IMG/VR virus record: IMGVR_UViG_3300027718_000006
Location: 71 to 64,070 of that record
Origin: a virus
Lineage: Duplodnaviria > Caudoviricetes
Length of the DNA: 64,000 nt
Direction: 5' to 3' (one strand)
How positions within the stretch are numbered: the first letter of the stretch is position 1; every line of letters begins with the position of its first letter. The notes below the pieces were generated by a model. The model saw nothing but the letters and a program-made list of their open reading frames with translations, did not search any database and had not been told where the DNA came from. Positions 1-64,000 of the stretch are shown piece by piece. Position numbers and translations under genes: made by a program.

Positions 1-55
1 CTAACACATCCGACTTTCTATCGGACACTCGAGGGTTCAAATCCCTTCAGAGCTA
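1..55 (+). tRNA. tRNA-Arg(UCU), 5'-truncated by the window edge
   Basis: Anticodon arm tccga-ctTCTa-tcgga (7-nt loop ct-TCT-a preceded by t) and T arm gaggg-ttcaaat-ccctt. Confidence 0.85.
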
Positions 56-129
56 TCGCAAGATGACTTGGTGCTGCGCTAAGGGAGTGCAGGTAAATGA
101 GTGAAACGATATAACTAACAGCCAACAAA

Positions 130-204
130 CTCCCATTGGTCTAGGGGTTATGACTTCTGATTTCCAATCAGACAGCCTCGGTTCAAATCCGAGATGGGGG
201 TCCA
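130..204 (+). tRNA. tRNA-Gly(UCC)
   Basis: Acceptor ctcccat/atggggg, anticodon arm tctga-ttTCCaa-tcaga, T arm ctcgg-ttcaaat-ccgag, encoded CCA. Confidence 0.9.
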
Positions 205-209
205 ATTAT

Positions 210-294
210 GGGTGCCTAGGATTTAAGGGATAGGCTAGTCCCGGAGGTCTCCAAAACCTCTTCCACTCCGTTGAACTCGGAAGGTTGCCTGCCA
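210..294 (+). tRNA. tRNA-Trp(CCA), structurally atypical
   Basis: Anticodon arm gaggt-ctCCAaa-acctc and terminal GCCA. The D loop is enlarged, the T loop is ttgaact, and the acceptor stem is imperfect. Confidence 0.65.
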
Positions 295-299
295 ATCAT

Positions 300-370
300 G
301 GCTCATTAGTGTAGCGGTAACACGACTGACTGTCTATCAGTTATCCTCGGTTCAAATCCGGGATGAGTCG
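300..370 (+). tRNA. tRNA-Asp(GUC)
   Basis: Acceptor ggctcat/atgagtc, anticodon arm actga-ctGTCta-tcagt, T loop ttcaaat. No encoded CCA. Confidence 0.9.
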
Positions 371-399
371 TTTATTACAAACTTTGGAGGGAATGCTAT

Positions 400-1041
400 T
401 TGGCTTTAGAAAATGAAGATATATTGAAGTTGTTTACTCGAGATGAAGTAGGTAACCTATACTTTGACGGTCGCTTACTCATTCAATGGGATACAGAACG
501 ACCAGAACCTGTTACTGACTTAGTAGTAAGTAATGTTACTTCTTCAGGGTTATCAGTTAGCTTTACTCCATCGGTATCTACAGATGTAGCTTATTATGAA
601 GTTGTTGTTTCTGAACCAGCCTACTCGAATGCTATTATCTTTAATGAGCTAGATACTTCATACGACTTTTCGGATTTAAAGCCCGACATGACGTATGAAA
701 TACGAGTTGCTACAATTGATACCAGCGGCAATCGATCTGATCAAGCTTATGCGGAAGTTAAGACTAAGTATTCTGATGTCCCAATGGAGCCTGACATTTC
801 AGAAGCTCGTTTAGAGGTAGTAAAAGGGGAAGCTGAAGGACTAACAATCACTTTTGTTAACTTTAAAAACACAGATGAAATAATTCTGTGGGTTGATACT
901 ACAGGATATAACGGTCCGTTTAAGAATGGAGATACCTACTACTATCCTAAAGACCCAGATGGAAGTACTCACTCGTTCTTAGCGGAGGCTAAGAATAAAT
1001 ATGGGTTTAAGCTTCTCCCAGCAATAAACATCGAGTACTAA
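400..1041 (+). CDS. Fibronectin type III (Ig-like) domain protein
   Basis: SD ggaggg and TTG start. PEPVTDLVVSNVTSSGLSVSFTP...YEVVV...DLKPDMTYEIRVATID.SGNRS is an FN3 signature. Confidence 0.8.
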   Translation: MALENEDILKLFTRDEVGNLYFDGRLLIQWDTERPEPVTDLVVSNVTSSGLSVSFTPSVSTDVAYYEVVVSEPAYSNAIIFNELDTSYDFSDLKPDMTYEIRVATIDTSGNRSDQAYAEVKTKYSDVPMEPDISEARLEVVKGEAEGLTITFVNFKNTDEIILWVDTTGYNGPFKNGDTYYYPKDPDGSTHSFLAEAKNKYGFKLLPAINIEY

Positions 1042-1128
1042 ACCAAATAGCAAAGTCTTACTAGTGTTCTAGACTTTAAAAAGACGAAGACTCCTTGGGA
1101 GAGTGGGCGGTTAAACTTTCCTTATAAC

Positions 1129-1152
1129 GCCGAGATGATGGAATTGGTAGAC
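1129..1152 (+). repeat. Duplicated 5' fragment of tRNA-Leu (direct repeat of 1719-1742)
   Basis: gccgagatgatggaattggtagac vs gccgagatggtggaattggtatac, 22/24 identical. No matching anticodon arm or 3' acceptor strand follows. Confidence 0.85.
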
Positions 1153-1233
1153 TTGCCTCGGAATGAGATAGAAGACGAATGAGTAGGGTATGCTCCTACC
1201 GTCTATCTCCTTTATTATAAAGGAGAGATATCT

Positions 1234-1707
1234 ATGTATAAGAATAATAAAGTGTACAACATTGATAAAGATAAGTTTATAGAGATTGTTAAAACATCTA
1301 ACAATGTAACCGATGCTCTTAGGAAGATTGGATACACAAATCCTAGGGCAGGTAGAAGTCGATCAGCACTTATGAAAAGAATTGAAGAGCTTTCTATTGA
1401 TACTAGCCACTTCAGTATGTCAAAGAAACGTTTTCCAATTACAGCTCGTTCAATTGAAGAGACGTTTGTTGCTAACGCTCCTAGGAACAATCAACATCTA
1501 AAGTTGTTAATAATGAGACATAACCTTAAAAAGTACGAATGTGTAGAGTGCGGTAATACTGGTGAATGGAATGGTAAGCCACTAGCCCTACACCTAGATC
1601 ACATAGACGGTGATAACACTAATAACGAGCTTGAAAACTTGAGATTTCTTTGCCCTAACTGCCACTCTCAAACAGAGACGTATGCAGGGAAGAAAAGAAA
1701 TACCTAA
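1234..1707 (+). CDS. Free-standing HNH (homing) endonuclease
   Basis: CxxC...LHLDHIDGDNTNNELENLRFLCPNCHSQT, an HNH motif with zinc ligands. SD aaggag. Confidence 0.9.
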   Translation: MYKNNKVYNIDKDKFIEIVKTSNNVTDALRKIGYTNPRAGRSRSALMKRIEELSIDTSHFSMSKKRFPITARSIEETFVANAPRNNQHLKLLIMRHNLKKYECVECGNTGEWNGKPLALHLDHIDGDNTNNELENLRFLCPNCHSQTETYAGKKRNT

Positions 1708-1718
1708 CGCAAATTTAC

Positions 1719-1805
1719 GCCGAGATGGTGGAATTGGTATACACGCCAGTCTTAGGAACTGGTGCCCTTAGTGGTGTGGGAGTTCGAGTCTCCCTCTCGG
1801 CACCA
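1719..1805 (+). tRNA. tRNA-Leu(UAG)
   Basis: Acceptor gccgaga/tctcggc, anticodon arm ccagt-ctTAGga-actgg, long variable arm, T loop ttcgagt, ACCA end. Confidence 0.95.
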
Positions 1806-1811
1806 CATTAT

Positions 1812-1896
1812 GCGCAATAGTTTTAAGGAAGAACGCTTTGGAGATAGTGTACATATTCTCTTAGGAGGGCTGGGTCAGTACCAGCAATGCGCCCCA
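1812..1896 (+). tRNA. Degenerate tRNA-like element, possibly Tyr(GUA)
   Basis: Acceptor gcgcaat/aatgcgc (1 mismatch) plus C-CCA; D arm gttt/gaac; T-like arm gctgg-gtcagta-ccagc; loop gtGTAca in an irregular, long anticodon arm. Confidence 0.45.
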
Positions 1897-1902
1897 TATC
1901 AC

Positions 1903-1976
1903 GCTCCTGTAGCACAATTGGCTAGTGCATCTGACTTGTAATCAGAAGGTTGTAGGTTCGAGTCCTACCGGGAGCA
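1903..1976 (+). tRNA. tRNA-Thr(UGU)
   Basis: Acceptor gctcctg/cgggagc, anticodon arm tctga-ctTGTaa-tcaga, T arm gtagg-ttcgagt-cctac. Confidence 0.95.
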
Positions 1977-2000
1977 TTTCCTTTCTGTTTTATATTTTTG

Positions 2001-2031
2001 CCTGTGAGGTGACGCTCACAGGTTTTTTTTT
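2001..2031 (+). terminator. Intrinsic terminator closing the tRNA cluster
   Basis: cctgtgag-gtgacg-ctcacagg followed by a T9 run. Confidence 0.85.
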
Positions 2032-2089
2032 ATGTGAACCTCTATATTATAAGGTATACGTACGGTGCAGCTTAGTGTCACCTTTTGTA

Positions 2090-2127
2090 TGGTATAATAG
2101 AAATAGAGACTTATTAGTTCTATATTA
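2090..2127 (+). promoter_or_regulatory. Extended -10 (TGGTATAAT) plus a downstream late-type TATATTA element
   Basis: TGGTATAAT at 2090-2098 and ttcTATATTA at 2118-2127, upstream of the portal operon. Confidence 0.55.
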
Positions 2128-2149
2128 TACATAGAAAGAGGAGGCGGCT

Positions 2150-2476
2150 ATGGCATCTTTCAGTCAAGATAAAAAGTGGATGGAAGCTAAGAGAGTCGTA
2201 GGACATCTAAATTGGCTTGAAGTGATCGCCTATTACCGAGAGATTCAAGGTAATAACGTGTTCGTTTACTCAGTAGTAGATGGAGAGAAACGACTCATAG
2301 TTGACATTCTTAGTGATGATAGTGTGCTGCTGATAAGTAAAGACGGTGCGCTAATAGATACATATGCAAATGTACTAAACAGTAGAAAGATTTTTAAATA
2401 TTCCGAAGATTCTGAGACAAAGACATATATGTTGGGCTCAGATAAATTCACAATAACAACCGAAAGTCACAAATAG
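2150..2476 (+). CDS. Hypothetical protein preceding the portal gene
   Basis: Strong SD gaggagg, ATG start, position in the head operon. Confidence 0.75.
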   Translation: MASFSQDKKWMEAKRVVGHLNWLEVIAYYREIQGNNVFVYSVVDGEKRLIVDILSDDSVLLISKDGALIDTYANVLNSRKIFKYSEDSETKTYMLGSDKFTITTESHK

Positions 2477-2494
2477 AATGGAAGTGATAAGCAA

Positions 2495-4150
2495 ATGGGA
2501 GTTTTAGATTGGTTACCTTGGAATAAATCTGAACAGCCGGAAACGCTCCGATCTGTAAATGGTGATTTATCTATTCAAATTAGACAGCTAGAAGAAGAAG
2601 CTATCCAGAAGAGTAAGAACAATCCGGGTAGAGCTAAAGCGTACGAAGAGCCCCTGATTGGTAACTTCTCAATGAACCCTGATTTTAAGGAAGCGCCTTC
2701 TACTTCAGGAACACACAATTTACTACAGACACTTAAAATCTGGTCTAGAAAGAATATCATCCTAAATGCGATTATCAATACACGGGTAAACCAAGTGTCT
2801 ACCTTCTGTACGCCAGCTCGATACAACGATAAAGGTATCGGTTACGAGGTTCGACTGAAAGACCCGTTAAAGCAGATGAGTTCTCATGATGAGAAGAACA
2901 TTGAACGTATTGAATCTTTCTTAGAGCATACAGGTAAAGATACAGATGACTTTACAAAGGACAATTTCACTACGTTTGTAAAGAAGCTCGTTCGGGACCG
3001 ATTGACATACGACAAAATAAATTTTGAGCTTATCTATGACTCTAATGGACAGCTGAATAGATTTAAAGCTGTAGATGCCTCTACGATCTATGTAGCAGTA
3101 GATAGCAAAGGTAAAGAGCCTAAAGGGAAGAATGCTGACCGCTATGTACAGATTATTGATCAGCAAAAGGTTGCAGCCTTTAAAGCAAAAGAAATGGCTT
3201 GGGAAGTACACAACCCACGTACAGACATTACAGTAGGACGATACGGCTATCCTGAGTTAGAGATTGCCCTTAACCATTTACAGTACCATGAGAACACGGA
3301 AGTATTTAATGCACGTTTCTTTGCTCAAGGTGGTACGACTCGAGGCTTGTTACATATTAAAACAGGACAAGAACAGTCGAACCAAGCTTTGTCTGCATTC
3401 AGACGTGAATGGACTTCTATGTTCAGTGGATTAAACGGTGCTTGGAAAATCCCTGTTATTACAGCGGAAGATGTTAAGTTCGTTAATATGACACAATCAT
3501 CTAAAGATATGGAATTTGAGAAATGGTTGAACTACTTAATCAATGTAATCTGTTCAATTTTCTCTATTGACCCATCTGAGATTAACTTTCCTAACCGTGG
3601 AGGAGCTACTGGTAGCTCTGGTAACACATTGAACGAAGGTAACTCTTCAGAGAAGTATCGTAACTCAAAGGATAAGGGGTTAGAGCCTCTATTAAAATTC
3701 ATTGAGGATGCTATTAACAAATACATTATCTCTCAATTTGGAGACAAATATGTATTCAACTTTGTCGGTGGAGACGCTAAGACAGAGATGGAAATTATCT
3801 CTATTCTTAAAGCTAAGGCTGAGATTGGTATGACAATTAACGATGTTCGTGCAGAACTTGGTTTACCTCCTGTTGAAGGTGGAGACGTTATTCTTGCTGG
3901 AGTACACGTACAGCGTCTAGGTCAGATTCTACAAGAGCAACAAATGGAGCAGCAGCGCCAAATGGATATGCACCAATTTGTAGCGCAGCAGACAGGCTAC
4001 AACGGTGATTTAGACAACGTTAATGGTAAAGGTACCCACAACAAACAAGTAGGCAAGGACGGGCAGCTGAAGGCTGAGAACAATACTAACTCTACTCCGC
4101 AAGGCGGTAAGAAAGACGATGGCTCACCTGTAAATGACTGGGAAGTATAA
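2495..4150 (+). CDS. Portal protein
   Basis: 551 aa. RDRLTYDKINFE, GYPELEIAL..., NARFFAQGGTTRGLL, KDMEFEKWLNYLINVICSIFSIDPSEINF are typical of Twort/SPO1-like portals. Confidence 0.92.
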   Translation: MGVLDWLPWNKSEQPETLRSVNGDLSIQIRQLEEEAIQKSKNNPGRAKAYEEPLIGNFSMNPDFKEAPSTSGTHNLLQTLKIWSRKNIILNAIINTRVNQVSTFCTPARYNDKGIGYEVRLKDPLKQMSSHDEKNIERIESFLEHTGKDTDDFTKDNFTTFVKKLVRDRLTYDKINFELIYDSNGQLNRFKAVDASTIYVAVDSKGKEPKGKNADRYVQIIDQQKVAAFKAKEMAWEVHNPRTDITVGRYGYPELEIALNHLQYHENTEVFNARFFAQGGTTRGLLHIKTGQEQSNQALSAFRREWTSMFSGLNGAWKIPVITAEDVKFVNMTQSSKDMEFEKWLNYLINVICSIFSIDPSEINFPNRGGATGSSGNTLNEGNSSEKYRNSKDKGLEPLLKFIEDAINKYIISQFGDKYVFNFVGGDAKTEMEIISILKAKAEIGMTINDVRAELGLPPVEGGDVILAGVHVQRLGQILQEQQMEQQRQMDMHQFVAQQTGYNGDLDNVNGKGTHNKQVGKDGQLKAENNTNSTPQGGKKDDGSPVNDWEV

Positions 4151-4187
4151 CTTCCCTTCTGTCATTTTACTAACTAGGTAGTGCTTC

Positions 4188-4197
4188 TGCTATATTA
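4188..4197 (+). promoter_or_regulatory. Putative phage late promoter TGCTATATTA
   Basis: The same motif recurs at 6076, 14414, 17286, 39846 and 48092, always intergenic and upstream of a gene. Confidence 0.6.
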
Positions 4198-4266
4198 TTA
4201 GCAGTAATGCGACTGTAACTCAAGTCACAGATATAAGTATGATATAATAGAAGGGAGGGAACAGCC

Positions 4267-5082
4267 CTGAAAACGCAAGATGGAAGAATCGATTTGTTTG
4301 TTCCAATTGACTTAGAGGACTCTATCCGTAAGAGCAATGAGAACGATACAGAGAAATCTTGGTACTTACGTGGGTACGCTACAACTCCTGATCTAGATTT
4401 ACAGGATGATATCGTAGACCCAAATGGAATTGATATCAGTCATTTCCTTGAGCATGGTTATATTAACTATGAACATCACCAAGGCAATGAATATATCATC
4501 GGGGCACCTACGAAGGAGTCTCATGTAGACCCTAGTGTTGGCTTGTATGTAGAGGCTAAACTTTACAAAAGCAACCCATATGCTAAAAGCATTTGGGACC
4601 TAGCTAACAATATTGCTAAGTCTGGTATCACAAGGAAACTAGGATTTTCGATCGAGGGATTTGCTAAGCAACGTGATAAAAATGACCCTCGTATCATCAA
4701 GAGTACATACATTACAAATGTAGCGGTGACTACTAACCCGGCTAACCCTAATGCAACTTGGGACGCTTTTATGAAAAGTTATCTAGCTGGATACGGTATT
4801 TCACCAGAGACTCAAACGGACGGTGGAGCTTTAAGAGCAGAAACATTTGCTCGTAGTTTACACAATCTATCCTACGCTTATAAAGCGCTTAAAAACCCTA
4901 CAGACTTTGATCGAGTATGGAAAGAAGTAGGTTCATATCTAGACTCTATGGAGCGTTCTACTCCTGAGAGTATGGTAATGTTCCTTCAATTATCTAAAGG
5001 ATATTCTAGAGCAGAAGCTGTCGCTAAGATTGACAAGCTTATGCAGGAAATGACTAATAGAAAGGAGCAAGAAAATGGCTGA
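4267..5082 (+). CDS. Prohead (capsid maturation) protease; probable CTG start at 4267 (ORF track starts at TTG 4294)
   Basis: GYATTPDLDLQDDIVDP.GIDI..F..HGYINYEH, LGFSIEG, NVAVTTNPANPNATW. SD gggaggga lies just upstream of the in-frame CTG. Confidence 0.88.
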   Translation: MKTQDGRIDLFVPIDLEDSIRKSNENDTEKSWYLRGYATTPDLDLQDDIVDPNGIDISHFLEHGYINYEHHQGNEYIIGAPTKESHVDPSVGLYVEAKLYKSNPYAKSIWDLANNIAKSGITRKLGFSIEGFAKQRDKNDPRIIKSTYITNVAVTTNPANPNATWDAFMKSYLAGYGISPETQTDGGALRAETFARSLHNLSYAYKALKNPTDFDRVWKEVGSYLDSMERSTPESMVMFLQLSKGYSRAEAVAKIDKLMQEMTNRKEQENG

Positions 5083-6058
5083 AAAAATCACGTTCCAAAA
5101 ATTAACTGAAGATTTAGACAAGCTTAACAGTGAAGAGCTAGAAAAGTCGGAAGATCAAAAACAAGAGGATGCTACAAATCAAGTTACTCCTCAAGTACAG
5201 CCTGACGCTGAGTTCGTTCAACCTGAAGCTGCTGAAACTATTAAAGAGGAAGCAGAGAAAAAGGATGAAGAAGAAAAAGTAGAAGAGCCTGAAGCAGAGG
5301 TAAAAGCTGAAGAAGGTAAAGGTGAGGAAGTTGAGCCGGAAGTTAAACCTGAAGCTGAAGAAGACGAAGAAGTTGAAAAGTCTTCAAAGAAAAAGGAAGA
5401 TGCTGAAAAAGCAGCTGGTGAAGAACAAAAGCCTAAAACAGGTAAAGACGCTAAGGAAGCTAAAGATAAGAAGAAAAAAGACGAGAAAGTAGAAAAGTCT
5501 GAATCTTCTGACGAAGGCATTTCCGATCAAGACTTTATTGGTGCTTTTGAGGCTGTTGTTAAATCCTACAGCACTATTAAAAATGATCAAGTTGCAATCA
5601 GCAACAAAGTAGATGCTATCGAAAAATCTCTATCTGAAATTCTATCTCTATTAAAAACTGAAGAAGTTACTAAATCTGAAGGTGAAGAGAAGAAAGAAGA
5701 TAAAGAAAAAGATGAGAAACCTGCTGACGAAGCTGTAAAGGCAGAAGACATCGAGAAAAGTGTCAAAGTCGAAGAAGAGTTAGAAGGTAAAGCTGTTGAG
5801 TCTATCAGCAAATCAACTGACGGTGTAGCTGTTCCTGAAGCTTCTACTGAAGAAGTACAGGTTGAGGAAGAAGAGCCTGTATTTAATGCAGCTGAGCACG
5901 TTAAGACAGTTACAGACTTCTACACTCATTCAGCTGGTAAGCTTAGCTTAGGTGAACGTACAGACGTAAGACATGCTGTACAGCGTGTAAAACGTAACCA
6001 AGCTACAGAGGCAGATGTAGCATTATTCGAAAAAATTGTTAATTTAAGCAAAAATTAA
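5075..6058 (+). CDS. Acidic Glu/Lys-rich putative scaffolding protein
   Basis: Lies between protease and capsid genes. Low-complexity E/K composition with repeated xxKS motifs. Confidence 0.7.
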   Translation: MAEKITFQKLTEDLDKLNSEELEKSEDQKQEDATNQVTPQVQPDAEFVQPEAAETIKEEAEKKDEEEKVEEPEAEVKAEEGKGEEVEPEVKPEAEEDEEVEKSSKKKEDAEKAAGEEQKPKTGKDAKEAKDKKKKDEKVEKSESSDEGISDQDFIGAFEAVVKSYSTIKNDQVAISNKVDAIEKSLSEILSLLKTEEVTKSEGEEKKEDKEKDEKPADEAVKAEDIEKSVKVEEELEGKAVESISKSTDGVAVPEASTEEVQVEEEEPVFNAAEHVKTVTDFYTHSAGKLSLGERTDVRHAVQRVKRNQATEADVALFEKIVNLSKN

Positions 6059-6075
6059 GAAAAACCAGTACCAAG

Positions 6076-6085
6076 TGCTATATTA
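6076..6085 (+). promoter_or_regulatory. Putative late promoter of the major capsid gene
   Basis: TGCTATATTA about 125 nt upstream of the capsid ATG. Confidence 0.6.
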
Positions 6086-6113
6086 ATGTCATGAACACCT
6101 GATATAGGTTTTC

Positions 6114-6146
6114 GATAGAGAGGTTCCTCCTCCTAACCTCTCTATC
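6114..6146 (+). promoter_or_regulatory. Capsid leader hairpin with a CCUCCUCCU loop
   Basis: Perfect 12-bp stem gatagagaggtt/aacctctctatc. Confidence 0.7.
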
Positions 6147-6210
6147 TCTTTTAATGTAGGCAATAAGGAAATTAAACTATAAAACTCAATTTAGAAGGGA
6201 CGATACATAA

Positions 6211-7626
6211 ATGGCAGAAAATACAAACCGCCAACTTCCACAAGTAGCGGAAGAAAAGATTAATGAAGTATTATCGAAAACTTTTACTACTGGAGTAGGT
6301 ATTACACCAGATACACAGCCGGACGCTTCTGCTCTACGCCGAGAGTTCTTAGATGACGAAGTTAAAATGTTAGCGTTTGATAATAGCGACTTCACTATCT
6401 ATCCAGTAATCAACAAGCAACAAGTTAACAACACTGTAGTAAAATATGCACAGTTCAACCAACATGGTCGTACTGGTCACAGTCGTTTCGTACGTGAGGT
6501 AGGGGTAGCTTCTATCAATGACCCTAACATCCGTCAAAAGACTGTACAAATGAAATTCTTAAGTGATACTAAACAACAATCACTTGCTGCTGGTTTAGTT
6601 AACAACATTGCAGACCCTATGACTATCCTTACAGAAGATGCTATCAGCGTAATCGCTAAGAGTATCGAATGGGCGATTTTCTACGGAGATGCTGCTTTAA
6701 CTGCTGAAACAGACGAGCAAGCTGGAATCGAGTTCGATGGCTTACATAAGTTAATCGACCAAAAAACTAACGTAATGGATTTACGTGGACGTACGCTTAC
6801 AGAGGCTGATTTAAACAAAGCTGCTGTAGTAATCGGTAAAGGTTACGGACGAGCTACAGATGCATTTATGCCTATCGGTGTACAAGCAGATTTCACTAAT
6901 AGCTTCCTAGATCGTCAACGTATTCTTCAACCTTCTGCTCAAGGCGGAATGGCTACAGGTATCGCTATCAACGAGTTCCTATCTAGCCGTGGTACAATCA
7001 AATTACATGGTTCTACAATCATGGAAAATGATAACGTACTAGTTGAAAACCGTTTACCACAACAAAATGCTCCACTACCTCCACAGTCTGTAGCGGCTGT
7101 TGTGAAGAGTGCTGCTGGTGGTAAATTCCGTCCAGAAGATATCGCTACTCAGTCATATAAAGTAGTAGTATACTCTGACGAAGCAGAATCTGTAGCGTCT
7201 GACGCTGTAACAGCTGCTGTAACTAAAGCTGACGATGCAGTAGAGTTAACTGTAACTTTACAACCAATGTATCAAGCTCAACCACAGTTTATCGTAGTTT
7301 ACCGTCAAGGTGCTGAAACTGGTCACTACTTCCAGATCGCTCGTATCCCGGTTTCTAAAGCTAACGATAGCAACCAAATCGTATTCACGGATAAGAACGA
7401 AACTATCCCTGAAACTACAGATGTATTCGTAGGAGAGTTAACTCCACAAGTTCTTAGCTTGCTTGAGTTACTTCCAATGATGAAGCTTCCATTAGCTCAA
7501 ATGAACGCAACTATCACGTTCTCTGTGTTATGGTATGGTGCTCTAGCATTATACGCTCCTAAGAAATGGGTTCGTATTAAGAACGTTAAATACATCCCAG
7601 CATTAGCAGCAGACGTAACACTATAA
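6211..7626 (+). CDS. Major capsid protein
   Basis: 471 aa. K-TFTTG.GITP.TQ.DA.ALRREFLDD, HGRTGHSRFVREVGVASINDPNIRQK, AKSIEWAIFYGD: the Herelleviridae capsid pattern. Confidence 0.95.
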   Translation: MAENTNRQLPQVAEEKINEVLSKTFTTGVGITPDTQPDASALRREFLDDEVKMLAFDNSDFTIYPVINKQQVNNTVVKYAQFNQHGRTGHSRFVREVGVASINDPNIRQKTVQMKFLSDTKQQSLAAGLVNNIADPMTILTEDAISVIAKSIEWAIFYGDAALTAETDEQAGIEFDGLHKLIDQKTNVMDLRGRTLTEADLNKAAVVIGKGYGRATDAFMPIGVQADFTNSFLDRQRILQPSAQGGMATGIAINEFLSSRGTIKLHGSTIMENDNVLVENRLPQQNAPLPPQSVAAVVKSAAGGKFRPEDIATQSYKVVVYSDEAESVASDAVTAAVTKADDAVELTVTLQPMYQAQPQFIVVYRQGAETGHYFQIARIPVSKANDSNQIVFTDKNETIPETTDVFVGELTPQVLSLLELLPMMKLPLAQMNATITFSVLWYGALALYAPKKWVRIKNVKYIPALAADVTL

Positions 7627-7665
7627 GCTGACAATATCATATAGATAATTGAATAAAACAAATAA

Positions 7666-7701
7666 ATAAGGGGCAGACAAAAATCTGCTCCTTATTTTTT
7701 T
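7666..7701 (+). terminator. Intrinsic terminator after the capsid gene
   Basis: ataaggggcaga-caaaaa-tctgctccttat followed by a T run. Confidence 0.8.
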
Positions 7702-7734
7702 ACAAAATTGACAATATGAAAAGGAGAGACTGTA

Positions 7735-7971
7735 ATGTTAATCAATCAATCTTTAGCAAATAAAAAACTAGCGACTGTATATGGTGAAATTACATTTAAT
7801 GAAAAAGGTGAATCTAAAGACCTTAAAGCAGACCAAGAGAAGGTTATTGGCGCTTTACCGGGCTTTACTATTAAAACAGAATCTAAAGCTCCAGCAAAGA
7901 AAGAAGAGCCTAAAGAAGAAGCAAAGGCAGAAACGAAAGCGGCTCCTAAACGAACTGCAAAGAAAAACTAA
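7735..7971 (+). CDS. Small hypothetical protein with a Lys/Glu-rich tail
   Basis: SD aggag, ATG start; occupies the post-capsid slot of this phage group. Confidence 0.7.
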   Translation: MLINQSLANKKLATVYGEITFNEKGESKDLKADQEKVIGALPGFTIKTESKAPAKKEEPKEEAKAETKAAPKRTAKKN

Positions 7972-7992
7972 TGAAAGGTAAGGGGATAGACT

Positions 7993-8862
7993 ATGGCAAC
8001 GAATAACTTTGGTAACCCTTACGATCACAACAATCCAAAAGCTATTGATATAGCAGACGTGAATAAATATACACTAGATGACTATGGTTTATCGGTAGAT
8101 GCTGTAAAGCTAAATCACTTCGGGGTAAGTGTTACAGACCCTCGTACAGGGGAGCACTTACCAGATGCTTTCTATAAAGCCAAGATAGAGGCAGCTGTAG
8201 CACAGGCAGAAAAGATGCTAGACATTGTTATTCTGCCTAGGTTGCTATCAGAACATCATGACTTCTATTCAAATGATTTTGGTAGTTACACATTTATTCA
8301 TACATTCCATAAGCCGATCTTACAGGTAGAGGCAGTACGCTTAGAGTACGGAGCTGGTTCTCTCTATAACTACCCTACTAAATGGTGGAGAGTCTATAAC
8401 CTTCCGGGGCACCTACAAATGCAGCCCAATACGTTGCTTTCAGGAGGTTCAGATGGATTATCTCTATTCCAAGCTTACTCAGCGTATCCGATGATTACAG
8501 GAGTTCCGGGGACAGTAGGAAATAACTTTGCGCCTCAGATGCTTCATGTAGAGTATGTAGGTGGAATGTTACCTCCTTCTCGTAGTGGAGTTACAGCTCC
8601 TAATGAGATGCACCCAGACTTATGGAACATGATCATTAAGCTTGCACTAAAAGAAGTCTTCGAACAGTGGGGACGCTTAATCATCGGTGCAGGTATCGCA
8701 AATATGTCTATTAGTATTGACGGTGTAAGCCAATCTATCGATACGACTCAATCAGCTATGTATGGTGGAGCTAGTGCCGATATCGTACAGCTAGATCAAG
8801 ATATACAAAACTTGTACAGAGGATTAAAGTCTTACTACGGAAATAACCTAGGACTTATCTAA
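7993..8862 (+). CDS. Virion structural protein (head-tail connector/neck)
   Basis: Position in the structural operon; EQWGRLIIGAGIA.MSISIDGVSQSIDTTQSAMYGGASA motif. Confidence 0.7.
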   Translation: MATNNFGNPYDHNNPKAIDIADVNKYTLDDYGLSVDAVKLNHFGVSVTDPRTGEHLPDAFYKAKIEAAVAQAEKMLDIVILPRLLSEHHDFYSNDFGSYTFIHTFHKPILQVEAVRLEYGAGSLYNYPTKWWRVYNLPGHLQMQPNTLLSGGSDGLSLFQAYSAYPMITGVPGTVGNNFAPQMLHVEYVGGMLPPSRSGVTAPNEMHPDLWNMIIKLALKEVFEQWGRLIIGAGIANMSISIDGVSQSIDTTQSAMYGGASADIVQLDQDIQNLYRGLKSYYGNNLGLI

Positions 8863-8876
8863 AGGAGGGATAACAA

Positions 8877-9668
8877 ATGGCAGATAAACCGTCCATTCTA
8901 GGCACCATGTCTACCGCTGGATTGCGTACAGATATGTTAGATGTATCAACAAATTCCATGAGTATCCCTACCCTTTGGGAGAAATCGTATCTTTGTCCTT
9001 GTAGACATAAAGCAACTAAACAGCCTAATCAAGCTTGTAACAGGTGCCACGGGAGAGGGATTGCGTATCTCCCTCCTAAGCCTGTTAAAATTATTGTCCA
9101 GTCCCAAGAGAAAGGCGTATTCAATGCTGATCTAGGGCTAATGGATTCAGGGACAGCTATTGGTACACCAGCGGATAGAGAATTTAGAGCAGCATTTAGA
9201 GACCGTATTACAATAACTACTGCATTAGTGTCACAATCTTTTATTTTTGATGTATCGGATAAGCGTATTCAAAACGGTTTCTATATGATCTACGATGTTA
9301 AGGAAATTGAGTTTGCTACTACAATCGACTCTGAGCTTACTGAAGGTGTTGACTATACAGTTGATGTTAATAAGAATCTGTTTTTTCCTAAAGAGCACTT
9401 AAAAGGAAAAATGGTTTCTATTAATATCCTAACTACTCTTCGTTATATGATTGCTGACCTGCTTAAGGAACATCGTTACGCTCCTGACCAATCTGGAAAG
9501 CTAGTAAAAACTCCTCAGAAACTTCTTCTTAAACGTGAAGACTTGTTTATCGACAAAGAGGCGTTCGAAATTGGCGTTAACGATGCAGAGGTAGGGGAAA
9601 TGGTTGACACGAAGAGAAAACCTTCCACAGACGGTCTTAACGGTTTCTTTAGAGGTAGTGGTCAATAA
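8877..9668 (+). CDS. Virion structural protein (head closure/neck)
   Basis: LWEKSYLCPCR...QPNQACNRCHGRG zinc-type motif; synteny. Confidence 0.65.
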   Translation: MADKPSILGTMSTAGLRTDMLDVSTNSMSIPTLWEKSYLCPCRHKATKQPNQACNRCHGRGIAYLPPKPVKIIVQSQEKGVFNADLGLMDSGTAIGTPADREFRAAFRDRITITTALVSQSFIFDVSDKRIQNGFYMIYDVKEIEFATTIDSELTEGVDYTVDVNKNLFFPKEHLKGKMVSINILTTLRYMIADLLKEHRYAPDQSGKLVKTPQKLLLKREDLFIDKEAFEIGVNDAEVGEMVDTKRKPSTDGLNGFFRGSGQ

Positions 9669-10291
9669 TGGCTAGAAGACCTAAGCTGTTTCAAAGTAAG
9701 CAGGCTACAAAGTCTATTATGGAGCGGATTGGAAATGTACTCGTAGAGAAGACATTGGATGCAGGTATGCAGGCTATTAGAGGACAAAATCCAAAGGATA
9801 TTAAAGTGTCTCGAAAGCCTAAATACCTTGAAGTTACAGAGGAACGATTGAACAAACTTGGAGTAATTGACCTTAAGCCTTACTTTTCTAAAAGCTCTCA
9901 CAAGATTAGAAAGAAAGGCGGAGGCTGGTATCTTAGAATACCTATCCCTCGTAGAAAGAAAAATATGTCTAGTCGTATGTATAACCAGTTACGATCTATC
10001 AATATAGCTCCTGAGCAACAACGTACCGTTATCTCTGACTATCTCTATGATAGAAGACGTGAATCAGGCTCTACAATGCTTAACTACGAGCCGAAGTCGT
10101 ATAATATAAGTAAGCAGCGTACAGGTAAAAGAAAGCATACGTACGTAGCATACAGAACGGTTTCAAACGATTCACCACCTAGTAGCTGGATTCTAAATAG
10201 GGACAAGGTAAATGAAACAGATACATCTAAAACATTCGTCAAAAATGTTGATAGATTAATGAAATGGAAGATGAAAAATGGGTGGGAATGA
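9668..10291 (+). CDS. Basic neck/tail completion protein
   Basis: Coupled to the previous gene; K/R-rich; synteny. Confidence 0.6.
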   Translation: MARRPKLFQSKQATKSIMERIGNVLVEKTLDAGMQAIRGQNPKDIKVSRKPKYLEVTEERLNKLGVIDLKPYFSKSSHKIRKKGGGWYLRIPIPRRKKNMSSRMYNQLRSINIAPEQQRTVISDYLYDRRRESGSTMLNYEPKSYNISKQRTGKRKHTYVAYRTVSNDSPPSSWILNRDKVNETDTSKTFVKNVDRLMKWKMKNGWE

Positions 10292-10314
10292 TCGATATAG
10301 GAGGAAGGTAAACT

Positions 10315-11163
10315 ATGTTACCTAGTATTGATACGTATTTATATAATGAATTAGAAGAGAAATTACAAATTATCTTATCGAACCGCTATATTATAGAAGA
10401 AATCTTAAAGGATATACAACCTGATATAGCAGCAAACTTTATGAGGGCTTATACGGGTGATAACGCTAGGGAAATTCCTATCGTATACACAATGCCCCAA
10501 ACCAAAGAAAAACAGCAAGGAGCCATCTATATCGGGCTTAGAGAAGGTGCAGAGTCGAAGACAAGCTTAGGAAATATCGAAGGGACCTACGAAGTTAAAG
10601 AAGACGGTCTTGTAAAAGAGCTTTCTACGATTCAAGCAGATGAAGATAAGACTCATTGTTTCTTCGAATTAGACATGAAGATCGCTTATCTCAATAATGT
10701 TGAAGGCATTCAATTTGCTGCAAGCGACAATGTACGCTACAGCCAAAACCGTATCTACTTTACATATGACCCAGAGTTAGTAGGAAGACAGCACTACGTC
10801 AACTACGTAACAATGGCAGGAGATGAGGTAGGGCTAAAGAAAGGTTTTACAGCAACCGAGATGTATTCCATTCTAGTTGTTTCAACCAACATGGATACAG
10901 TCCGATGTATTGACCTAATCGTAAAAGCTATCCTAATTCTAATGCGTAGTAACCCGGAAGAGCTTAGCAGCCTTTTGTTGCAAAGACTACAGTTCGGTCA
11001 GATCGAGGAAATCCCGGTCGGAACTGAAGACAACCCGGAGATATTATATGGTAGAGAATCCATTGTAACTTATACAACCTCTTACAGTTTGGATGCTCCG
11101 ATACTAGATACAGTATTGAAGGAAATTAAACTTAACATTAAATACGATACGGAGGGAAGTTAA
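10315..11163 (+). CDS. Tail terminator/completion protein
   Basis: SD ggaggaagg; position just upstream of the sheath gene; MLPSIDTYLY start. Confidence 0.6.
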   Translation: MLPSIDTYLYNELEEKLQIILSNRYIIEEILKDIQPDIAANFMRAYTGDNAREIPIVYTMPQTKEKQQGAIYIGLREGAESKTSLGNIEGTYEVKEDGLVKELSTIQADEDKTHCFFELDMKIAYLNNVEGIQFAASDNVRYSQNRIYFTYDPELVGRQHYVNYVTMAGDEVGLKKGFTATEMYSILVVSTNMDTVRCIDLIVKAILILMRSNPEELSSLLLQRLQFGQIEEIPVGTEDNPEILYGRESIVTYTTSYSLDAPILDTVLKEIKLNIKYDTEGS

Positions 11164-11403
11164 ATGGCTGAGAAAAATAAAAAGGACGTAGAAGCTTCTG
11201 AGAAAAAAGAGCAAGAGAAAAAAGAAGCAGAAGCTCCAAAGCCTTATATCCACATCGATACATTCTTACAAACTGCTATCCCTATGTTCGATCTATCTCG
11301 AGTACAGGCAGCAGGTTTTAAGGCTATGATGCGAGGTCGTCACTATCAAAATGACGAGCAAGTGTTTGTAGATGAGTTAAAGAAACATTTCAAGATTGAC
11401 TAA
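11164..11403 (+). CDS. Small hypothetical protein
   Basis: SD ggaggga; coupled position before the sheath gene. Confidence 0.7.
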   Translation: MAEKNKKDVEASEKKEQEKKEAEAPKPYIHIDTFLQTAIPMFDLSRVQAAGFKAMMRGRHYQNDEQVFVDELKKHFKID

Positions 11404-11434
11404 ATTATTTTAAGTAGAGAGGATGACACAAACT

Positions 11435-13144
11435 ATGGCAACATCTTACGGTTACGATCGTCAACGCCCACGTACAGAGATTTTCTTGGATGCTAGTTCT
11501 TTAGGAGCTGCAAACTCTCGTTCAGAAAAGCCTCTAGTATTAATCGGTTCTGCTAATGGCGGAGAGCCAAATGTACCACACGTTATTTCTAACTTTGCTC
11601 AAGCTCGAGACTTATTTCGTGGCGGAGAATTGTTAGACGCTATCGAGATGGCATGGAACCCTTCTCCCAACATTTCAGGAGCAGGTAAAATCGTTGCTAT
11701 CCGTTCTGACCAAGCTACGCAAGCAAAATTAACACAAGGAGCTCTAACATTCACTTCTAAGCTTTACGGTGTGGACGCTAACTCTATTCAGGTAGAAATG
11801 ACAAACAACGCACTTACAAGCTCTAAACGTGTCTCTGTATACTTTACAAAAGAGCGTTATGAAAAAGTGTACGATAACATCGGTAATATCTTCACTGTAC
11901 GTTACACAGGTACAAGCGCTGTGGCTACAGTAGAAGTACAAGTAGACAGTACTTCTAAACTAGCTACTAAGTTAGTTCTTAAAGCTGGTGCTGATGCAGG
12001 TTCCGCTACTGCTGTTCGTACATACGAACTAGGAGAAGGAGTTTACGAAGACGTTCACGTTCTAGTAAATGATATTAACAACTTACCAGATTTCGAAGCT
12101 AAGATGATTGTTTTAGGTGGTAACAAAAACATCCAAACACAATATCTTGACGTTCTAGCATCGACTGATATTAAAGCTAAAGATGCAACTGTAAAAGCTG
12201 TCGGAGCAGACTTAGAGACGCAAATGGCTAACGATACGTATGTAGAAGTTAGCGTAGATCGTACTCAAGCCGTTCCAGCTACAATTGCACTTACTAGTTT
12301 ATCTGGTGCAGAAACAGAACCAGCTCCTGCTTCATGGGCTAGCCTGTTCGAAGCAATCTCTGGTCTAGATGCTTACTACATCACACCATTAACATCTGAT
12401 GCAGCTATCCACGGAGAGCTTTCACAGTTCTTACGTGATGAGTCTAATGCTGGTATGCACTTACGAGGAATCGTTGGTGGAGGACTAGGAGAGTCTGAAG
12501 ACGAACTTCGTTCTCGTCAAATGAACCTTCGTAATTCCCGTGTAGGAGTGGTAGGTGACTCAGGTACACGCCGTATGGCTGATGGACGAGTTTATAACTT
12601 CCCTGCTTACATGTACGCTGCTCTAGTTGCAGGTATCGCTAGTGGACTAGAAGTCGGAGAGCCATTGACTTACAAAAAAGTCAATATCGAAGCTCTAGAT
12701 CGCAAGTTTACAGGAGACCAGCTTGACCAGTTAAATAACTCAGGAGTTATCATGACGGAATTTGTTCGTACTCGTACGTCATCTCACTTCCGTATCGTAA
12801 GTGACCCAACTACTTACAACGTAACTACTGAGCCAGTACAAAACCGTATCTCTTTAGGAGAGGTTTCTGACTTCTTAACTACAGAGCTACGTGAGGTACT
12901 AGATAACGAGTTTATCGGAACACGTATCCGTAGTACGTCTGCTTCTATCATCAAAAACCGTGTTGAGTCATTCCTAGATCAACAAAAGAAAGTTAACGGT
13001 TTAATCGTTGATTACAGCCCAGATGACGTACAAGTTGTTATCTCTGGTAACACTGCTCGTATCAACTTAACTGTACAACCGTCTCAAGGCTTAGACTTCA
13101 TTAACGTATACATCACGTATGAGGATAATGAACTAACAGCTTAA
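11435..13144 (+). CDS. Tail sheath protein (probable start ATG 11435; track starts at 11423)
   Basis: RPRTEIFLDAS.LG.ANSRSEKPL.LIGSA.GG.P, GGELLDAIEMAWNP, SLGEVSDFLTTELR: a contractile sheath. Confidence 0.93.
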   Translation: MATSYGYDRQRPRTEIFLDASSLGAANSRSEKPLVLIGSANGGEPNVPHVISNFAQARDLFRGGELLDAIEMAWNPSPNISGAGKIVAIRSDQATQAKLTQGALTFTSKLYGVDANSIQVEMTNNALTSSKRVSVYFTKERYEKVYDNIGNIFTVRYTGTSAVATVEVQVDSTSKLATKLVLKAGADAGSATAVRTYELGEGVYEDVHVLVNDINNLPDFEAKMIVLGGNKNIQTQYLDVLASTDIKAKDATVKAVGADLETQMANDTYVEVSVDRTQAVPATIALTSLSGAETEPAPASWASLFEAISGLDAYYITPLTSDAAIHGELSQFLRDESNAGMHLRGIVGGGLGESEDELRSRQMNLRNSRVGVVGDSGTRRMADGRVYNFPAYMYAALVAGIASGLEVGEPLTYKKVNIEALDRKFTGDQLDQLNNSGVIMTEFVRTRTSSHFRIVSDPTTYNVTTEPVQNRISLGEVSDFLTTELREVLDNEFIGTRIRSTSASIIKNRVESFLDQQKKVNGLIVDYSPDDVQVVISGNTARINLTVQPSQGLDFINVYITYEDNELTA

Positions 13145-13159
13145 GAGATTTAAGACTTA

Positions 13160-13183
13160 AGTAGGAGGGGAAACTCTCCTACT
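13160..13183 (+). terminator. Hairpin between sheath and tube genes (weak terminator or processing site)
   Basis: agtaggag(g)-ggaaa-(t)ctcctact stem with no strong U tract. Confidence 0.45.
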
Positions 13184-13212
13184 AATTTACTAAAGAATTG
13201 GAGTGAAATTGG

Positions 13213-13638
13213 ATGGCATCTGTAACTAACCAGACAGTACAATCCGCTAACACGGTTTATTTTATGATCAAGAATGTGCCGATTGCCCGAGCTCAATCAA
13301 TCTCTGCGGAACGTAGTTTCGGTACTACAGGGGTATACCAAATCGGTTCTATCATGCCTCAAGAACACGTCTACTTACGTTATGAAGGTTCTGTAACAGT
13401 AGAACGTTTCCGTATGAAGAAAGAGAACTTAGCTTCTCTAGGCTTTGCGGCTCTTGGAGAAGAAGTTCTACAAATGGACATTATGGACATCGTACTTTAT
13501 GACAACTACACTCAAGAGGTAGTAGTAGCATACCGTGGATGCTCTATCGATACGTATTCAGAAAGTACAAGTGTCGGAGAAATCTCATCTGAGAGTGCTC
13601 GATTCTACTTCTTAACTTCTGCTAACGTACGAGGATAA
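13213..13638 (+). CDS. Tail tube protein
   Basis: MASVTNQTVQSANTVYFMIKNVPIARAQSISAERSFGTTGVYQIGSIMPQEHVYL, directly after the sheath gene. Confidence 0.9.
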   Translation: MASVTNQTVQSANTVYFMIKNVPIARAQSISAERSFGTTGVYQIGSIMPQEHVYLRYEGSVTVERFRMKKENLASLGFAALGEEVLQMDIMDIVLYDNYTQEVVVAYRGCSIDTYSESTSVGEISSESARFYFLTSANVRG

Positions 13639-13642
13639 TAAG

Positions 13643-13672
13643 AAGAAGACCTACATGGTCTTCTTTTTTTTT
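13643..13672 (+). terminator. Intrinsic terminator after the tail tube gene
   Basis: aagaagacc-tacat-ggtcttctt followed by a T run. Confidence 0.85.
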
Positions 13673-13688
13673 ATATAGCTTCCTATAT

Positions 13689-13716
13689 GTTACAGTTCGT
13701 TTACAATACTGTAACA
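13689..13716 (-). promoter_or_regulatory. Triple WalR/YycF-type box (TGTWAH-N5-TGTWAH-N5-TGTWAH)
   Basis: The minus strand reads TGTTAC-agtat-TGTAAA-cgaac-TGTAAC, upstream of a YocH-like gene. Confidence 0.6.
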
Positions 13717-13726
13717 TTCCGGGTTT

Positions 13727-13756
13727 TTGCTATTAAGTGTGTTACATTAGTATAGT
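13727..13756 (+). promoter_or_regulatory. Possible sigma-A promoter of the 3D-domain gene
   Basis: TTGCTA-18 nt-TATAGT; the -10 sits in the inverted repeat ttacatta-gtatag-taatgtaa. Confidence 0.4.
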
Positions 13757-13788
13757 AATGTAAAAGACCAGAGAGGGGCAAGACTATT

Positions 13789-14385
13789 ATGAGACTTAAA
13801 AAGATTTTAGTAACAGGGGCGGCTACACTAGGTATTCTTTTCGGAGGAGGCATTGCAGCTTCAGCAGCAGAGAATCAAAGTGTAGTAGATTATTTATATG
13901 TAAAAGGTGAGGACTATAGCTTTGCTCATCGATCACAGCTAGCAGTACAAAATGGTATTGCAGGGTATAAAGGAACTGCCAACCAGAACTTAACTTTACT
14001 AGCTAAATTAAAAGGAACAACAGTTACTGCACCAGTACAGTCAACAACAGCTCCAGCAGCTAAGCCAGCTACAACTACAGAAGCACAACCTAGCGGAAAA
14101 ACAATGACAATGACTGCTACAGCATACACAGCAAATTGCGCTGGGTGTTCAGGAGTTACATACACAGGCATTAATCTGAAAGCTAACCCTAACCAAAAGG
14201 TAATTGCGGTAGACCCTAGAGTTATCCCATTAGGCTCTAAAGTATATGTAGAAGGATACGGAACAGCTATTGCAGGAGATACGGGAGGCGCAATTAAAGG
14301 TAACCGTATTGACGTATTCATTTCAGATCAATCGTCTGCTATGGCATATGGAATCAAAACAGTTAAAGTAACAATCTTAAATTAG
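13789..14385 (+). CDS. Secreted 3D-domain cell-wall protein (YocH-like C-terminus; DUF3597-like N-terminal domain)
   Basis: Signal peptide MRLKKILV...AASA; SVVDYLYVKGEDYSFAHR...YKGTANQN; ATAYT...VIAVDPRVIPLGSKVYVEGYG.AIAGDTGGAIKGNRIDVF. Confidence 0.9.
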   Translation: MRLKKILVTGAATLGILFGGGIAASAAENQSVVDYLYVKGEDYSFAHRSQLAVQNGIAGYKGTANQNLTLLAKLKGTTVTAPVQSTTAPAAKPATTTEAQPSGKTMTMTATAYTANCAGCSGVTYTGINLKANPNQKVIAVDPRVIPLGSKVYVEGYGTAIAGDTGGAIKGNRIDVFISDQSSAMAYGIKTVKVTILN

Positions 14386-14389
14386 TAGA

Positions 14390-14423
14390 GAGGCACCCTT
14401 TATGGGTGTCTTTTGCTATATTA
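14390..14423 (+). terminator. Terminator overlapping a late-type promoter
   Basis: gaggcaccc-tttat-gggtgtctt-tt, then TGCTATATTA at 14414-14423. Confidence 0.65.
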
Positions 14424-14459
14424 TAGGGGTATTAATACATAACGATCGGAGGTAAGACA

Positions 14460-16274
14460 ATGACAGATATGTTTCGTGATAACGTGTATGGGAACTACCC
14501 GGACCCACATAAAAGGATGGACGAGTTAGAAGATCATATAGATAGTCAACGTAATACAACTGACAGCCTACAGAGAAAAACTAAGTGGGTTGACATTGTA
14601 ACTGACTTCGGAGCAGACCCTACAGGGTTAACGAATAGTACAACCGCTATCAAAACAGCTTTCCAATACGCAAAAAATAATGGAATCAAAAGAGTTGTTG
14701 CACCAGAGGGAACCTTTCTAGTAGATGCAAGTAAGTCTTCAAATTTTACATCGTTCACAATTTTTAACGGAATAACTTTCGAAGGGAGCGGATACAACAC
14801 TGTTTTTAAAGTAAACCCATCTAGTATCAACTCAAACGGATATTGGAAGTTATTTTATTTCGAAAGTAACGTAGTATTAAATAATTTCAGAGTTGATGGA
14901 CAAAAAGATAAAATCAATAGAACGGGATTAACGAGCTTAGACTTTATCCCTATATATCCCTCTACTGAGTATACTACAGGGTATATTGCCGATATGCTCT
15001 GGATACATGATGTTATAGGTGTAAACTTAGAGAGCTTCGGAATCACTACCAGATCGGGAGACTCAAATGTAAAGTTCCGAAACATAAGAGGATGGAACGT
15101 AGAGGGGACTCCTGTTCACGTTTCTGGTGACTACTTAAACAATAAGTTAGTAAAAGACGTTGAAGTTTCGAATTGTGATGTGTACTATAATACTTGGCAA
15201 GGTATTAGTGTATACGGTGGGGAAGATGTAGTATTGAGAAATATCAAATCCTACGGAAACGCTACAAACGGGTTAAACTTTGAATGGTGTAAGGAAGTAA
15301 GGGTCCACGATAGCGCTGCTTATGATAACGGTGCAGGCATTGGTACATTTGGTAAAGCTAATGTAAAAGTTTACGATTCTCAAATATACAACAATGCTAA
15401 ATCTGTTCAAAACGCTGAGATAGCTATAAACGTGGGTTCATGGTATACAGGTAATTTAAAAGGGAATGCAGGAGTCGTTGAATTTCATAATTGCCGTGTT
15501 ACTCCATCTACAGTAGATAAATACCATTTACACATAGATTCTGATGACACAGTAACAGAAGGGATATCTATACCAGATAAGGTAGTAGTTAACTCATTTG
15601 ACGGAAAAGATTGGCGTATAAAAGTAAAAGACTTTGATGGGACAAGTAAATCGAATGTTATTCTACCTTGCGTTCATTTTAATTCTCTACCTACTATCAA
15701 GCCTGTTGTAACAGGGAAGCTTTGGGATTGGGATGCAGGTGGAGGTGTTTCTTCTGTAAACTATACAGGTACTGATAAACTAAACCCTGATGCAGTTACT
15801 TACAGCTCTTCAGCACAATACCAAAATAGGAGAACAAAATATGTAATGAAACCTAACTCATTATATTTAGTGTCTTTTAGGGTTAAACCTTCAGATACTG
15901 GAGCTTGGTCTCTTTTTGCAAATGATCACCAAAATACGCAAGGAGCTTTAAAGACAGTTAGCTTTGGTGGCTCTAAATTAGCTAATAACTGGATTACAGG
16001 ACACATGCTAGTTAAAACTCCTTCCTTCTATCAGTGGAGATTACAAATGCAATGTAACTCAGCTGTAGCTAGTTCGATTGTTGTAGATTATATTACTGTC
16101 ACTGAGATTACGTCAACAGGGCAGAGTGACATGACTTTAGAGGGGACATGGGATAGGGAGCATCTTGTATTAGGTACTTATCGTATATGGGTTGACAGTA
16201 CAGGTAAACTCAGAATTAAAAATGGTGCTCCTACATCCGATACAGACGGAACAGTGATAGGAACGCAAACTTAA
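14460..16274 (+). CDS. Pectate-lyase-like right-handed beta-helix protein (putative depolymerase/tailspike)
   Basis: VDIVTDFGADPTGLTNSTTAIKTAF...VVAPEGTFLV N-cap, N-ladder repeats (YNTWQGISVYG, GNATNGLNFE), C-terminal HLVLGTYRIWVDSTGKLRIKNGAPTSDTDG motif. Confidence 0.8.
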   Translation: MTDMFRDNVYGNYPDPHKRMDELEDHIDSQRNTTDSLQRKTKWVDIVTDFGADPTGLTNSTTAIKTAFQYAKNNGIKRVVAPEGTFLVDASKSSNFTSFTIFNGITFEGSGYNTVFKVNPSSINSNGYWKLFYFESNVVLNNFRVDGQKDKINRTGLTSLDFIPIYPSTEYTTGYIADMLWIHDVIGVNLESFGITTRSGDSNVKFRNIRGWNVEGTPVHVSGDYLNNKLVKDVEVSNCDVYYNTWQGISVYGGEDVVLRNIKSYGNATNGLNFEWCKEVRVHDSAAYDNGAGIGTFGKANVKVYDSQIYNNAKSVQNAEIAINVGSWYTGNLKGNAGVVEFHNCRVTPSTVDKYHLHIDSDDTVTEGISIPDKVVVNSFDGKDWRIKVKDFDGTSKSNVILPCVHFNSLPTIKPVVTGKLWDWDAGGGVSSVNYTGTDKLNPDAVTYSSSAQYQNRRTKYVMKPNSLYLVSFRVKPSDTGAWSLFANDHQNTQGALKTVSFGGSKLANNWITGHMLVKTPSFYQWRLQMQCNSAVASSIVVDYITVTEITSTGQSDMTLEGTWDREHLVLGTYRIWVDSTGKLRIKNGAPTSDTDGTVIGTQT

Positions 16275-16301
16275 GACATCCGAAAGGGTGTCTTTTTTTT
16301 T
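16273..16301 (+). terminator. Intrinsic terminator, identical to 45940-45969
   Basis: aagacatcc-gaaa-gggtgtctt followed by a T run. Confidence 0.9.
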
Positions 16302-16316
16302 ATTTAAAATTTGATG

Positions 16317-16345
16317 TTGACTTAAAGAAAATCTAATTTTATACT
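16317..16345 (+). promoter_or_regulatory. Host sigma-A promoter
   Basis: TTGACT-17 nt-TATACT with AT-rich upstream sequence. Confidence 0.8.
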
Positions 16346-16378
16346 AATACAGTAAATTAATTAGTAGGAGTTGGTGAC

Positions 16379-16549
16379 ATGGCACTAAGAGAGCGACTGA
16401 CTGAAGAGCTGCTGGAACAGTTTGCAATAGAGTTCCGAAAGCTTCAAAACATGACATTCGAGCAGTACGTTGAATCTCAAATGAGACTAAGAGAACAAGA
16501 GAGCGTTAAAATGGAGAAAATCTTAAAAGGGTGGGGACATAATAAATGA
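16379..16549 (+). CDS. Small hypothetical protein, 56 aa (absent from the ORF track)
   Basis: SD aggag; MALRERLTEELLEQFAIEFRKLQNMTFEQYVESQMRLREQESVKMEKILKGWGHNK*; ATGA overlap with the next gene. Confidence 0.7.
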   Translation: MALRERLTEELLEQFAIEFRKLQNMTFEQYVESQMRLREQESVKMEKILKGWGHNK

Positions 16550-17226
16550 GTGTAACATTTACAGAGAGAAAAGCGCTAGAAGAATATATCGACTACATCA
16601 AAGAAGAAAGAGTACGACAGGAAGCTAGACATGCGGAACAAATGGACAAGTTAATGGATGAGTACAAATCTACTATCCAACGTTTAAGTAAATTAGATGA
16701 GATCGATAATGTACATCCTGTTCAGGCAGAGGTAGTCAACCAAGTTCAAGTAACTCCGGCAGAAGATATTGTAAAGTTAATTGAAGAACCGTCAACAGAA
16801 GAAGAGGAACCTGTTGTAGAGGAAGTTAAACCAAACACACAGGAAATCCAAAAGATGAAAAAAGAATCACTAGAAGAGGCTGTTGAACGGTTTAACAAGC
16901 GCTTTTTTGAACCTTTAAAGAAGGAGGTTGACCCAGAGCCAATTAATTATAGTCATGCAAAAGAGCTAACAAAAGATCAGGAATATAAAAAATCTCTTAA
17001 AAAAGGAGAACGCAAATCTACTCGAAGAGATGTACAAACAATCGCTCAGGAGATTATGCTATTCTTAAAGGAGATAGGCAGACCTGCTAAATCGGCTGAA
17101 ATCTTTACGCATTTAAAATCTAAAGGGTATAAGCTATCCTCTCCGTACGCATTGCTGTATCAAGCAAAAAATTATAACCCTAAAATTCAATCTGCTAGCT
17201 TCGGCTACTACCAATACAAGTTCTAA
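16546..17226 (+). CDS. Hypothetical coiled-coil protein with a possible C-terminal winged-helix domain
   Basis: C-terminal IAQEIMLFLKEIGRPAKSAEIFTHLKSKGY...GYYQY resembles a winged helix. Confidence 0.6.
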   Translation: MSVTFTERKALEEYIDYIKEERVRQEARHAEQMDKLMDEYKSTIQRLSKLDEIDNVHPVQAEVVNQVQVTPAEDIVKLIEEPSTEEEEPVVEEVKPNTQEIQKMKKESLEEAVERFNKRFFEPLKKEVDPEPINYSHAKELTKDQEYKKSLKKGERKSTRRDVQTIAQEIMLFLKEIGRPAKSAEIFTHLKSKGYKLSSPYALLYQAKNYNPKIQSASFGYYQYKF

Positions 17227-17252
17227 GCTGCTACTCATGTAGTAGCTTTTTT
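17225..17252 (+). terminator. Intrinsic terminator
   Basis: aagctgctac-tcat-gtagtagctt followed by a T run. Confidence 0.8.
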
Positions 17253-17255
17253 CTA

Positions 17256-17295
17256 TGCTATAATAAAGATAGATAAACTAAGTACTGCTATATTA
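17256..17295 (+). promoter_or_regulatory. Tandem promoter cassette (TGCTATAAT ... TGCTATATTA)
   Basis: Near-copy of the element at 39818-39855. Confidence 0.6.
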
Positions 17296-17327
17296 CTAGT
17301 AGAGACTACTACATAGGAGGATTAAAA

Positions 17328-17750
17328 ATGTCTGAAAATTATGAAAACCAACTTGAAGATTTAATGCCAGAAAAGACTCCTGAAGAACGTGAAGCGGAGT
17401 TAAATACACAAAAGAAAAAAGTTGTAGATCGTATTATTCGAGGAGTAAACGATGTATTTATCGAGAATTACAATTTTGAAGATTTAGGGTTAAAATTTAC
17501 AATTAAAATTAAAGCACCTAACGCAATTGAAATTGGTAAAATTCAAGCCCGTGCAGCTGCTTACTTAGGCGGAATGAATACATACCTAGATAACTATACT
17601 AACACAGTCTATCAAACTCTAGCAACAATCCGTACAACAGGGGTTGAAGTACCGAAAGAGTTAGCTAACGATGAAGATATTTATAACTTAGATATCCTAT
17701 TCAAGATTGGGGTCGATTTCAAGCAGTGGCTTGACAACTTTCGCCTTTGA
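17328..17750 (+). CDS. Tail assembly chaperone (gpG-like)
   Basis: First of two overlapping ORFs upstream of the tape measure gene; ends in CTT TGA. Confidence 0.8.
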   Translation: MSENYENQLEDLMPEKTPEEREAELNTQKKKVVDRIIRGVNDVFIENYNFEDLGLKFTIKIKAPNAIEIGKIQARAAAYLGGMNTYLDNYTNTVYQTLATIRTTGVEVPKELANDEDIYNLDILFKIGVDFKQWLDNFRL

Positions 17751-18390
17751 GATAGATAAGCTTGGTGGGTTAAAAGCTCTATCTCGGACTCCATATATGC
17801 GGAACCTGTGGGCATTAATGAAAACATTTAAGACGATGCCTACTAACCCGGATTTCCGTGCCTTAACAGATCGTCAAATTGATTTAATGATTCTTTCATT
17901 AAATGAAGATCATAGAGAAATGGAACTTGCTCGTAAAGGACTTACAGTCGATTCAGAACACTTTGACTCTACTTTCGAAGAGGAAGTATGGAACAGAGAT
18001 GTTGGGGATTGGGAAATCCTTAAAGACGGTCATGACCCTGATGATATTGCTAGACAAGTTGAAGAACTTACTCGAGCTGAAGATCGTAAGAACTTGGCAA
18101 TGAAATTTGACAGCTTAGATGAGTATAATGCTTACCTAGAAGCAGGTGGGAAGACTACCCGTGAAACAGAGGTTGAGCAGTATATTAATAAGCAAATCCA
18201 AGCAGCTGAAGAGAAAGCTCGAAGACTTGCAGCAACCAGCGGTAAGAAAGACCTTGTGGACGATCAAGATAGACCAGAATCTGATTCTGCTCTTACTGAT
18301 CGACTACCTGACATTGATAAAGCAGCAATTGATAAATCGATTGCCCTCTTCAATGCTCAAGATGATGACGATGATTTTAGTACATTGTAA
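17707..18390 (+). CDS. Tail assembly chaperone, frameshift extension (gpT-like)
   Basis: Overlaps the previous ORF in the +1 frame and has no convincing SD of its own. Confidence 0.75.
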   Translation: MGSISSSGLTTFAFEIDKLGGLKALSRTPYMRNLWALMKTFKTMPTNPDFRALTDRQIDLMILSLNEDHREMELARKGLTVDSEHFDSTFEEEVWNRDVGDWEILKDGHDPDDIARQVEELTRAEDRKNLAMKFDSLDEYNAYLEAGGKTTRETEVEQYINKQIQAAEEKARRLAATSGKKDLVDDQDRPESDSALTDRLPDIDKAAIDKSIALFNAQDDDDDFSTL

Positions 18391-18391
18391 C

Positions 18392-18425
18392 GGGGTAAGG
18401 GTTAACGCCCTTACCTCATTTTTTA
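18392..18425 (+). terminator. Intrinsic terminator/attenuator before the tape measure gene
   Basis: ggggtaaggg-ttaacg-cccttacctc-a followed by a T run. Confidence 0.7.
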
Positions 18426-18452
18426 TAGTCTCGAAGGGAGAGTGATTTATAC

Positions 18453-21400
18453 ATGGCAAATAAAGAAAAGTACATATTTGATGTCGATGCGGAAACGAGT
18501 AAGGCGGTCTCCAAGCTCCAACAGATCAGTCAATTAATGGATAAGCTTAACAGTGTTCATATGAAAGGTGTAGGTGATTATTCTACAACCAATCAAAAAG
18601 ATATGGACAAAAACATGCGTTCCATGAGACAGCTTACTAAACTTTATAATGAGATGGACCGTGATCTTACAGAGCTCCAACAAAAAATGAGAAACATGTC
18701 TGACGGGATTGAGATGCCTGTAGGAGCTACTAAAGAGCAACGTAAAGAAATTGAAAACCTAAAGCAAGCTATGGTCGATCAGACAGAAACAGCAATTAAT
18801 CAACAAAAGAAATTACAAAAAGAATATGACCAATCATTAAGAGCTTATCGTGAATTTGCTACTTTTCAACAAAATTATTCTAAAAACTTTAAAAGCGCTT
18901 TTAACTCTAATGACATTTTCAACCTCCCTTCAGGTTCAGGCTCTTTCGATAAAGCTAAGGGGATTATGTCTACTCTAGCAGATGAGGCAGATGAAGTTGC
19001 TAGTAAGCTGAATAAAGTTACGGATAAAATTCAGGAAGTAAATAAGCTGGAAAGACGTGCAGACAGCTTGTCTCGAAGAGGGGCTGCGTCTAAGTACTTA
19101 TCTTACCAGCAAGCACAAAGCTTCTCAAAAGACTACCGTACAGCTTCACAGGGGTATGTAAACGAACGTGAAGAGAACATGAACTCTATGACTCGTATCG
19201 GTCAAGAGCGTAAATCCTTACATGAGCAAGTTAAAGAGATTCAACAGAATCCGGCAGCTACTGATCGAGACATTGATAAGAAGATCGCTCTACAGCAGAC
19301 GATTGAATCAATGGATAAGGAGATGGATGCTCGTTTAGAGTTAAACCGTGTCCTTAATCGTACGATTCAAAACATGGAGTCATACAATGAGCGTTTAACA
19401 AGAGGAAATGTTGAAGTCAAACCTGAACGTGGTACCCTATCTGGTATGATGTATGAACGTGCTCCAGCTATCGGTTTTGCTGCTAGTGGTGCCTTTGCAG
19501 GTGTGTTTGGTAGTCTGTATGGTCAAGGAGCCTCACTGAATAAAGGTATCCGTGATGATGTTGTTTCCATTGGACAGCACACAGGCATGGAAGGGGAACA
19601 GTGGAGAGAAGGTATCCGTGACAATGCACTAGAAGCAGGTCTTTCTAATAAGCTAGGTTTTGGCGGACAAGACATGCTGGACTTCCAACAAAACTATCTT
19701 TCTAATAATGGTTTCGAGGGAATGGATGATCTTAATTCAGCTATGAAAAACCAAGCTGTGTTTAGTCGTTCTACTGGAGTAGACTCTGCAACTACTAAAG
19801 ATTTCTTCAACTCTGTATATAGCACAGGCGCTGTAAGCGGTACTCAGTCGAAAGATATTCAAGACGCTTTTATTGGAGCTATCAAGGCAAGTGGGATGGA
19901 AGGTCGAGAAAAAGATCAATTAAAAGCTCTACAAGGTTTATTAGATGGAGTATCCCGTGGGCGTACTCTAACTAATGACGAAGTAATGAACGTAATGGGT
20001 ATGCAGTCTGTTCTTTCTCAAACAGGTGTCCGTTCTCTACAAGGGGAGCAAGGCGCAGAACTTATGTCTAACTTGAATGAAGGTATTCGAGGCGGATTCA
20101 ATGACGCTCAAACTCGTTTACTATTTGGTCAAGGTACGAAGTATCAAGGTATTGAAGGACGCTGGGAACTTCGTAAACAAATGGACAAAGGTATTAGTGA
20201 CCCAGACAACGTACGTTCTCTTGCAGGTGCAGCCGTAGGAGCTATGCCCGGAGGTTCTGAAGCTGAGCAGAATGAAGCATTTGCTTCTATCATCGAGAAC
20301 AACTTAGGGGTAGACATTACAGCAGAGCAAGCCGAAGGACTAATGGATGCCTACCGTAAAGGAGACCTAAGCCAAGATAATATCGATAGAGTTCTTAACC
20401 AAGATAAAGAGACAGGTAAGAAAGAAGGAGACGAAAAACTCTCCAATTATCAGAACTCTCATGAGGCTATTGATAATCAATCTGAAGCTACAACTGAAAA
20501 GCAAGCAACACAGTTATATGACTTTGGTGAAGCTTTACGTGTAGCTAACTCGAACTTAGGTGGATTAAATCCTGCGCTATACGCTTCAATTATAGCTGTA
20601 GGAGCGTTTACAGCTGCTCTAGCTGCATCTACGTTATCTCTAGCAGGTTCTAGTTTACTACGAGGTAGAGTAGGTAAGAAATTCGGAGGAGGCGGTAAAG
20701 GTCCTAAAGGAGGTAGCCCAAAAGGTGGAGGCGGTGGTGGTGTACCACCTATCGTAGACGCAAGAGGCAATCCAATCCAATCCGAGAGAAAAGGCTGGTT
20801 AGGTCGTACTAAAGATACTGTAGGTGGCTGGTTCGGTCGAAACGGTACTGACACCCCTAACGTACCTAAAGGTCCAACACCTGAAGGAGCCCCTAAAGGT
20901 GGATTCTTTAGTAGTGTTAAAGATAAAGCCGGAGGTTTCTTCGGAGCTGCTAAAGAAAAAACTGGTGGATTCTTCAATTCAGCTAAAGAGAAAGTCGGAG
21001 GCTGGTTTAATAAAGGGGGCGGCGGAGGAACATCTGGAGCTGTAGAAGGGGCAGCTGCTGGAGGACTTAAAGGTTTCCTAGGCAAAGGCGGAAAAATTCT
21101 TGGTAAAGCTGCGCTACCTCTATCCCTAGCTATCGGAGCAGGAGAAATCCTGTCTGCTGAGAAAGGTAAAAAAGCAGAAGCAATCGGCTCTGTTGGAGGC
21201 GGTATCCTCGGAGGTATGGGAGGGGGAGCAGCTGCCGGTGCTGCACTAGGCTCTGTAGTTCCGGGGTTAGGTACAGTTATTGGTGGTATCGGAGGCTCTA
21301 TTGTCGGAGGTATCGCAGGTAGTAGTCTCGGAGGCTGGATTGGTAGTAAATTCAATGGTGGAGAGAAAAAGCTCGAAACACCTGAAGAGATTGCAGAAGC

Positions 21401-22310
21401 TAAGGAAACTATGAGCAAAGCCTTTACCATTGGAGAAGATAAGAAAGAAGAAAAAGGTACAGTCAAATCTCAGTTAGAACGTGAAAATACTAATACGAAA
21501 GATCGTGCAGAGAATAAGCGTCTATCTAACATCGGTCAAGAAAGAGAGAACTTAAAGCTTTATGAAACTCTACTTAACCGTGCAGAACAGATTCTAGCTC
21601 AAGCTCGATCACAGAATGGTATTTTCGGTAATGGTAATGCTTCAAGTACAGGAACAGGCGGTACAGGAGCTGCAACACCTGTTACAGGAAACTCTAACTC
21701 TGAGAAGGCTTGGAACTTCTTCGCTGGCAAAGGGATGTCTGAGGGCGCTATTGCCGGTATCATGGGTAACTTACAGCAAGAGTCTCAGATAGACCCTACT
21801 GCTCCAAACGGAGGGCTTGCTCAGTGGTTAGGACCTCGTAGAAAAGACCTTAACAATTATGCTAAGCAAACAGGCGGAGACGTTAACTCTATGGAGACGC
21901 AGCTTAACTTCCTTTGGAAGGAGCTTGAATCTGGACAGTACGGTAGTATAGACGAGTTAAATAAACTTAACCCTACAGAAGCTGCTAAGTATTTTGAGAA
22001 GCATTACGAGAAAGCCGGAAAGCCGATGATGGAAAAACGTATAGGGTACGCTAATGATTGGTACAATCAGTACGGTAACGGTAAGAGCCCACAAGCCAAG
22101 ACTAACGCAGGTACTTCTAGTGTTAACTCAAACTCTAGCTCAAACAGTAGTGTTAAAGTTAACTCCAATATTAACGTTAATGTTAAGGGAGACGAAAAGG
22201 CATCTGAGAAAGTCAAAAACAGTAAGGAACTTCAAAGCATTGCCGATGCAGTACAGAACAAGATTTACGGCTCTATGGGATTCCATGCAATTGAGACAAA
22301 GAGAGTGTAA
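18453..22310 (+). CDS. Tape measure protein with a C-terminal phage tail lysozyme domain
   Basis: 1285 aa, helical N-terminus, Gly-rich region, then AWNFF..KGMSEGAIAGIMGNLQQES...GLAQWLGPRR...QLNFLWKEL. Confidence 0.9.
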   Translation: MANKEKYIFDVDAETSKAVSKLQQISQLMDKLNSVHMKGVGDYSTTNQKDMDKNMRSMRQLTKLYNEMDRDLTELQQKMRNMSDGIEMPVGATKEQRKEIENLKQAMVDQTETAINQQKKLQKEYDQSLRAYREFATFQQNYSKNFKSAFNSNDIFNLPSGSGSFDKAKGIMSTLADEADEVASKLNKVTDKIQEVNKLERRADSLSRRGAASKYLSYQQAQSFSKDYRTASQGYVNEREENMNSMTRIGQERKSLHEQVKEIQQNPAATDRDIDKKIALQQTIESMDKEMDARLELNRVLNRTIQNMESYNERLTRGNVEVKPERGTLSGMMYERAPAIGFAASGAFAGVFGSLYGQGASLNKGIRDDVVSIGQHTGMEGEQWREGIRDNALEAGLSNKLGFGGQDMLDFQQNYLSNNGFEGMDDLNSAMKNQAVFSRSTGVDSATTKDFFNSVYSTGAVSGTQSKDIQDAFIGAIKASGMEGREKDQLKALQGLLDGVSRGRTLTNDEVMNVMGMQSVLSQTGVRSLQGEQGAELMSNLNEGIRGGFNDAQTRLLFGQGTKYQGIEGRWELRKQMDKGISDPDNVRSLAGAAVGAMPGGSEAEQNEAFASIIENNLGVDITAEQAEGLMDAYRKGDLSQDNIDRVLNQDKETGKKEGDEKLSNYQNSHEAIDNQSEATTEKQATQLYDFGEALRVANSNLGGLNPALYASIIAVGAFTAALAASTLSLAGSSLLRGRVGKKFGGGGKGPKGGSPKGGGGGGVPPIVDARGNPIQSERKGWLGRTKDTVGGWFGRNGTDTPNVPKGPTPEGAPKGGFFSSVKDKAGGFFGAAKEKTGGFFNSAKEKVGGWFNKGGGGGTSGAVEGAAAGGLKGFLGKGGKILGKAALPLSLAIGAGEILSAEKGKKAEAIGSVGGGILGGMGGGAAAGAALGSVVPGLGTVIGGIGGSIVGGIAGSSLGGWIGSKFNGGEKKLETPEEIAEAKETMSKAFTIGEDKKEEKGTVKSQLERENTNTKDRAENKRLSNIGQERENLKLYETLLNRAEQILAQARSQNGIFGNGNASSTGTGGTGAATPVTGNSNSEKAWNFFAGKGMSEGAIAGIMGNLQQESQIDPTAPNGGLAQWLGPRRKDLNNYAKQTGGDVNSMETQLNFLWKELESGQYGSIDELNKLNPTEAAKYFEKHYEKAGKPMMEKRIGYANDWYNQYGNGKSPQAKTNAGTSSVNSNSSSNSSVKVNSNINVNVKGDEKASEKVKNSKELQSIADAVQNKIYGSMGFHAIETKRV
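20898..21014 (+). repeat. 33-bp (11-aa) tandem repeats in the tape measure gene
   Basis: GGFFSSVKDKA / GGFFGAAKEKT / GGFFNSAKEKV / GGWFNK. Confidence 0.85.
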
Positions 22311-22325
22311 CAGCTCTCTTTTCTT
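22298..22325 (+). terminator. Terminator overlapping the end of the tape measure gene
   Basis: aaagagag-tgtaacag-ctctcttt followed by T residues. Confidence 0.55.
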
Positions 22326-22414
22326 ATTTCCAAAAAATTTAGAATGTTCGTGCTATAATAGTATATGAAGGGGTTGACATTTATGAACAAATATGATAGA
22401 GAGGGGAAACTTAA

Positions 22415-24709
22415 TTGACAACTATTATCAAAAGATACCCAACATTTGAAGTGGACTTAGTTACAGAAAAGACAAGCTATGAACTTACATACAATACAGG
22501 AAAACAGCTCAATCAAGCAGATTTTGAAGAAGCTATTATCTCTTTCAGCTGTAAAAACTCAATGGCAGATGATAGCCCCGTATTCTCCCTTGTAATCCTT
22601 GCAAAAGAAAAATGGGATGCAATCCTTAACTCGAATGATTTAATTCGTATACGAGCTATTCCAGACACTACAAAGGGTGTCCCGGATAATCCTTACATCA
22701 TGGTAGGACTGATTTCTGATATTCATAAAGAAGGAGAATATGAAAACGGAACTTTACTTTACCGTATTACTGGTCGAGCCATGACAAAAGCCTTAATTGA
22801 TTTTGAGGTAGGAGTTATTCAGGAAGTAGCTACAGTTATTCCTTCTATTGGGTGGCTACCAGATGGAACAGAGAACGGATTAAAGTTCTCAGGAAATACC
22901 GCAGCAGGTATTGGGAACGAATTAATGGAACGTTTCGTATACAAGCATGCAGAATATAATTTCTCTAACGGTAAAGGGTTAAAAGATTACTTAACTCACG
23001 GATTTACAAGCTGGTTAGAGGACGAGAGCTTAGCAGATGTTACACCATTTATTAACTACGAAGGTAGTATTAGGCAGTTCCTTGAGGACGTAGCAGCCAA
23101 GCCGTTTAATGAATTATTCTTTGAGTATACACCTGACGGAACATGTGCAGCAGTTATGCGCCCTACACCCTTCGATGAAGATAAGTGGCAAGCATTACCT
23201 TCTTACGGATTTACTTCTGATCTTGTAGTAGAAGAGTCGTTCGGTAAATCCGATTCTGAAATGTATTCTGTATATGTTGTACAGGCTCCTAACTTAATGG
23301 AATTTAACAGTATGGATTTAGGTGTATATCCTAAATACCACCCAGAGCTACTTAAGAAGTACGGTTACAAACGTTTAGACGCTCAGAATAGATACCTACT
23401 TTCAGGAACATTAGCTGGAGTAGACCCTAATACAAATGCAGCTCCAGATGCTACAGGTACAAATGGAGGCGGAACAGGGACTGACACTGGCACAGATACA
23501 AACCAAGATCAGCAACAGAATGCTCAGAGTGTTAGAGTTCAAGTTACTAACCCTACAACAGGAGAGACACAACCAGCTACACCAACTACCGCTAAAGCAC
23601 CTGCCTTCGATGATCTTGCAAAATATATCACAGATAATAAACTGGCAGATGCTGAGACGTTACGAAAGAAAGGTAACCAAGTAGCTACAGATATGATGAC
23701 ACAATTCCCGGGATTAACTGAGAATAGTGCTAAGGCAATTGTAGATGCATTAAAGGACGGTAATTTTGATAGAGAAAAATACGATAATATTATTGCAACT
23801 ACAGGTACAAAAACGGATAAGAAGATTAGTAAGGAAAAAGGCGTAGCTAGTGAGAAGCTAGAGAAGTTTACTCAAAAGCTATTTAACTGGTATTGTGAGA
23901 ATGCTAACTTCTACAGTGGAGATATCCGAGTATTAGGGAACCCGGTTTATCGTATTGGAACTAGAGCTATGTATGAGGACTTTGAACGTAACACAACATG
24001 GGAGTTCTATATCGAGTCGGTTCAGCACGAATTTAGCTTTACAAATGGGTTTACTACTATATTAGGAGTAACAAGAGGTTTACCAGATAAAGGCGCTAAA
24101 CGCTTCTCAAATCTATGGGGGCAAGCAGAGGACTTTAAAGGCGGCTATCTGGGTGAAAGTTCGTTGGAAGACCTATTAGCTGCCGCACAAGCCGCAAACG
24201 CTACACAAGGCAACTCAGGCTCTGGAGATGCATCTGGTAACTGGGGTAACATGCAAGGTAGCGGTGGAGCTATGGGAGCACTAGCTACTGCTCGACAAAT
24301 GACACAGAGAGCTTCTAAATATGTGTTCGGTGGAGGTCGTAAAGGAACTAATATCTTCCTAAGTAATCCGATTATTGGTGACTGTTCTTCGTTCGTATGG
24401 TGGTGCTATCAGCTTAACGGGGTTACGCTAAAAGGCGGTTCCACGGGAATGAATACAGATACAATTAAAATAGACCCACAGCTAAAAGTAATTAGCCAGA
24501 GAGGTAGCTCTAAAACAGCTGCACAAGCCATGCTACAGATCGGAGACATTGTTTACTTCGATACGTATAAACAAGACGGACACATTGGTATCTATTCAGG
24601 AAATGGGAAGTTCATTGGTTTCCAAACAAAGGCAGGTATCTCCGAGGCTAATATGGCTAGCGGTTACTATTGGCAGAAATTTAATGGACATGTACTTAGA
24701 CTTCAATAA
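22415..24709 (+). CDS. Baseplate hub / tail-associated lysin with a C-terminal NlpC/P60 domain
   Basis: TTG start. C-terminal YVFGGG...DCSSFVWWCY...GDIVYF...GHIGIYSGNGKFIG. Confidence 0.88.
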   Translation: MTTIIKRYPTFEVDLVTEKTSYELTYNTGKQLNQADFEEAIISFSCKNSMADDSPVFSLVILAKEKWDAILNSNDLIRIRAIPDTTKGVPDNPYIMVGLISDIHKEGEYENGTLLYRITGRAMTKALIDFEVGVIQEVATVIPSIGWLPDGTENGLKFSGNTAAGIGNELMERFVYKHAEYNFSNGKGLKDYLTHGFTSWLEDESLADVTPFINYEGSIRQFLEDVAAKPFNELFFEYTPDGTCAAVMRPTPFDEDKWQALPSYGFTSDLVVEESFGKSDSEMYSVYVVQAPNLMEFNSMDLGVYPKYHPELLKKYGYKRLDAQNRYLLSGTLAGVDPNTNAAPDATGTNGGGTGTDTGTDTNQDQQQNAQSVRVQVTNPTTGETQPATPTTAKAPAFDDLAKYITDNKLADAETLRKKGNQVATDMMTQFPGLTENSAKAIVDALKDGNFDREKYDNIIATTGTKTDKKISKEKGVASEKLEKFTQKLFNWYCENANFYSGDIRVLGNPVYRIGTRAMYEDFERNTTWEFYIESVQHEFSFTNGFTTILGVTRGLPDKGAKRFSNLWGQAEDFKGGYLGESSLEDLLAAAQAANATQGNSGSGDASGNWGNMQGSGGAMGALATARQMTQRASKYVFGGGRKGTNIFLSNPIIGDCSSFVWWCYQLNGVTLKGGSTGMNTDTIKIDPQLKVISQRGSSKTAAQAMLQIGDIVYFDTYKQDGHIGIYSGNGKFIGFQTKAGISEANMASGYYWQKFNGHVLRLQ

Positions 24710-24715
24710 AGGTAG

Positions 24716-26764
24716 GTGAGTAAGTTGGATAATGGTAGCTTCGGTCAATTTATAACTCCCCTTACTGGCAATAGATTACAGTCTCAGCTAGGTAAGGAAA
24801 TGAAACGTATGAACAAAGAAGGACAGAACATCGTTAAACTTTCCTTAGCAAGGGTAGTGAAGGTTAACTACAAATACAATACAGTAGACGTTATCACAAC
24901 ATTGCATAAAAATTCAACAGTAAAGAACCCGACTGATAATGGTAAATTCTCTGCACGTTTGCCTGTCGCATTCGGAGGAACTACGCCAGAAGGGAAAGTC
25001 TATGGTACGAATACTCTAGTAACAATCGGCTCCCTTGTGCTTATCGGTTTCATGGAGGGGAATAAAGATTATCCGATCGTACTCAATATTTATGGAGATA
25101 CAAGCAACCAGTCTCAGCTTACTCGTACCTCTTTTACTAGTGCAGATGAATCGGACGAGCAGCTTCAACAGGAGTTATGGCAGCTATTTACTCTCTATCC
25201 TTCTATGACTTACCGTAATATTGACGGGAATGGTAACCAAGAGGTTACGTTCTCAGGTAAGTCATTTATGTATATTACAGACTCGGACCCGGAGAACGAT
25301 TATGTTAATGACGTAGAATTTGATTATGATTTATTGCCAAGTTCAAGATACGCAAACGGAGAGCTGATTGAGCCAAAGTCTCCAGACTCTCCTACTTTGC
25401 TTTACGTTCACCAAGGGATTTATGATAAGCATAGAGTAACCTTCTTCATTAAATCGGACGGTACTGTACGTCTAGGTAGCAGGCATACAGAAGGTACAGG
25501 AATTACGTTCATGGAAATGACTACAGACGGAGCTTTTCAGATCACTCAAAAGGTAGGAACAAATAACCCGGAAGAGGAAGCTGAAAAATTTTCTTCTATG
25601 GGAATTGATAAAGATGGAAACGTAATCTTAAAGTCTCGAGCTCATGCACTCGAAGTAAATGAGGAAGGTGTATACATCGATGGCAAGACTATTGCCTCTT
25701 TCGGTGGAGGCGATGGAGATGATGATGGAGACGGAACAATCTCTTTTGAAGATTTAATTAATGATTTAGAGGACGTAAAAACTACCATAACTGTAATTAA
25801 TGGTAAAATAGAGACAAAGGTAAGTAGAGATGAATATGATCTCGATATGGAAGACGTTAAGAAGTATGCAGATGACCTAGTAGCTGGAGCCAAGAAAGAT
25901 ATAGATGACTTGGAGAAAGTTGTAGGAGACCTAGATACATATGTAGATGGAGCCTTCCTAGATGGCATTGTAGACAGTACTGAAGCTAAAGCGATTGAAA
26001 CATATATCAATAGTTTACGTACTGAAAAAGCAGACCTTGACGCTCGATTCACTGAGATTGACACAAACACTTATCTTCCTGCAACTGAGAAAACAGCACT
26101 AGAAACTGCAAAGTCAACGTACGATACTCAGTTCACAGACTTAATCGATATCATTAACGCAGCAATTATAGATAACAAGGCTAGCTCAGAAGACAAAGCA
26201 GCAGTAGATCAAGCGTTTGCTGATTACCACACTGCTGTTGGTAACTTATCCGCAGCTTTCCAAAAAGCGGCTGATGCTATTGCCTTAGCTCAAGCAAAAG
26301 AAGCAGAAGAAAATGCTAATAAACATACAGAGTCTACTTTCTTGCAAGTAGCAGATATGATTAAGTCTAAAGTAGAGTCTGAAGAGTTTACAAAAGCTAT
26401 CTCAGATGTAAACCAAAAGGTTGCAGATGTAGAGAGCAATTTAACGGAAGCAGTAGTCGATACAAATACTCGAGTAGACGAAGTAGAGAAAAAAGTAACG
26501 TATAAGGTCGAGATTATCAGTACGAATGGTAACATCTTTAGAAAAGGGGCTATCAATACGATTCTATTTGCTAAAGCTTACCGAGGGACCGAAGATATCA
26601 CAGATGTTACAGATGCAAGTAAGTTTAAATGGACTCGAGTTTCGGACGATGCAGATGGAGATACTGCATGGAATAACGCACACTCTACAGGCGCAAAATC
26701 AATTACGATTACACCAGCGGACGTAACAGTACGGGCAGTTTTCAACTGTGAACTACTAGAGTAG
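24716..26764 (+). CDS. Baseplate central spike / tail fibre protein
   Basis: N-terminal LARVVKVNYKYNTVDV...ARLPV..GG spike OB-fold-like region, coiled-coil middle, and a C-terminal YKVEIISTNGNIF...FKWTRVS module. Confidence 0.7.
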   Translation: MSKLDNGSFGQFITPLTGNRLQSQLGKEMKRMNKEGQNIVKLSLARVVKVNYKYNTVDVITTLHKNSTVKNPTDNGKFSARLPVAFGGTTPEGKVYGTNTLVTIGSLVLIGFMEGNKDYPIVLNIYGDTSNQSQLTRTSFTSADESDEQLQQELWQLFTLYPSMTYRNIDGNGNQEVTFSGKSFMYITDSDPENDYVNDVEFDYDLLPSSRYANGELIEPKSPDSPTLLYVHQGIYDKHRVTFFIKSDGTVRLGSRHTEGTGITFMEMTTDGAFQITQKVGTNNPEEEAEKFSSMGIDKDGNVILKSRAHALEVNEEGVYIDGKTIASFGGGDGDDDGDGTISFEDLINDLEDVKTTITVINGKIETKVSRDEYDLDMEDVKKYADDLVAGAKKDIDDLEKVVGDLDTYVDGAFLDGIVDSTEAKAIETYINSLRTEKADLDARFTEIDTNTYLPATEKTALETAKSTYDTQFTDLIDIINAAIIDNKASSEDKAAVDQAFADYHTAVGNLSAAFQKAADAIALAQAKEAEENANKHTESTFLQVADMIKSKVESEEFTKAISDVNQKVADVESNLTEAVVDTNTRVDEVEKKVTYKVEIISTNGNIFRKGAINTILFAKAYRGTEDITDVTDASKFKWTRVSDDADGDTAWNNAHSTGAKSITITPADVTVRAVFNCELLE

Positions 26765-26803
26765 AAAAAAAAATATTTTAAGTGAAGAAGGAGAGAAAAA
26801 CCT

Positions 26804-28939
26804 ATGTCATTAGCTACCGCTCAGATTACCTTAACCGATTTAAACGATGTGAGACAGTATATTCTCTATGCAAACGGAAATTACAAAACGCAAATTTTCG
26901 ACCCAAATAATAATTCATATGCACCTAGCTTTAGTTCAACTAACCTAGTAATTACTCCTGAGCTATATGTATCAGGAGGGGACGGGTCTAACCTTTTACC
27001 TTCTACTCAAGTTAAATCTGTAAAGTGGTATGAGGGAACTCAAACAGATACTCCTTTAGCAGAAACTACAGGAGGGACTACAGGTAACGGATACACTTAT
27101 GCTATCCCTACGGGAGCTGTAACATCTACTGCAAAAACTTTGACTATTAAATCGAATATCCCTTCGAATGTTACTAGCCAAATTTTTACTTGCGTAGTTG
27201 TTTATACAGACCCACAAACTAATTTTGACGTTACAATCAAAGTACAGTATGAGATCGTAAAAGTTACAAACGGTTCTGCTGGTGCAGATGCTGTTAACGC
27301 TTTAACTGCTATCTTAACAAATGAATCTTCAACTGTAGCTGCTGACTCAGCAGGTAACAACGGAATTTATTCAGCTACTGGAACAAACATTCGTTTATTC
27401 GAGGGAGCTACAGAGCTTACATATGACGGAACAGGTACAGCAAATGGTACGTGGAAAGTTACAGCTGCTGTAACATCTGGAACAATCGTAGCTGGCGCTA
27501 TTACTGATGGGGGAGAATATGCTGTAGTAGGTAATGCTTCTGGTATGACTACAGATACTGCCTCTATAACATATACAATCACAGGTAAACGTGCTAATGG
27601 TACAGCTATCAGCTTAACAAAGATTCAAACGTTTACGAGAACTAAAAATGGTTCTTCACCAACGTTATACCGTTTGATTCCATCTGCTAATGCTATTCAA
27701 CAAAATATTTCTAACGTGTACAACCCAGCAACGATTACAGCTTCGGCTACATCGGCTGTAGGTAACGGTACACCAACAGCTTACGGTGCCCGATTCATTA
27801 TTGCCGAGTCTACAGATGGCACTACTTACAATGACAAATATACGTCATCTGGAACTGAGCCTACAGCAGGTAAAACATATACACCTTCTGCAACGAATGT
27901 AAAATCTATTCGTATTCGTATGTACATTGCAGGGACTGGGACACCTACTCATGGAACTACACAAATGCTCGATGAGCAAGCTATTCCTGTCGTTAAAGAT
28001 GGAGCTACAGGGGCTACAGGTACAGACGCTTATTTCCTTAACTTATGGACTCCAAACGGAGATACAATCCGTAACAGTGGGGGAGAGATTCTTTTACAAG
28101 CTGATCTATATAAGGGTTCTGGAAAAGTAACACCTACAGCATTCAAATGGTATATCCAAGACCCAGCTGCTACTACAGCAAGTGGTGGGGATGCAGACGG
28201 AGGAGATGGATGGAGATTAATTAACTCTGTTGCGACAGCAACTACAGCTCCAACTTTAGCTCAAGTTGCCAACGCAAATACTAAATTAACTGCCGGAACG
28301 TACTATGTTAAATATACATGGTTAGGTTTATCTGGAGAGACACTAGGTTCTACTGAAGCTTCTCAAGCGGTTACCGCTGGAAATGACTTAAAAGTTACAA
28401 TCCCGGCTTTCCCTACAAATGCGATCGGAGCTAAAGTGTATATAGGTACTACATCTGGTGTACTTAAGTACGCTGGAGACATCTCGACAAGCGCAGGGAA
28501 CTTAGTAATTAGTAGATATGATACATCTACACCAGCTATCCCTACTGTGAATACTGCAACAACGGTAAACGCTGCAACACTTACAGTCGAGCCGCATGCA
28601 ATTTCAGGTATCGAAGGATTTAAGGTCGTAGCTACCGCACCTACAACAGGTATTAAATACTCAGCAGTTATAATGGTTAAGGATGTTCAAGACCAAATAC
28701 AGGCTAATGTTCTCGGTGCTAGTATCTTCAAAAATGGAGAGGGCAGCACAGTCCTTACCGTTCAACTGATTCAGGCAGGTGCAGTTATCTCTAATGCAGG
28801 TTATAAGTTTACATGGGCTCTATACAATCCAAACGGTACCCTTGTTAAGACTTATCCGACTACAGCAGATACATTAACTGTCCCTTCTACAGACGTTTCA
28901 GGCGTAGGAAACTTGATCGTAGATGTAGATAAAGCTTAA
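26804..28939 (+). CDS. Thr/Gly/Ala-rich tail fibre/structural protein with Ig-like domains
   Basis: 711 aa, beta-rich; starts ATAQITLTDLND; position in the fibre block. Confidence 0.7.
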   Translation: MSLATAQITLTDLNDVRQYILYANGNYKTQIFDPNNNSYAPSFSSTNLVITPELYVSGGDGSNLLPSTQVKSVKWYEGTQTDTPLAETTGGTTGNGYTYAIPTGAVTSTAKTLTIKSNIPSNVTSQIFTCVVVYTDPQTNFDVTIKVQYEIVKVTNGSAGADAVNALTAILTNESSTVAADSAGNNGIYSATGTNIRLFEGATELTYDGTGTANGTWKVTAAVTSGTIVAGAITDGGEYAVVGNASGMTTDTASITYTITGKRANGTAISLTKIQTFTRTKNGSSPTLYRLIPSANAIQQNISNVYNPATITASATSAVGNGTPTAYGARFIIAESTDGTTYNDKYTSSGTEPTAGKTYTPSATNVKSIRIRMYIAGTGTPTHGTTQMLDEQAIPVVKDGATGATGTDAYFLNLWTPNGDTIRNSGGEILLQADLYKGSGKVTPTAFKWYIQDPAATTASGGDADGGDGWRLINSVATATTAPTLAQVANANTKLTAGTYYVKYTWLGLSGETLGSTEASQAVTAGNDLKVTIPAFPTNAIGAKVYIGTTSGVLKYAGDISTSAGNLVISRYDTSTPAIPTVNTATTVNAATLTVEPHAISGIEGFKVVATAPTTGIKYSAVIMVKDVQDQIQANVLGASIFKNGEGSTVLTVQLIQAGAVISNAGYKFTWALYNPNGTLVKTYPTTADTLTVPSTDVSGVGNLIVDVDKA

Positions 28940-28970
28940 TGTGCTATAATATAGATAGAGACTATTTTAA

Positions 28971-29005
28971 GGAGAGCTAAGTTTCTAGCTCTCCTTTACT
29001 TATAA
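28971..29005 (+). promoter_or_regulatory. Hairpin plus TTTACTTATAA element before the SD
   Basis: ggagagcta-agtttc-tagctctcc then tttacttataa; TGCTATAAT upstream at 28942. Confidence 0.5.
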
Positions 29006-29020
29006 AGGGAGTGGATTATT

Positions 29021-32000
29021 TTGGCAAAACGAGTAGCTTCAGCACAGCTTACACTCATTGATATGAACGATATAACTTCATCACCAGTACAACCAACTAA
29101 CCCTACAGACGGTATGATCTGGATGGATACGTCTAGTTCTCCATATAAATTCTACGTATATAGAGCTTCTACAGGAAAGTTTGAACCTACGGGACCTATT
29201 AATCTAGAACAGTTAGACCCAGATGCAGCGCAGCAAGTAGAGGATGCTTACAATGGAATAAACGATCTTGGAGCAGATAATAAATTAACTCGATATGAAC
29301 GTGCAGTCGTTCGTGGGGACTTAGCTACAATTGTAGGAAAATTTTTAAATAATACAGACTCAATGCCTTCACTAGCTACAATCGATTCAAGTGGGGTCGG
29401 AGAAGCCTACTCCATCCGTAAAGCTGCTCGAGATATTGGAATGCCTACAAGCAATACAGCCTATGTGAACTACGGTAACGCCTATACAGCGTTGAATACA
29501 TACCTTTCAGGGCTAAATCCTAAAGCATGGGATATCGTGTCTACAGCGACTAATACAATCGTCCCTGCGGATTGGGAAGCTGCATGGAATGAGTACAAGC
29601 TACGATTGAATCTATTAAACGTAGAGATTCAAAATAGACAACAGGACTACGCAGATACAGTCGGAGAAGGTTCTGTACAGGATGCTATCGAGGCTGTAAG
29701 TGCATCTGATCAATATGAGACGAAACCATTAACAAACCCTGTAACGATCACATCACCAATTGCTAGTGTAGCTTTACCTGAATTTGAAGGTAAGCATGCA
29801 GACGGGTGGGAGATTGTTGGACGAAACTTAGTAATGAACTCATCCTTTGCTAATGGAAAAACTGGCTGGACAGGTCAAACAAGTTCGTACACTATTTTAC
29901 CTGCTGAAGATGATAAGCCTAATAGTCCGATTGCTCGAGTAACTAAATCAGGAGCAACGACTAACGGATATCTTTCTCTCTTTTCAAACTATTTTACCGT
30001 AGCTAATGGGGATGAGGTTACAGCCTCTGTAGATATAAAGATTGGAGACATAGCTGCATATGATGAAGCTGCTCCGTTCTTTATTGAGTTCTACGACTCT
30101 AGCAACACAAGGGTACAATATAAAAACGTATATCTAACAGATATGGGAGTATCGGGATTATTAAGCGGTACATGGTATCGGGTTTCTTATAAACTAAAAG
30201 CTACTAATTCCTCTATTGTTAGTGGACGGGTACGCCTTGACCTAGTTAAAAACGGAGATGTATCGTATCGAGAAGTTAAAGCAGAAAGAAATACTTCAGT
30301 AGGAACATACACTATCGCCCCTGAAGAGTCGGTAAGTGCTTTCGGTAAACGTATTAAACCTGTAACGGCTCCAAGTTTCACCTCAGCAGCTTCATTAATT
30401 ATTAACGGGGCTTTCTACGGGGATGGAACAAATAACGATACTTTCTCATGGAACACTCAAGGACAGGCGGTAAAAGTTAAAAAATGGGAGGATACTGACC
30501 TAGACGGTTCGTACAACTGGGTACTGCATAGTGATTACGGTGGATTTAAAGCTGTAAAGGTTACTGGTTTCTTTACAACGGTAGTAGATGCTTCAGTACA
30601 AGCCGCTAAGCATAATGGACAATACTTGTCAACTATCATTACGGGACTCTCAACTGCCGATCAGGTTATAGGGAGAAATAGTGAAGGGACATTATACATT
30701 ACTGTCTCTGATGCAGATAGTGGGTGGGGAGATTCATATACACCTACGACAGATGAAATTAAAGCTTACTTTAATGGATGGAAGATGTGTAACGGAACAT
30801 TCGGCTCTGCGTACACAGGAACAGGTAATAAAGTATGGCACCCTATCGGAGATACAGATTTAAGCCGTTCTACTGCTGTAGTAAGTGCAGGGGGTACATC
30901 GTACAACCCGGTCCCAGACGGAGAGTCTTTAGCGATTACAGAGCAAGCAATAAATAAATACCAGCTGGTTTATAGATTAGTAGACCCGATTCAGGAGATT
31001 GTCCCTTACGAAGGAATTTTACCTCTTATAAAAGGTGACAATTCAATTTCTATATCTTATCCAGCAGGAACACCAGCGATCGTTAAAGGTAGCATTCGTT
31101 ACGCTTTAAACCTAGCCACAGTAACAGATATTCTTAAATACATCGTTCCAGTGCTGCAAAAGCGTCTATCCAATGCAGAAGAGGTTATCAAAGATGACTC
31201 TATCGTTAACACTGTTATGAACTCTGTAGAGTACACGCTAGCTATGAGAGACGTAGCAAAGCAAGATGATTTAGGGCAGTTTGTTACTGGAGATGAGGTA
31301 GACGAGAAAGTTAAAAACGGATTAGATTCTCTGGACTTCTCACCTTACATCACGTCCACTGAGTTAGAGCAAACAGCTACAAACATTACAGCTAAGTTCT
31401 CTGCAACAGGCGGTATGAACTTACTTAAAAATAGTGTAGGTTATGCTGATAGAGATTTCTGGAGTGACTATTCTGCTACAGGAAATGTGGTTGATACAAT
31501 TAGTAACGCTGAGTTAGATACTTTAGGCTTTGGTAGTGGGTTCCAGTTTAACCCAGACGGAAACAACAAAGGAATTTTCCAGTACGTAGACGTAATTCCG
31601 GGGCAACCTTACACTCTATCTTGGTATCTAAACAAGCGTACAGGTGGGGCAGATTCTTCATATCGATTCTTTATTCAAATTCAAGAGAATGGAGTAACTA
31701 CTACTCAGATTGCAGATAATAGTGCGGATACGACTGTAGGATATGCAGCTAACTATTTTACATTTACGCCTACAGCAAATAAAATAAACGTACGATTTAT
31801 TGGTTATGGTAGTGTGGATGCAACTTTAACAGGGGCAATGCTTACAATCGGAGACGTAGCACTCCAATGGTCATTAGCTACAGGAGAAATCTATAACACT
31901 AACATCCGTATGGACGTTAACGGTATTCGTGTTTCTCAGCTAGACGCAGACCGTAAAGAGACTGGCTTTACTCAAATTACGCCGGACGAGTTTGCCGGGT

Positions 32001-32170
32001 ATTGGAAAGACGGTAACGGGACCTTCCAGAAAGTATTCTACTTAAATGGGGACGAAACCGTTTCTACCAAACTAAGAGCACAGCAAGAGATTACGATGGG
32101 AGGTATTAAAGTTCTCAACGTAAACTCTGGAGGATGGAATGGCTGGGCGTTCGTAGCAAACCAAGATTAA
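29021..32170 (+). CDS. Tail fibre protein with carbohydrate-binding-like domains
   Basis: 1049 aa. Two GRNL..NS.F / GGMNLLKNSVG-type jelly-roll modules and a C-terminal YNTNIRMDVNGIRV motif. Confidence 0.75.
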   Translation: MAKRVASAQLTLIDMNDITSSPVQPTNPTDGMIWMDTSSSPYKFYVYRASTGKFEPTGPINLEQLDPDAAQQVEDAYNGINDLGADNKLTRYERAVVRGDLATIVGKFLNNTDSMPSLATIDSSGVGEAYSIRKAARDIGMPTSNTAYVNYGNAYTALNTYLSGLNPKAWDIVSTATNTIVPADWEAAWNEYKLRLNLLNVEIQNRQQDYADTVGEGSVQDAIEAVSASDQYETKPLTNPVTITSPIASVALPEFEGKHADGWEIVGRNLVMNSSFANGKTGWTGQTSSYTILPAEDDKPNSPIARVTKSGATTNGYLSLFSNYFTVANGDEVTASVDIKIGDIAAYDEAAPFFIEFYDSSNTRVQYKNVYLTDMGVSGLLSGTWYRVSYKLKATNSSIVSGRVRLDLVKNGDVSYREVKAERNTSVGTYTIAPEESVSAFGKRIKPVTAPSFTSAASLIINGAFYGDGTNNDTFSWNTQGQAVKVKKWEDTDLDGSYNWVLHSDYGGFKAVKVTGFFTTVVDASVQAAKHNGQYLSTIITGLSTADQVIGRNSEGTLYITVSDADSGWGDSYTPTTDEIKAYFNGWKMCNGTFGSAYTGTGNKVWHPIGDTDLSRSTAVVSAGGTSYNPVPDGESLAITEQAINKYQLVYRLVDPIQEIVPYEGILPLIKGDNSISISYPAGTPAIVKGSIRYALNLATVTDILKYIVPVLQKRLSNAEEVIKDDSIVNTVMNSVEYTLAMRDVAKQDDLGQFVTGDEVDEKVKNGLDSLDFSPYITSTELEQTATNITAKFSATGGMNLLKNSVGYADRDFWSDYSATGNVVDTISNAELDTLGFGSGFQFNPDGNNKGIFQYVDVIPGQPYTLSWYLNKRTGGADSSYRFFIQIQENGVTTTQIADNSADTTVGYAANYFTFTPTANKINVRFIGYGSVDATLTGAMLTIGDVALQWSLATGEIYNTNIRMDVNGIRVSQLDADRKETGFTQITPDEFAGYWKDGNGTFQKVFYLNGDETVSTKLRAQQEITMGGIKVLNVNSGGWNGWAFVANQD

Positions 32171-32175
32171 TAAAT

Positions 32176-32226
32176 AAGCACGTATTGTTTGTATGATATA
32201 ATAAAGATACAGACAGTACGTGCTTT
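32176..32226 (+). terminator. Long hairpin terminator whose loop contains TGATATAAT
   Basis: aagcacgtattgtttgtat / atacagacagtacgtgctt (with G-U pairs) followed by T residues. Confidence 0.65.
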
Positions 32227-32269
32227 TTCTATATTAAGAGAGAAGAGTATTTTTAAGGAGGAATAACTT

Positions 32270-34915
32270 ATGGCATTATCAGGTGTTGTCTCTAGAGACG
32301 TTGCCTCTAACTATAAGCTGTCGATCGAATGGACAGCAACACAGAATATATCAAATAACAGTAGTACAATTACAGCAAAAATGTACTGGGAAGCAGATAG
32401 TTATGGGTATGTAAATTCAACTGATACTAAAGATGGGGCTATTATCATTGCCGGAACTACATACACATTTAGTGGAGCAGGGTTAGCGGACCTTAACAAA
32501 GGACAAAAGAAACTAATTGCTACAAAATCTAAAACAATTACACATGATGCAGACGGTACAAAAGACTTCTATATTGATGGATACTTCGATGCAGAGGTTA
32601 GTCTTAGTGGTTCATGGTACAATCGAATTGATCTGGTTTCAAAGACGTTTACCTTGAATACGATTCCAAGGAAATCTACATTATCGTCTAGTGCTAGTTT
32701 TACAGCAGGTAGTGATTTCACTATTTCTATCTCAAGAGCATCTTCTTCTTTTACTCACATTGCCTACATCGATGTGCAGGCAGCAGACGGAACTTGGACG
32801 TTTATTAAATCGATCAACTTCTCAACTTCAGAAACGTCAAAAAATTCTGAGTTTGATGAGACAAGTAAAACAAGAATATTCACAGCTATTGGTGGTCGAA
32901 GCTCAGCCACATTCCGTATCAACCTAAATACATACAGTGGTTCTACTAACTTAGGTTATAATACTTACACAGGAACTGTATCGGTCCCTGCTGCTTCTAT
33001 TGGAGAGGTTACGAATGGTTTAGCAGGAGCAGATAATAAAGTGTATGTAGATCAAGATATTTATGTAGGAATTGCTCGGAATGATAGTGAGTTTACACAT
33101 ACTGTAGCTATTCAGCTAGGTTCTTATACAAAAACAATTACAGGTGTTGGCTATGGCACAACATGGACCCCTTCAAGTACGGAGCAGGACTCACTATATA
33201 GTGCCATCGGAACTTCAGCTAATAACCTAAAAGGGACAGTAACTACGACTACCTACTATAACGGTGTGCAAGTTAGAAGTGCTGTAAGTAAGGATGTTTA
33301 TTTCTATGTACGTCCAAGTACAAATGCTCCAACATTCTCTGCAACAGGATTATCTTATGAGGATATTAATGCAGTTACTTTAGCAGTTACAGGAGCAAAA
33401 ACAAACATCATTCAGAATAAATCATCTTTACGAGTAATTATTCCTTCTGGGTCTAAAGCGTCTCCGAAGAACGGAGCTTCAATCGTGAAGTACAATGTTA
33501 CAATCAATGGGGTAACTAAGTCTGCTAACTATTCTGCCTCTGCTACAGTTAACGTAGATTATGGTGCAGTTAATTCAGCAACAAATATAACAGCTTCAAT
33601 TGCAGCAGTAGATAGTCGTGGATTATCAACAACGGTAACTTTACCTGTAACTATGGTACCTTATTCAGACCCAGTGATCAACTCTACACCGAAACGTAGG
33701 AATAGTTTTGAGGATACTATCGATATTCCGCTGAGTGGTACAATCTCCCCAATCACTATTGGAGGTTCACAAAAGAATGCTCTACAAGCGATCAGCGGAA
33801 CAACTTCTGCCTTACAGTATCGTTATCGTGAGAATGTAACAGGCTCTGCATGGCAACCGTGGACAGATTTAACTTTTACGCCTTCAGGGGCTGCATACAC
33901 AGCTACAGCAGGAGCAGTAGTGTTAGACAATACCAAAGGCTTTATATTTGAAATTCGGGCAACTGATAAGCTCTCAACAACTACTGTAACGAGAACCGTT
34001 GCTTCAGGTAAACCGATCTTCTTCATAGACAGTAATATGAAAACTGTATCTGTAAATAAATTCCCTACGATTAGTGGTGGATTCGAAGTAGAGGGACCTA
34101 TTGTAGCTAGCCAAGGAATCAGTGCTTATAATAAGCCGTATGTAACTGAAGTGACAGCGACTCTCCCTGCAACAGTAGGTTGGTATCGAATTGCTACATC
34201 TGTTAATGGTATAAATAATAATAATGCAATGTTCGAAGTGTTTGCTCCTTTATCCACTTGTCACACTTTTGCAAGATTTGAAGCAGGAGTAATGTTTGGG
34301 CAGTCCGCAGGGGTTAGTTTATCTCAGACTAGCTATTCTTCTTTTGGTAGCTTGCCAGCTCTGACTAGAGTTAGAATTGTGTACCATACAACATATACAG
34401 GTAACTACGCCTACCTAGAGGTCTATAACACACAGTCAAAAGCAGTACCTATCACAGTTAGAATGGTCGGAGGGACGGGGTGGAGTTTAATTTCTCCTGT
34501 AGCAGGTAGTATCCCTTCAGGGTACACTTCTAAAGAATTGGGTTTTCAAAGTGGAACAGGTATTGGATATAACCCTACCGATATGGTATACCCATCACCT
34601 AACAAAGGAGCTAACTACAACCTACTTGGCGGAGATTACCATACGCTTGCGTACCATAAAGACGCAGGGGGGTTTGTATATCTATACGGGCTAATGACTG
34701 GTTTAGCTATTGGTGATACTATATTTACACTACCTGTAGGGTATAAGCCTCTAGCAAGGCATATTTTTAGAGCGATCTGCTCGGACTATACTAAGTCTGC
34801 ACGTATTGACATTCGAACAAACGGAGATGTTACTGTAGATAATACTGGTGGGTCATGGTTAAGTCTTTCAGGTATTTCATTCTACGCTGGAAACTATTAT
34901 GGAAATAACTTATAA
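32270..34915 (+). CDS. Receptor-binding / tail fibre protein (DUF859-like siphovirus-type N-terminus)
   Basis: YKLSIEWTATQNISNNSSTIT, IPRKST...TISISRASSSFTH; C-terminal GFVYLYG...IFTLPVGYKP...RIDIRTNGDV...WLSLSGISF head domain. Confidence 0.75.
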   Translation: MALSGVVSRDVASNYKLSIEWTATQNISNNSSTITAKMYWEADSYGYVNSTDTKDGAIIIAGTTYTFSGAGLADLNKGQKKLIATKSKTITHDADGTKDFYIDGYFDAEVSLSGSWYNRIDLVSKTFTLNTIPRKSTLSSSASFTAGSDFTISISRASSSFTHIAYIDVQAADGTWTFIKSINFSTSETSKNSEFDETSKTRIFTAIGGRSSATFRINLNTYSGSTNLGYNTYTGTVSVPAASIGEVTNGLAGADNKVYVDQDIYVGIARNDSEFTHTVAIQLGSYTKTITGVGYGTTWTPSSTEQDSLYSAIGTSANNLKGTVTTTTYYNGVQVRSAVSKDVYFYVRPSTNAPTFSATGLSYEDINAVTLAVTGAKTNIIQNKSSLRVIIPSGSKASPKNGASIVKYNVTINGVTKSANYSASATVNVDYGAVNSATNITASIAAVDSRGLSTTVTLPVTMVPYSDPVINSTPKRRNSFEDTIDIPLSGTISPITIGGSQKNALQAISGTTSALQYRYRENVTGSAWQPWTDLTFTPSGAAYTATAGAVVLDNTKGFIFEIRATDKLSTTTVTRTVASGKPIFFIDSNMKTVSVNKFPTISGGFEVEGPIVASQGISAYNKPYVTEVTATLPATVGWYRIATSVNGINNNNAMFEVFAPLSTCHTFARFEAGVMFGQSAGVSLSQTSYSSFGSLPALTRVRIVYHTTYTGNYAYLEVYNTQSKAVPITVRMVGGTGWSLISPVAGSIPSGYTSKELGFQSGTGIGYNPTDMVYPSPNKGANYNLLGGDYHTLAYHKDAGGFVYLYGLMTGLAIGDTIFTLPVGYKPLARHIFRAICSDYTKSARIDIRTNGDVTVDNTGGSWLSLSGISFYAGNYYGNNL

Positions 34916-34941
34916 AGTTAAAATAAGAAAGGAGGGTAACA

Positions 34942-35544
34942 ATGTTAAAACAATATTACCAAGTAAACGAAGAGGGGTACGTTATAGAGTCTTATGTATA
35001 CGATGATACTGGTCCCATTCCTGAGATGCACTTCTTGGGATGGGAAGGTGCTATCGAAAAGCCTAGATGGAATTTTGAGAAAGAGCAATGGGAAGAGACG
35101 AGACCTTTTGATGAAAGATTAGAGGAAGCTAAACAGCGTAAGTTTGCTGAGATGGACAGCTTCTGTACACAAGGCATTTTAGGATATTTCACTGCCCCTG
35201 TCAAAGGTGTAGATTATGAGTTTAGCTTCGACTATGAGGCGCAGTCAAACTTTATCGGTAGTATGACCTTATTCACTCAAGGGTTAATTAGTGAGATAGA
35301 GTGGACAGCTTGGAAGGACGGTAAAGCAACAAGAATTAAGATCAGTAAAGACGAGTTCTTTAATATTGCTATGCTCGGTTATAAACATAAAGATGATAAA
35401 GTAACCAAGCTTAGAAACGTAATAGAGGCTAAAATCAATGCCTGTGAGACAATTGAAGAAGTGCAAAATATATCTTGGGAGGATGCTGAAGTAGTCTCAC
35501 CAGTAGAACCTCCTAACTCTACAGAACCTCTACCCGAGACTTAA
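34942..35544 (+). CDS. Fibre assembly chaperone-like protein (DUF4376-like)
   Basis: PRWNFEKEQWEE...EEAKQRKFAEMD...FSFDYEAQSNF...IEWTAW; follows the RBP gene. Confidence 0.65.
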   Translation: MLKQYYQVNEEGYVIESYVYDDTGPIPEMHFLGWEGAIEKPRWNFEKEQWEETRPFDERLEEAKQRKFAEMDSFCTQGILGYFTAPVKGVDYEFSFDYEAQSNFIGSMTLFTQGLISEIEWTAWKDGKATRIKISKDEFFNIAMLGYKHKDDKVTKLRNVIEAKINACETIEEVQNISWEDAEVVSPVEPPNSTEPLPET

Positions 35545-35598
35545 ACATCTGTATAGATAAGCAGTTAAGCTATATTAATGGGGAGAGGAGGGGACAAT

Positions 35599-36078
35599 AT
35601 GGTTAAAATTGAACCCGGAGATGTTATATTCTATCGACCTACTGGTTTTATTGGATGGCTAGTTAGTAAGGTTTCCAAGTCGGAATACAGCCACGTTTCT
35701 CTAGCAATAGATTCTTACAACATTGTAGAAGCAGACAGATTTATTAAATCTCGTATTTCTAACCTTTACTACGTAGAAGAGATTCATAAAGTATACCGAC
35801 TTAGGAATGTAACTACAGAGCAGCAACACACGATCGCACAAAACGCTCTAACTATGGTGGGTGTAGGCTATGACTATAAGCAGATATTTGGATTGTTCAT
35901 GCGGCTAGTCTTTAAAAGAGAATCTACCGTATTCAATGCAGCTAATAAATATATCTGCTCAGAGATCATAGACTATGCTTTCCAAATGTCCGATATTCCT
36001 AGAAATGGTAACCTTCACATAGGCGACATCACTCCCCAAGAGCTACTAGATAAATATGCCTTAGAGAGGGTCAAATGA
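35599..36078 (+). CDS. Permuted papain-like amidase (YiiX/YaeF-type NlpC/P60); probable start 35599
   Basis: PGDVIFYR...SEYSHVSL (His) ... GYDYKQ ... YICSEII (Cys), i.e. the permuted His-before-Cys order. Confidence 0.8.
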   Translation: MVKIEPGDVIFYRPTGFIGWLVSKVSKSEYSHVSLAIDSYNIVEADRFIKSRISNLYYVEEIHKVYRLRNVTTEQQHTIAQNALTMVGVGYDYKQIFGLFMRLVFKRESTVFNAANKYICSEIIDYAFQMSDIPRNGNLHIGDITPQELLDKYALERVK

Positions 36079-36129
36079 GGTAGGGGAACCTACCTTTTCT
36101 TATATTATAATAGAAAGGTGTGATAAACA

Positions 36130-36930
36130 ATGGGAATGGCAGACGGACAAGGCGTACTAAGAAAAATTGCATTCCAGCTCGGTGAAAGATTCTTTCGTTT
36201 TGCAATCAACCCGGAGGCTATGGTCTATAGTAGACCGCACCGAACAACAGCAATTAAAACAAAAAGTCGTATCGTAATCGAAGACTTTCAAAGTGATATT
36301 CCAACAGTAACGATCAGCGGTACTACAGGTTTTAATCCTACAGGTGTAGCTAGCGATCGAGGGATTAAGAAGATTGCCGAACTGAAAAAGTTCCTTATGG
36401 ACTATGCAGCTATGGGCGGTAACGGAGCTAAGCCGGCAGAAGACTTTTACTTTCATGACTTTACGAACATGGAGCATTACGTAGTTCACTTATCTTCAGA
36501 AGGTGTAACGTACTCGCAAGATGTTAACTCACCTCTAACACACCGTTATGAGATTAAGTTTAATATACTTCGTTCAGCTGGGGAGCCTTCAGACGATGAA
36601 GTGGCAAGCCCGGAGATTGGTAACCGATTCCCTTCCTTACCAAACGGTACAGGCGGAACAGGTAGCTCAGGTTCTGGTAACTCGGGAGTAGGCGCAGGAG
36701 CACAAGACAGCTCAGGTAAAAATGCAGGAGGCAATTCAGGCACCACTCCTTTTGACCCGTCATCTGGTAGTGGAATTTACAATCAAGGTACAAATGGTCA
36801 ATACCAAGCTCCGTATGATGGGGAGCCTATTAACCCACAAGCGCCTTCACCAACGTCCTCTACTTACGGACAAACAGGGTTAGGCTACGCTATTGGCTAT
36901 TACCTTAGACCGAAGGGGACATTATCATGA
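36130..36930 (+). CDS. Baseplate / tube-initiator protein
   Basis: LRKIAFQLGERFFRFAINPEAM...PHRTTAIKTKSRIVIEDFQSDIPTVTISGTTGFNP; synteny. Confidence 0.7.
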   Translation: MGMADGQGVLRKIAFQLGERFFRFAINPEAMVYSRPHRTTAIKTKSRIVIEDFQSDIPTVTISGTTGFNPTGVASDRGIKKIAELKKFLMDYAAMGGNGAKPAEDFYFHDFTNMEHYVVHLSSEGVTYSQDVNSPLTHRYEIKFNILRSAGEPSDDEVASPEIGNRFPSLPNGTGGTGSSGSGNSGVGAGAQDSSGKNAGGNSGTTPFDPSSGSGIYNQGTNGQYQAPYDGEPINPQAPSPTSSTYGQTGLGYAIGYYLRPKGTLS

Positions 36931-37445
36931 GTTATTCTAACGATTTAATCCGATTCATTTCAAGCGTCCCTGTACTAGGGGACGGAACAATTCCAATGAA
37001 TACAATTGATTCAGAGCAGCCGTTCGTTTCTACATTGTATGACCCTGTATACTCTCTAACAGTAATAGCTAGAAAAGTTCAGGAGCTAATCAACAGTGGT
37101 AAAATAGAAGTAGTGAGCGATACAGTAGACCCTAATACAATCGTATACAAAGCACTAAATAGTGACCTAGCTTCTTATGCTCCTGACATCTACACATTGT
37201 TACGAGCAGTCGTACTAGAGTCATTTGCTTTATTATACATGATCGATAATGCATCTGCAAATCTTCAGTATGTTTCTGCTAAAGATATTAAGAGACACAG
37301 AAAAAATTTAAACTATATTGCAGATTACTTAAGTACAGAACCAAAATATTATCATATGATTGAAAATCTACGAGACATGAATATTGCCTTTGGCTATATG
37401 GAGAATCAGATTGACGTGATCATGGGTGAAAGGGGTGGAAGATAA
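36927..37445 (+). CDS. Baseplate structural protein
   Basis: ATGA-coupled, synteny with the baseplate genes. Confidence 0.6.
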   Translation: MSYSNDLIRFISSVPVLGDGTIPMNTIDSEQPFVSTLYDPVYSLTVIARKVQELINSGKIEVVSDTVDPNTIVYKALNSDLASYAPDIYTLLRAVVLESFALLYMIDNASANLQYVSAKDIKRHRKNLNYIADYLSTEPKYYHMIENLRDMNIAFGYMENQIDVIMGERGGR

Positions 37446-38186
37446 TTGACTAAATTCTTACAACATATTATACGAGACGGAGATACACTACAGGGTATTG
37501 CCCAACAACAGTTAGGGAATATGAATGAGTGGGTAAGTTTAGCACAATTTAATGATCTTCGTTACCCTTATATTGTAGATACAGTGGAAGAGAAGATGCA
37601 GAACCCGGACCACCTAGTTACAATCGGGGATGTATTGCTTATTAAGGTGGCAGATGACGTACAGTCAAACCTCATTCAACAGCTTAAGCGTACAACTGAG
37701 TACGACCAAGAGGAGCTATATGCTCTAGCTCTAGGTAAGGACCTAAACATTCTACCTGTTGCAAGGGACCTTACCTCTTCAGGACGAGACTTTGAAACCT
37801 TAGAGCTAAAAGGAGACAACCGAGGGAGCCTAGCTACTGTACGAGGAATTGAAAACCTAAAGCAATCCCTATTCATTCGTCTCTCTACTCCTCGAGGAAG
37901 CTATGTAGGGCACCCTAGATATGGTTCTGACTTACATACGTATGTTGGTATGAAAGGTACAGAGGAAAACGCAGCATTAATAGATTTAGAAATTGAAAGA
38001 ACAATCCGAACAGATAGCCGAGTTACAGCTTGCAATCTGATCAACCGAAGCATTGCAGGGAATACATACACAGCTGCCTTTAGTATTTCTACACTCACAC
38101 TTGAGCAGGCATTCGAATTTGTAGTTTCTGCAAGACAAAACGGACCGATTGTATTGTTAGATAACTATAAAGATTCGATAAATTGA
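37446..38186 (+). CDS. Baseplate wedge protein (LysM-like N-terminus plus gp25-like domain)
   Basis: HIIRDGDTLQGIAQQQLG...W..LAQFNDL and GIENLKQSLFIRLSTPRGSYVGHPRYGS. Confidence 0.82.
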   Translation: MTKFLQHIIRDGDTLQGIAQQQLGNMNEWVSLAQFNDLRYPYIVDTVEEKMQNPDHLVTIGDVLLIKVADDVQSNLIQQLKRTTEYDQEELYALALGKDLNILPVARDLTSSGRDFETLELKGDNRGSLATVRGIENLKQSLFIRLSTPRGSYVGHPRYGSDLHTYVGMKGTEENAALIDLEIERTIRTDSRVTACNLINRSIAGNTYTAAFSISTLTLEQAFEFVVSARQNGPIVLLDNYKDSIN

Positions 38187-38199
38187 GAGGAGGGGCACC

Positions 38200-39246
38200 A
38201 TGCGATTTAAACGTATGTCAGAGATTTATTCCCGTCTAGTGGATTACACAATTACAAATACAAATGAAATTAATGACTTCTCTGTAGGTAGTGCCGCTAG
38301 AGCCCTGTATGAGGCTTTCTCCATTGAGTTAGAGCAATACTATGTATTGACTAGGGAGAACATGACAGAGGCTATAGAACAGGGCGTATACAGCTCATTC
38401 AGCTTCGATAGAAAGAAAGCAATTAAGTCTTATGGAAATGTTCAAGTAACATTCCATAACTCTACACAAACTGATATGATTCTGTCTAGGGGCTCTCGAT
38501 TTAGTTCTAGCTTAGCAGCGTATCCGCAAATCTATGTTACTCAAGTAGACTATATTATCCCTAAAGGTTCTATCATGGCAGAGTTTGAGGTACACTGTAC
38601 CACTGCTGGAACTGTAGGAAATATTCCAGCTAACGTGCTGGATATCATGCAGTCCCCTATTGCAAATGTACGAACTGTAAACAACCCTGCTGCATTCCAG
38701 ACTGGACAAGACCAAGAGCCATTAGAGGAGCAACGTTCTCGTTTTGCGTCCTTTATTAAATCTCTTAGTCGAGGTACAGTTCCTGCGATTGAGTATGGGG
38801 CACGTACAGTCGATGAAGTATCTGGGGTATTTATCGAAGAGGAGACGGGACGTATTAACGTGTACGCACATGATCGTAACGGTAACTTACCTGATGCAGT
38901 AAAGACTAAAATTGAGACAGCAATGTTTGAATATCGACCAGCAGGTATTCCAGTACGAATTTACCCGGTAACTCGTAGAGCGATAGATGTAAATGTAACG
39001 GTTACACTTACAAATAAAGCAGCCGTAACAGAAACATTTAAGACAAGAATCGCTGAAGAGATTTCAAGATATCTGAATAATATGAAAACTTCCCAAAGCT
39101 TAGTATTATCAGACCTATCAAGTGTAATCAAGTACCTAGATAGACAACTCGTATACGATGTACAGTTTACTAACCTAAGCAGCAATGTAAACTTAATGGG
39201 TTCTGAGGTAATTCGAGCAGGGACTGTAACGGTGACACTACAATAG
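38200..39246 (+). CDS. Baseplate J-like protein
   Basis: 348 aa. NDFSVGSAARAL.EA..IELE, GTVGNIPAN, GQDQEPLEE.RSRF..FI.SLSRGT. Confidence 0.9.
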   Translation: MRFKRMSEIYSRLVDYTITNTNEINDFSVGSAARALYEAFSIELEQYYVLTRENMTEAIEQGVYSSFSFDRKKAIKSYGNVQVTFHNSTQTDMILSRGSRFSSSLAAYPQIYVTQVDYIIPKGSIMAEFEVHCTTAGTVGNIPANVLDIMQSPIANVRTVNNPAAFQTGQDQEPLEEQRSRFASFIKSLSRGTVPAIEYGARTVDEVSGVFIEEETGRINVYAHDRNGNLPDAVKTKIETAMFEYRPAGIPVRIYPVTRRAIDVNVTVTLTNKAAVTETFKTRIAEEISRYLNNMKTSQSLVLSDLSSVIKYLDRQLVYDVQFTNLSSNVNLMGSEVIRAGTVTVTLQ

Positions 39247-39261
39247 GAAGGAGGAGCCTAG

Positions 39262-39786
39262 ATGTCATTTTTAAAGCATTTACTACCCGGATGGCGTAGA
39301 AGTATGGAAGATAAAACAAAAGCTAATGCAGCCATCCTAGATGCCTTAGACAGGGAGTTAAAGGATACAGAAGCCGAAACAATAGAAACGAAAGTTTTAA
39401 TGTCCCTTGATTCTTCTTCCGGGGAGTGGTTAGATCAATACGGTAAATTGTTTGGATTACTCAGACAAGATAATGAATCGGATACAGCTTATAGAGCCCG
39501 TATCAAAGGGTATATGGTCCTTCGCAGAGGAAGTATCCCAGCGATTATTGATGCCATACGAGCTTTCCTAAACGATTATGAATCAGTCATCGAGATTTAC
39601 GAACCTTATACAAATGTCTTTATCTTAGGACGCTCTAAGCTAAGCGGTCCCGATCATTTTCTTGGAGAGTACTATACAGTAGCGGTAATCGATATTAAGT
39701 TCTCTCAACCGTTCCCAGAGGGAATTATAGACGTTATTAATGAGTTTAAACCTGCCGGAGTTACAGTACATCTATCCCGGTCATAA
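39262..39786 (+). CDS. Baseplate wedge protein (gpI-like, short form)
   Basis: GEWLDQYGKLFGLLR.DNESD..YRARI and FKPAGVTV motifs; follows baseplate J. Confidence 0.7.
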   Translation: MSFLKHLLPGWRRSMEDKTKANAAILDALDRELKDTEAETIETKVLMSLDSSSGEWLDQYGKLFGLLRQDNESDTAYRARIKGYMVLRRGSIPAIIDAIRAFLNDYESVIEIYEPYTNVFILGRSKLSGPDHFLGEYYTVAVIDIKFSQPFPEGIIDVINEFKPAGVTVHLSRS

Positions 39787-39811
39787 GGAGTCGTTAACAC
39801 GGCTCCTTTTT
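39785..39811 (+). terminator. Intrinsic terminator
   Basis: aaggagtcgt-taac-acggctcctt followed by T residues. Confidence 0.7.
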
Positions 39812-39817
39812 ATTATA

Positions 39818-39855
39818 TGGTATAATAAAGTTATGAACTAGGTACTGTTATATTA
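39818..39855 (+). promoter_or_regulatory. Tandem promoter cassette (TGGTATAAT ... TGTTATATTA)
   Basis: Near-copy of 17256-17295. Confidence 0.6.
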
Positions 39856-39891
39856 GTATTAGACGTATCCCTATTGAAGGAGTGAAATATA

Positions 39892-42800
39892 TTGGCTGAT
39901 GTAAATTTAAACGAACCTCCGTACAATGATCGATTTGACCCGGAGAAAAACTATAATAAAATCCTATTTAAACCAGATATGGCTCTACAACCTTCAGAGC
40001 TAAATGAAATGCAATCGATTAAAGATAACGATATTCGACAACTTGGAGATAGCATTTTCTCAGATGGAGCTATGCAGACAGGTATGTCTTTCTCAATTGA
40101 TTCAACTGCAAAGACAATCACAATCGAGGATGGACGTGTTTACCTAGCAGGTAAAATCCGAGAATTTAAAAAGCAATCTATCGCTTTTAATAGCACTGGA
40201 AATGAGAAGATCGGTGTTAAAGTAGTGCAAACTATTGTTACCTCAGATGACGATGAAACACTATTAGACCCATCTCAAAATACACCTAACTACCTTTCAG
40301 AAGGTGCAGATCGTTTGGTAGAAACTGTAGCATTAACAAACAATGACGATAGTGCTCCTACGATTTATGAATTTAATGACGGTGCATTATTCGTAGAACC
40401 AGCTCGTCCAGAGTTCACTATGATTAACGATGTTTTAGCACAGCGTACATATGAAGAATCTGGCTCATACCAAGTAGAAGGATTTAAAATGTGGGCAGAG
40501 AAGAGCCAAGATAATACGAAAGTAGACTTAGTAATTGACCGAGGAATCGGATATGTATTAGGTTATCGCATTTCTAAACCTACATCTACTCGTATCCCAT
40601 TAAATAAGTCCACAGAATTTAAAAACGTTGCACAGGAAACATATTCATATGATGCGAACGTTCGTAAGAACCAAATTAGCAGCGCATATGTAAAAGAAGT
40701 AAAACAAGTAATGGCACGTACTCTAAGTCCTACAGGTGGAGTTACGATGTCTAAAGGTAATGCAGGTGGACGTGATGGCTTACCAGCTCAATACACAAGC
40801 GTAGACCCTTCTACAGCTATCCTTTGGACTACTAGCCCTGAAGTTTACTACACGTACGGAGCAGACTTTACTCTTATTGAGGACAGCGGAGTAATGTATG
40901 TAAACTGGGATACTGGTCTTAATGGTAAGGAACCTGCTACAGGAACATCATACAAACTATCATTCGAGTATGACCGTGTAATGCAGAACAACGTAGATTA
41001 CAAAGTAACTACAGTTCCGATCGATGGAGTAGCTGGCTGGACTACAACTGTAGACTTTAATGGTATGTCGGGACTTAAGCCTAAAGATAAAAGTTTAGTT
41101 CGTGTAAGCTATGACTACTATTTAGCTCGAGCAGATGTTATTACACTAAACAGCGCTGGACAATTTACGGTTATTCAAGGGCAACCAGATCGTTCAAGCC
41201 TAGTTCAAGCACCTGCACATGAAGACCCGTTAACGCTTAAGATCGGTGAGGTATTTGTTTACCCTAACTCAGATACAGCAACGGCTTTAAATAACGGTGT
41301 ATTCCGTTTAACAATGCCACAGATTGCTAACCTGAAAGACCGGCTAGAGAATGTTGAATATAACCAAGCGATCGAGGCATTAGAGAATAAGGCTATCGTT
41401 ACAGATGACCCATTAACTCTTCGTGGAGTATTTGCAGACGGTTTTGTAGACTTCTCTCGTATGGACTTAAGCTTATCCTCTGTAGCTATGAGCTTTGACG
41501 ATGCTAGTATCACATTACAAGTAAACGCTCCAGAAGATCAAATGAGAGCCCCAGAGTTTGCTAGTAACTCTTCAGTAGCTGCAAGTTGGGGTAGACTTGT
41601 CACAGCCCCTTATACGGAGGTTAAAGAGATTACACAGCCATTAGCAACACAGGCTATGAACATTAATCCGTACGCAGTTTACAATAAATTAGGAGTGTTA
41701 AAATTAACTCCGGGTGCCGATAACTGGATTGAGAACGAAAAGGTTACGGTTAACAAAGAAACAACAGAAACAATCCGTATGGACCGTTGGTGGGCTCACG
41801 GAAGACAAACTTCCTACTACAAGGATCTACGTAAATATGTAGATAATATCGACCTAGACGGAAACCAAAACTGGGACATGGGTTTAGGTTACCAATATGA
41901 TCTAGCTAATGGACGTACAGGTACACTTACAGATGTTTCTACAACAATACGAAACACAGCGATTGAGTTTATCAGACAACGTGATATTACTTTCTCTGCT
42001 TCTAACTTGCAACCAATGTCTAATAACTTATTCTTGACATTTGACGGTCTACGTATTCCGATAACTCCTACTGGTTCTACAGTAAAAGGTTCGGAAACTG
42101 GAACGATCATGGCTAATGCAGCTGGGCAAGCAACAGGTAAATTCACAATCCCGGCAGGTGTTCGTACAGGTATCCGTGAGGTAACTTTACAGAATGCTAG
42201 TAACATGGCTATTGCTACGTATACAGCTCAAGGGACTTTGAAAACTACAGAAGAGGTTATTACAAAAACTCGAGTTACAATTAATCTATATGACCCATTA
42301 GCTCAGTCGTTTGTATTCCCTCAAGACCGAGTAGTAACAAGCTTTGACGTATTCTTTGCTTCTAAGTCTACTACAGACAATATCATTGTGCAAGTACGTG
42401 GGCTATCAGAGGGTGGATTCCCTAACCAAACTGTATACGCAGAACGCATACTAACCCCTGCACAGGTTAAGACATCTGCAAATGCTTCTGTAGCAACAAA
42501 GGTAGCATTAGATGACCCGTTAATGTGTAAGGCTGGACAAAGTTACGCTCTGGTAATGATTACAGACAGTAACGATTATACAGCTTGGATTAGTACACTT
42601 GGTCAGAACCGAGTAGATGCTCCTACGCAAAAGGTAGTTTCACAACCTTATGTAAATGGTGTACTATTCAGTTCATCAAATGCCCGTACATGGACAGTTC
42701 ACCAAGAATCTGATCTTAAGTTCAACGTGTACACTGCGGTATTTGCTGAAGATGCTGTAGTAGAATTTAACTCAATGGCTGATCTTGATTCAGATATGTT

Positions 42801-43371
42801 GCTGTTAATGGCTACTTACTTAACTCCTGCAAACACAGGATGTAAGTGGGAAATTAAAACGGTACCTAAATCGGATGTAGGGACTATCTCCATCGATAGT
42901 GTACCGTGGCAGCCGTTAGTAAACTACTTAGAGCAGACTACAGCAGGAACAGTAATTGGGCTGGTTAAGCTTCGTGCAACATTTAAAGCTAACCGATACA
43001 TTTCTCCAATGTTAACTCTAGAGGATTTAATGTTTGTAAGCTTCATCTCAGAGACAAGCGGAGATTATGTAACTCTAAATATTGATTCTTCAGATGCTCC
43101 ATTTAACACGTTGACGGTAGCGTACGATGCTTCTTTACCTGCTGGAACGACTGTAACTCCTAAATACTCTCTAGACGGAGGGCAGACGTGGAATACACTA
43201 CCAGCTCCGACAGTATCTGTTCAGTCTACAGAGTTCAGTCGCTATACGCATACAAAAACGGTTACGGCTAATAGCAAGCAGCTTAAGTTAAAACTAGAGC
43301 TACGAGCAGATAATCGATTCGTACGCCCACGGGTGCGAAGATTTACAGCAGTATTTAAGAATGAAGTATAA
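39892..43371 (+). CDS. Large adsorption-associated tail/baseplate protein (DUF4815-like)
   Basis: 1159 aa. PYNDRFDPEKNYNKILFKPD.ALQ.SELNEMQSI, LRGVFADGFVDFSRMD, YDPLAQSF. Confidence 0.88.
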   Translation: MADVNLNEPPYNDRFDPEKNYNKILFKPDMALQPSELNEMQSIKDNDIRQLGDSIFSDGAMQTGMSFSIDSTAKTITIEDGRVYLAGKIREFKKQSIAFNSTGNEKIGVKVVQTIVTSDDDETLLDPSQNTPNYLSEGADRLVETVALTNNDDSAPTIYEFNDGALFVEPARPEFTMINDVLAQRTYEESGSYQVEGFKMWAEKSQDNTKVDLVIDRGIGYVLGYRISKPTSTRIPLNKSTEFKNVAQETYSYDANVRKNQISSAYVKEVKQVMARTLSPTGGVTMSKGNAGGRDGLPAQYTSVDPSTAILWTTSPEVYYTYGADFTLIEDSGVMYVNWDTGLNGKEPATGTSYKLSFEYDRVMQNNVDYKVTTVPIDGVAGWTTTVDFNGMSGLKPKDKSLVRVSYDYYLARADVITLNSAGQFTVIQGQPDRSSLVQAPAHEDPLTLKIGEVFVYPNSDTATALNNGVFRLTMPQIANLKDRLENVEYNQAIEALENKAIVTDDPLTLRGVFADGFVDFSRMDLSLSSVAMSFDDASITLQVNAPEDQMRAPEFASNSSVAASWGRLVTAPYTEVKEITQPLATQAMNINPYAVYNKLGVLKLTPGADNWIENEKVTVNKETTETIRMDRWWAHGRQTSYYKDLRKYVDNIDLDGNQNWDMGLGYQYDLANGRTGTLTDVSTTIRNTAIEFIRQRDITFSASNLQPMSNNLFLTFDGLRIPITPTGSTVKGSETGTIMANAAGQATGKFTIPAGVRTGIREVTLQNASNMAIATYTAQGTLKTTEEVITKTRVTINLYDPLAQSFVFPQDRVVTSFDVFFASKSTTDNIIVQVRGLSEGGFPNQTVYAERILTPAQVKTSANASVATKVALDDPLMCKAGQSYALVMITDSNDYTAWISTLGQNRVDAPTQKVVSQPYVNGVLFSSSNARTWTVHQESDLKFNVYTAVFAEDAVVEFNSMADLDSDMLLLMATYLTPANTGCKWEIKTVPKSDVGTISIDSVPWQPLVNYLEQTTAGTVIGLVKLRATFKANRYISPMLTLEDLMFVSFISETSGDYVTLNIDSSDAPFNTLTVAYDASLPAGTTVTPKYSLDGGQTWNTLPAPTVSVQSTEFSRYTHTKTVTANSKQLKLKLELRADNRFVRPRVRRFTAVFKNEV

Positions 43372-43383
43372 GGAGTGAATTAA

Positions 43384-43551
43384 ATGCCATTAGAGAAGCG
43401 TGACCCGGGCTCTAAAGCACGGTTGTTTATTCCTACAAATAGAGAGAGGTCTTTGGTGGAATCCCAGAGACTTCTCAAAGAGAATCTAGCAGACGTAGAG
43501 GCTTTGAAAAAAGAGCTACAGGAATTGCTTGATAAAGCAAAAAAGAAGTAA
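43384..43551 (+). CDS. Small coiled-coil protein, 55 aa (absent from the ORF track)
   Basis: SD aaggag; MPLEKRDPGSKARLFIPTNRERSLVESQRLLKENLADVEALKKELQELLDKAKKK*. Confidence 0.75.
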   Translation: MPLEKRDPGSKARLFIPTNRERSLVESQRLLKENLADVEALKKELQELLDKAKKK

Positions 43552-43615
43552 CTTTAGCTATATTAGAGGGGAGAGAAATCTCCCCTATTTTACATAAAAG
43601 ATTGGAGGCAACACA

Positions 43616-44704
43616 ATGTCAAACAAACCTCTTGATAGAGATAATATGTATTTTAACCTTAATGACCCAACACCAGATATAATTAAAGCAATTATGGAGC
43701 TTAAACAGAGCATAGGAGAGGGCAGTACGGGAAGCACTAATCTAGACTACAGAGGGGTAAACGTTTTTGGTAGATGGAGACCCAGCGTATTCAGAGGAGC
43801 CCGAGCTACACAGATGATCGATATAGCTAAAGAAGCTAATATGAACATTATGGTACTATGTACCTCAAACCCTATGACAACATATACCTCTACTACTTTT
43901 GAAGGGCAGGAACAGCCTGACGCTGATATTAGAGACTTCTGTAACCAAGCACGTAGCAAAGGTTTAATGGTAGCATTAAAGCCGCACGTAGAAGTAAGGG
44001 ACGGTACATGGAGAGGAAGAATCGCCCCTACGAACGTTGCTACATGGTTTTCAAACTATAAAACGTGGATGGTACAGCAAGCTACTTTAGCTCAGAGTGT
44101 AGGCGCTGAATTTTTCTGTCTAGGTTGTGAAATGATTAGTATGTCTATTGGAGACTACCGCTCTTATTGGGAGGACTTAATTTCAGCTGTCCGCTCTGTA
44201 TTCTCTGGTAAGTTGACATACGCAGCTAATGGTGACGGTTCTCGTTATGATAATGAAATTTTCACTTGCTGCTTTATCGATCTACTAGATTTTGCAGGGA
44301 TTGATTTTTACGGTCGTATGACAGACAAAGACAACCCAACAGTTAGTGAAATGATTGACGCATGGTATTTAAACTCTCAAGGAGTAAACTGGGTACAAAC
44401 TTTAGAGAAATGGCAACTATCACACGGTAAACCTGTAGTATTTACTGAGATTGGAATGGCTCGAGTGGACGGAGCTAATAAGGCACCCGGAACAACCTTT
44501 AGCGGTACAGAAGATAACCAAGAGCAAGCTGACTATATTACAGCTATGTTTCATGTACTACGTAAAAGAAATGCATGGGTGAAAGGTCTATGGTGGTGGG
44601 ATATCACAACAGAGACTACAGATTCATATTCATTTGAGCATGAGCCTTCATTTAGTGCTATGAAAAACGGATTTGCGGCGGACTACAAAGGAGTGAATGA
44701 ATAA
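43616..44704 (+). CDS. TIM-barrel glycoside hydrolase, GH113-like (clan GH-A)
   Basis: LMVALKPHV, WRGRIAP....WFSNY, GCEM (acid/base Glu), YWEDLISAVRSVFSGKLTYAAN, LDFAGIDFY, GKPVVFTEIG (nucleophile Glu). Confidence 0.78.
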   Translation: MSNKPLDRDNMYFNLNDPTPDIIKAIMELKQSIGEGSTGSTNLDYRGVNVFGRWRPSVFRGARATQMIDIAKEANMNIMVLCTSNPMTTYTSTTFEGQEQPDADIRDFCNQARSKGLMVALKPHVEVRDGTWRGRIAPTNVATWFSNYKTWMVQQATLAQSVGAEFFCLGCEMISMSIGDYRSYWEDLISAVRSVFSGKLTYAANGDGSRYDNEIFTCCFIDLLDFAGIDFYGRMTDKDNPTVSEMIDAWYLNSQGVNWVQTLEKWQLSHGKPVVFTEIGMARVDGANKAPGTTFSGTEDNQEQADYITAMFHVLRKRNAWVKGLWWWDITTETTDSYSFEHEPSFSAMKNGFAADYKGVNE

Positions 44705-45927
44705 TGAGTAATTTAGAAAGAGGTGCAACAGCCGGAGGTTATACTATTTTAACTACTAGAGATTTCCCGATTGTACTCCCTAAGTTAGGTAACTCTATGA
44801 TTAGTTCTCTTGCTGACGTAGGTAAATACACTAAGATCGCTACTGTAGAAATCCCTAACCAATATAACCAAACGTACGCAGTTATTAAAGTAACAGGAGG
44901 GGAGAATGGAGCAGCAACATACCAGCATGCGGATATCTTTTTCCGAGTTAAACAGCAGGCGGCTATGGGCTCTGCTCCAGTAGTTAACGTAGTAGTATCA
45001 AACCCTATAGGAATGACCTCTACTGATGTGGCTGCTGTTGTAGTTAAAAATGATTCATCTTTAACAAGAGTAGAGCTGTATGTAAAAATCAAGTTTTCAT
45101 TTGATGTACTTCGATACCGAGTTATCCATGAAATTTTCGGAGAGTATCTGAAAATAGTTAATGGTCTTCAGTATCTATCTACACTCCCATCGGGGACTCA
45201 AGTTTCTGGTGTATTAGAGGATGGGTCTTTTAATAATTTGACAATGGGTGGGAAGACTGTAATTACCACAGACCATACAAGTGCTAGTGACCCACATACC
45301 CAGTACGTAAGAAAAATGCCATACAAGACATCAAATACAGGAGCTACTGCTAGTCAGTGGGCATTAATCGGTACAGTTACTATGACAGCACAGTACCAAA
45401 TGGCTAGCGGCTTAATCAGCTTCTTGAGTGGGGTTTCGGGCGTTACAAACGCTCAAAGAGGGTTAGTCTACTTTAGAGTTAAGCAGCAGGCAGCTATGGG
45501 GTCCGCCCCTGTTATAGAGACTTTCTTAATGAATAACAATAGCTCATTTTTGACAACTGACATTATGACTATTGTAACATCCAATACATCATCTCAAACT
45601 GTAATCCAGTTATACGCGAGAATTAATGGTGTATATGAGGAATTATATTTTAACCCTCTACATGAATTAACTAACCCGGTATCTGGAACGATTGTTAATA
45701 TCGTTTGGGCTAATCTAGCACCACTTGTTGCAACAACAGGAGCATTACCAGCCGGAACTCAACAGACAGCTCAATACCAGCAAACAATTACTACTAGTGC
45801 AACTGCAAATAGACCGACATCGGGCACCTATGCAGGAATGCCTCATTTTGATACAACTCTTAATAAGCCAATTTGGAGAAATGCTACTAACAATGGCTGG
45901 GTTGACTCAACAGGAACTACAGTATAG
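44704..45927 (+). CDS. Tail fibre / receptor-binding-like protein with an internal domain duplication
   Basis: FRVKQQAAMGSAPV occurs twice; C-terminal TANRPT...FDTTLNKPIW...WVDSTGTTV motif. Confidence 0.65.
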   Translation: MSNLERGATAGGYTILTTRDFPIVLPKLGNSMISSLADVGKYTKIATVEIPNQYNQTYAVIKVTGGENGAATYQHADIFFRVKQQAAMGSAPVVNVVVSNPIGMTSTDVAAVVVKNDSSLTRVELYVKIKFSFDVLRYRVIHEIFGEYLKIVNGLQYLSTLPSGTQVSGVLEDGSFNNLTMGGKTVITTDHTSASDPHTQYVRKMPYKTSNTGATASQWALIGTVTMTAQYQMASGLISFLSGVSGVTNAQRGLVYFRVKQQAAMGSAPVIETFLMNNNSSFLTTDIMTIVTSNTSSQTVIQLYARINGVYEELYFNPLHELTNPVSGTIVNIVWANLAPLVATTGALPAGTQQTAQYQQTITTSATANRPTSGTYAGMPHFDTTLNKPIWRNATNNGWVDSTGTTV

Positions 45928-45939
45928 AACTATTTTTTA

Positions 45940-45969
45940 AAGACATCCGAAAGGGTGTCTTTTTTTTTT
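45940..45969 (+). terminator. Intrinsic terminator ending the structural region, identical to 16273-16301
   Basis: aagacatcc-gaaa-gggtgtctt followed by a T run. Confidence 0.9.
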
Positions 45970-46051
45970 GTCCTATTTTGAACCCTTGATACATAAGGAT
46001 TCCTGACAAATTACTACACTACTTTGTCATATTTTAATTCTGACTGCTCCC

Positions 46052-46170
46052 TATATATTTATTAATATAATTATATATAATAACTTAATATAAATAGTTT
46101 ATATAATATTATATAAATAATAATTAAATAATATAATACAGACACAATAAAATTATAATAGGCGCATTCA
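46052..46170. other. Extremely AT-rich non-coding tract (candidate replication origin / unwinding element)
   Basis: About 120 nt of almost pure A/T between the late and replication modules. Confidence 0.5.
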
Positions 46171-46297
46171 GAACTAAAATACGACAAAAACCTAATCATA
46201 TCAGGCAATTAAAATAGGTCATATCACTGGAGTTGTCTGTAACTTTATGGTACAATAGAGTAGTACATACAGAATGATTAGGAGGAATGTTCAAAAT

Positions 46298-48070
46298 ATG
46301 AAAATTAATATTGGGACGATGTTTACCAAAGTTGATTTTGAAGGAAATACGCTTCTCAGAGAGAAGATTCAAGATATGGCTCATCATGCATTAGGCGTTA
46401 AAGAAGAAGGTGCTTTTTATTCAAGAGCATATAAATCTGGCTTTTGGGATGGGATTACAGATTTCTATGACATGAAAGAAGACAAGTTCCATACAGGATT
46501 ACTTGATCAGTTTCTAGAAGGACTAAGACAGCTTATGGAAAAGGATAAATCATTTACATACGAACTCGTAGACGAAAGACCTTCCCCACCTGTTCATCAT
46601 GATGCTATTGACGAAAAGATTGTACTAGGTAACGGAGATGAGGAACCTATTACATTACGTGATTATCAATATGAATCTGTCAAAAGTGTATTTGAACAAC
46701 AGGTAGGGATTGTAAACGTAGCAACAAACGGAGGTAAAACAGAAATAGCTTCTGGAGTCATTCAACAAATCCTACCATACATAAAACGTGGAGAGCGTAT
46801 TGCATTCTTTACTCACTCTCGAGAAATTTTTGGACAATCTGCTGAACGTATTGCCAAGCGTGTAGGATTAAAAGTACGTGACGTTGGATTTGTCGGAGAC
46901 GGTAAATTCGATATTAAAAATAAAAAGATTGTATTCGTTATGGTGCCTACACTGGTATCTGCACTGAAAGACCCGAAGAAGGGAATTAAGTTCACACCTA
47001 ACGAAACAGTTATCAAGCTAATTGCTGAAGAGATTACACCGAAGTTTAGAAATACGGTAAATACTCGTAAGCTCATTCAGAATTATTTGAAGAATCGAAC
47101 TTGGAAGACAAAAGCAGAGTTATCCGCTGAAGAGCAATTAATGTATGTGGCTTATGATAAAAAGTTCACTGACAAATCTGCTCAGATGCATTTGAATAAA
47201 TACGTAGTGGAATTTAACAAGATCATGGAGAAGAAGAACAAAAAGAAATTCCAAAAGTACAAAGAGACGAAGGAGTTTATGGACTCTATCAAAGTGATGA
47301 TTGCCGATGAGGTTCACCATTCTAAAGCGGATACATGGTATACGTCTCTATCCATGTGTGAGAATGCTATTTACCGTGTAGGTTTAACAGGTACTGTAGA
47401 CAAAAAGGACAAGATGGGATGGCAACGACTACAAGCTATCTTTAGTCAAGTTACAGTTAAAGTATCGAACGAATATCTGATCGATAAAGGTGTATCGTCT
47501 AAACCGACTATTCGACTGGTACCTGTTCAGGAGCCACGTAATTTAGAATTAGCCAGCAATTTCATGGAAGCGTACAAAGCTGGAATCGTAGAAAACGAGT
47601 ATCGTAACAAGTTGATTACAGATTTAGTAGAGTCATATCGTAAGCGTAGACCGGGTGGAGTACTTGTCAGTGTGAAAGAGATCGCACACGGAGAAGCTAT
47701 CCTAGAGATGATACGAGCTAGAGGCTTAGAGGCGGAATTTATTAATGGTGGCTCCGATGCAGACCACCGTGCTACACAGCTGCATCGATTCTCTACAAGT
47801 GAATTGCCGATCTTAATTGCATCTACAATTGTTGATGAAGGAGTAGACATGAAGTCAATTGGCTGTATGGTATTGGGTGCAGGTGGAAAATCAATGCGTC
47901 AACAGCTACAGCGTATTGGTCGTGGACTCCGACTAAACGGAATCGATGGGAACAGCGTTATGGTATTCGATTTTTGGGACGCTACGAACAAATATCTACT
48001 TAACCACTCAAAGGAACGACTGAAGATTTTCCGCTCCGAAAACTTCGATGTAAAAGTTTTAGGAAAATGA
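46298..48070 (+). CDS. SF2 (DExH) DNA helicase; probable start ATG 46298
   Basis: LRDYQ, ATNGGKT (Walker A), IADEVHH, GLTGT, QQLQRIGRGLR. Confidence 0.92.
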   Translation: MKINIGTMFTKVDFEGNTLLREKIQDMAHHALGVKEEGAFYSRAYKSGFWDGITDFYDMKEDKFHTGLLDQFLEGLRQLMEKDKSFTYELVDERPSPPVHHDAIDEKIVLGNGDEEPITLRDYQYESVKSVFEQQVGIVNVATNGGKTEIASGVIQQILPYIKRGERIAFFTHSREIFGQSAERIAKRVGLKVRDVGFVGDGKFDIKNKKIVFVMVPTLVSALKDPKKGIKFTPNETVIKLIAEEITPKFRNTVNTRKLIQNYLKNRTWKTKAELSAEEQLMYVAYDKKFTDKSAQMHLNKYVVEFNKIMEKKNKKKFQKYKETKEFMDSIKVMIADEVHHSKADTWYTSLSMCENAIYRVGLTGTVDKKDKMGWQRLQAIFSQVTVKVSNEYLIDKGVSSKPTIRLVPVQEPRNLELASNFMEAYKAGIVENEYRNKLITDLVESYRKRRPGGVLVSVKEIAHGEAILEMIRARGLEAEFINGGSDADHRATQLHRFSTSELPILIASTIVDEGVDMKSIGCMVLGAGGKSMRQQLQRIGRGLRLNGIDGNSVMVFDFWDATNKYLLNHSKERLKIFRSENFDVKVLGK

Positions 48071-48091
48071 TGTTAGTGTTCTTGGGCGATC

Positions 48092-48104
48092 TGCTATATT
48101 ATAA
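48092..48104 (+). promoter_or_regulatory. Late-type promoter in front of the HNH gene
   Basis: TGCTATATTATAA. Confidence 0.55.
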
Positions 48105-48135
48105 CTAGACAGGTAAAAAAAAGGAGTGTTATAAA

Positions 48136-48912
48136 ATGGCAGATTTAAAAACTTGTAGCAAATGTGGAGTGTCTAAAGAGGATATCCCCGATATTTTTCG
48201 ACATAAGAAAGGCAGAAAGTCTTCAGAGTCAGCATGTAGAGACTGTGAGAGGGCTTATGCTCGTAAGCAGGGCAAAGCTTATTACAAAAACAATAAGGAG
48301 AAGGTAGACAAGAGAAATAAAGAGTGGAATGAGAAAAACAAAGAGAAAATGAAAGAGTACATGAAGGAGTACCATGCACAACGATATTTGGATAAAAAAG
48401 ATGAGCTTATGGAAAAGCAAAGACAGTACCGAAAGGACAATGAACGATTTAAGCAACATGCTCGAGAATACTACCAAAAGAATAAAGAGTGGATAAATAA
48501 ACGGAACAAAATGTGGAGAGAGGCTAATCGAGATAAAGTAGCTGAAACAGTCCGTAAGTGGTGGAAGAGAAACAAGAATAAGCGCAGAGAGTATAACCAG
48601 ACAAGAAGAGCTAAAGTACGTGAATTAGTAGCTGATTTGACAGTAGAACAGTGGGAGCTCATTCAGGAATACTTTAACCATTGTTGCGCTTACTGCGGAG
48701 AAGAGAAGGCACTTACTCAAGATCATTTTATTCCTGTAAGTTCAGGAGGAGGATATACAGTAACAAATATTGTCCCTGCTTGTCTTTCATGTAATAGCAG
48801 TAAACACGATAATGACTTTTTCGAATGGTACTCTAACCATGAGAACTACACCGAGGAACGAGTCGAAAAGCTGTATCAGTTTTTTGAAGACGTAAAAGTC
48901 CTAGGTAAATAA
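48136..48912 (+). CDS. Free-standing HNH endonuclease
   Basis: N-terminal CxxC...CxxC, basic helical repeats, then CAYCG...TQDHFIPVSSGGGYTVTNIVPACLSCNSSK. Confidence 0.9.
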   Translation: MADLKTCSKCGVSKEDIPDIFRHKKGRKSSESACRDCERAYARKQGKAYYKNNKEKVDKRNKEWNEKNKEKMKEYMKEYHAQRYLDKKDELMEKQRQYRKDNERFKQHAREYYQKNKEWINKRNKMWREANRDKVAETVRKWWKRNKNKRREYNQTRRAKVRELVADLTVEQWELIQEYFNHCCAYCGEEKALTQDHFIPVSSGGGYTVTNIVPACLSCNSSKHDNDFFEWYSNHENYTEERVEKLYQFFEDVKVLGK

Positions 48913-48978
48913 CTATTGTATATTTTACAGTTTGTGTTATAATGTAATCAAACCTATATCAAGAGGAGGAACAGATGT

Positions 48979-50667
48979 ATGGAATACGGTGTGTATTTAG
49001 AAACATCTGTTGTCAGTTTAAAGCCTAATGTTTTAACTTTCTTAACCAAAATGGTTGAAAAGGCAAAAGAGGTAAAAGACTTCGCTATCGCTTTCAAAAA
49101 GAAAGAGCTAGCAGAACTGGGCGGAAAAGACAGCAGAACAATTTCACGTTACTTAAATGAATTAGAAGAAAAGAATATTATCCAAACGAAAGGCGTTCGT
49201 GGTCGTTCAGGGGGAACCGTTATTATGTTCAATACAGACTTAATTCGATTCGACACCTCGGACAAAGCACTAATCAACTCCGATGAACCGATCAGCATTG
49301 ATGACGTAGTAGAGAAGAAGATTCCTAAGAAGAAAAAGGAGCAAAAGAAACCTACTCGTAATCGTAGAACTAAGTTACAGATGCTTGAAGAAAAGCTGAT
49401 CAAGGGAGAGCAGCAGTCGAAGAATGACCAAATGAACCAAGAGCTTAAGGAGCTAGGCGGAGTGCCTAACTGGGCTTGGTTCCAAAAAACAGAAGACCCG
49501 GTAGGAAACTATCGTACATATTTACTATCTCGTCTGTATAATAGATACGCAGTTTTATTTACAGACCGACATAATGCAGAAGCACAGTACTTCGGAGAAG
49601 GCTCGAAAGTTAAGCCTGTAACGAATGATTACGATACATTGCCGGAGGATTTCTTTGGCTCTTCTAAATGGGCTCACTTTGAGAAGTTTCGTAACTTCTG
49701 TGAAGAGAATGAGATTGACCCAGCTGTATATCTATCTTCGCAATTCTCACGTTCTGTATTTACAGCAGCAGGTAAGAGTGATAAGAAAAAGCTTCCATTT
49801 GTAAATGCCCTAATTAGTGACTCAGCTTATGAAGTGTACAAACAGTATTGCGCTTATCAAGTAAAGGCAAGTGTAACATACAAATCATACCAACAAATCC
49901 CTAAACAGTTTGCAGATGATTTCGTAGTACGTGCAATCGAAGATGCTTATGAAACAGCTAATGCAGGAGTAGGGTTATTACAGTACCGACATGCAATTGA
50001 AGATTTCTTAAGTGGATTTGGTGCTACAGAAAAAGAAGAGCACCTATTAAATTTCTACCGTCACACAGAAGATAAGCTGATTCAAAAAGGCGTATCGTTA
50101 AAGACGAGAGATACAATTAAGAAATTCGTATTGTTGCAGTCAATGATTTTAACAGGTGGAGTAACATCTTTACCGGGCTACTTCATTTTAGGTTCGGAGC
50201 ATACACAAGTCGTATTAGCTTCTATTGCTAAGCTAGGTAACTCAGTTCAGGATGTAAATGCCTTACAGAAGATAGCACTAGGAATGTTTGTATCTCCTAC
50301 TGCAAATAGAGAGGCACAAATTAAAGAAGGTGCAAAGTATATGTACCAACTAGACGTGCTTGACGAAACAAGACAAGTATTAAATCTGATTATGGAACGT
50401 AAAGGTTTACATTTGTCGCTAGCTGATTTGAATGAAGCTTTCCGTGAGTACGGCAAAGAGAATGTTCCAGTGGACGATTATTCGATTATGGATATTGATA
50501 AAATTATAGACTTTATGAAACAGCAACATGCAATTACTAAGCAAGAGGAAATCGATCATCAAGCAATTACAACAACAAAAGTAAAAGAATATGCGCTTAC
50601 TGGAGAGGTTTTCAATGAAGACTCTCTGGAAGATGCGCTTAGTGAATTTTTAGAGTCTGATCATTAA
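48979..50667 (+). CDS. Conserved HTH DNA-binding protein (putative replication/transcription factor)
   Basis: KKELAELGGKDSRTISRYLNELEEKNII.TKG.RGR.GGT winged HTH; lies between the two helicases. TGTTATAAT at 48935. Confidence 0.7.
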   Translation: MEYGVYLETSVVSLKPNVLTFLTKMVEKAKEVKDFAIAFKKKELAELGGKDSRTISRYLNELEEKNIIQTKGVRGRSGGTVIMFNTDLIRFDTSDKALINSDEPISIDDVVEKKIPKKKKEQKKPTRNRRTKLQMLEEKLIKGEQQSKNDQMNQELKELGGVPNWAWFQKTEDPVGNYRTYLLSRLYNRYAVLFTDRHNAEAQYFGEGSKVKPVTNDYDTLPEDFFGSSKWAHFEKFRNFCEENEIDPAVYLSSQFSRSVFTAAGKSDKKKLPFVNALISDSAYEVYKQYCAYQVKASVTYKSYQQIPKQFADDFVVRAIEDAYETANAGVGLLQYRHAIEDFLSGFGATEKEEHLLNFYRHTEDKLIQKGVSLKTRDTIKKFVLLQSMILTGGVTSLPGYFILGSEHTQVVLASIAKLGNSVQDVNALQKIALGMFVSPTANREAQIKEGAKYMYQLDVLDETRQVLNLIMERKGLHLSLADLNEAFREYGKENVPVDDYSIMDIDKIIDFMKQQHAITKQEEIDHQAITTTKVKEYALTGEVFNEDSLEDALSEFLESDH

Positions 50668-50681
50668 TATGATACAGACTC

Positions 50682-50710
50682 TTTACAAGCTAAGTTAGAC
50701 ATGTTATAAT
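50682..50710 (+). promoter_or_regulatory. Sigma-A-like promoter of the DnaB-like helicase gene
   Basis: TTTACA-17 nt-TATAAT with a TG extension. Confidence 0.65.
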
Positions 50711-50743
50711 TGCCAAAGAAAAGGATACAGGGGAGGAAAAGAA

Positions 50744-52213
50744 ATGAGTGTAAGTCCTATTCAACAACAGATTTTAAGAAAGTCAATTGAATCACCTATA
50801 TTTTCAAAAGAGGTTCTACCAAAAGTGCCTCTGTCAGTATTTGATGGAAACGATATCTACAAAGATGTAGCTAACCTCGTTAAGCGATATTATCAGTCTA
50901 ATAGAAATACACTGACTGAAGATACCTTGCTTACTCTTGCTGAGGAAAAGCTAGATCGAATGAATAAAGACCCAGAAACGCAGCAGAGATACTTTAACGC
51001 AATCAATGAAGTATATGAAATCCGTAACAGCGCTAATGACGAGGTTATTGACGAGAAGATTGAGAAGTACATAAAGAAACATATGCGTATGGAACTACTT
51101 AGAAAAGCTGCTGTAAACTTAGATAATGAACAGATGATGGATAAGATGGACGATGACTGGCGTGAGATAATGATGTTAGACATTAGTGGAAGACATCAAG
51201 AGATTATCAACGTGCTAGATGATACAGAGTACAAGCGTCAAGCACTATCTACAATCTTTGCTAATACAATCCCTACAGGCTTTAAATCTATTGACCTTTT
51301 AAATGGTGGTGGACTTGCTAAAGGGGAGCTTGGAATTGTCGTAGCCGCTTCTGGTACTGGTAAAACATTAGTATTAACCAACTTGGCTACAAACTATACG
51401 AAGAATAAATACAACGTGTTATTTATCGCCCTAGAGGAACTAGAGAATCGAATGATCTTGAAGTTTGAACAATCGATGCTACGCCGTAATAAGAGTGAAA
51501 TCCTAACAGGTACGGCTTTAAATGAGACAAACTTTAACACGTACCAAAACTTTTATAAGCAGAACCGAAATAAATTCGGTAACTTATACTTTGCTCGTTA
51601 CTCTCCACGAACTGTAACTCCATCTAAGATCGAGCAACTGATTTCAGATGTTAAAATCAGACAAGGTATCACAATTGACGTAGTTATTATTGACTACCCT
51701 GAACTACTTCGTAACCCTCATGCAACAGGTAACGAGGCGGACGATGGCGGTAAACTATTCGAAGAAATGCGAAGAATCGGTCAAGACTATAATGTTGTTA
51801 TGTGGACAGCCGCTCAGATGAACCGTACAGCGTATAGCGCACAGATTAGAACATCTGAACATATGGAAGGGTCTCACCGTAAGAAGAATGCTGCTGAGCT
51901 TGTACTTACAGTCAACCAAACACCTGAAGAGTTTAATGCTGGGTATGTTCGTCTATTTGCAGATAAGCTTCGTAACCCACCTGAAGGTAGCTTTGATAGA
52001 ATGATTGGTTTAAAGGTAGTAGGTAGCGCACAAACGGTTAGAGACTATCGTACTGAAGAAGAAAGACGTGAGCATGCGGCTATTGTAGAAGCAGCGGACA
52101 GTGCTAGTGAACAAGTCTTTAAGGGAAAGCGTAGAGAGAAGAACGGTGCCCCTGCTCCAGATTATGTGAATGAGATTAATTCATCTATCCAAAGACAGAG
52201 AGGAGAAGGATAA
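50744..52213 (+). CDS. Replicative SF4 (DnaB-like) DNA helicase
   Basis: IPTGF..ID.L.GGGL.KGELGIVVAASGTGKT, VVIIDY, WTAAQMNR. Confidence 0.9.
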   Translation: MSVSPIQQQILRKSIESPIFSKEVLPKVPLSVFDGNDIYKDVANLVKRYYQSNRNTLTEDTLLTLAEEKLDRMNKDPETQQRYFNAINEVYEIRNSANDEVIDEKIEKYIKKHMRMELLRKAAVNLDNEQMMDKMDDDWREIMMLDISGRHQEIINVLDDTEYKRQALSTIFANTIPTGFKSIDLLNGGGLAKGELGIVVAASGTGKTLVLTNLATNYTKNKYNVLFIALEELENRMILKFEQSMLRRNKSEILTGTALNETNFNTYQNFYKQNRNKFGNLYFARYSPRTVTPSKIEQLISDVKIRQGITIDVVIIDYPELLRNPHATGNEADDGGKLFEEMRRIGQDYNVVMWTAAQMNRTAYSAQIRTSEHMEGSHRKKNAAELVLTVNQTPEEFNAGYVRLFADKLRNPPEGSFDRMIGLKVVGSAQTVRDYRTEEERREHAAIVEAADSASEQVFKGKRREKNGAPAPDYVNEINSSIQRQRGEG

Positions 52214-52488
52214 TGAGGATACCTGAGAAAAATGCACTTGTTAATAAAGCAGAAAAGTTTGTTAATGAGTTAGCTGAAATCATCTATGAGGTTACGGGTA
52301 ATCGATTAGAAAAAGTCAAGGTAACTAAAGAGGAGTTTGCAGCAATAGAGGACTATTCAAGACAAATGTATTATGCCCGAGGAGTAGACCATGATGCACT
52401 TATGGAACACCTTGGGAATGGATACAGAATGAAATATGAAATCGTAACAGCTTACGGGTGTGTAAGAATAGAAGCGGAGGAAAACTAA
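52213..52488 (+). CDS. Hypothetical protein
   Basis: SD aggagaagg; coupled to the previous stop codon. Confidence 0.65.
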   Translation: MRIPEKNALVNKAEKFVNELAEIIYEVTGNRLEKVKVTKEEFAAIEDYSRQMYYARGVDHDALMEHLGNGYRMKYEIVTAYGCVRIEAEEN

Positions 52489-52710
52489 ATGGCACATAAT
52501 AAAATGTATCGTGAGATTAAAGGTTACGAAGACGCATTGTATTTAGCTTCTGATATTGTAGATGAATTAGACGAGCTAAAAGATGGACTTAGATATGGTG
52601 TCGCTTCTTCTGCCGCACTAGATAAGATTGTAGATATTCATAGAATGCTTAATGATCTTGAAAAGCATGTACAGTCATCTAAGTGGGAAGGAGAGAAAGC
52701 CAATGAGTAA
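52489..52710 (+). CDS. Hypothetical protein
   Basis: SD ggagg; contiguous in the operon. Confidence 0.65.
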   Translation: MAHNKMYREIKGYEDALYLASDIVDELDELKDGLRYGVASSAALDKIVDIHRMLNDLEKHVQSSKWEGEKANE

Positions 52711-53752
52711 GCTTGTAGTATTTAGTGACTTCCATGCTCATATTTTTGAAGATTTTGCTAAGCCGGACCCGGAATATGTGAATGATCGTTTCCGGGCTCA
52801 GATCGCAACCCTCTATCAAGTGTTCGATATTGCTCGACAACATAAAGCTAGAATACTATTTACAGGGGACCTATTTCATAAACGAGCTAAACTAGATGAT
52901 ATCGTGTTTAATATGGTATATGATGTTTTTGCAGATAACAGTGACGTACGTGTATATATGGTTAGAGGTAACCATGATGCTCGAACAAATGCTACAGTTA
53001 CAGAACATTGGTTAAAGCCATTCAGACATCTAAATCATGTAACAGTTATTGATACACCTGAAGAGGTGTACGTACCAGATGACGATTACTTCATTTATGG
53101 TATTCCTTATTCAGATGATACAGAGTACCTTAAGGAGAAGATTTTGGAGTTTAAAAAGCATGCAGAGGCTAGAGATGTCCCTACTGTGCTAGCTGCTCAT
53201 ATCGGAGTAGACGGAAGTGAGACAGGTCGTTACAGCCATAGATTAGAAGGAGCATTCAAAGTAGGTGATCTGTTCCCGGATACATTTACTTACGTAGCTC
53301 TAGGGCATTACCATAAACGACAATTCCTAGCTGGCTTAGACAATGTATTTTATACAGGGAATACAATCCAAACTAGCTTCTCCGATGAAGGACAGGACAA
53401 AGGTGTTATGCTTATCGACTTTGAGAAAGGTGGAGCACCAGAGTTTATTCCGATTCTAAATAAGAAGTTCATTACGCTTACTGAGGTAAATAAAGATACA
53501 CAGCAGCTAGTAGACAATAACTATGTACGATTTGTTGTATCAAAAGAAGTAGCGCAAGAGATAGAGGTGTTTAAAGAGGAGTCAGACAACATTCGAGTTG
53601 AGGTACAGAAATCATATGCAACAGAAACTCGTATTGCAATTGATATAGATTCCTCGGAGAAACAGATCGTAGAGGCATATGCAAAAGAGTACTACCCTGA
53701 CTCTACTTCTGTAGCACTTGATATTTTACAGGAAGCTATGACAGCTGGTTAA
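52703..53752 (+). CDS. SbcD/Mre11-like metallophosphoesterase recombination nuclease; probable start ATG 52703
   Basis: FSDFHAH, FTGDLFH, RGNHD, AAH, ALGHYH motifs. Confidence 0.92.
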   Translation: MSKLVVFSDFHAHIFEDFAKPDPEYVNDRFRAQIATLYQVFDIARQHKARILFTGDLFHKRAKLDDIVFNMVYDVFADNSDVRVYMVRGNHDARTNATVTEHWLKPFRHLNHVTVIDTPEEVYVPDDDYFIYGIPYSDDTEYLKEKILEFKKHAEARDVPTVLAAHIGVDGSETGRYSHRLEGAFKVGDLFPDTFTYVALGHYHKRQFLAGLDNVFYTGNTIQTSFSDEGQDKGVMLIDFEKGGAPEFIPILNKKFITLTEVNKDTQQLVDNNYVRFVVSKEVAQEIEVFKEESDNIRVEVQKSYATETRIAIDIDSSEKQIVEAYAKEYYPDSTSVALDILQEAMTAG

Positions 53753-53758
53753 ACCCCT

Positions 53759-53786
53759 AGGGTTGTTTAAAAGAACAGCCCTTTTT
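53759..53786 (+). terminator. Intrinsic terminator
   Basis: agggttgttt-aaaa-gaacagccct followed by T residues. Confidence 0.7.
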
Positions 53787-53789
53787 GTA

Positions 53790-53818
53790 TTGACATATAA
53801 TAGAGGGTCTGTTATACT
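53790..53818 (+). promoter_or_regulatory. Host sigma-A promoter
   Basis: TTGACA-17 nt-TATACT with TG extension. Confidence 0.85.
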
Positions 53819-53862
53819 ATGGTTACAGACAAGAAATTATACCAAGGAGGTTAAGGGACTAG

Positions 53863-55779
53863 ATGAAATTTAACGGTTTAGAGTGGACTAGATTAACAGT
53901 TACAAACTTCCTCTCCTATCAATCATTTACTTTAGATTTAGAAAATAGAGGGATTTTGTTAGTAGAAGGAGATAATCTTACAAGCAGTAAATTTAAGAGT
54001 AATGGCTCTGGTAAGAGCTCCTTATTGGAACCGCTTGTATACGCAATTTATGATACTACATCAAAAGGTATTAAAGCAGATAAAGTGGTTAATAGACAAG
54101 CAGGGAAAAATACATCGGTTATCTTAGAAGGACGTAAAGGTGAAGACCATTATCGAATTGAACGATATCGTAAGCATACCAAAAATAAAAATAAGGTCAA
54201 GCTCTTTATAAACAATAAAGAAGTTACAGCCAAATCAGCAGCAGATACAAACAAGATGATTGAGTCTCTTGTAGGGATTGACTATAACACCTTTGTTAAC
54301 AGTATTATGTTTTCACAAGGAAGTGGAGCCGGGCGCTTTGCAATTGCTACAGACAAGGAAAAGAAAGAGATTTTAGAAAATCTCGTAAACTTGCAAGTAT
54401 ACGCAAACGCACAGGAGATTGCCAAAAACCGAGTGAAAGCTAAGGAGACAGAGATTGCAATTAAAGAGCGTGAAGCTGAACGATTTGATTGGGAGCTATC
54501 ACAAGTAGACACGTTAGAGAAGCAAGATAAAGAGCACTATGAAAACACAAAACGTATGATTGAGCAAGAGGAAAATAATCTTGCTAATGTCCGAGAAGAA
54601 ATGGACAACTACATACAAAGTAACTCTGGAGCTCTTATGCAACTGATTGACGACATTGAAAAGCTTAAGGAACAGAGAGAAGCATTCACTACTTCAGCTC
54701 CTAATCCTTATGCTGATGCAGTTAATACGTTAACAAAGGTTGTCAACGAGCTTAGAGCAAAGAAGCAACAGCTTGAATATCAAAAAGGGGAGCTAGTTAA
54801 GAAGTTCCAGCAGCTGAAGACAAATACAAATTGTCCAATCTGCGGTAGTGAACTTGATACAACTCACCGTGATGCAGAAATGAATAGTATCAGGGAACAA
54901 CTTAAGCCAATCCTAGTCGAGCTTACTCAAACTATTCCCGGAGAGCTAGCTCACCATGAAGAGGCGTACCAAGAAGCTTATAACCGCTATTCAGAGCAAA
55001 AGGCAAAACAAGATAACATTGTAGCAGAGTATAGAGCTATTACTTCTCAGATTGAAACAAAAGAACAGCAACACCGAAGCTACAGCAGAAACCTAGATTC
55101 ATATAAAAGTAAACTAGCTTCTATTCAGAGTACGATTAATAAGCTTCAATCAGTCCCTGAGCCAGCTCCAAGGGATAATGAAAGGAAAGCTATACAAGAT
55201 AAAATAAAAGCCCACAAAGAGGCGCTACTGGCTTTAAAACAAGAGAAGCTACAGCTAGAGAATGCAGTGAAGATATTCTCTAACTCAGGAGTTAAATCAC
55301 ACGTTCTAGACTTGGTAACTCCTTTCCTAAATGAAAGAGCTAACAAGTACCTAGCCATCTTATCAGGTCCAGATATGGAAGTTAAATTCTCTACTCAGAC
55401 ACCTAAGAAAGATGGAGAAATGACAGAAAAGTTTGACGTTCAATTAACGAATGCAGTAGGGGGAGACGATTATCAGTCTAACTCAGAAGGTGAAAAGAAA
55501 CGTGCTGACCTTTCAATTGCATTAGCTTTACAAGATTTAGTAATGAGAAACGCCGACAGCAAAGTAAACTTTGCAGTGTATGACGAAGTGTTTGACGCTT
55601 TGGACAGTGTAGGTGCGGAGAACGTAGTCACATTACTAAAAGAGAGACAAAAAGAGATCGGAACTATTTTTATAGTAACTCATTCGGAGCATTTAAAACC
55701 ACTATTTGAACAAGTAATAACCGTAACAAAAAATAAGGATGGAATATCCATACTAGAAGAAGGAGAAAAAATGACATGA
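53863..55779 (+). CDS. SbcC/Rad50-like ATPase (recombination nuclease subunit)
   Basis: NGSGKSS Walker A, coiled coil with CPICG zinc hook, SEGEK signature variant, VYDEVFDALD Walker B. Confidence 0.92.
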   Translation: MKFNGLEWTRLTVTNFLSYQSFTLDLENRGILLVEGDNLTSSKFKSNGSGKSSLLEPLVYAIYDTTSKGIKADKVVNRQAGKNTSVILEGRKGEDHYRIERYRKHTKNKNKVKLFINNKEVTAKSAADTNKMIESLVGIDYNTFVNSIMFSQGSGAGRFAIATDKEKKEILENLVNLQVYANAQEIAKNRVKAKETEIAIKEREAERFDWELSQVDTLEKQDKEHYENTKRMIEQEENNLANVREEMDNYIQSNSGALMQLIDDIEKLKEQREAFTTSAPNPYADAVNTLTKVVNELRAKKQQLEYQKGELVKKFQQLKTNTNCPICGSELDTTHRDAEMNSIREQLKPILVELTQTIPGELAHHEEAYQEAYNRYSEQKAKQDNIVAEYRAITSQIETKEQQHRSYSRNLDSYKSKLASIQSTINKLQSVPEPAPRDNERKAIQDKIKAHKEALLALKQEKLQLENAVKIFSNSGVKSHVLDLVTPFLNERANKYLAILSGPDMEVKFSTQTPKKDGEMTEKFDVQLTNAVGGDDYQSNSEGEKKRADLSIALALQDLVMRNADSKVNFAVYDEVFDALDSVGAENVVTLLKERQKEIGTIFIVTHSEHLKPLFEQVITVTKNKDGISILEEGEKMT

Positions 55780-56363
55780 AAACAATTATCGAAGAAGGAG
55801 CACACGTCACACTAAAAGTAAATACAACAGGAGGAACAATCAAGGAGATTAATCTTCCGGCTGAAAATATCCATTTCTGGTATCCGTTCAATGTAAACTT
55901 TACATACCGTTATACAGATGCTAAAGGATACCTATATCTTGTAAAGGAAAGAGATTACACTGGTCCAAATGTGTACAAGGTTGACATTCTTAAGCGTACT
56001 AAGCAGCTTGAAGAAATGGACGGTACTTTCTTGCATCCGGCAGTACTTGAAAGAAATAGTTACATTCTTGGTAAAGCTAACATGTTAGGGTTACCTACCT
56101 TAATGGAAGCAGACTACTCATTAGAAAGAGTAGAGAAAGGCTTTAAGCAATTAGATCAGTTAATCAGTATCGTAAAGACTGTAGTACAAAATAGATTCAT
56201 TGAAAGCCAACCTGAAACTATCTTTCCCCCTGCAATCCCTACTGAAGAGTGGGACCGAGCAGTATACGCAGGAGCAAACGATAAGGAGCTAGAAGCTCTT
56301 CAAGAGTTCGGTGAAATGTACACTATGCTAACGCTTATGAGAAAAATTGCTGAAGGGAGATAA
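55776..56363 (+). CDS. Conserved hypothetical protein between the nuclease and primase genes
   Basis: ATGA-coupled; this slot is conserved in the phage group; function not verifiable from sequence. Confidence 0.65.
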   Translation: MKTIIEEGAHVTLKVNTTGGTIKEINLPAENIHFWYPFNVNFTYRYTDAKGYLYLVKERDYTGPNVYKVDILKRTKQLEEMDGTFLHPAVLERNSYILGKANMLGLPTLMEADYSLERVEKGFKQLDQLISIVKTVVQNRFIESQPETIFPPAIPTEEWDRAVYAGANDKELEALQEFGEMYTMLTLMRKIAEGR

Positions 56364-56368
56364 CTTAA

Positions 56369-57436
56369 ATGTTTCTGGACTTGATACGAGAAGAGTTAGG
56401 AAACGAAAAGCTTGCAGGAGCGCACACACGCTTCTGCTGTCCTTTTTGTGGAGAGAATAAATATAAGTTCTATGTAAATAATTCAAAGTCTTTATGGATT
56501 TGTCATAAGTGTAAAGAAAAAGGTAATGCAGCTTCCTTTGTAATGAAGTACCATAACCTATCTTTCCCGGAGGCGGTAGATGTTCTCGCTACTTATGATC
56601 ATGATGTAACTTTAGATGGAGGCGGTAATTATGAGAGGATGGACTATGCAAACCATTTAACAGAGGAAGAGAAACTGCTTCTGTTTATCTCTCGAGGAGG
56701 TAAGCCGATTGAAGAGGAAACAAAAATAAATTATAAATGTCCTAACCCTCCAACTAATTGTAAGACACTAACAAATAACTTCCACAACTCAGAAGCGTTT
56801 CCTTTCTTTGCTTATTTACACAATCGAGGAGTTACAATGGAGCAGATTCAGGAACATAATATTTCTTATGTAACTTATGGAGAGGTTGAGTTACTAGACG
56901 GTCGAAAAATGAATTTAACAAATCATCTAGTCTTCTTTACCTTTAATGATAAACGTAAGCCGCTTTATTGGAATACACGTTCCATTGAACATAGCCCATA
57001 CATTAAATCTTTCAATGCACCTAGCAGAGAAGACGAATATTCAAAGAAGAATACAATCTTTAATTTAAACAATGCAAATAATACAGATAAGATTGTTGTT
57101 ACAGAGGGTGTATTCGATGCCATGACTGTAGGACAAAGTGGAGTAGCTACATTCGGTAAGCTTATTACAGACCAGCAGGTTCAGGAGATATTACAGAAAA
57201 CAAAACATAATAAGCTCCCTATTTATCTGTATTTAGATAAAGATGCTTGGGAGTCTATGATTGAATCAGCTCGAAGAATTAAATCAGTAGAGTCAGATCG
57301 AGAAGTGTATTTTGTAGCTAGTGGTAGCGATCAGGATGCTAATGAACTCGGTACAGAAAAGGTTAATGAACTGATTCAGCAAGCTTTCCCGGCAGATGCA
57401 GAAGGGGAATTGAAATTAAGTTTGCTAAACTTATAG
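56369..57436 (+). CDS. DNA primase
   Basis: CPFCG...WICHKC zinc finger; TOPRIM VVTEGVFDAM...YLDKDA...DANE. Confidence 0.92.
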   Translation: MFLDLIREELGNEKLAGAHTRFCCPFCGENKYKFYVNNSKSLWICHKCKEKGNAASFVMKYHNLSFPEAVDVLATYDHDVTLDGGGNYERMDYANHLTEEEKLLLFISRGGKPIEEETKINYKCPNPPTNCKTLTNNFHNSEAFPFFAYLHNRGVTMEQIQEHNISYVTYGEVELLDGRKMNLTNHLVFFTFNDKRKPLYWNTRSIEHSPYIKSFNAPSREDEYSKKNTIFNLNNANNTDKIVVTEGVFDAMTVGQSGVATFGKLITDQQVQEILQKTKHNKLPIYLYLDKDAWESMIESARRIKSVESDREVYFVASGSDQDANELGTEKVNELIQQAFPADAEGELKLSLLNL

Positions 57437-57443
57437 AAAAGGC

Positions 57444-57472
57444 TTGACTATATCAGGACTGTATGATAGTAT
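57444..57472 (+). promoter_or_regulatory. Host sigma-A promoter
   Basis: TTGACT-17 nt-TAGTAT with TG extension. Confidence 0.65.
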
Positions 57473-57505
57473 ATGATTATAGGAAAAAGAAAGGGAGGGA
57501 ACAAA

Positions 57506-57739
57506 ATGTGGTTAGTAGCAAATACCTTATGGGGTGAATACCAGATAGGGACCTATGAGACAGAAGCAGAAGCTAAGGCTGAGTATGATAAATTAGTGGC
57601 TGAGTCTATAAAAGATCAATTAGAAGACATGAACGACCCTGACCCGATCTGTATGGCTCATAAGATTTTATTAACAGAAGTTAAACGAAGCGCAGTTATT
57701 AAACATGATACTAAGGAGGAAACAAAATACAATGAATAG
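57506..57739 (+). CDS. Small hypothetical protein; probable start ATG 57506
   Basis: SD gggaggga; MWLVANTLWGEYQIGTYETEAEAKAEY. Confidence 0.65.
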   Translation: MWLVANTLWGEYQIGTYETEAEAKAEYDKLVAESIKDQLEDMNDPDPICMAHKILLTEVKRSAVIKHDTKEETKYNE

Positions 57740-58364
57740 TATTGACGTACTTTACCTAGAGGACAAGGATTTAATCGTACCAACACAAGGATACGAAGGT
57801 GACGTTGCATACGATATCTATGCATCGGAAGGGCGCTTAGTTCCTCACTCAACATTTAACTCGGTTGTTATACCAACTAACTTAAAGGTAGCATTCGATT
57901 GGGAAAAAGCAGGCATGTTTGCTTCTCTACGATCAGGTGCAGCATGTAATACACCGTTAATCTTATCTAACGGACCGGGAATCATCGAAGGTACATACAG
58001 AGGAGAAATCGGAATCATCTGTCGTAATACATTTGCTGATAACAGTTTAGTAGACTTTGTGTTTGATGTAAAAGGGAATAAAGTTCCATTAAACAAAGTT
58101 CCAAACGTAGTAAAGAAAGAAGCTCGTAAATTCTTCGAAGAAGAGTCTGTACAATTAGGTTATAACTCTGTAGACGAAGGAAATGCCAGTCAAGTATTTA
58201 AAAAGATAGTACCTCGAGGAACTATCTATGTTGAAAGAGGTACACGTATTGCACAAATTTTCTTCCTAAATAAAATGGTTGCAACATTTAAAGGAACAGA
58301 CCTTTTACCAGATTCAGTTCGAGGTGAAAACGGACGAGGTTCTTCTGGTACTGATCTAAAATAA
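57732..58364 (+). CDS. dut: Trimeric dUTPase with an internal insertion; probable start ATG 57732
   Basis: DVAYDI, LRSG, PGIIEGTYRGEI, GTRIAQ, RGENGRGSSG motifs I-V. Confidence 0.88.
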   Translation: MNSIDVLYLEDKDLIVPTQGYEGDVAYDIYASEGRLVPHSTFNSVVIPTNLKVAFDWEKAGMFASLRSGAACNTPLILSNGPGIIEGTYRGEIGIICRNTFADNSLVDFVFDVKGNKVPLNKVPNVVKKEARKFFEEESVQLGYNSVDEGNASQVFKKIVPRGTIYVERGTRIAQIFFLNKMVATFKGTDLLPDSVRGENGRGSSGTDLK

Positions 58365-58374
58365 GGAGGCAGTT

Positions 58375-58689
58375 ATGGGAGATAACAAGCTTAATGAATT
58401 TATCGACAATATGCTCTATTTCAGAAAGAACAAAGATACCGAAGGGATGATGACCCTCCTAGAGGAAGGTAATTCCCAGCTTGTGACTGTTACAGAAGCA
58501 GCAGAGACCTTAGTAAGTATTGTAGACGATTTAATAGCATACATAGACACTGTACAGGCTACAGATGAGGTAAGGCTCCTAACAGTTATTAAAGCCTTAC
58601 CAGAAACTATACAAGCTAAAATTGAAAAAGAGTTTGACGAAGACGAAGACGATTTACTAAAACCAGAACCTGAAGGAGAGAAAAACTAA
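58375..58689 (+). CDS. Hypothetical acidic protein
   Basis: SD aaggagg, ATG start. Confidence 0.7.
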   Translation: MGDNKLNEFIDNMLYFRKNKDTEGMMTLLEEGNSQLVTVTEAAETLVSIVDDLIAYIDTVQATDEVRLLTVIKALPETIQAKIEKEFDEDEDDLLKPEPEGEKN

Positions 58690-58690
58690 T

Positions 58691-59116
58691 ATGAAAAAAC
58701 ATTTTACACAAGAGCCAATTAAAACGGAACACTTATACGATTTCTTAGACTGCGTCATCAATAAAAAGATCAAAGACCGAGCAACAGCAGCTCGAGTTAA
58801 GCGCTTATCAAAATACAGCACTAACCTTACAGATGTAGCAGTAGTAGTGGAAGCATTCATGCAACAGCAGCAAGCAACATTAGCAAAACTAATTGACGAG
58901 TTACAGATTGCAAAAGCTGTTATGAATAAACTAGGCGCTACTCCAGAAATGTTCCAAGAGGCTCAAGTAGAATACAATGAGCAGATTGAGGAATTTAAGA
59001 AGCAACTTGAAGACGCTAAAGCTCAATTAGCTGCGGAACAAGAGGAGAAAGAAAGTTCTAAAGTAGAGGAAATTGCAGAAGAGATTGCAAAGAACGAAGT
59101 AACGGAGAAAGAATAA
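58691..59116 (+). CDS. Hypothetical coiled-coil protein
   Basis: SD ggag, contiguous in the operon. Confidence 0.7.
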   Translation: MKKHFTQEPIKTEHLYDFLDCVINKKIKDRATAARVKRLSKYSTNLTDVAVVVEAFMQQQQATLAKLIDELQIAKAVMNKLGATPEMFQEAQVEYNEQIEEFKKQLEDAKAQLAAEQEEKESSKVEEIAEEIAKNEVTEKE

Positions 59117-59313
59117 TGGAGCCAACACATGTCCTCTGCCGGAATACGGTAGAGGATGACTTAGGCGTATATAACATTAAAGGAAAGTACTATGAGATTT
59201 ATAGCATAGAAGAAGATACATTTACTATTGCTATCGAGTCCGGGTTAGACGTTGATGAAATTATAATTGACCAAGATGACCCTGACTTCCTTGTAGTACT
59301 TGGAAGGGACTGA
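59116..59313 (+). CDS. Small hypothetical protein
   Basis: TAATG-coupled to the previous gene. Confidence 0.6.
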   Translation: MEPTHVLCRNTVEDDLGVYNIKGKYYEIYSIEEDTFTIAIESGLDVDEIIIDQDDPDFLVVLGRD

Positions 59314-59879
59314 GAGCTATCGGTAAATATAGTAAAACTAAAGGCAGCGGCTATGAGCTTAAAATTGCAAAGTATTTAACTGCTTGGTGGGGTGGGAACT
59401 TCTCTCGAGTTCCTGCTTCAGGCGGATTACATTGGAAAGGTGACCAACGTGTAGCAGGGGATATCATCCCTCCTATTGGTTTAGACTTTCCATTTGTAAT
59501 CGAGTGTAAGAAAAGAGAAGAGTGGACGATGGACCATATTCTCCTTGATATCGGACAGCCTAAAGAGTGGTGGAAGCAAGTAGTGGAAGATGGACGAAGA
59601 GTAAACCGAACACCTCTACTAATCTTCTCACGTAATCGAGCTAAGGACTTTGTAATGATTCCATATGAAGAAAACATGTATTATCGAATTGCAGGAATTT
59701 CTCATGAGTACTTTAGAACGACTGTAACAATTAAAAACATTCGAGATGAAGTTCAAATATTCGATGTTATTGTTACTACGCTTGATACGTTTTCAAAAAT
59801 TCCAACTGCTACTTTAGTTGAGTTTGGTAAATCGGTAGATTGGGACCCATACGCAGACCAATATCAGGAGGGAATCTAA
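59310..59879 (+). CDS. Holliday junction resolvase (PD-(D/E)xK); non-canonical start CTG 59310 or ATC 59319
   Basis: The frame of track ORF 59529 extends upstream without a stop: SKTKGSGYELKIAK...RVPASGG...AGDII...FVIECKKREEW. There is an in-frame TGA at 59283 and no ATG/GTG/TTG before 59529. Confidence 0.82.
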   Translation: MRAIGKYSKTKGSGYELKIAKYLTAWWGGNFSRVPASGGLHWKGDQRVAGDIIPPIGLDFPFVIECKKREEWTMDHILLDIGQPKEWWKQVVEDGRRVNRTPLLIFSRNRAKDFVMIPYEENMYYRIAGISHEYFRTTVTIKNIRDEVQIFDVIVTTLDTFSKIPTATLVEFGKSVDWDPYADQYQEGI

Positions 59880-60301
59880 TGAGCTTAATGGCTAGAGGAT
59901 TAGTTTCACTTGGTAAAGAGATGATTATGAGCATCGTGGCAAGAGGTCAATTCAGCTACGAGCAGCGTTGTTGGTTACCTAAGCTCCCTAAAGGAGTGAA
60001 TGTACACTCTATTCATTATAACTATAGAAGTGATTGCTTCGATGTTATTTTAGAGAGCTTGGAGCCTGTTGAGGGGTGGACAGGGTACGTGGAGTCTGGA
60101 ACAGAAGTTCCTACATCACCAGTACAGCATGAAATGTACTGTCAAGCTGGAGCCACATCGAAGGAACCTGAGAACATTATTAAGACAATGACCTTACAAA
60201 GGCTGCTAATGAACATTAATAATGACCTCCGAGAGGATGCAGATTCAGGTATTAAGATGAGTATGACGATCGAAGAATACCTAACTAACTTATATAACTA
60301 A
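59879..60301 (+). CDS. Hypothetical protein; probable start ATG 59879
   Basis: SD ggaggg; coupled to the resolvase stop. Confidence 0.65.
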   Translation: MSLMARGLVSLGKEMIMSIVARGQFSYEQRCWLPKLPKGVNVHSIHYNYRSDCFDVILESLEPVEGWTGYVESGTEVPTSPVQHEMYCQAGATSKEPENIIKTMTLQRLLMNINNDLREDADSGIKMSMTIEEYLTNLYN

Positions 60302-60316
60302 ATGGAATAAAAAACT

Positions 60317-60362
60317 TTTCCCTACAAGGTAGTATATGAATCTATATGTAGGGAAATTTTTT
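60317..60362 (+). terminator. Hairpin / possible terminator before the RNR gene
   Basis: tttccctaca...tgtagggaaa followed by a T run. Confidence 0.5.
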
Positions 60363-60458
60363 AAGTTTTTAGACTGTACAAACCCTATATTGTATGCTAT
60401 ACTATAATTACAGCTTAAATAAAAGCAGCTTATAACCTAGAGAGGAGTTACATATAAA

Positions 60459-62810
60459 ATGACAGAAAAGCAAATCGTAAATCGAGGTAACACAATTGAG
60501 TTTTATGACCCAAAGAAGGTAGAGGCTTACTTAAACCGATACGTGCCAGAGGGCACAGATGTTAAAGTAGTAGTAGATAACATTACAGAGTACGTAGAAT
60601 TAGAGGACAAAGTAACAAGCCTTAAGATTCAACAGGAGCTATACTCAGTTGTAGAGGGTTTAATTTCTACTAATGAATCATTCTGGCAAAACGTTGCAGG
60701 ATGTATTAAAGCAGATATCTTCCGCAAAGAGGTTATCAATAACCGTGGGTTCGAAAAAGGAATGAAAAAAGTATTTGAACTAGGTTACGAGAGTAATCAA
60801 TATACAGACTTCTTTAAGAAATATACAGACGAAGAAATTGCAGAGCTACAAAAGGAACTTGACAATGAGCGTGACTACTACGTAAACCATGCAGGAGTAC
60901 ATATCGCATACAATCGTTACACTACTGTTAGTCTCCAAAAAGAAGTAGTTAAAGGTAAAGAGATTGTTGTAGGAACTAAAAAGATTGAGACTTTACAAGA
61001 GCGTTATATGGCTATCTCAATGTTCTTACACCAAAACGAAGTTGTAGATCGTATTGAGAAAGTAAAAGCAGGATACTTACATATGAGTGGTAAGGAGATC
61101 GCAGTAGACTTTACAGTAGCAACTCCAACATTTATGAATGCAGGTAGACCTAATGGTAACTTATCAAGCTGCTTTGTAGGTATGGTAGGAGATAGCATTG
61201 ACGATATCTACCGTGAAGCTGAACAGTTTGCTAAAGTTTCTAAGAACGCTGGAGGTTACGGATTATACTTCGGTAAAGTTCGTTCGTTAGGTTCTAGTAT
61301 TCGTCAAAAGCCGGGACTATCCTCTGGTTCAGTACCATTTATGAAACTATTTGATGTAACAGCAGGTACAGTCGATCAGCAAGGTCAACGTCCGGGAGCA
61401 GTTACAATCACATTAGACGCTTGGCACCGTGACTTAAGTGACTTCTTAAAATCACCATTGAACAATACAGCATTAGAAAAGCAAATGAATAAAATCTTCC
61501 TAGCTGTATCAATGCCAGACCTATTCTTCCGTAAGTTACAAAATGAAGAAGACTGGTATCAATTCGACCCTAAAGAAGTACAAGACATTATGGGGTGGGC
61601 TCTAGAAGACAGCTATGATGAAACATTAGAAGGTGGAACATTTACAAAACGTTATGAAGCTTGTATTCAAGCGTACAAAGACGGTTACTTACAGTTAGTA
61701 TCAATTGTTGACCCGTGGGATGTTTTATCAGAAATCAATAAAACACGTATTGAAAAAGGACATCCGTTCTTATTCTTCCGTGATACAGTTAACCGTGATA
61801 ATCCTAACGAAGGTATGATTTACTGCTCTAACTTATGTACAGAAATTACAATCACAATGTCACTACCTGAAGTTGAGTCTAAAATCATGGAGATTAATGG
61901 AGAGCAAGTTATCGTTGAAATCCTTAAACCGGGTGATACACCAACTTGTAACCTATCATCTATCAATATGGCTAAGATTGCTAAGGTTCGTATGGCAGGC
62001 GGAGATTGGAAACAACACATTGCAGATGTAGTTGAAACACAATACCGTATGCTGGCTAACGTAATCGAACTTAACTCTCACGATGAAATGGAACAAACGA
62101 AGATCAGTTCGTACCGTAAGCGTGAAGTAGGGTTAGGTGAAATGGGTAATGCTCACGCCCTAGCTGTCTCTCATATTGCTCCTGATTCAGAAGAGGCAAT
62201 TGAATGGTTAGACGAAGTAAACGAAGAAATTACTTATAACATTGTTAAAGCTAGCATGAACTTAGCTAAAGAGCGTAATGATATTGCTCCAGCATTTGCT
62301 ACCTCTAAATGGGCAGATGGCAGCTATATCCGTGAGAAGTTCATTCCTTATAGCCGAGATAAACAACGTTGGGAAGAGCTTAACCAGCAAGTAATTACAC
62401 ATGGTATGTATTCTCTAGTATTACGTGCTACAGCTCCTACAGAAACTATTTCTTATGTAGCTAATACTACAGCAGGTGCGGACCCGATTTATGGTAAAGA
62501 GTATACGTTAGAGAAAGCAGGACTTAAAACAAATATGGTAGCACCTGATATTTCAGTAGATAACTTCTTCTACTACAAAGATGCTTTCATCGTTAATAAA
62601 GAAATGTTCTTGAAGACTGTAGGACGTAGACAGCGCTGGATTGATCAAGCATCCTCTACTAATCTGTACTATATCAAGGATAACCTAGAAGCTTTAGACG
62701 TTGTTCAGGATTATATTACAGCTTGGAAAGAGGGAGTAAAAACACTTTACTACCACCGTGGAGAGAGTTTAGAAGCTTACGAGGCTGCATGTGAGGCATG
62801 CAGTGGCTAA
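60459..62810 (+). CDS. nrdA: Class I ribonucleotide reductase large subunit
   Basis: ATPTFMNAG, LSSCF, QQGQRPGA, SNLCTEI, TCNLSSIN, APTETIS, KTLYY, C-terminal CxxC. No intron or intein seen. Confidence 0.93.
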   Translation: MTEKQIVNRGNTIEFYDPKKVEAYLNRYVPEGTDVKVVVDNITEYVELEDKVTSLKIQQELYSVVEGLISTNESFWQNVAGCIKADIFRKEVINNRGFEKGMKKVFELGYESNQYTDFFKKYTDEEIAELQKELDNERDYYVNHAGVHIAYNRYTTVSLQKEVVKGKEIVVGTKKIETLQERYMAISMFLHQNEVVDRIEKVKAGYLHMSGKEIAVDFTVATPTFMNAGRPNGNLSSCFVGMVGDSIDDIYREAEQFAKVSKNAGGYGLYFGKVRSLGSSIRQKPGLSSGSVPFMKLFDVTAGTVDQQGQRPGAVTITLDAWHRDLSDFLKSPLNNTALEKQMNKIFLAVSMPDLFFRKLQNEEDWYQFDPKEVQDIMGWALEDSYDETLEGGTFTKRYEACIQAYKDGYLQLVSIVDPWDVLSEINKTRIEKGHPFLFFRDTVNRDNPNEGMIYCSNLCTEITITMSLPEVESKIMEINGEQVIVEILKPGDTPTCNLSSINMAKIAKVRMAGGDWKQHIADVVETQYRMLANVIELNSHDEMEQTKISSYRKREVGLGEMGNAHALAVSHIAPDSEEAIEWLDEVNEEITYNIVKASMNLAKERNDIAPAFATSKWADGSYIREKFIPYSRDKQRWEELNQQVITHGMYSLVLRATAPTETISYVANTTAGADPIYGKEYTLEKAGLKTNMVAPDISVDNFFYYKDAFIVNKEMFLKTVGRRQRWIDQASSTNLYYIKDNLEALDVVQDYITAWKEGVKTLYYHRGESLEAYEAACEACSG

Positions 62811-62839
62811 GCTTGTGACTAGCCTATAAGTTAGAAGTA

Positions 62840-62885
62840 TGCTATAATAGGTATAGAGGGTAAAACCTCTATACTTTACTTATAA
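62840..62885 (+). promoter_or_regulatory. TGCTATAAT, hairpin and TTTACTTATAA leader of the HNH gene
   Basis: gtatagagg-gtaaaa-cctctatac stem; same layout as 28942-29005. Confidence 0.5.
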
Positions 62886-62900
62886 CGGAGGGCAAGCAAA

Positions 62901-63599
62901 ATGGAAAATTGGAAAGATATAAAAGACTTTGAAGATTATTATGAGGTATCTGATCTGGGGAATGTACGAAGCAAGGTAAGCCAGCAGGTTCTAGTTCCTT
63001 TTCTCAACAGCAGAGGTTATCTACATGTCGATCTGCATTATGTTAAACCATACAAGAGGGTTGCAATACATAAACTAGTTATGGAGACATTTAATCCTGA
63101 AGGATACTTTAAGGATGCAGACATCGACCATAAGGACGGTAATAAGCAAAACAACGCTTTTACTAATCTAGAATATGTAACGCATGCTGAGAACGTATTA
63201 AGACACTATAGAGGGAAAGCAGAACCTATGGTAGCTGTATCCCCTACAGGAGAAAAATATGAGTTCCTAGTGATCTCTGAGTTTGCTAGAGAGCATGGAC
63301 TAGAATTTAGACATGTATCAGCTTGCTTAAAAGGGAAACTAGCACATCATAAGCAATGGGTATTCTATCTTAAATCAGAAGGTAAACCTAAGCGTGAAAA
63401 AGAAGAAGGCGTTAAAAGTAATAAGCCGAGAGTCTTTATCGCTACCTCTCCTGAAGGAGAAGTGTTAGAAGGTATCAACCAACGTATATTTGCAGAAGAG
63501 CACGGGTTACAGAGAAGACAAATTAATGCCTGTCTAAATGGTAGAATGAAAACACATAAAGGCTGGGCATTTAAGTTTAAGGAGGAAACTAATGAGTAA
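62901..63599 (+). CDS. NUMOD4-HNH homing endonuclease (I-HmuI-like) with two C-terminal DNA-binding repeats
   Basis: ENWKDIKDFEDYYEVSDLGNVRS, RVAIHKLVMETF, DIDHKDGNKQNN...NLEYVTHAENV; repeats ...FA(R/E)EHGL.....ACL.G...HK.W.F. Confidence 0.9.
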   Translation: MENWKDIKDFEDYYEVSDLGNVRSKVSQQVLVPFLNSRGYLHVDLHYVKPYKRVAIHKLVMETFNPEGYFKDADIDHKDGNKQNNAFTNLEYVTHAENVLRHYRGKAEPMVAVSPTGEKYEFLVISEFAREHGLEFRHVSACLKGKLAHHKQWVFYLKSEGKPKREKEEGVKSNKPRVFIATSPEGEVLEGINQRIFAEEHGLQRRQINACLNGRMKTHKGWAFKFKEETNE

Positions 63600-63780
63600 A
63601 CATGAAATCCTATTTTCAGTTACAGAGGATTCCCGAGACGGTATTAACTTTCAGGTAAAGGGTAGTGAGGTAGGTTTCATCTTAAAGCATAAAGAAGACG
63701 TACTTGCAGTTATGGAACGTTTGAGAAATGCTTTAATAAATGAAACTTACCCATTTACTGACCATAGTAAGAAAAGCTAA
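63592..63780 (+). CDS. Small hypothetical protein
   Basis: SD aaggagg. Confidence 0.65.
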   Translation: MSKHEILFSVTEDSRDGINFQVKGSEVGFILKHKEDVLAVMERLRNALINETYPFTDHSKKS

Positions 63781-63804
63781 TATAAACTAAAGGAGTGGAA
63801 ATCA

Positions 63805-64000
63805 ATGGAGTGTAATAATAAACATTGTTTATGGAACGCTTTCGATTCTTGCTGTCATGAGGACCCTGAGAAAGCAGATAAACACGCTACTCCCAATCAA
63901 TTAGATTGCCCCGTTTCATTACGGGGAGATTTCACTAGACAGTTATACGCATTACTTCATGAATGTGAAACGATGCTTGATCGAAGAAACATGAAAGAGC
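63805..64000 (+). CDS. Cys-rich hypothetical protein, truncated by the window end
   Basis: SD aaggag; MECNNKHCLWNAFDSCCHEDP... open to the end of the window. Confidence 0.6.
   Translation, partial: MECNNKHCLWNAFDSCCHEDPEKADKHATPNQLDCPVSLRGDFTRQLYALLHECETMLDRRNMKE

Follow-up and report, generated by a model that had tools for sequence, protein, structure and literature searches.

WalR (YycF) is an essential response regulator, and, of the host's two-component systems, only WalKR is essential. WalR directly binds and activates yocH (PMC4478028), the closest host homologue of the phage gene described here, and in naming yocH as a known WalR target the sequence-only reading that preceded this analysis agreed with the literature. 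ChIP-seq in Staphylococcus aureus has shown that the outcome of WalR binding is decided by the position of the site, sites upstream of the -35 element leading to activation, and not by its orientation (PMC10746227); footprinted VicR sites are found on both strands (PMC4168254). The B. subtilis yocH gene encodes a secreted, wall-bound protein with a 3D catalytic domain that is 60% identical to the one encoded by the phage, and its promoter, like that of the phage gene, has TGTWAH direct repeats in an 11-bp phase, an extended -10 element (TGTG-T-TACGAT, compared with TGTG-T-TACATT in the phage) and a poor -35. The two promoters nevertheless differ in layout: yocH has a distal pair of hexamers on the coding strand at about -72 to -56 and an imperfect pair over the -35, whereas the three boxes of the phage gene occupy the template strand from -66 to -39. 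The proteins differ as well, in that YocH carries two LysM modules where the phage protein has a DUF3597-like module.

A second set of host promoters bears a close resemblance to the phage locus. The PhoP-activated B. subtilis promoters of pstS, tuaA and phoA/B share with it the same-strand hexamers with an ACA core, the 11-bp phase, the lack of a -35 and a near-equal register, but they contain four boxes with an invariant TT start, whereas the phage boxes number three and start with D, and the fourth slot is not conserved.

Two phage systems are also relevant. A close parallel in function is the Tgl protein of Kayvirus, a strictly lytic Staphylococcus phage of the Herelleviridae. Tgl is a lytic transglycosylase with a signal peptide, as is the predicted enzyme studied here; it is homologous to the host autolysins IsaA and SceD of the WalKR regulon, its transcription by the host RNA polymerase requires no phage proteins, and it serves as an auxiliary lysin that needs a holin-type de-energisation of the membrane for lysis (PMC7150955). 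Tgl differs from our enzyme in having an IsaA/SceD-like rather than a 3D fold, in belonging to the lysis module and not the tail module, and in that no WalR boxes have been reported for it. In the genome of phage K we found no tandem TGTWAH site and only a chance-level number of perfect pairs, one of which, near 44.9 kb, lies within a coding sequence; a search with PF06737 did not locate tgl in this genome.

The other system is that of the cyanophage genes controlled by host PhoBR (P-SSM2 pstS and several genes of S-PM2d), in which boxes for a host response regulator precede selected genes of a lytic phage and their expression is set by a two-component system of the host (PMC10976474). That case differs from ours in the regulator (PhoB), in the signal (phosphate), in the functions of the genes (nutrient acquisition and DNA metabolism) and in its support by EMSA and transcriptome data, whereas the present case rests on sequence analysis. 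The same study found that predicted response-regulator boxes in phage genomes can fail an experimental test (PMC10976474). Our literature search for WalR together with Bacillus phage genes found no publication linking the two, and a search for Herelleviridae together with the 3D domain returned nothing relevant. For WalR and Bacillus phages, these searches agree with the sequence-only reading, which knew of no such arrangement in a lytic phage, but the general principle has a precedent in the cyanophage genes under host PhoBR (PMC10976474).

The 3D-domain cassette and its promoter

The window, i.e. the whole stretch of DNA analysed here, is a 64-kb fragment of a contig from an uncultured phage of the Herelleviridae (Bastillevirinae), in which all 55 of the 55 long ORFs lie on the plus strand. 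The genes for the tail sheath and the tail tube are followed by a terminator, an intergenic stretch of ∼ 120 nt, the ORF for a 198-aa 3D-domain protein and a second terminator (Table 1). The two terminators that flank the 3D-domain gene make it a stand-alone cassette, and a similar hairpin with a T-run is found 5' of the boxes at every orthologue locus examined. The cassette follows the tail tube gene in the window phage and in BSP18, the tail spike gene in Goe8 and AvesoBmore and, in Moonbeam, other, unrelated genes. With its own promoter, flanking terminators and variable genomic position, it has the properties of a moron-like cassette. Directly downstream of it, at 14460–16274, the window has a gene for a protein of 604 aa with a right-handed, pectate-lyase-like beta-helix, which is probably a tail spike depolymerase; the Goe8 counterpart of this gene precedes the cassette, whose position is therefore not fixed.

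Table 1. Features of the cassette, in positions of the 64-kb window
Feature	Position	Strand	Remarks
Intrinsic terminator, 12-bp stem and T-run	13640..13668	+	Closes the tail-tube transcript; borders the cassette upstream
Three direct-repeat hexamers in 11-bp phase	13689..13716	-	Based on sequence, chance estimate, conservation and fixed register
Weakly conserved stretch at the -35 location	13717..13737	+	Neither a -35 nor a fourth box is conserved here
Extended -10 element TGTG-T-TACATT	13738..13748	+	Hexamer TACATT at 13743–13748; register fixed among promoters
Ribosome-binding site GAGAGGGG	13771..13778	+	10 nt 5' of the ATG; kept in Goe8
3D-domain gene, 198-aa secreted protein	13789..14385	+	Signal peptide; Pfam 3D domain
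Intrinsic terminator	14388..14414	+	Downstream border of the cassette

The plus strand at 13688–13716 reads TGTTACAGTTCGTTTACAATACTGTAACA. Its reverse complement contains the three hexamers TGTTAC (13716–13711), TGTAAA (13705–13700) and TGTAAC (13694–13689), separated by the spacers AGTAT and CGAAC, which amounts to two overlapping perfect matches to TGTWAH-N5-TGTWAH; this triple site had been reported from the letters of the sequence and is exact on the minus strand. On the coding strand, the boxes read GTTACA, TTTACA and GTAACA. The 64 kb contain a single copy of the triple pattern, and none turned up in 100 shuffles that preserved the dinucleotides, so that the chance calculation proposed along with the site places it far above expectation. 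The pair pattern TGTWAH-N5-TGTWAH has three matches in the window, compared with 0.73 expected, and the third of them, at 47604, is the sole perfect pair outside the triple site and falls within a 598-aa ORF. Two additional half-sites had been described around the promoter and both are present on the plus strand (TGTTAC at 13740–13745 and TGTAAA at 13759–13764), but neither counts as a conserved box: the former is the TG-n-TA of the extended -10 and the latter is absent even from the nearest relative, Goe8.

The promoter originally assigned to the gene, TTGCTA-18-TATAGT, matches the consensus at 9 of 12 positions, which is the chance level for this region, and is not conserved; we dropped it in favour of a conserved extended -10 with the sequence TRTG-T-TAYATT. 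Its version in the window, TGTG-T-TACATT, is the extended -10 well known from sigma-A promoters of B. subtilis, including the TRTG '-16' motif. Transcription is predicted to start near 13754–13756. Counting TACATT as -12 to -7, the boxes are located at about -66 to -61, -55 to -50 and -44 to -39, all of them upstream of the -35 position, where there is no conserved element. With box 3 ending at about -39 from the predicted start site, the array lies where WalR sites are associated with activation. Extended -10 promoters are able to work without a -35. The combination of a strong extended -10 with a missing -35 suggests that an activator is needed, and the layout appears to be that of an activator-dependent promoter read by the host polymerase.

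Conservation and gene specificity of the boxes

Fourteen non-redundant orthologue loci, retrieved by protein similarity alone and with protein identities of 53% to 94%, all carry two to four hexamers in 11-bp phase (14/14). The boxes are thus kept upstream of related 3D-domain genes, which had been suggested as a check on the original observation. Box 3 ends exactly 26 nt before the extended -10, without gaps, in all 14 protein-derived loci and in 31 of 31 unique promoters, and this strict distance suggests a contact with RNA polymerase; the stretch between the extended -10 and the ATG, in contrast, can be anything from 36 to 83 nt long. Per column, the information content is 1.58 bit in the boxes, 1.01 bit in the 5-nt spacers and 0.61 bit in the stretch from -38 to -18.

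A pattern consisting of the three cores and the TG-n-TAnnnT element was used to search the 2.9 million viral contigs of IMG/VR. It gave 48 matches, 44 of them directly 5' of a 3D-domain gene, whereas the other four resemble unrelated 11-nt tandem repeats. The orthologue follows 43 of these 44 promoters, and the remaining one, an identical promoter, is truncated by the end of its contig; one of the 44 drives a gene for a 3D protein whose N-terminus is unrelated. The complete genomes of Goe8, Moonbeam, BSP18 and AvesoBmore contain the tandem site once each, at the 3D-domain gene, and isolated box pairs elsewhere in these four genomes are at the control level. Occurring once per genome, the tandem site is no general phage promoter motif.

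Hexamers of the form TGTWAC are about two-fold over-represented in the window (161 versus 82 expected), and nearly all of them are in coding sequence, in one frame per strand. This strong frame bias (GTW-ACA, Val-Thr) indicates a codon-pair bias and not a regulatory signal, and, the tandem site being unique in each genome, we rejected the idea of a genome-wide phage motif.

Conservation of the boxes extends over Bastillevirinae phages that infect B. cereus, B. subtilis, B. pumilus and P. megaterium. The nearest cultured relative, the P. megaterium phage Goe8, is ∼ 80% identical to the window over the gene and ∼ 95% identical over the 110 nt upstream of it. In the phages of the B. cereus group, all three boxes are unambiguous TGTAAH repeats on the template strand that point in the same direction. 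These three same-direction repeats defeat the alternative raised in the sequence-only reading, namely a regulator that would recognize the palindrome TGTTACA...TGTAACA, and with it a site of the TnrA/GlnR type that we also considered; the spacing is unfit, too.

Among the relatives, the number of boxes ranges from two to four while their register is unchanged. The IMG/VR contig 3300012940_000167 has four phased boxes, TTTACA, GTAACA, CTAACA and GTAACA (L011:1300-1500), the phages of the Bp8p/phiAGATE type have only boxes 1 and 2, and Shbh1 has only boxes 2 and 3. The box-2/box-1 pair of Goe8 (NC_048797, 44029–44045, minus strand; L001:3040-3056) is TGTAAAGGAACTGTAAT. In every letter, those of the spacer among them, it equals the distal WalR site of yocH in the B. 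subtilis group (L059:1088-1104), although with respect to the gene it lies on the opposite strand. In many of the phages, the spacer between boxes 2 and 1 ends in AAC.

The regulator predicted to read the boxes

Judged from their sequence, the boxes form a putative array for a response regulator of the OmpR family, most likely WalR. A WalR site comprises at least two TGTWAH direct repeats 5 nt apart, and the phage promoter has three such hexamers. The TGTWAH consensus alone cannot separate WalR from PhoP, since the PhoP boxes of host pstS and tuaA fit it as well when read from the opposite strand. What is a perfect WalR consensus on the minus strand equally reads as a PhoP-box array, TT[A/T/C]ACA, on the coding strand. 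In B. stercoris, B. tequilensis, B. sonorensis and P. megaterium, the promoters of pstS, tuaA and alkaline phosphatase genes all contain perfect TGTWAH-N5-TGTWAH matches in the opposite strand. Under control by PhoP, PhoP~P would bind the coding-strand (D)TTACA repeats and the gene would be turned on under phosphate limitation of the host. The strand and phase of the PhoP boxes do match those of the phage array: pstS (in 33 Bacillaceae), tuaA and an alkaline phosphatase gene carry TT[A/T]ACA on the same strand in 11-bp phase together with a -10 that lacks a -35, boxes 1–3 of pstS are located at about -65, -54 and -43, within 1 bp of the phage boxes at -66, -55 and -44, and the B. cereus-group phages even show TTTACA-N5-TTTACA.

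The degenerate position of the hexamer is more informative. In the 93 boxes of the 31 unique promoters, the first base on the coding strand is A in 21 cases, G in 44, T in 28 and C in none; position 6 on the WalR strand is accordingly C in 44, A in 28, T in 21 and never G, as the H of the consensus demands. Since the retrieval pattern behind most of the 31 promoters had the TTACA cores fixed, the counts are free of bias only for the first base and the flanks. At the same position, the WalR half-sites of host yocH have C in 12 cases, T in 12 and A in 2. By comparison, 127 of the 128 PhoP boxes in 32 Bacillaceae pstS promoters begin with TT (the pstS windows were picked by best match to the PhoP consensus, although the conserved block is obvious nonetheless), whereas a TT start is seen in only 28 of the 93 phage boxes (30%), and Moonbeam, L132 and L137 have no box that begins with T. 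True PhoP arrays, moreover, consist of four boxes that extend to about -25 to -27 and replace the -35, a slot that is not conserved in the phages, and there is no obvious link between a wall enzyme and the supply of phosphate. The base use in the phage boxes, which is complementary to the H of the WalR consensus and resembles that of the yocH sites, tips the balance towards WalR, as does the S. aureus and VicR literature on the position and orientation of sites, and we consider control by PhoP quite unlikely.

Some features of the locus do not fit the familiar picture of WalR promoters. Three half-sites misfit a simple dimer, which we counted against the WalR reading. At host yocH, 22 loci have the perfect pair on the coding strand, only two have it on the other strand and two have it as a palindrome; the ftsA and tagA sites also have the coding-strand orientation, opposite to that of the phage boxes, and only sigI has a template-strand site. 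The phage boxes, being on the template strand, thus share neither orientation nor layout with the host yocH promoter. Because of these differences, the phage site is no copy of that promoter, and the capture of the yocH promoter together with its gene could be ruled out. We found no counterpart of the phage promoter geometry in four Bacillus/Priestia host genomes.

The missing host counterpart and the unusual orientation would suit a different kind of regulator, either a DNA-binding protein encoded by the phage or a host factor that does not belong to the OmpR family, which would recognize the repeats and time the expression of this single gene; the large genomes of Herelleviridae encode many uncharacterized proteins. 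Such a regulator would have to be dedicated to one promoter, given that the site is unique in each genome. None of the phages examined encodes a DNA-binding (winged-helix) domain of the OmpR type, the -10 has the textbook form of an extended -10 for sigma-A, and the 11-bp phase and the degeneracy of the boxes match the WalR consensus position by position, all of which makes this option unlikely. Alternatively, WalR (or PhoP) might act on the boxes negatively or as a modulator, with the extended -10 alone ensuring constitutive early transcription. The ability of extended -10 promoters to do without a -35 would allow for this. The analogous tgl promoter of Kayvirus, too, fires without a known activator (PMC7150955). 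Activation goes along with sites that lie upstream of the -35, and the strict 26-nt distance to the -10 suggests that the bound protein touches the polymerase, so a modulating role is decidedly improbable in our view. Hardly credible is the possibility that the repeats have no regulatory role and have been kept only by the recent common descent of the cassette, which indeed moves as a unit and is ∼ 95% identical upstream of the gene among near relatives: the hexamers and their register have persisted while the proteins diverged to 45–60% identity and the spacers and the -38 to -18 stretch were randomized.

Taken together, we see a somewhat better than even chance that host WalR binds the array and activates the phage 3D-domain gene, which would be read by the host RNA polymerase. 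Since the boxes are conserved in related phages, the phage probably lets a sensor of the host switch the gene on. The proposal of the sequence-only reading that the gene is wired to WalKR is partly supported: the boxes are real, conserved, specific to this gene and degenerate in the manner of WalR sites, but the promoter that it named had to be corrected.

In the mechanism that we envisage, WalR~P, phosphorylated by WalK and possibly by PrkC, would dock at the three TGTWAH hexamers from -66 to -39 and recruit the host sigma-A polymerase, and transcription of the cassette would begin as soon as the genome enters a growing cell. The enzyme would be made from the start of infection, in a dose following the wall-growth signal of the host. 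It would be exported by Sec, bind peptidoglycan and cut glycan strands in the manner of host YocH/YuiC, and its role would most likely be that of an auxiliary, pre-positioned lysin or a wall-loosening factor.

If WalR does control the gene, a subfamily of lytic Bacillus phages, including those of the B. cereus/anthracis group, would couple one wall enzyme to WalKR, and this would be the second, mechanistically distinct case after cyanophage PhoBR in which lytic phages use a host two-component regulator. The WalR regulon would gain a phage member and, with it, a compact natural WalR-dependent promoter of unusual orientation and stoichiometry, and the adjustment of phage lysis functions to the growth state of the host would become directly accessible to study. 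Cultured relatives for testing include Goe8, Moonbeam, BSP38, SBSphiJ and phages of the Bastille type. A bolder and, in our estimate, unlikely version is that the strictly lytic Bastillevirinae built a WalR-responsive promoter independently, reading both WalK (wall growth) and PrkC (muropeptides), and that the enzyme and the muropeptides would also wake or condition dormant neighbours or spores. The cassette would then encode a phage 'resuscitation' factor gated by a host signal, waking neighbours and spores into new hosts.

Arrays of coding-strand TGTWAH hexamers were also seen upstream of a host gene for a Na+/Pi cotransporter-PhoU protein (L175:2016-2043 in P. megaterium and L183:2010-2068 in B. 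stercoris), the array of P. megaterium being a phased triple. Their orientation is opposite to that of PhoP-activated promoters, and they could be PhoP-repressed or WalR-controlled sites.

The encoded protein

The 198-aa protein has a Sec signal peptide (∼ aa 1–27) with an AXA cleavage motif, followed by a small DUF3597-like wall-binding module (aa ∼ 30–75), for which the match to Pfam PF12200 is weak, an Ala/Thr/Pro linker and a C-terminal 3D domain (aa ∼ 108–198) of the MltA/YuiC-like lytic transglycosylase type. The 3D domain is recognized by PF06725 with an E-value of 3e-21 and a score of 75.8 bits (cut-off, 23.8), its three Asp residues are invariant in the alignment, and the structures of YuiC (PDB 4WJT/4WLI/4WLK) are matched with an E-value of 9e-13; the protein thus belongs to the YocH-YuiC family. 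Together with the signal peptide, this bears out the description of the gene product, made from the letters alone, as a secreted 3D-domain wall protein. Over its C-terminal 125 aa, it shares 60% identity with YocH of the B. subtilis group, and aa 32–76 are 56% identical to a segment of endolysins of the Listeria phage A511 type. The protein contains no LysM module and so does not have the YocH architecture of two LysM modules and a 3D domain. Its full-length relatives all come from phages, and the bacterial relatives share only the 3D domain, with LysM modules in place of the N-terminal module.

In RefSeq, the orthologues (for example L001:3130-3735 and L020:1201-1797) are widely labelled 'L-alanyl-D-glutamate peptidase', 'portal protein' or 'peptidase'. 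Pfam detects the 3D domain only, and no peptidase domain, so that these labels appear to be propagated errors.

The 3D genes of SPO1-type and Exiguobacterium phages were tried as comparators and set aside, as they lie inside operons and are not comparable. A different viral gene, found in three IMG/VR contigs (L016-L018; ORF start at 1321), encodes a LysM + 3D protein with the true YocH architecture. About 100 nt upstream of it, L016 and L017 carry TGTAAT-AAAAC-TGTAAT on the coding strand, and L018 has the same pair with one mismatch; in L016 and L017, these boxes have the host-type orientation, unlike those of the Bastillevirinae cassette.

What the first reader, a model, noticed from the sequence alone, without database searches (positions are those of the whole stretch)
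48047..48912. HNH endonuclease ends with the same heptapeptide as the upstream helicase
The helicase ends DVKVLGK* (gat gta aaa gtt tta gga aaa tga, 48047-48070). The HNH ends DVKVLGK* (gac gta aaa gtc cta ggt aaa taa, 48889-48912). All five differences are synonymous. Inference: the HNH cassette inserted into the helicase 3' end, supplied a recoded and possibly cleavage-resistant replacement end, and fused in frame to the original terminus. This records an intron-less homing event and predicts the target site.
Basis: partly seen in the sequence, partly recalled or inferred. Interest (0 to 1): 0.72.

Follow-up and report, generated by a model that had tools for sequence, protein, structure and literature searches.

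The report
Homing endonuclease borrowing the helicase's tail
A selfish HNH endonuclease gene sits inside the last few codons of a phage helicase gene: it carries a spare copy of those codons for the helicase and uses a second copy as its own ending, an arrangement known from fungal mitochondria that I could not find described for phages.

Summary
The helicase (46274-48070) and the HNH gene (48136-48912) both end in DVKVLGK-stop, and their 24-mers differ at 5 synonymous sites.

The tail comes from the helicase:
- About 100 related helicases end in FDVKxLGx.
- Of 120 HNH homologues, only the five that sit behind this helicase carry the tail. The others end in ...YLxYxxxxQQLxxx.

A third, decayed copy (48069-48089) lies just 5' of the HNH promoter.

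The site between the helicase and HTH genes is variably occupied: this HNH, a different HNH, a 62-aa ORF, or nothing.

A 96%-identical relative with an empty site (L027) matches neither copy. It differs at 6/24 and 5/24 sites, all synonymous, yet the 195 nt downstream are identical. So both copies belong to the HNH-bearing haplotype. "Fused to this genome's original terminus" is not.

Two strains in one metagenome differ by 11% in the helicase. They become identical 45 nt before the stop and stay so into the cassette.

Best reading: a free-standing homing endonuclease gene embedded in the helicase 3' end, bounded by direct repeats of it. Cleavage and homing are untested. The closest known parallel is the fungal mitochondrial mobile endonuclease ORF with a duplicated gene C-terminus. 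I rate this a new variant of a known kind.

The parts
46274..48070 (+). UvsW/XPB-like SF2 DNA helicase gene (598 aa from the first ATG; gene callers use 46319, giving 583 aa)
   Evidence: Pfam ResIII + Helicase_C. PHROG DNA helicase. Matches T4 UvsW 2OCA and XPB in the PDB. AF2 model pLDDT 86, with the tail DVKV as a terminal beta strand.
48047..48070 (+). Repeat copy A: the last 7 codons and stop of the helicase (DVKVLGK*). The preceding F codon starts at 48044.
   Evidence: Differs at 6/24 synonymous sites from the empty-site relative L027, although the upstream sequence is about 96% identical.
48069..48089 (+). Repeat copy B: a decayed, untranslated copy of the helicase end (reads DVSVLGR). 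It overlaps the helicase stop and sits directly 5' of the HNH promoter.
   Evidence: In the alignment of the five spacers, B aligns with nearly intact copies in L016 (FDVKVLGN), ENA and f2b1, and with the functional helicase end of the JGI locus.
48092..48126 (+). The HNH gene's own expression signals: an extended -10-like TGCTATATT (48092-48100) and the ribosome-binding site AAGGAG (48121-48126)
   Evidence: TG(C/T)TATATTAT is conserved in all five cassettes. The consensus scanner did not call it because there is no good -35. Inferred, not shown.
48136..48912 (+). Free-standing HNH endonuclease gene (258 aa): N-terminal CxxC...CxxC, helical NKEK repeats, and a C-terminal HNH finger
   Evidence: Pfam HNH and HNH_5 above threshold. 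PHROG endonuclease VII/HNH. AF2 pLDDT 93.8. Fold matches Cas9 HNH, the Gme HNH nickase and McrA. No Rfam intron.
48889..48912 (+). Repeat copy C: the last 7 codons and stop of the HNH ORF (DVKVLGK*). It is helicase-derived and replaces the family's native tail.
   Evidence: Positionally orthologous to the native helicase end. Differs at 5/24 sites from the L027 empty allele. Low-confidence end of the HNH model (pLDDT about 63).
48913..48978 (+). Native intergenic region with the promoter of the HTH gene (TTGTAT 48916-48921, 16 nt spacer, TGtTATAAT 48935-48943)
   Evidence: Identical to L027 for 195 nt starting at the first base after the stop. Shared with Goe8, IMG25, Mater and P59.
48979..50667 (+). 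Conserved 562-aa HTH DNA-binding protein gene (right flank of the hot spot)
   Evidence: PHROG 1098, E 3e-206. Weak HTH_Crp_2 match.

Best explanation
The 258-aa ORF is a free-standing HNH homing-endonuclease gene lodged inside the 3' end of the helicase gene, in a hot spot between the helicase and HTH genes of Bastillevirinae phages. The mobile haplotype is bounded by two direct copies of the helicase's last 7-8 codons. Copy A lets the helicase finish normally. Copy C provides the last seven codons and the stop of the HNH ORF, whose native tail of about 12 aa was lost when the family first fused to a helicase end. Copy B is an older helicase end that now lies untranslated beside the HNH promoter. 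In one relative (JGI) it is still the working helicase end. Proposed mechanism (inferred): the enzyme cuts or nicks empty-site alleles in or near the terminal 24-mer. The left broken end pairs with A and the right with C. Repair then copies everything between them, so A and C are always co-converted with the gene, while the flanks recombine freely. The insertion interrupts the target and so protects the carrier. The spare end keeps the essential helicase intact without an intron or an intein.
For: The tail is native to the helicase and foreign to the HNH family. All five tail-bearing HNHs lie between the helicase and HTH genes, with copy C in the position of the native helicase end. Presence or absence varies at one site among close relatives: empty in L027, Mater, P59, L029, Moonbeam and Shbh1; a different HNH in Goe8; a 62-aa ORF in IMG25, Goe3, Eldridge and phiAGATE. 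A contig from another study joins 48052 to 48895, skipping 842 nt, and a third variant replaces the segment by 210 nt. HNH similarity does not track host similarity: window-JGI HNH is 67% identical, the highest value, while the HTH protein is 57%, the lowest. Sharp haplotype boundaries: window versus L027 shows 6/24 differences in A and 5/24 in C, against backgrounds of 4.1% and 3.1%, with 0/195 immediately to the right. Two strains in JGI sample 3300038652 differ at 42/376 nt and then at 0/81 nt, from 45 nt before the helicase stop into the cassette (P about 7e-5). The last 40 codons of the helicase are the synonymous-divergence maximum of the gene among the four close relatives (pS about 1.0-1.3 versus 0.47-0.49). 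The catalytic HNH finger is intact and confidently folded, there are cassette-specific promoter and RBS sequences, and no intron was found.
Against: No cleavage, nicking or homing has been observed, so the target site is inferred only from where the haplotype boundaries fall. The five HNHs are only 57-67% identical, so no recent transfer between sampled genomes is documented apart from the JGI strain pair, where one contig ends 36 nt into the cassette. Clusters of differences occur elsewhere between the window and L027 (for example 13 differences in 43 nt about 500 nt upstream). A cluster at the repeat is therefore suggestive but not unique. A simple relic model does not explain why copy C stays as conserved at the protein level as real helicase ends (pN 0.20 versus 0.23, against 0.35 for B). 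Nor does it explain why A and C tend to co-vary within a genome. The origin of the three-copy state is unresolved.
Confidence: 0.65

Rival explanations
1. One reading: the cassette carried only a recoded replacement end (A), and on insertion it fused in frame to the resident helicase's own last codons (C). C would then be the recipient's original terminus.
For: C is collinear with the native end plus the intergenic region. In f2b1 and JGI, the last codon and stop of C are identical to those of the local helicase end (AGC TGA, CAG TAA), while the preceding 18 nt differ at 6-7 sites. This could mark a crossover inside C. The same logic is documented for fungal mORFs (PMC3630166).
Against: In the only close plus/minus pair, C differs from the empty allele at 5/24 sites while the next 195 nt are identical. 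C is no closer than A to any native end (3-7 differences to L027, IMG25 and Goe8; sequences).
Confidence: 0.12
2. Functional tail: the heptapeptide is kept in the HNH by selection. It might replace the lost native C-terminal segment or act as a shared contact, so the resemblance would be maintained rather than merely inherited.
For: Synonymous sites between A and C are saturated (pS 0.8-1.0), yet pN is 0.14 overall and about 0.09 by hand without L016. C copies are as conserved between genomes as real helicase ends and more conserved than the untranslated B copies. Within-genome co-variation: K/K, Q/Q, VVGK/VIGK, S/S (permutation 6/120). All five ORFs keep the same stop position.
Against: There are only five loci and P is about 0.05. 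In L016 the two tails differ at 4/7 positions. In the helicase model the peptide is a structural beta strand, whereas in the HNH model it is a low-confidence helix end, so there is no shared structural role. Repeated co-conversion from functional helicase ends would give the same pattern.
Confidence: 0.13
3. Coincidence or a generic HNH ending: the two proteins share the ending by chance, or because this HNH family normally ends that way.
For: Distant homologues have a loosely similar x-V/Y-K just after the YL motif (HVK, DYK, ERK). The helicase HSKER and the HNH-family YSKER happen to lie in register (repeat D5).
Against: None of the 115 other homologues ends in D.K.[LIVM]G. The chance probability is about 3e-9. 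The arrangement recurs in five loci, with variants that follow the local helicase.
Confidence: 0.01
4. Not a mobile endonuclease: a resident replication or repair nuclease that was vertically inherited with the helicase, then lost or replaced in some lineages. The repeats would be a one-off ancient duplication.
For: The HNHs are old (57-67% identity) and always occupy the same site. No recent transfer between named phages is seen.
Against: The closest relatives (L027, IMG25, Goe8, at 87-96% nt identity) all lack it. HNH and host similarities are incongruent. The JGI strain pair shares an identical junction on an 11%-diverged helicase.
Confidence: 0.09

Closest known systems
Mobile endonuclease ORFs (mORFs) of fungal mitochondria with a duplicated gene C-terminus (Allomyces macrogynus atp6; Glomus sp. 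atp6, atp9, cox2, nad3; PMC3630166, read)
   Same: An endonuclease gene is inserted in the 3' end of an essential gene. The element carries a replacement C-terminal coding piece, so the host gene stays whole. A second copy of that C-terminus lies downstream of the endonuclease. The differences between copies are largely silent at the protein level.
   Different: Here the host is a phage and the enzyme is an HNH (LAGLIDADG or GIY-YIG in the fungal cases). The repeat is only 24-27 nt (about 50-280 nt in Glomus). The endonuclease is a separate gene with its own promoter and start, not fused to the upstream gene. Instead, the endonuclease ORF ends in the downstream copy. That downstream copy is not closer to the empty allele than the upstream one, whereas in the fungi it is (91-98% versus 64-81%). 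A third decayed copy is also present.
Free-standing homing endonucleases of T4-like phages and intron-less homing (SegE, SegF, SegG, MobE; review PMC2988022)
   Same: A free-standing nuclease gene lies between conserved genes. Its presence is patchy, flanking sequence is co-converted, and it neighbours a UvsW-type helicase (T4 segE lies beside uvsW and targets it).
   Different: The T4 genes sit between genes or overlap the upstream stop, and their cleavage sites can lie far from the insertion. That review, as far as I searched it, does not describe repeats of the target gene's end, or an endonuclease ORF that ends in target-gene codons.
mobE insertion splitting nrdA in Aeromonas phage Aeh1 (PMC3045599)
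   Same: An HNH homing endonuclease sits inside an essential phage gene, and short terminal peptides created by the insertion make the arrangement viable.
   Different: In Aeh1 the host gene is split in two, and new tails hold the halves together. Here the host gene is kept whole by a spare end, and the endonuclease is the protein that gains a host-derived tail.
I-TevI autorepression through a homing-site-like operator over its own promoter (PMC2988022)
   Same: Copy B is a target-like sequence at a fixed distance (7-9 nt) 5' of the -10 of the endonuclease gene in all five loci.
   Different: This rests on positional analogy only. No binding or repression was tested, and B may simply be a decaying scar.
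Nuclease genes at boundaries of genetic exchange in ICP1 phages (PMC10448857)
   Same: A nuclease gene marks a sharp change in sequence relatedness, next to an essential gene.
   Different: My term search of that paper found no target-end duplication or borrowed tail.

Membership tests
HNH (beta-beta-alpha-Me) endonuclease, Pfam PF01844 / PF14279 | Profile match above the curated threshold | tested here: met
   PF01844 43.3 bits (cut-off 21.4); PF14279 39.5 bits (cut-off 27.5); residues 184-225.
HNH (beta-beta-alpha-Me) endonuclease, Pfam PF01844 / PF14279 | Catalytic His, structural or metal Asn, and two Cys pairs of the zinc-bound finger are conserved | tested here: met
   Invariant C184, C187, H197, N211, C216, C219 and N220 in 42 homologues.
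HNH (beta-beta-alpha-Me) endonuclease, Pfam PF01844 / PF14279 | HNH fold | tested here: met
   AF2 pLDDT 93.8. Foldseek hits to Cas9 HNH domains, the Gme HNH nickase 4H9D and McrA 6GHC, with probability 1.0 but weak E-values of 4e-4 to 3e-3.
Free-standing homing endonuclease gene | Presence/absence polymorphism at one locus among close relatives | tested here: met
   L027 (about 96% nt identity) is empty. A contig in run X2 skips 842 nt. Goe8, IMG25, Mater and P59 carry other occupants or none.
Free-standing homing endonuclease gene | Not inside an intron or intein; has its own expression signals | tested here: met
   Separate ORF with an RBS and a conserved TGnTATATT. No Rfam match. Promoter activity itself was not tested.
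Free-standing homing endonuclease gene | Gene history differs from host history; flanks are co-converted | tested here: met
   Identity matrices. Boundaries in window/L027 and in L028/L014.
Free-standing homing endonuclease gene | Site-specific cleavage of the empty allele and preferential inheritance | not testable with these tools
   Needs enzyme assays and phage crosses.
Fungal-type mORF with C-terminal duplication | Endonuclease ORF in the 3' end of a host gene, flanked by two copies of that gene's C-terminal coding sequence | tested here: met
   Copies A and C flank the cassette in five loci.
Fungal-type mORF with C-terminal duplication | The downstream (native) copy is closer than the inserted copy to the element-free relative | tested here: not met
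   C differs at 5/24 and A at 6/24 from the L027 empty allele.
Fungal-type mORF with C-terminal duplication | Endonuclease ORF in phase with, and fused to, the upstream host gene | tested here: not met
   The helicase stops at 48070. The HNH starts at its own ATG at 48136, after a 65-nt spacer.

The most novel reading that the evidence does not exclude
The endonuclease has put three copies of its own target to work: one as a spare end for the host helicase, one as a selected C-terminal peptide of the enzyme that co-evolves with the helicase tail, and one as an operator over its own promoter. The helicase's last codons would then be a synonymous arms-race hot spot between the enzyme and resistant empty alleles.
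Probability: 0.12. Interest if true: 0.78.

Novelty: new variant of a known kind. Interest (0 to 1): 0.56.

Why it matters
Homing endonucleases prefer conserved targets in essential genes, but inserting there is lethal unless the interruption is neutralised. Introns and inteins are the textbook solutions. Split genes with adaptor tails (Aeh1 nrdA) and translational bypassing (T4 gene 60) are the rarer phage solutions. A spare gene end carried by the element is known from fungal mitochondria. Finding it in five Bacillus phages shows that the same trick arose in viruses. It also gives a compact, testable system of roughly 840 bp with natural empty alleles. The anatomy predicts where the enzyme should cut. 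It could also explain why the helicase's last 40 codons are the fastest-changing synonymous stretch of the gene. For annotators, the lesson is that a short peptide shared by neighbouring genes can be an insertion scar.

Tried and rejected
1. Scans of viral contigs with the HNH and with the junction 21-mer found only distant HNHs or Goe8. The useful relatives came from the protein searches and contig look-ups.
2. I first read the fall in window-Goe8 identity over the last 90 nt of the helicase as a co-conversion tract specific to this HNH. I rejected that because all three pairs among window, Goe8 and IMG25 fall alike. It is a property of the site, not of this insert.
3. Repeat D5 (48002-48019 versus 48844-48861, same spacing as the 24-mers) suggested a duplication of about 70 nt. 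I rejected this: by my own count, about 4 of the 27 nt between them match, and YSKER is native to the HNH family at unrelated loci.
4. The consensus promoter scan does not call the HNH promoter. The conserved TGnTATATT is therefore only an inference.
5. I tested whether L027's end could be a simple A/C recombinant from deletion of the cassette. It cannot: it has 4 private differences from both copies.
6. No close empty-site partner exists for the JGI, ENA or f2b1 lineages; the best is 85% aa identity or less. The plus/minus comparison therefore rests on one pair, plus the contigs.
7. Literature searches for a phage example of a target-end duplication by a homing endonuclease found none. PMC2248197 was read and is unrelated.
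8. Earlier notes of this scan near the site concern other features.
9. No complex prediction was run, because there is no candidate partner for the tail.
10. The runs found hold contigs only, so read-level heterogeneity could not be examined. Parts without cover carry no weight.
Full report
**1. What is there**

The window is a fragment of an uncultured Bastillevirinae (Herelleviridae) phage. Its nearest named relative is Bacillus megaterium phage Goe8, at 89% nt identity over the aligned 70% of the query.

- ORF 46274-48070 is a UvsW/XPB-like SF2 helicase.
- ORF 48136-48912 is an HNH endonuclease with an intact zinc-bound HNH finger. Its model is confident (pLDDT 93.8) and matches HNH nuclease domains.
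- Both ORFs end in DVKVLGK-stop. The two 24-mers (48047-48070 and 48889-48912) differ at five positions, none of which changes the peptide.
- Identical heptapeptide ends are not expected by chance (about 3e-9). Only 0.014% of random five-substitution variants keep the peptide and the stop.
- The sequence is identical in contigs from two other samples, so it is not an assembly artefact.

**2. Whose tail is it?**

FDVKxLGx ends about 100 related helicases, whatever lies downstream. In the helicase model, DVKV is a terminal beta strand with pLDDT about 81.

Of 120 HNH homologues drawn from 5.8 billion proteins, only five end in D.K.[LIVM]G. The others end in ...KILxYLxYxxxxQQLxxx.

All five tail-bearing HNHs lie between this helicase and the HTH gene: the window, phage f2b1, and three metagenome contigs.

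So the tail is helicase sequence that replaced the native HNH tail just after the YL motif. The helicase origin stands.

**3. Anatomy: three copies, not two**

Aligning the five spacers shows a further helicase-end copy (B) immediately 5' of a conserved TG(C/T)TATATTAT and the ribosome-binding site.

| Locus | State of copy B |
|---|---|
| Window | 48069-48089, decayed (reads DVSVLGR) |
| L016 | Nearly intact (FDVKVLGN) |
| JGI | Still the working helicase end, with its stop abutting the -10 |

The cassette is therefore bounded by direct repeats of the helicase terminus. Four genomes carry an extra functional end (A) upstream of B. Copy C plus its stop sits exactly where the native helicase end sits relative to the intergenic promoter region.

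**4. The site is a hot spot**

Among relatives, the helicase/HTH junction has four states:
- Empty: Mater, P59, Moonbeam, Shbh1, L029, L027.
- This HNH.
- An unrelated HNH whose ATG overlaps the helicase stop: Goe8.
- A 62-aa ORF: IMG25, Goe3, Eldridge, phiAGATE.

Contigs from other studies show the same polymorphism. One joins 48052 to 48895, skipping 842 nt, with the joint inside the repeat. Another replaces the segment by 210 nt.

HNH similarity does not follow host similarity. No intron family matches. This is the pattern expected of a free-standing homing endonuclease gene.

**5. The decisive comparison**

L027 is an empty-site relative. It is 95.6% identical to the window over 2068 nt on the left and 97.0% identical over 2950 nt on the right. 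Its helicase ends gat gtg aaa gtg ctc ggc aaa taa and runs straight into the same intergenic sequence.

- Copy A differs from it at 6/24 sites and copy C at 5/24 sites. All differences are synonymous.
- The differences to the left lie at 1, 6, 9, 11, 12, 18 and 27 nt from the stop, and then only from 60 nt onward.
- To the right there is no difference for 195 nt. The excesses have P of about 3e-4 and 7e-4.

Neither copy is the empty allele, and L027's end is not an A/C recombinant. Both copies therefore belong to the HNH-bearing haplotype, and its borders hug the repeats.

A second case comes from JGI sample 3300038652. Two strains there differ at 42 of 376 helicase positions, then at 0 of 81, from 45 nt before the stop into the cassette.

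In this lineage, however, the HNH's tail is not the recipient's own old terminus.

**6. A fast-changing target**

Among the window, L027, Goe8 and IMG25, the last 40 codons of the helicase have the highest synonymous divergence in the gene (pS about 1.0-1.3, against 0.47-0.49 gene-wide). They rank first or second of 29 windows in the five inter-lineage pairs. Nucleotide identity falls from about 87% to 61-67% in the last 60 nt, whatever occupies the site.

This fits repeated exchange at a nuclease-marked boundary (compare PMC10448857). It would also fit selection for resistant target variants. I cannot separate the two.

**7. Mechanism proposed**

- Shown: the gene content, the repeats, the polymorphism and the sharp boundaries.
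- Inferred: the enzyme cuts empty alleles in or beside the 24-mer. The two broken ends find A and C. Repair copies the block, so that the target is interrupted and the helicase keeps a full end.
- Also inferred: the first fusion of a 3'-truncated HNH gene to a helicase end.

**8. What remains odd**

- Synonymous sites between A and C are saturated, yet C is as conserved at the protein level as true helicase ends, and more so than B.
- A and C tend to vary together within a genome: K/K, Q/Q, VVGK/VIGK, S/S. The permutation test gives only 6/120 with five loci, and L016 is an exception.
- In f2b1, B and C differ at 2/18 sites while both differ from A at 7-8/18, so they look like a younger pair.
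- These points leave room for a selected tail, patchy conversion, or repeated re-formation of the repeats.
- Copy B's fixed position beside the -10 recalls the homing-site-like operator of I-TevI (PMC2988022). This is untested.

**9. Comparison with what is known**

The closest known kind is the mobile endonuclease ORF of fungal mitochondria, which carries a foreign gene C-terminus and leaves the native one downstream (Allomyces atp6; Glomus atp6, atp9, cox2, nad3; PMC3630166). The logic is shared, but several defining details differ. Two of its features were tested here and not met (see the membership table), so I do not file this as a member.

Within phages, the nearest cases are the T4 free-standing endonucleases (PMC2988022) and the mobE-split nrdA of Aeh1, whose insertion-derived tails are essential (PMC3045599). 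Searches of the held literature found no phage example of a target-end duplication, or of an endonuclease ORF ending in target codons. That library is incomplete.

**10. Verdict**

- This is a new variant of a known kind, of moderate to good interest.

Noticed in passing
L025:2246-2434 (IMG/VR relative); also Goe3 L020:2411-2599, Eldridge L021:2405-2575, phiAGATE L019:2429-2638: A small ORF (56-69 aa; shared C-R-R-A...HG-[VI]-D motif) directly follows the helicase in many relatives, often with an overlapping TAATG. It has no Pfam or PHROG match. By its position it recalls T4 uvsW.1 behind uvsW. It may be the ancestral occupant of the site.
   Followed up: partly
L001:3300-4229 (phage Goe8): A different HNH gene (309 aa, PF01844) occupies the same site, with its ATG overlapping the helicase stop (TAATG). 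Before the shared intergenic sequence it leaves a short cttaaaatttaa that may be a remnant of an older end.
   Followed up: partly
helicase homologues P0132, P0135, P0143, P0148, P0155, P0157 and others: Many related helicases are about 1000 aa long and carry intein and LAGLIDADG domains (PF14890, PF14528). The same gene is therefore targeted by at least three kinds of selfish element.
   Followed up: no
window 47540-47585 (about 486-528 nt upstream of the helicase stop): There are 13 differences in 43 nt between the window and the otherwise 96%-identical L027. This is a second small mosaic patch inside the helicase gene.
   Followed up: no
window 48136-48650 (N-terminal two thirds of the HNH): An N-terminal CxxC...CxxC is followed by tandem helical repeats of the form Y-x3-NKE-x6-K. 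The repeat number varies widely among homologues (proteins of 208-361 aa), which suggests a modular DNA-binding array.
   Followed up: no
window 48002-48019 and 48844-48861: The helicase NHSKER and the HNH NYTEER lie in register with the 24-mer repeat (14/18 nt match). Because YSKER is native to the HNH family, this is probably coincidence. It might have offered microhomology at the original fusion.
   Followed up: partly
window 48913-49107: The first 195 nt after the HNH stop are identical to L027, against a 3% background (P about 0.002). This is an unusually conserved promoter and 5' region, or a recent exchange.
   Followed up: no
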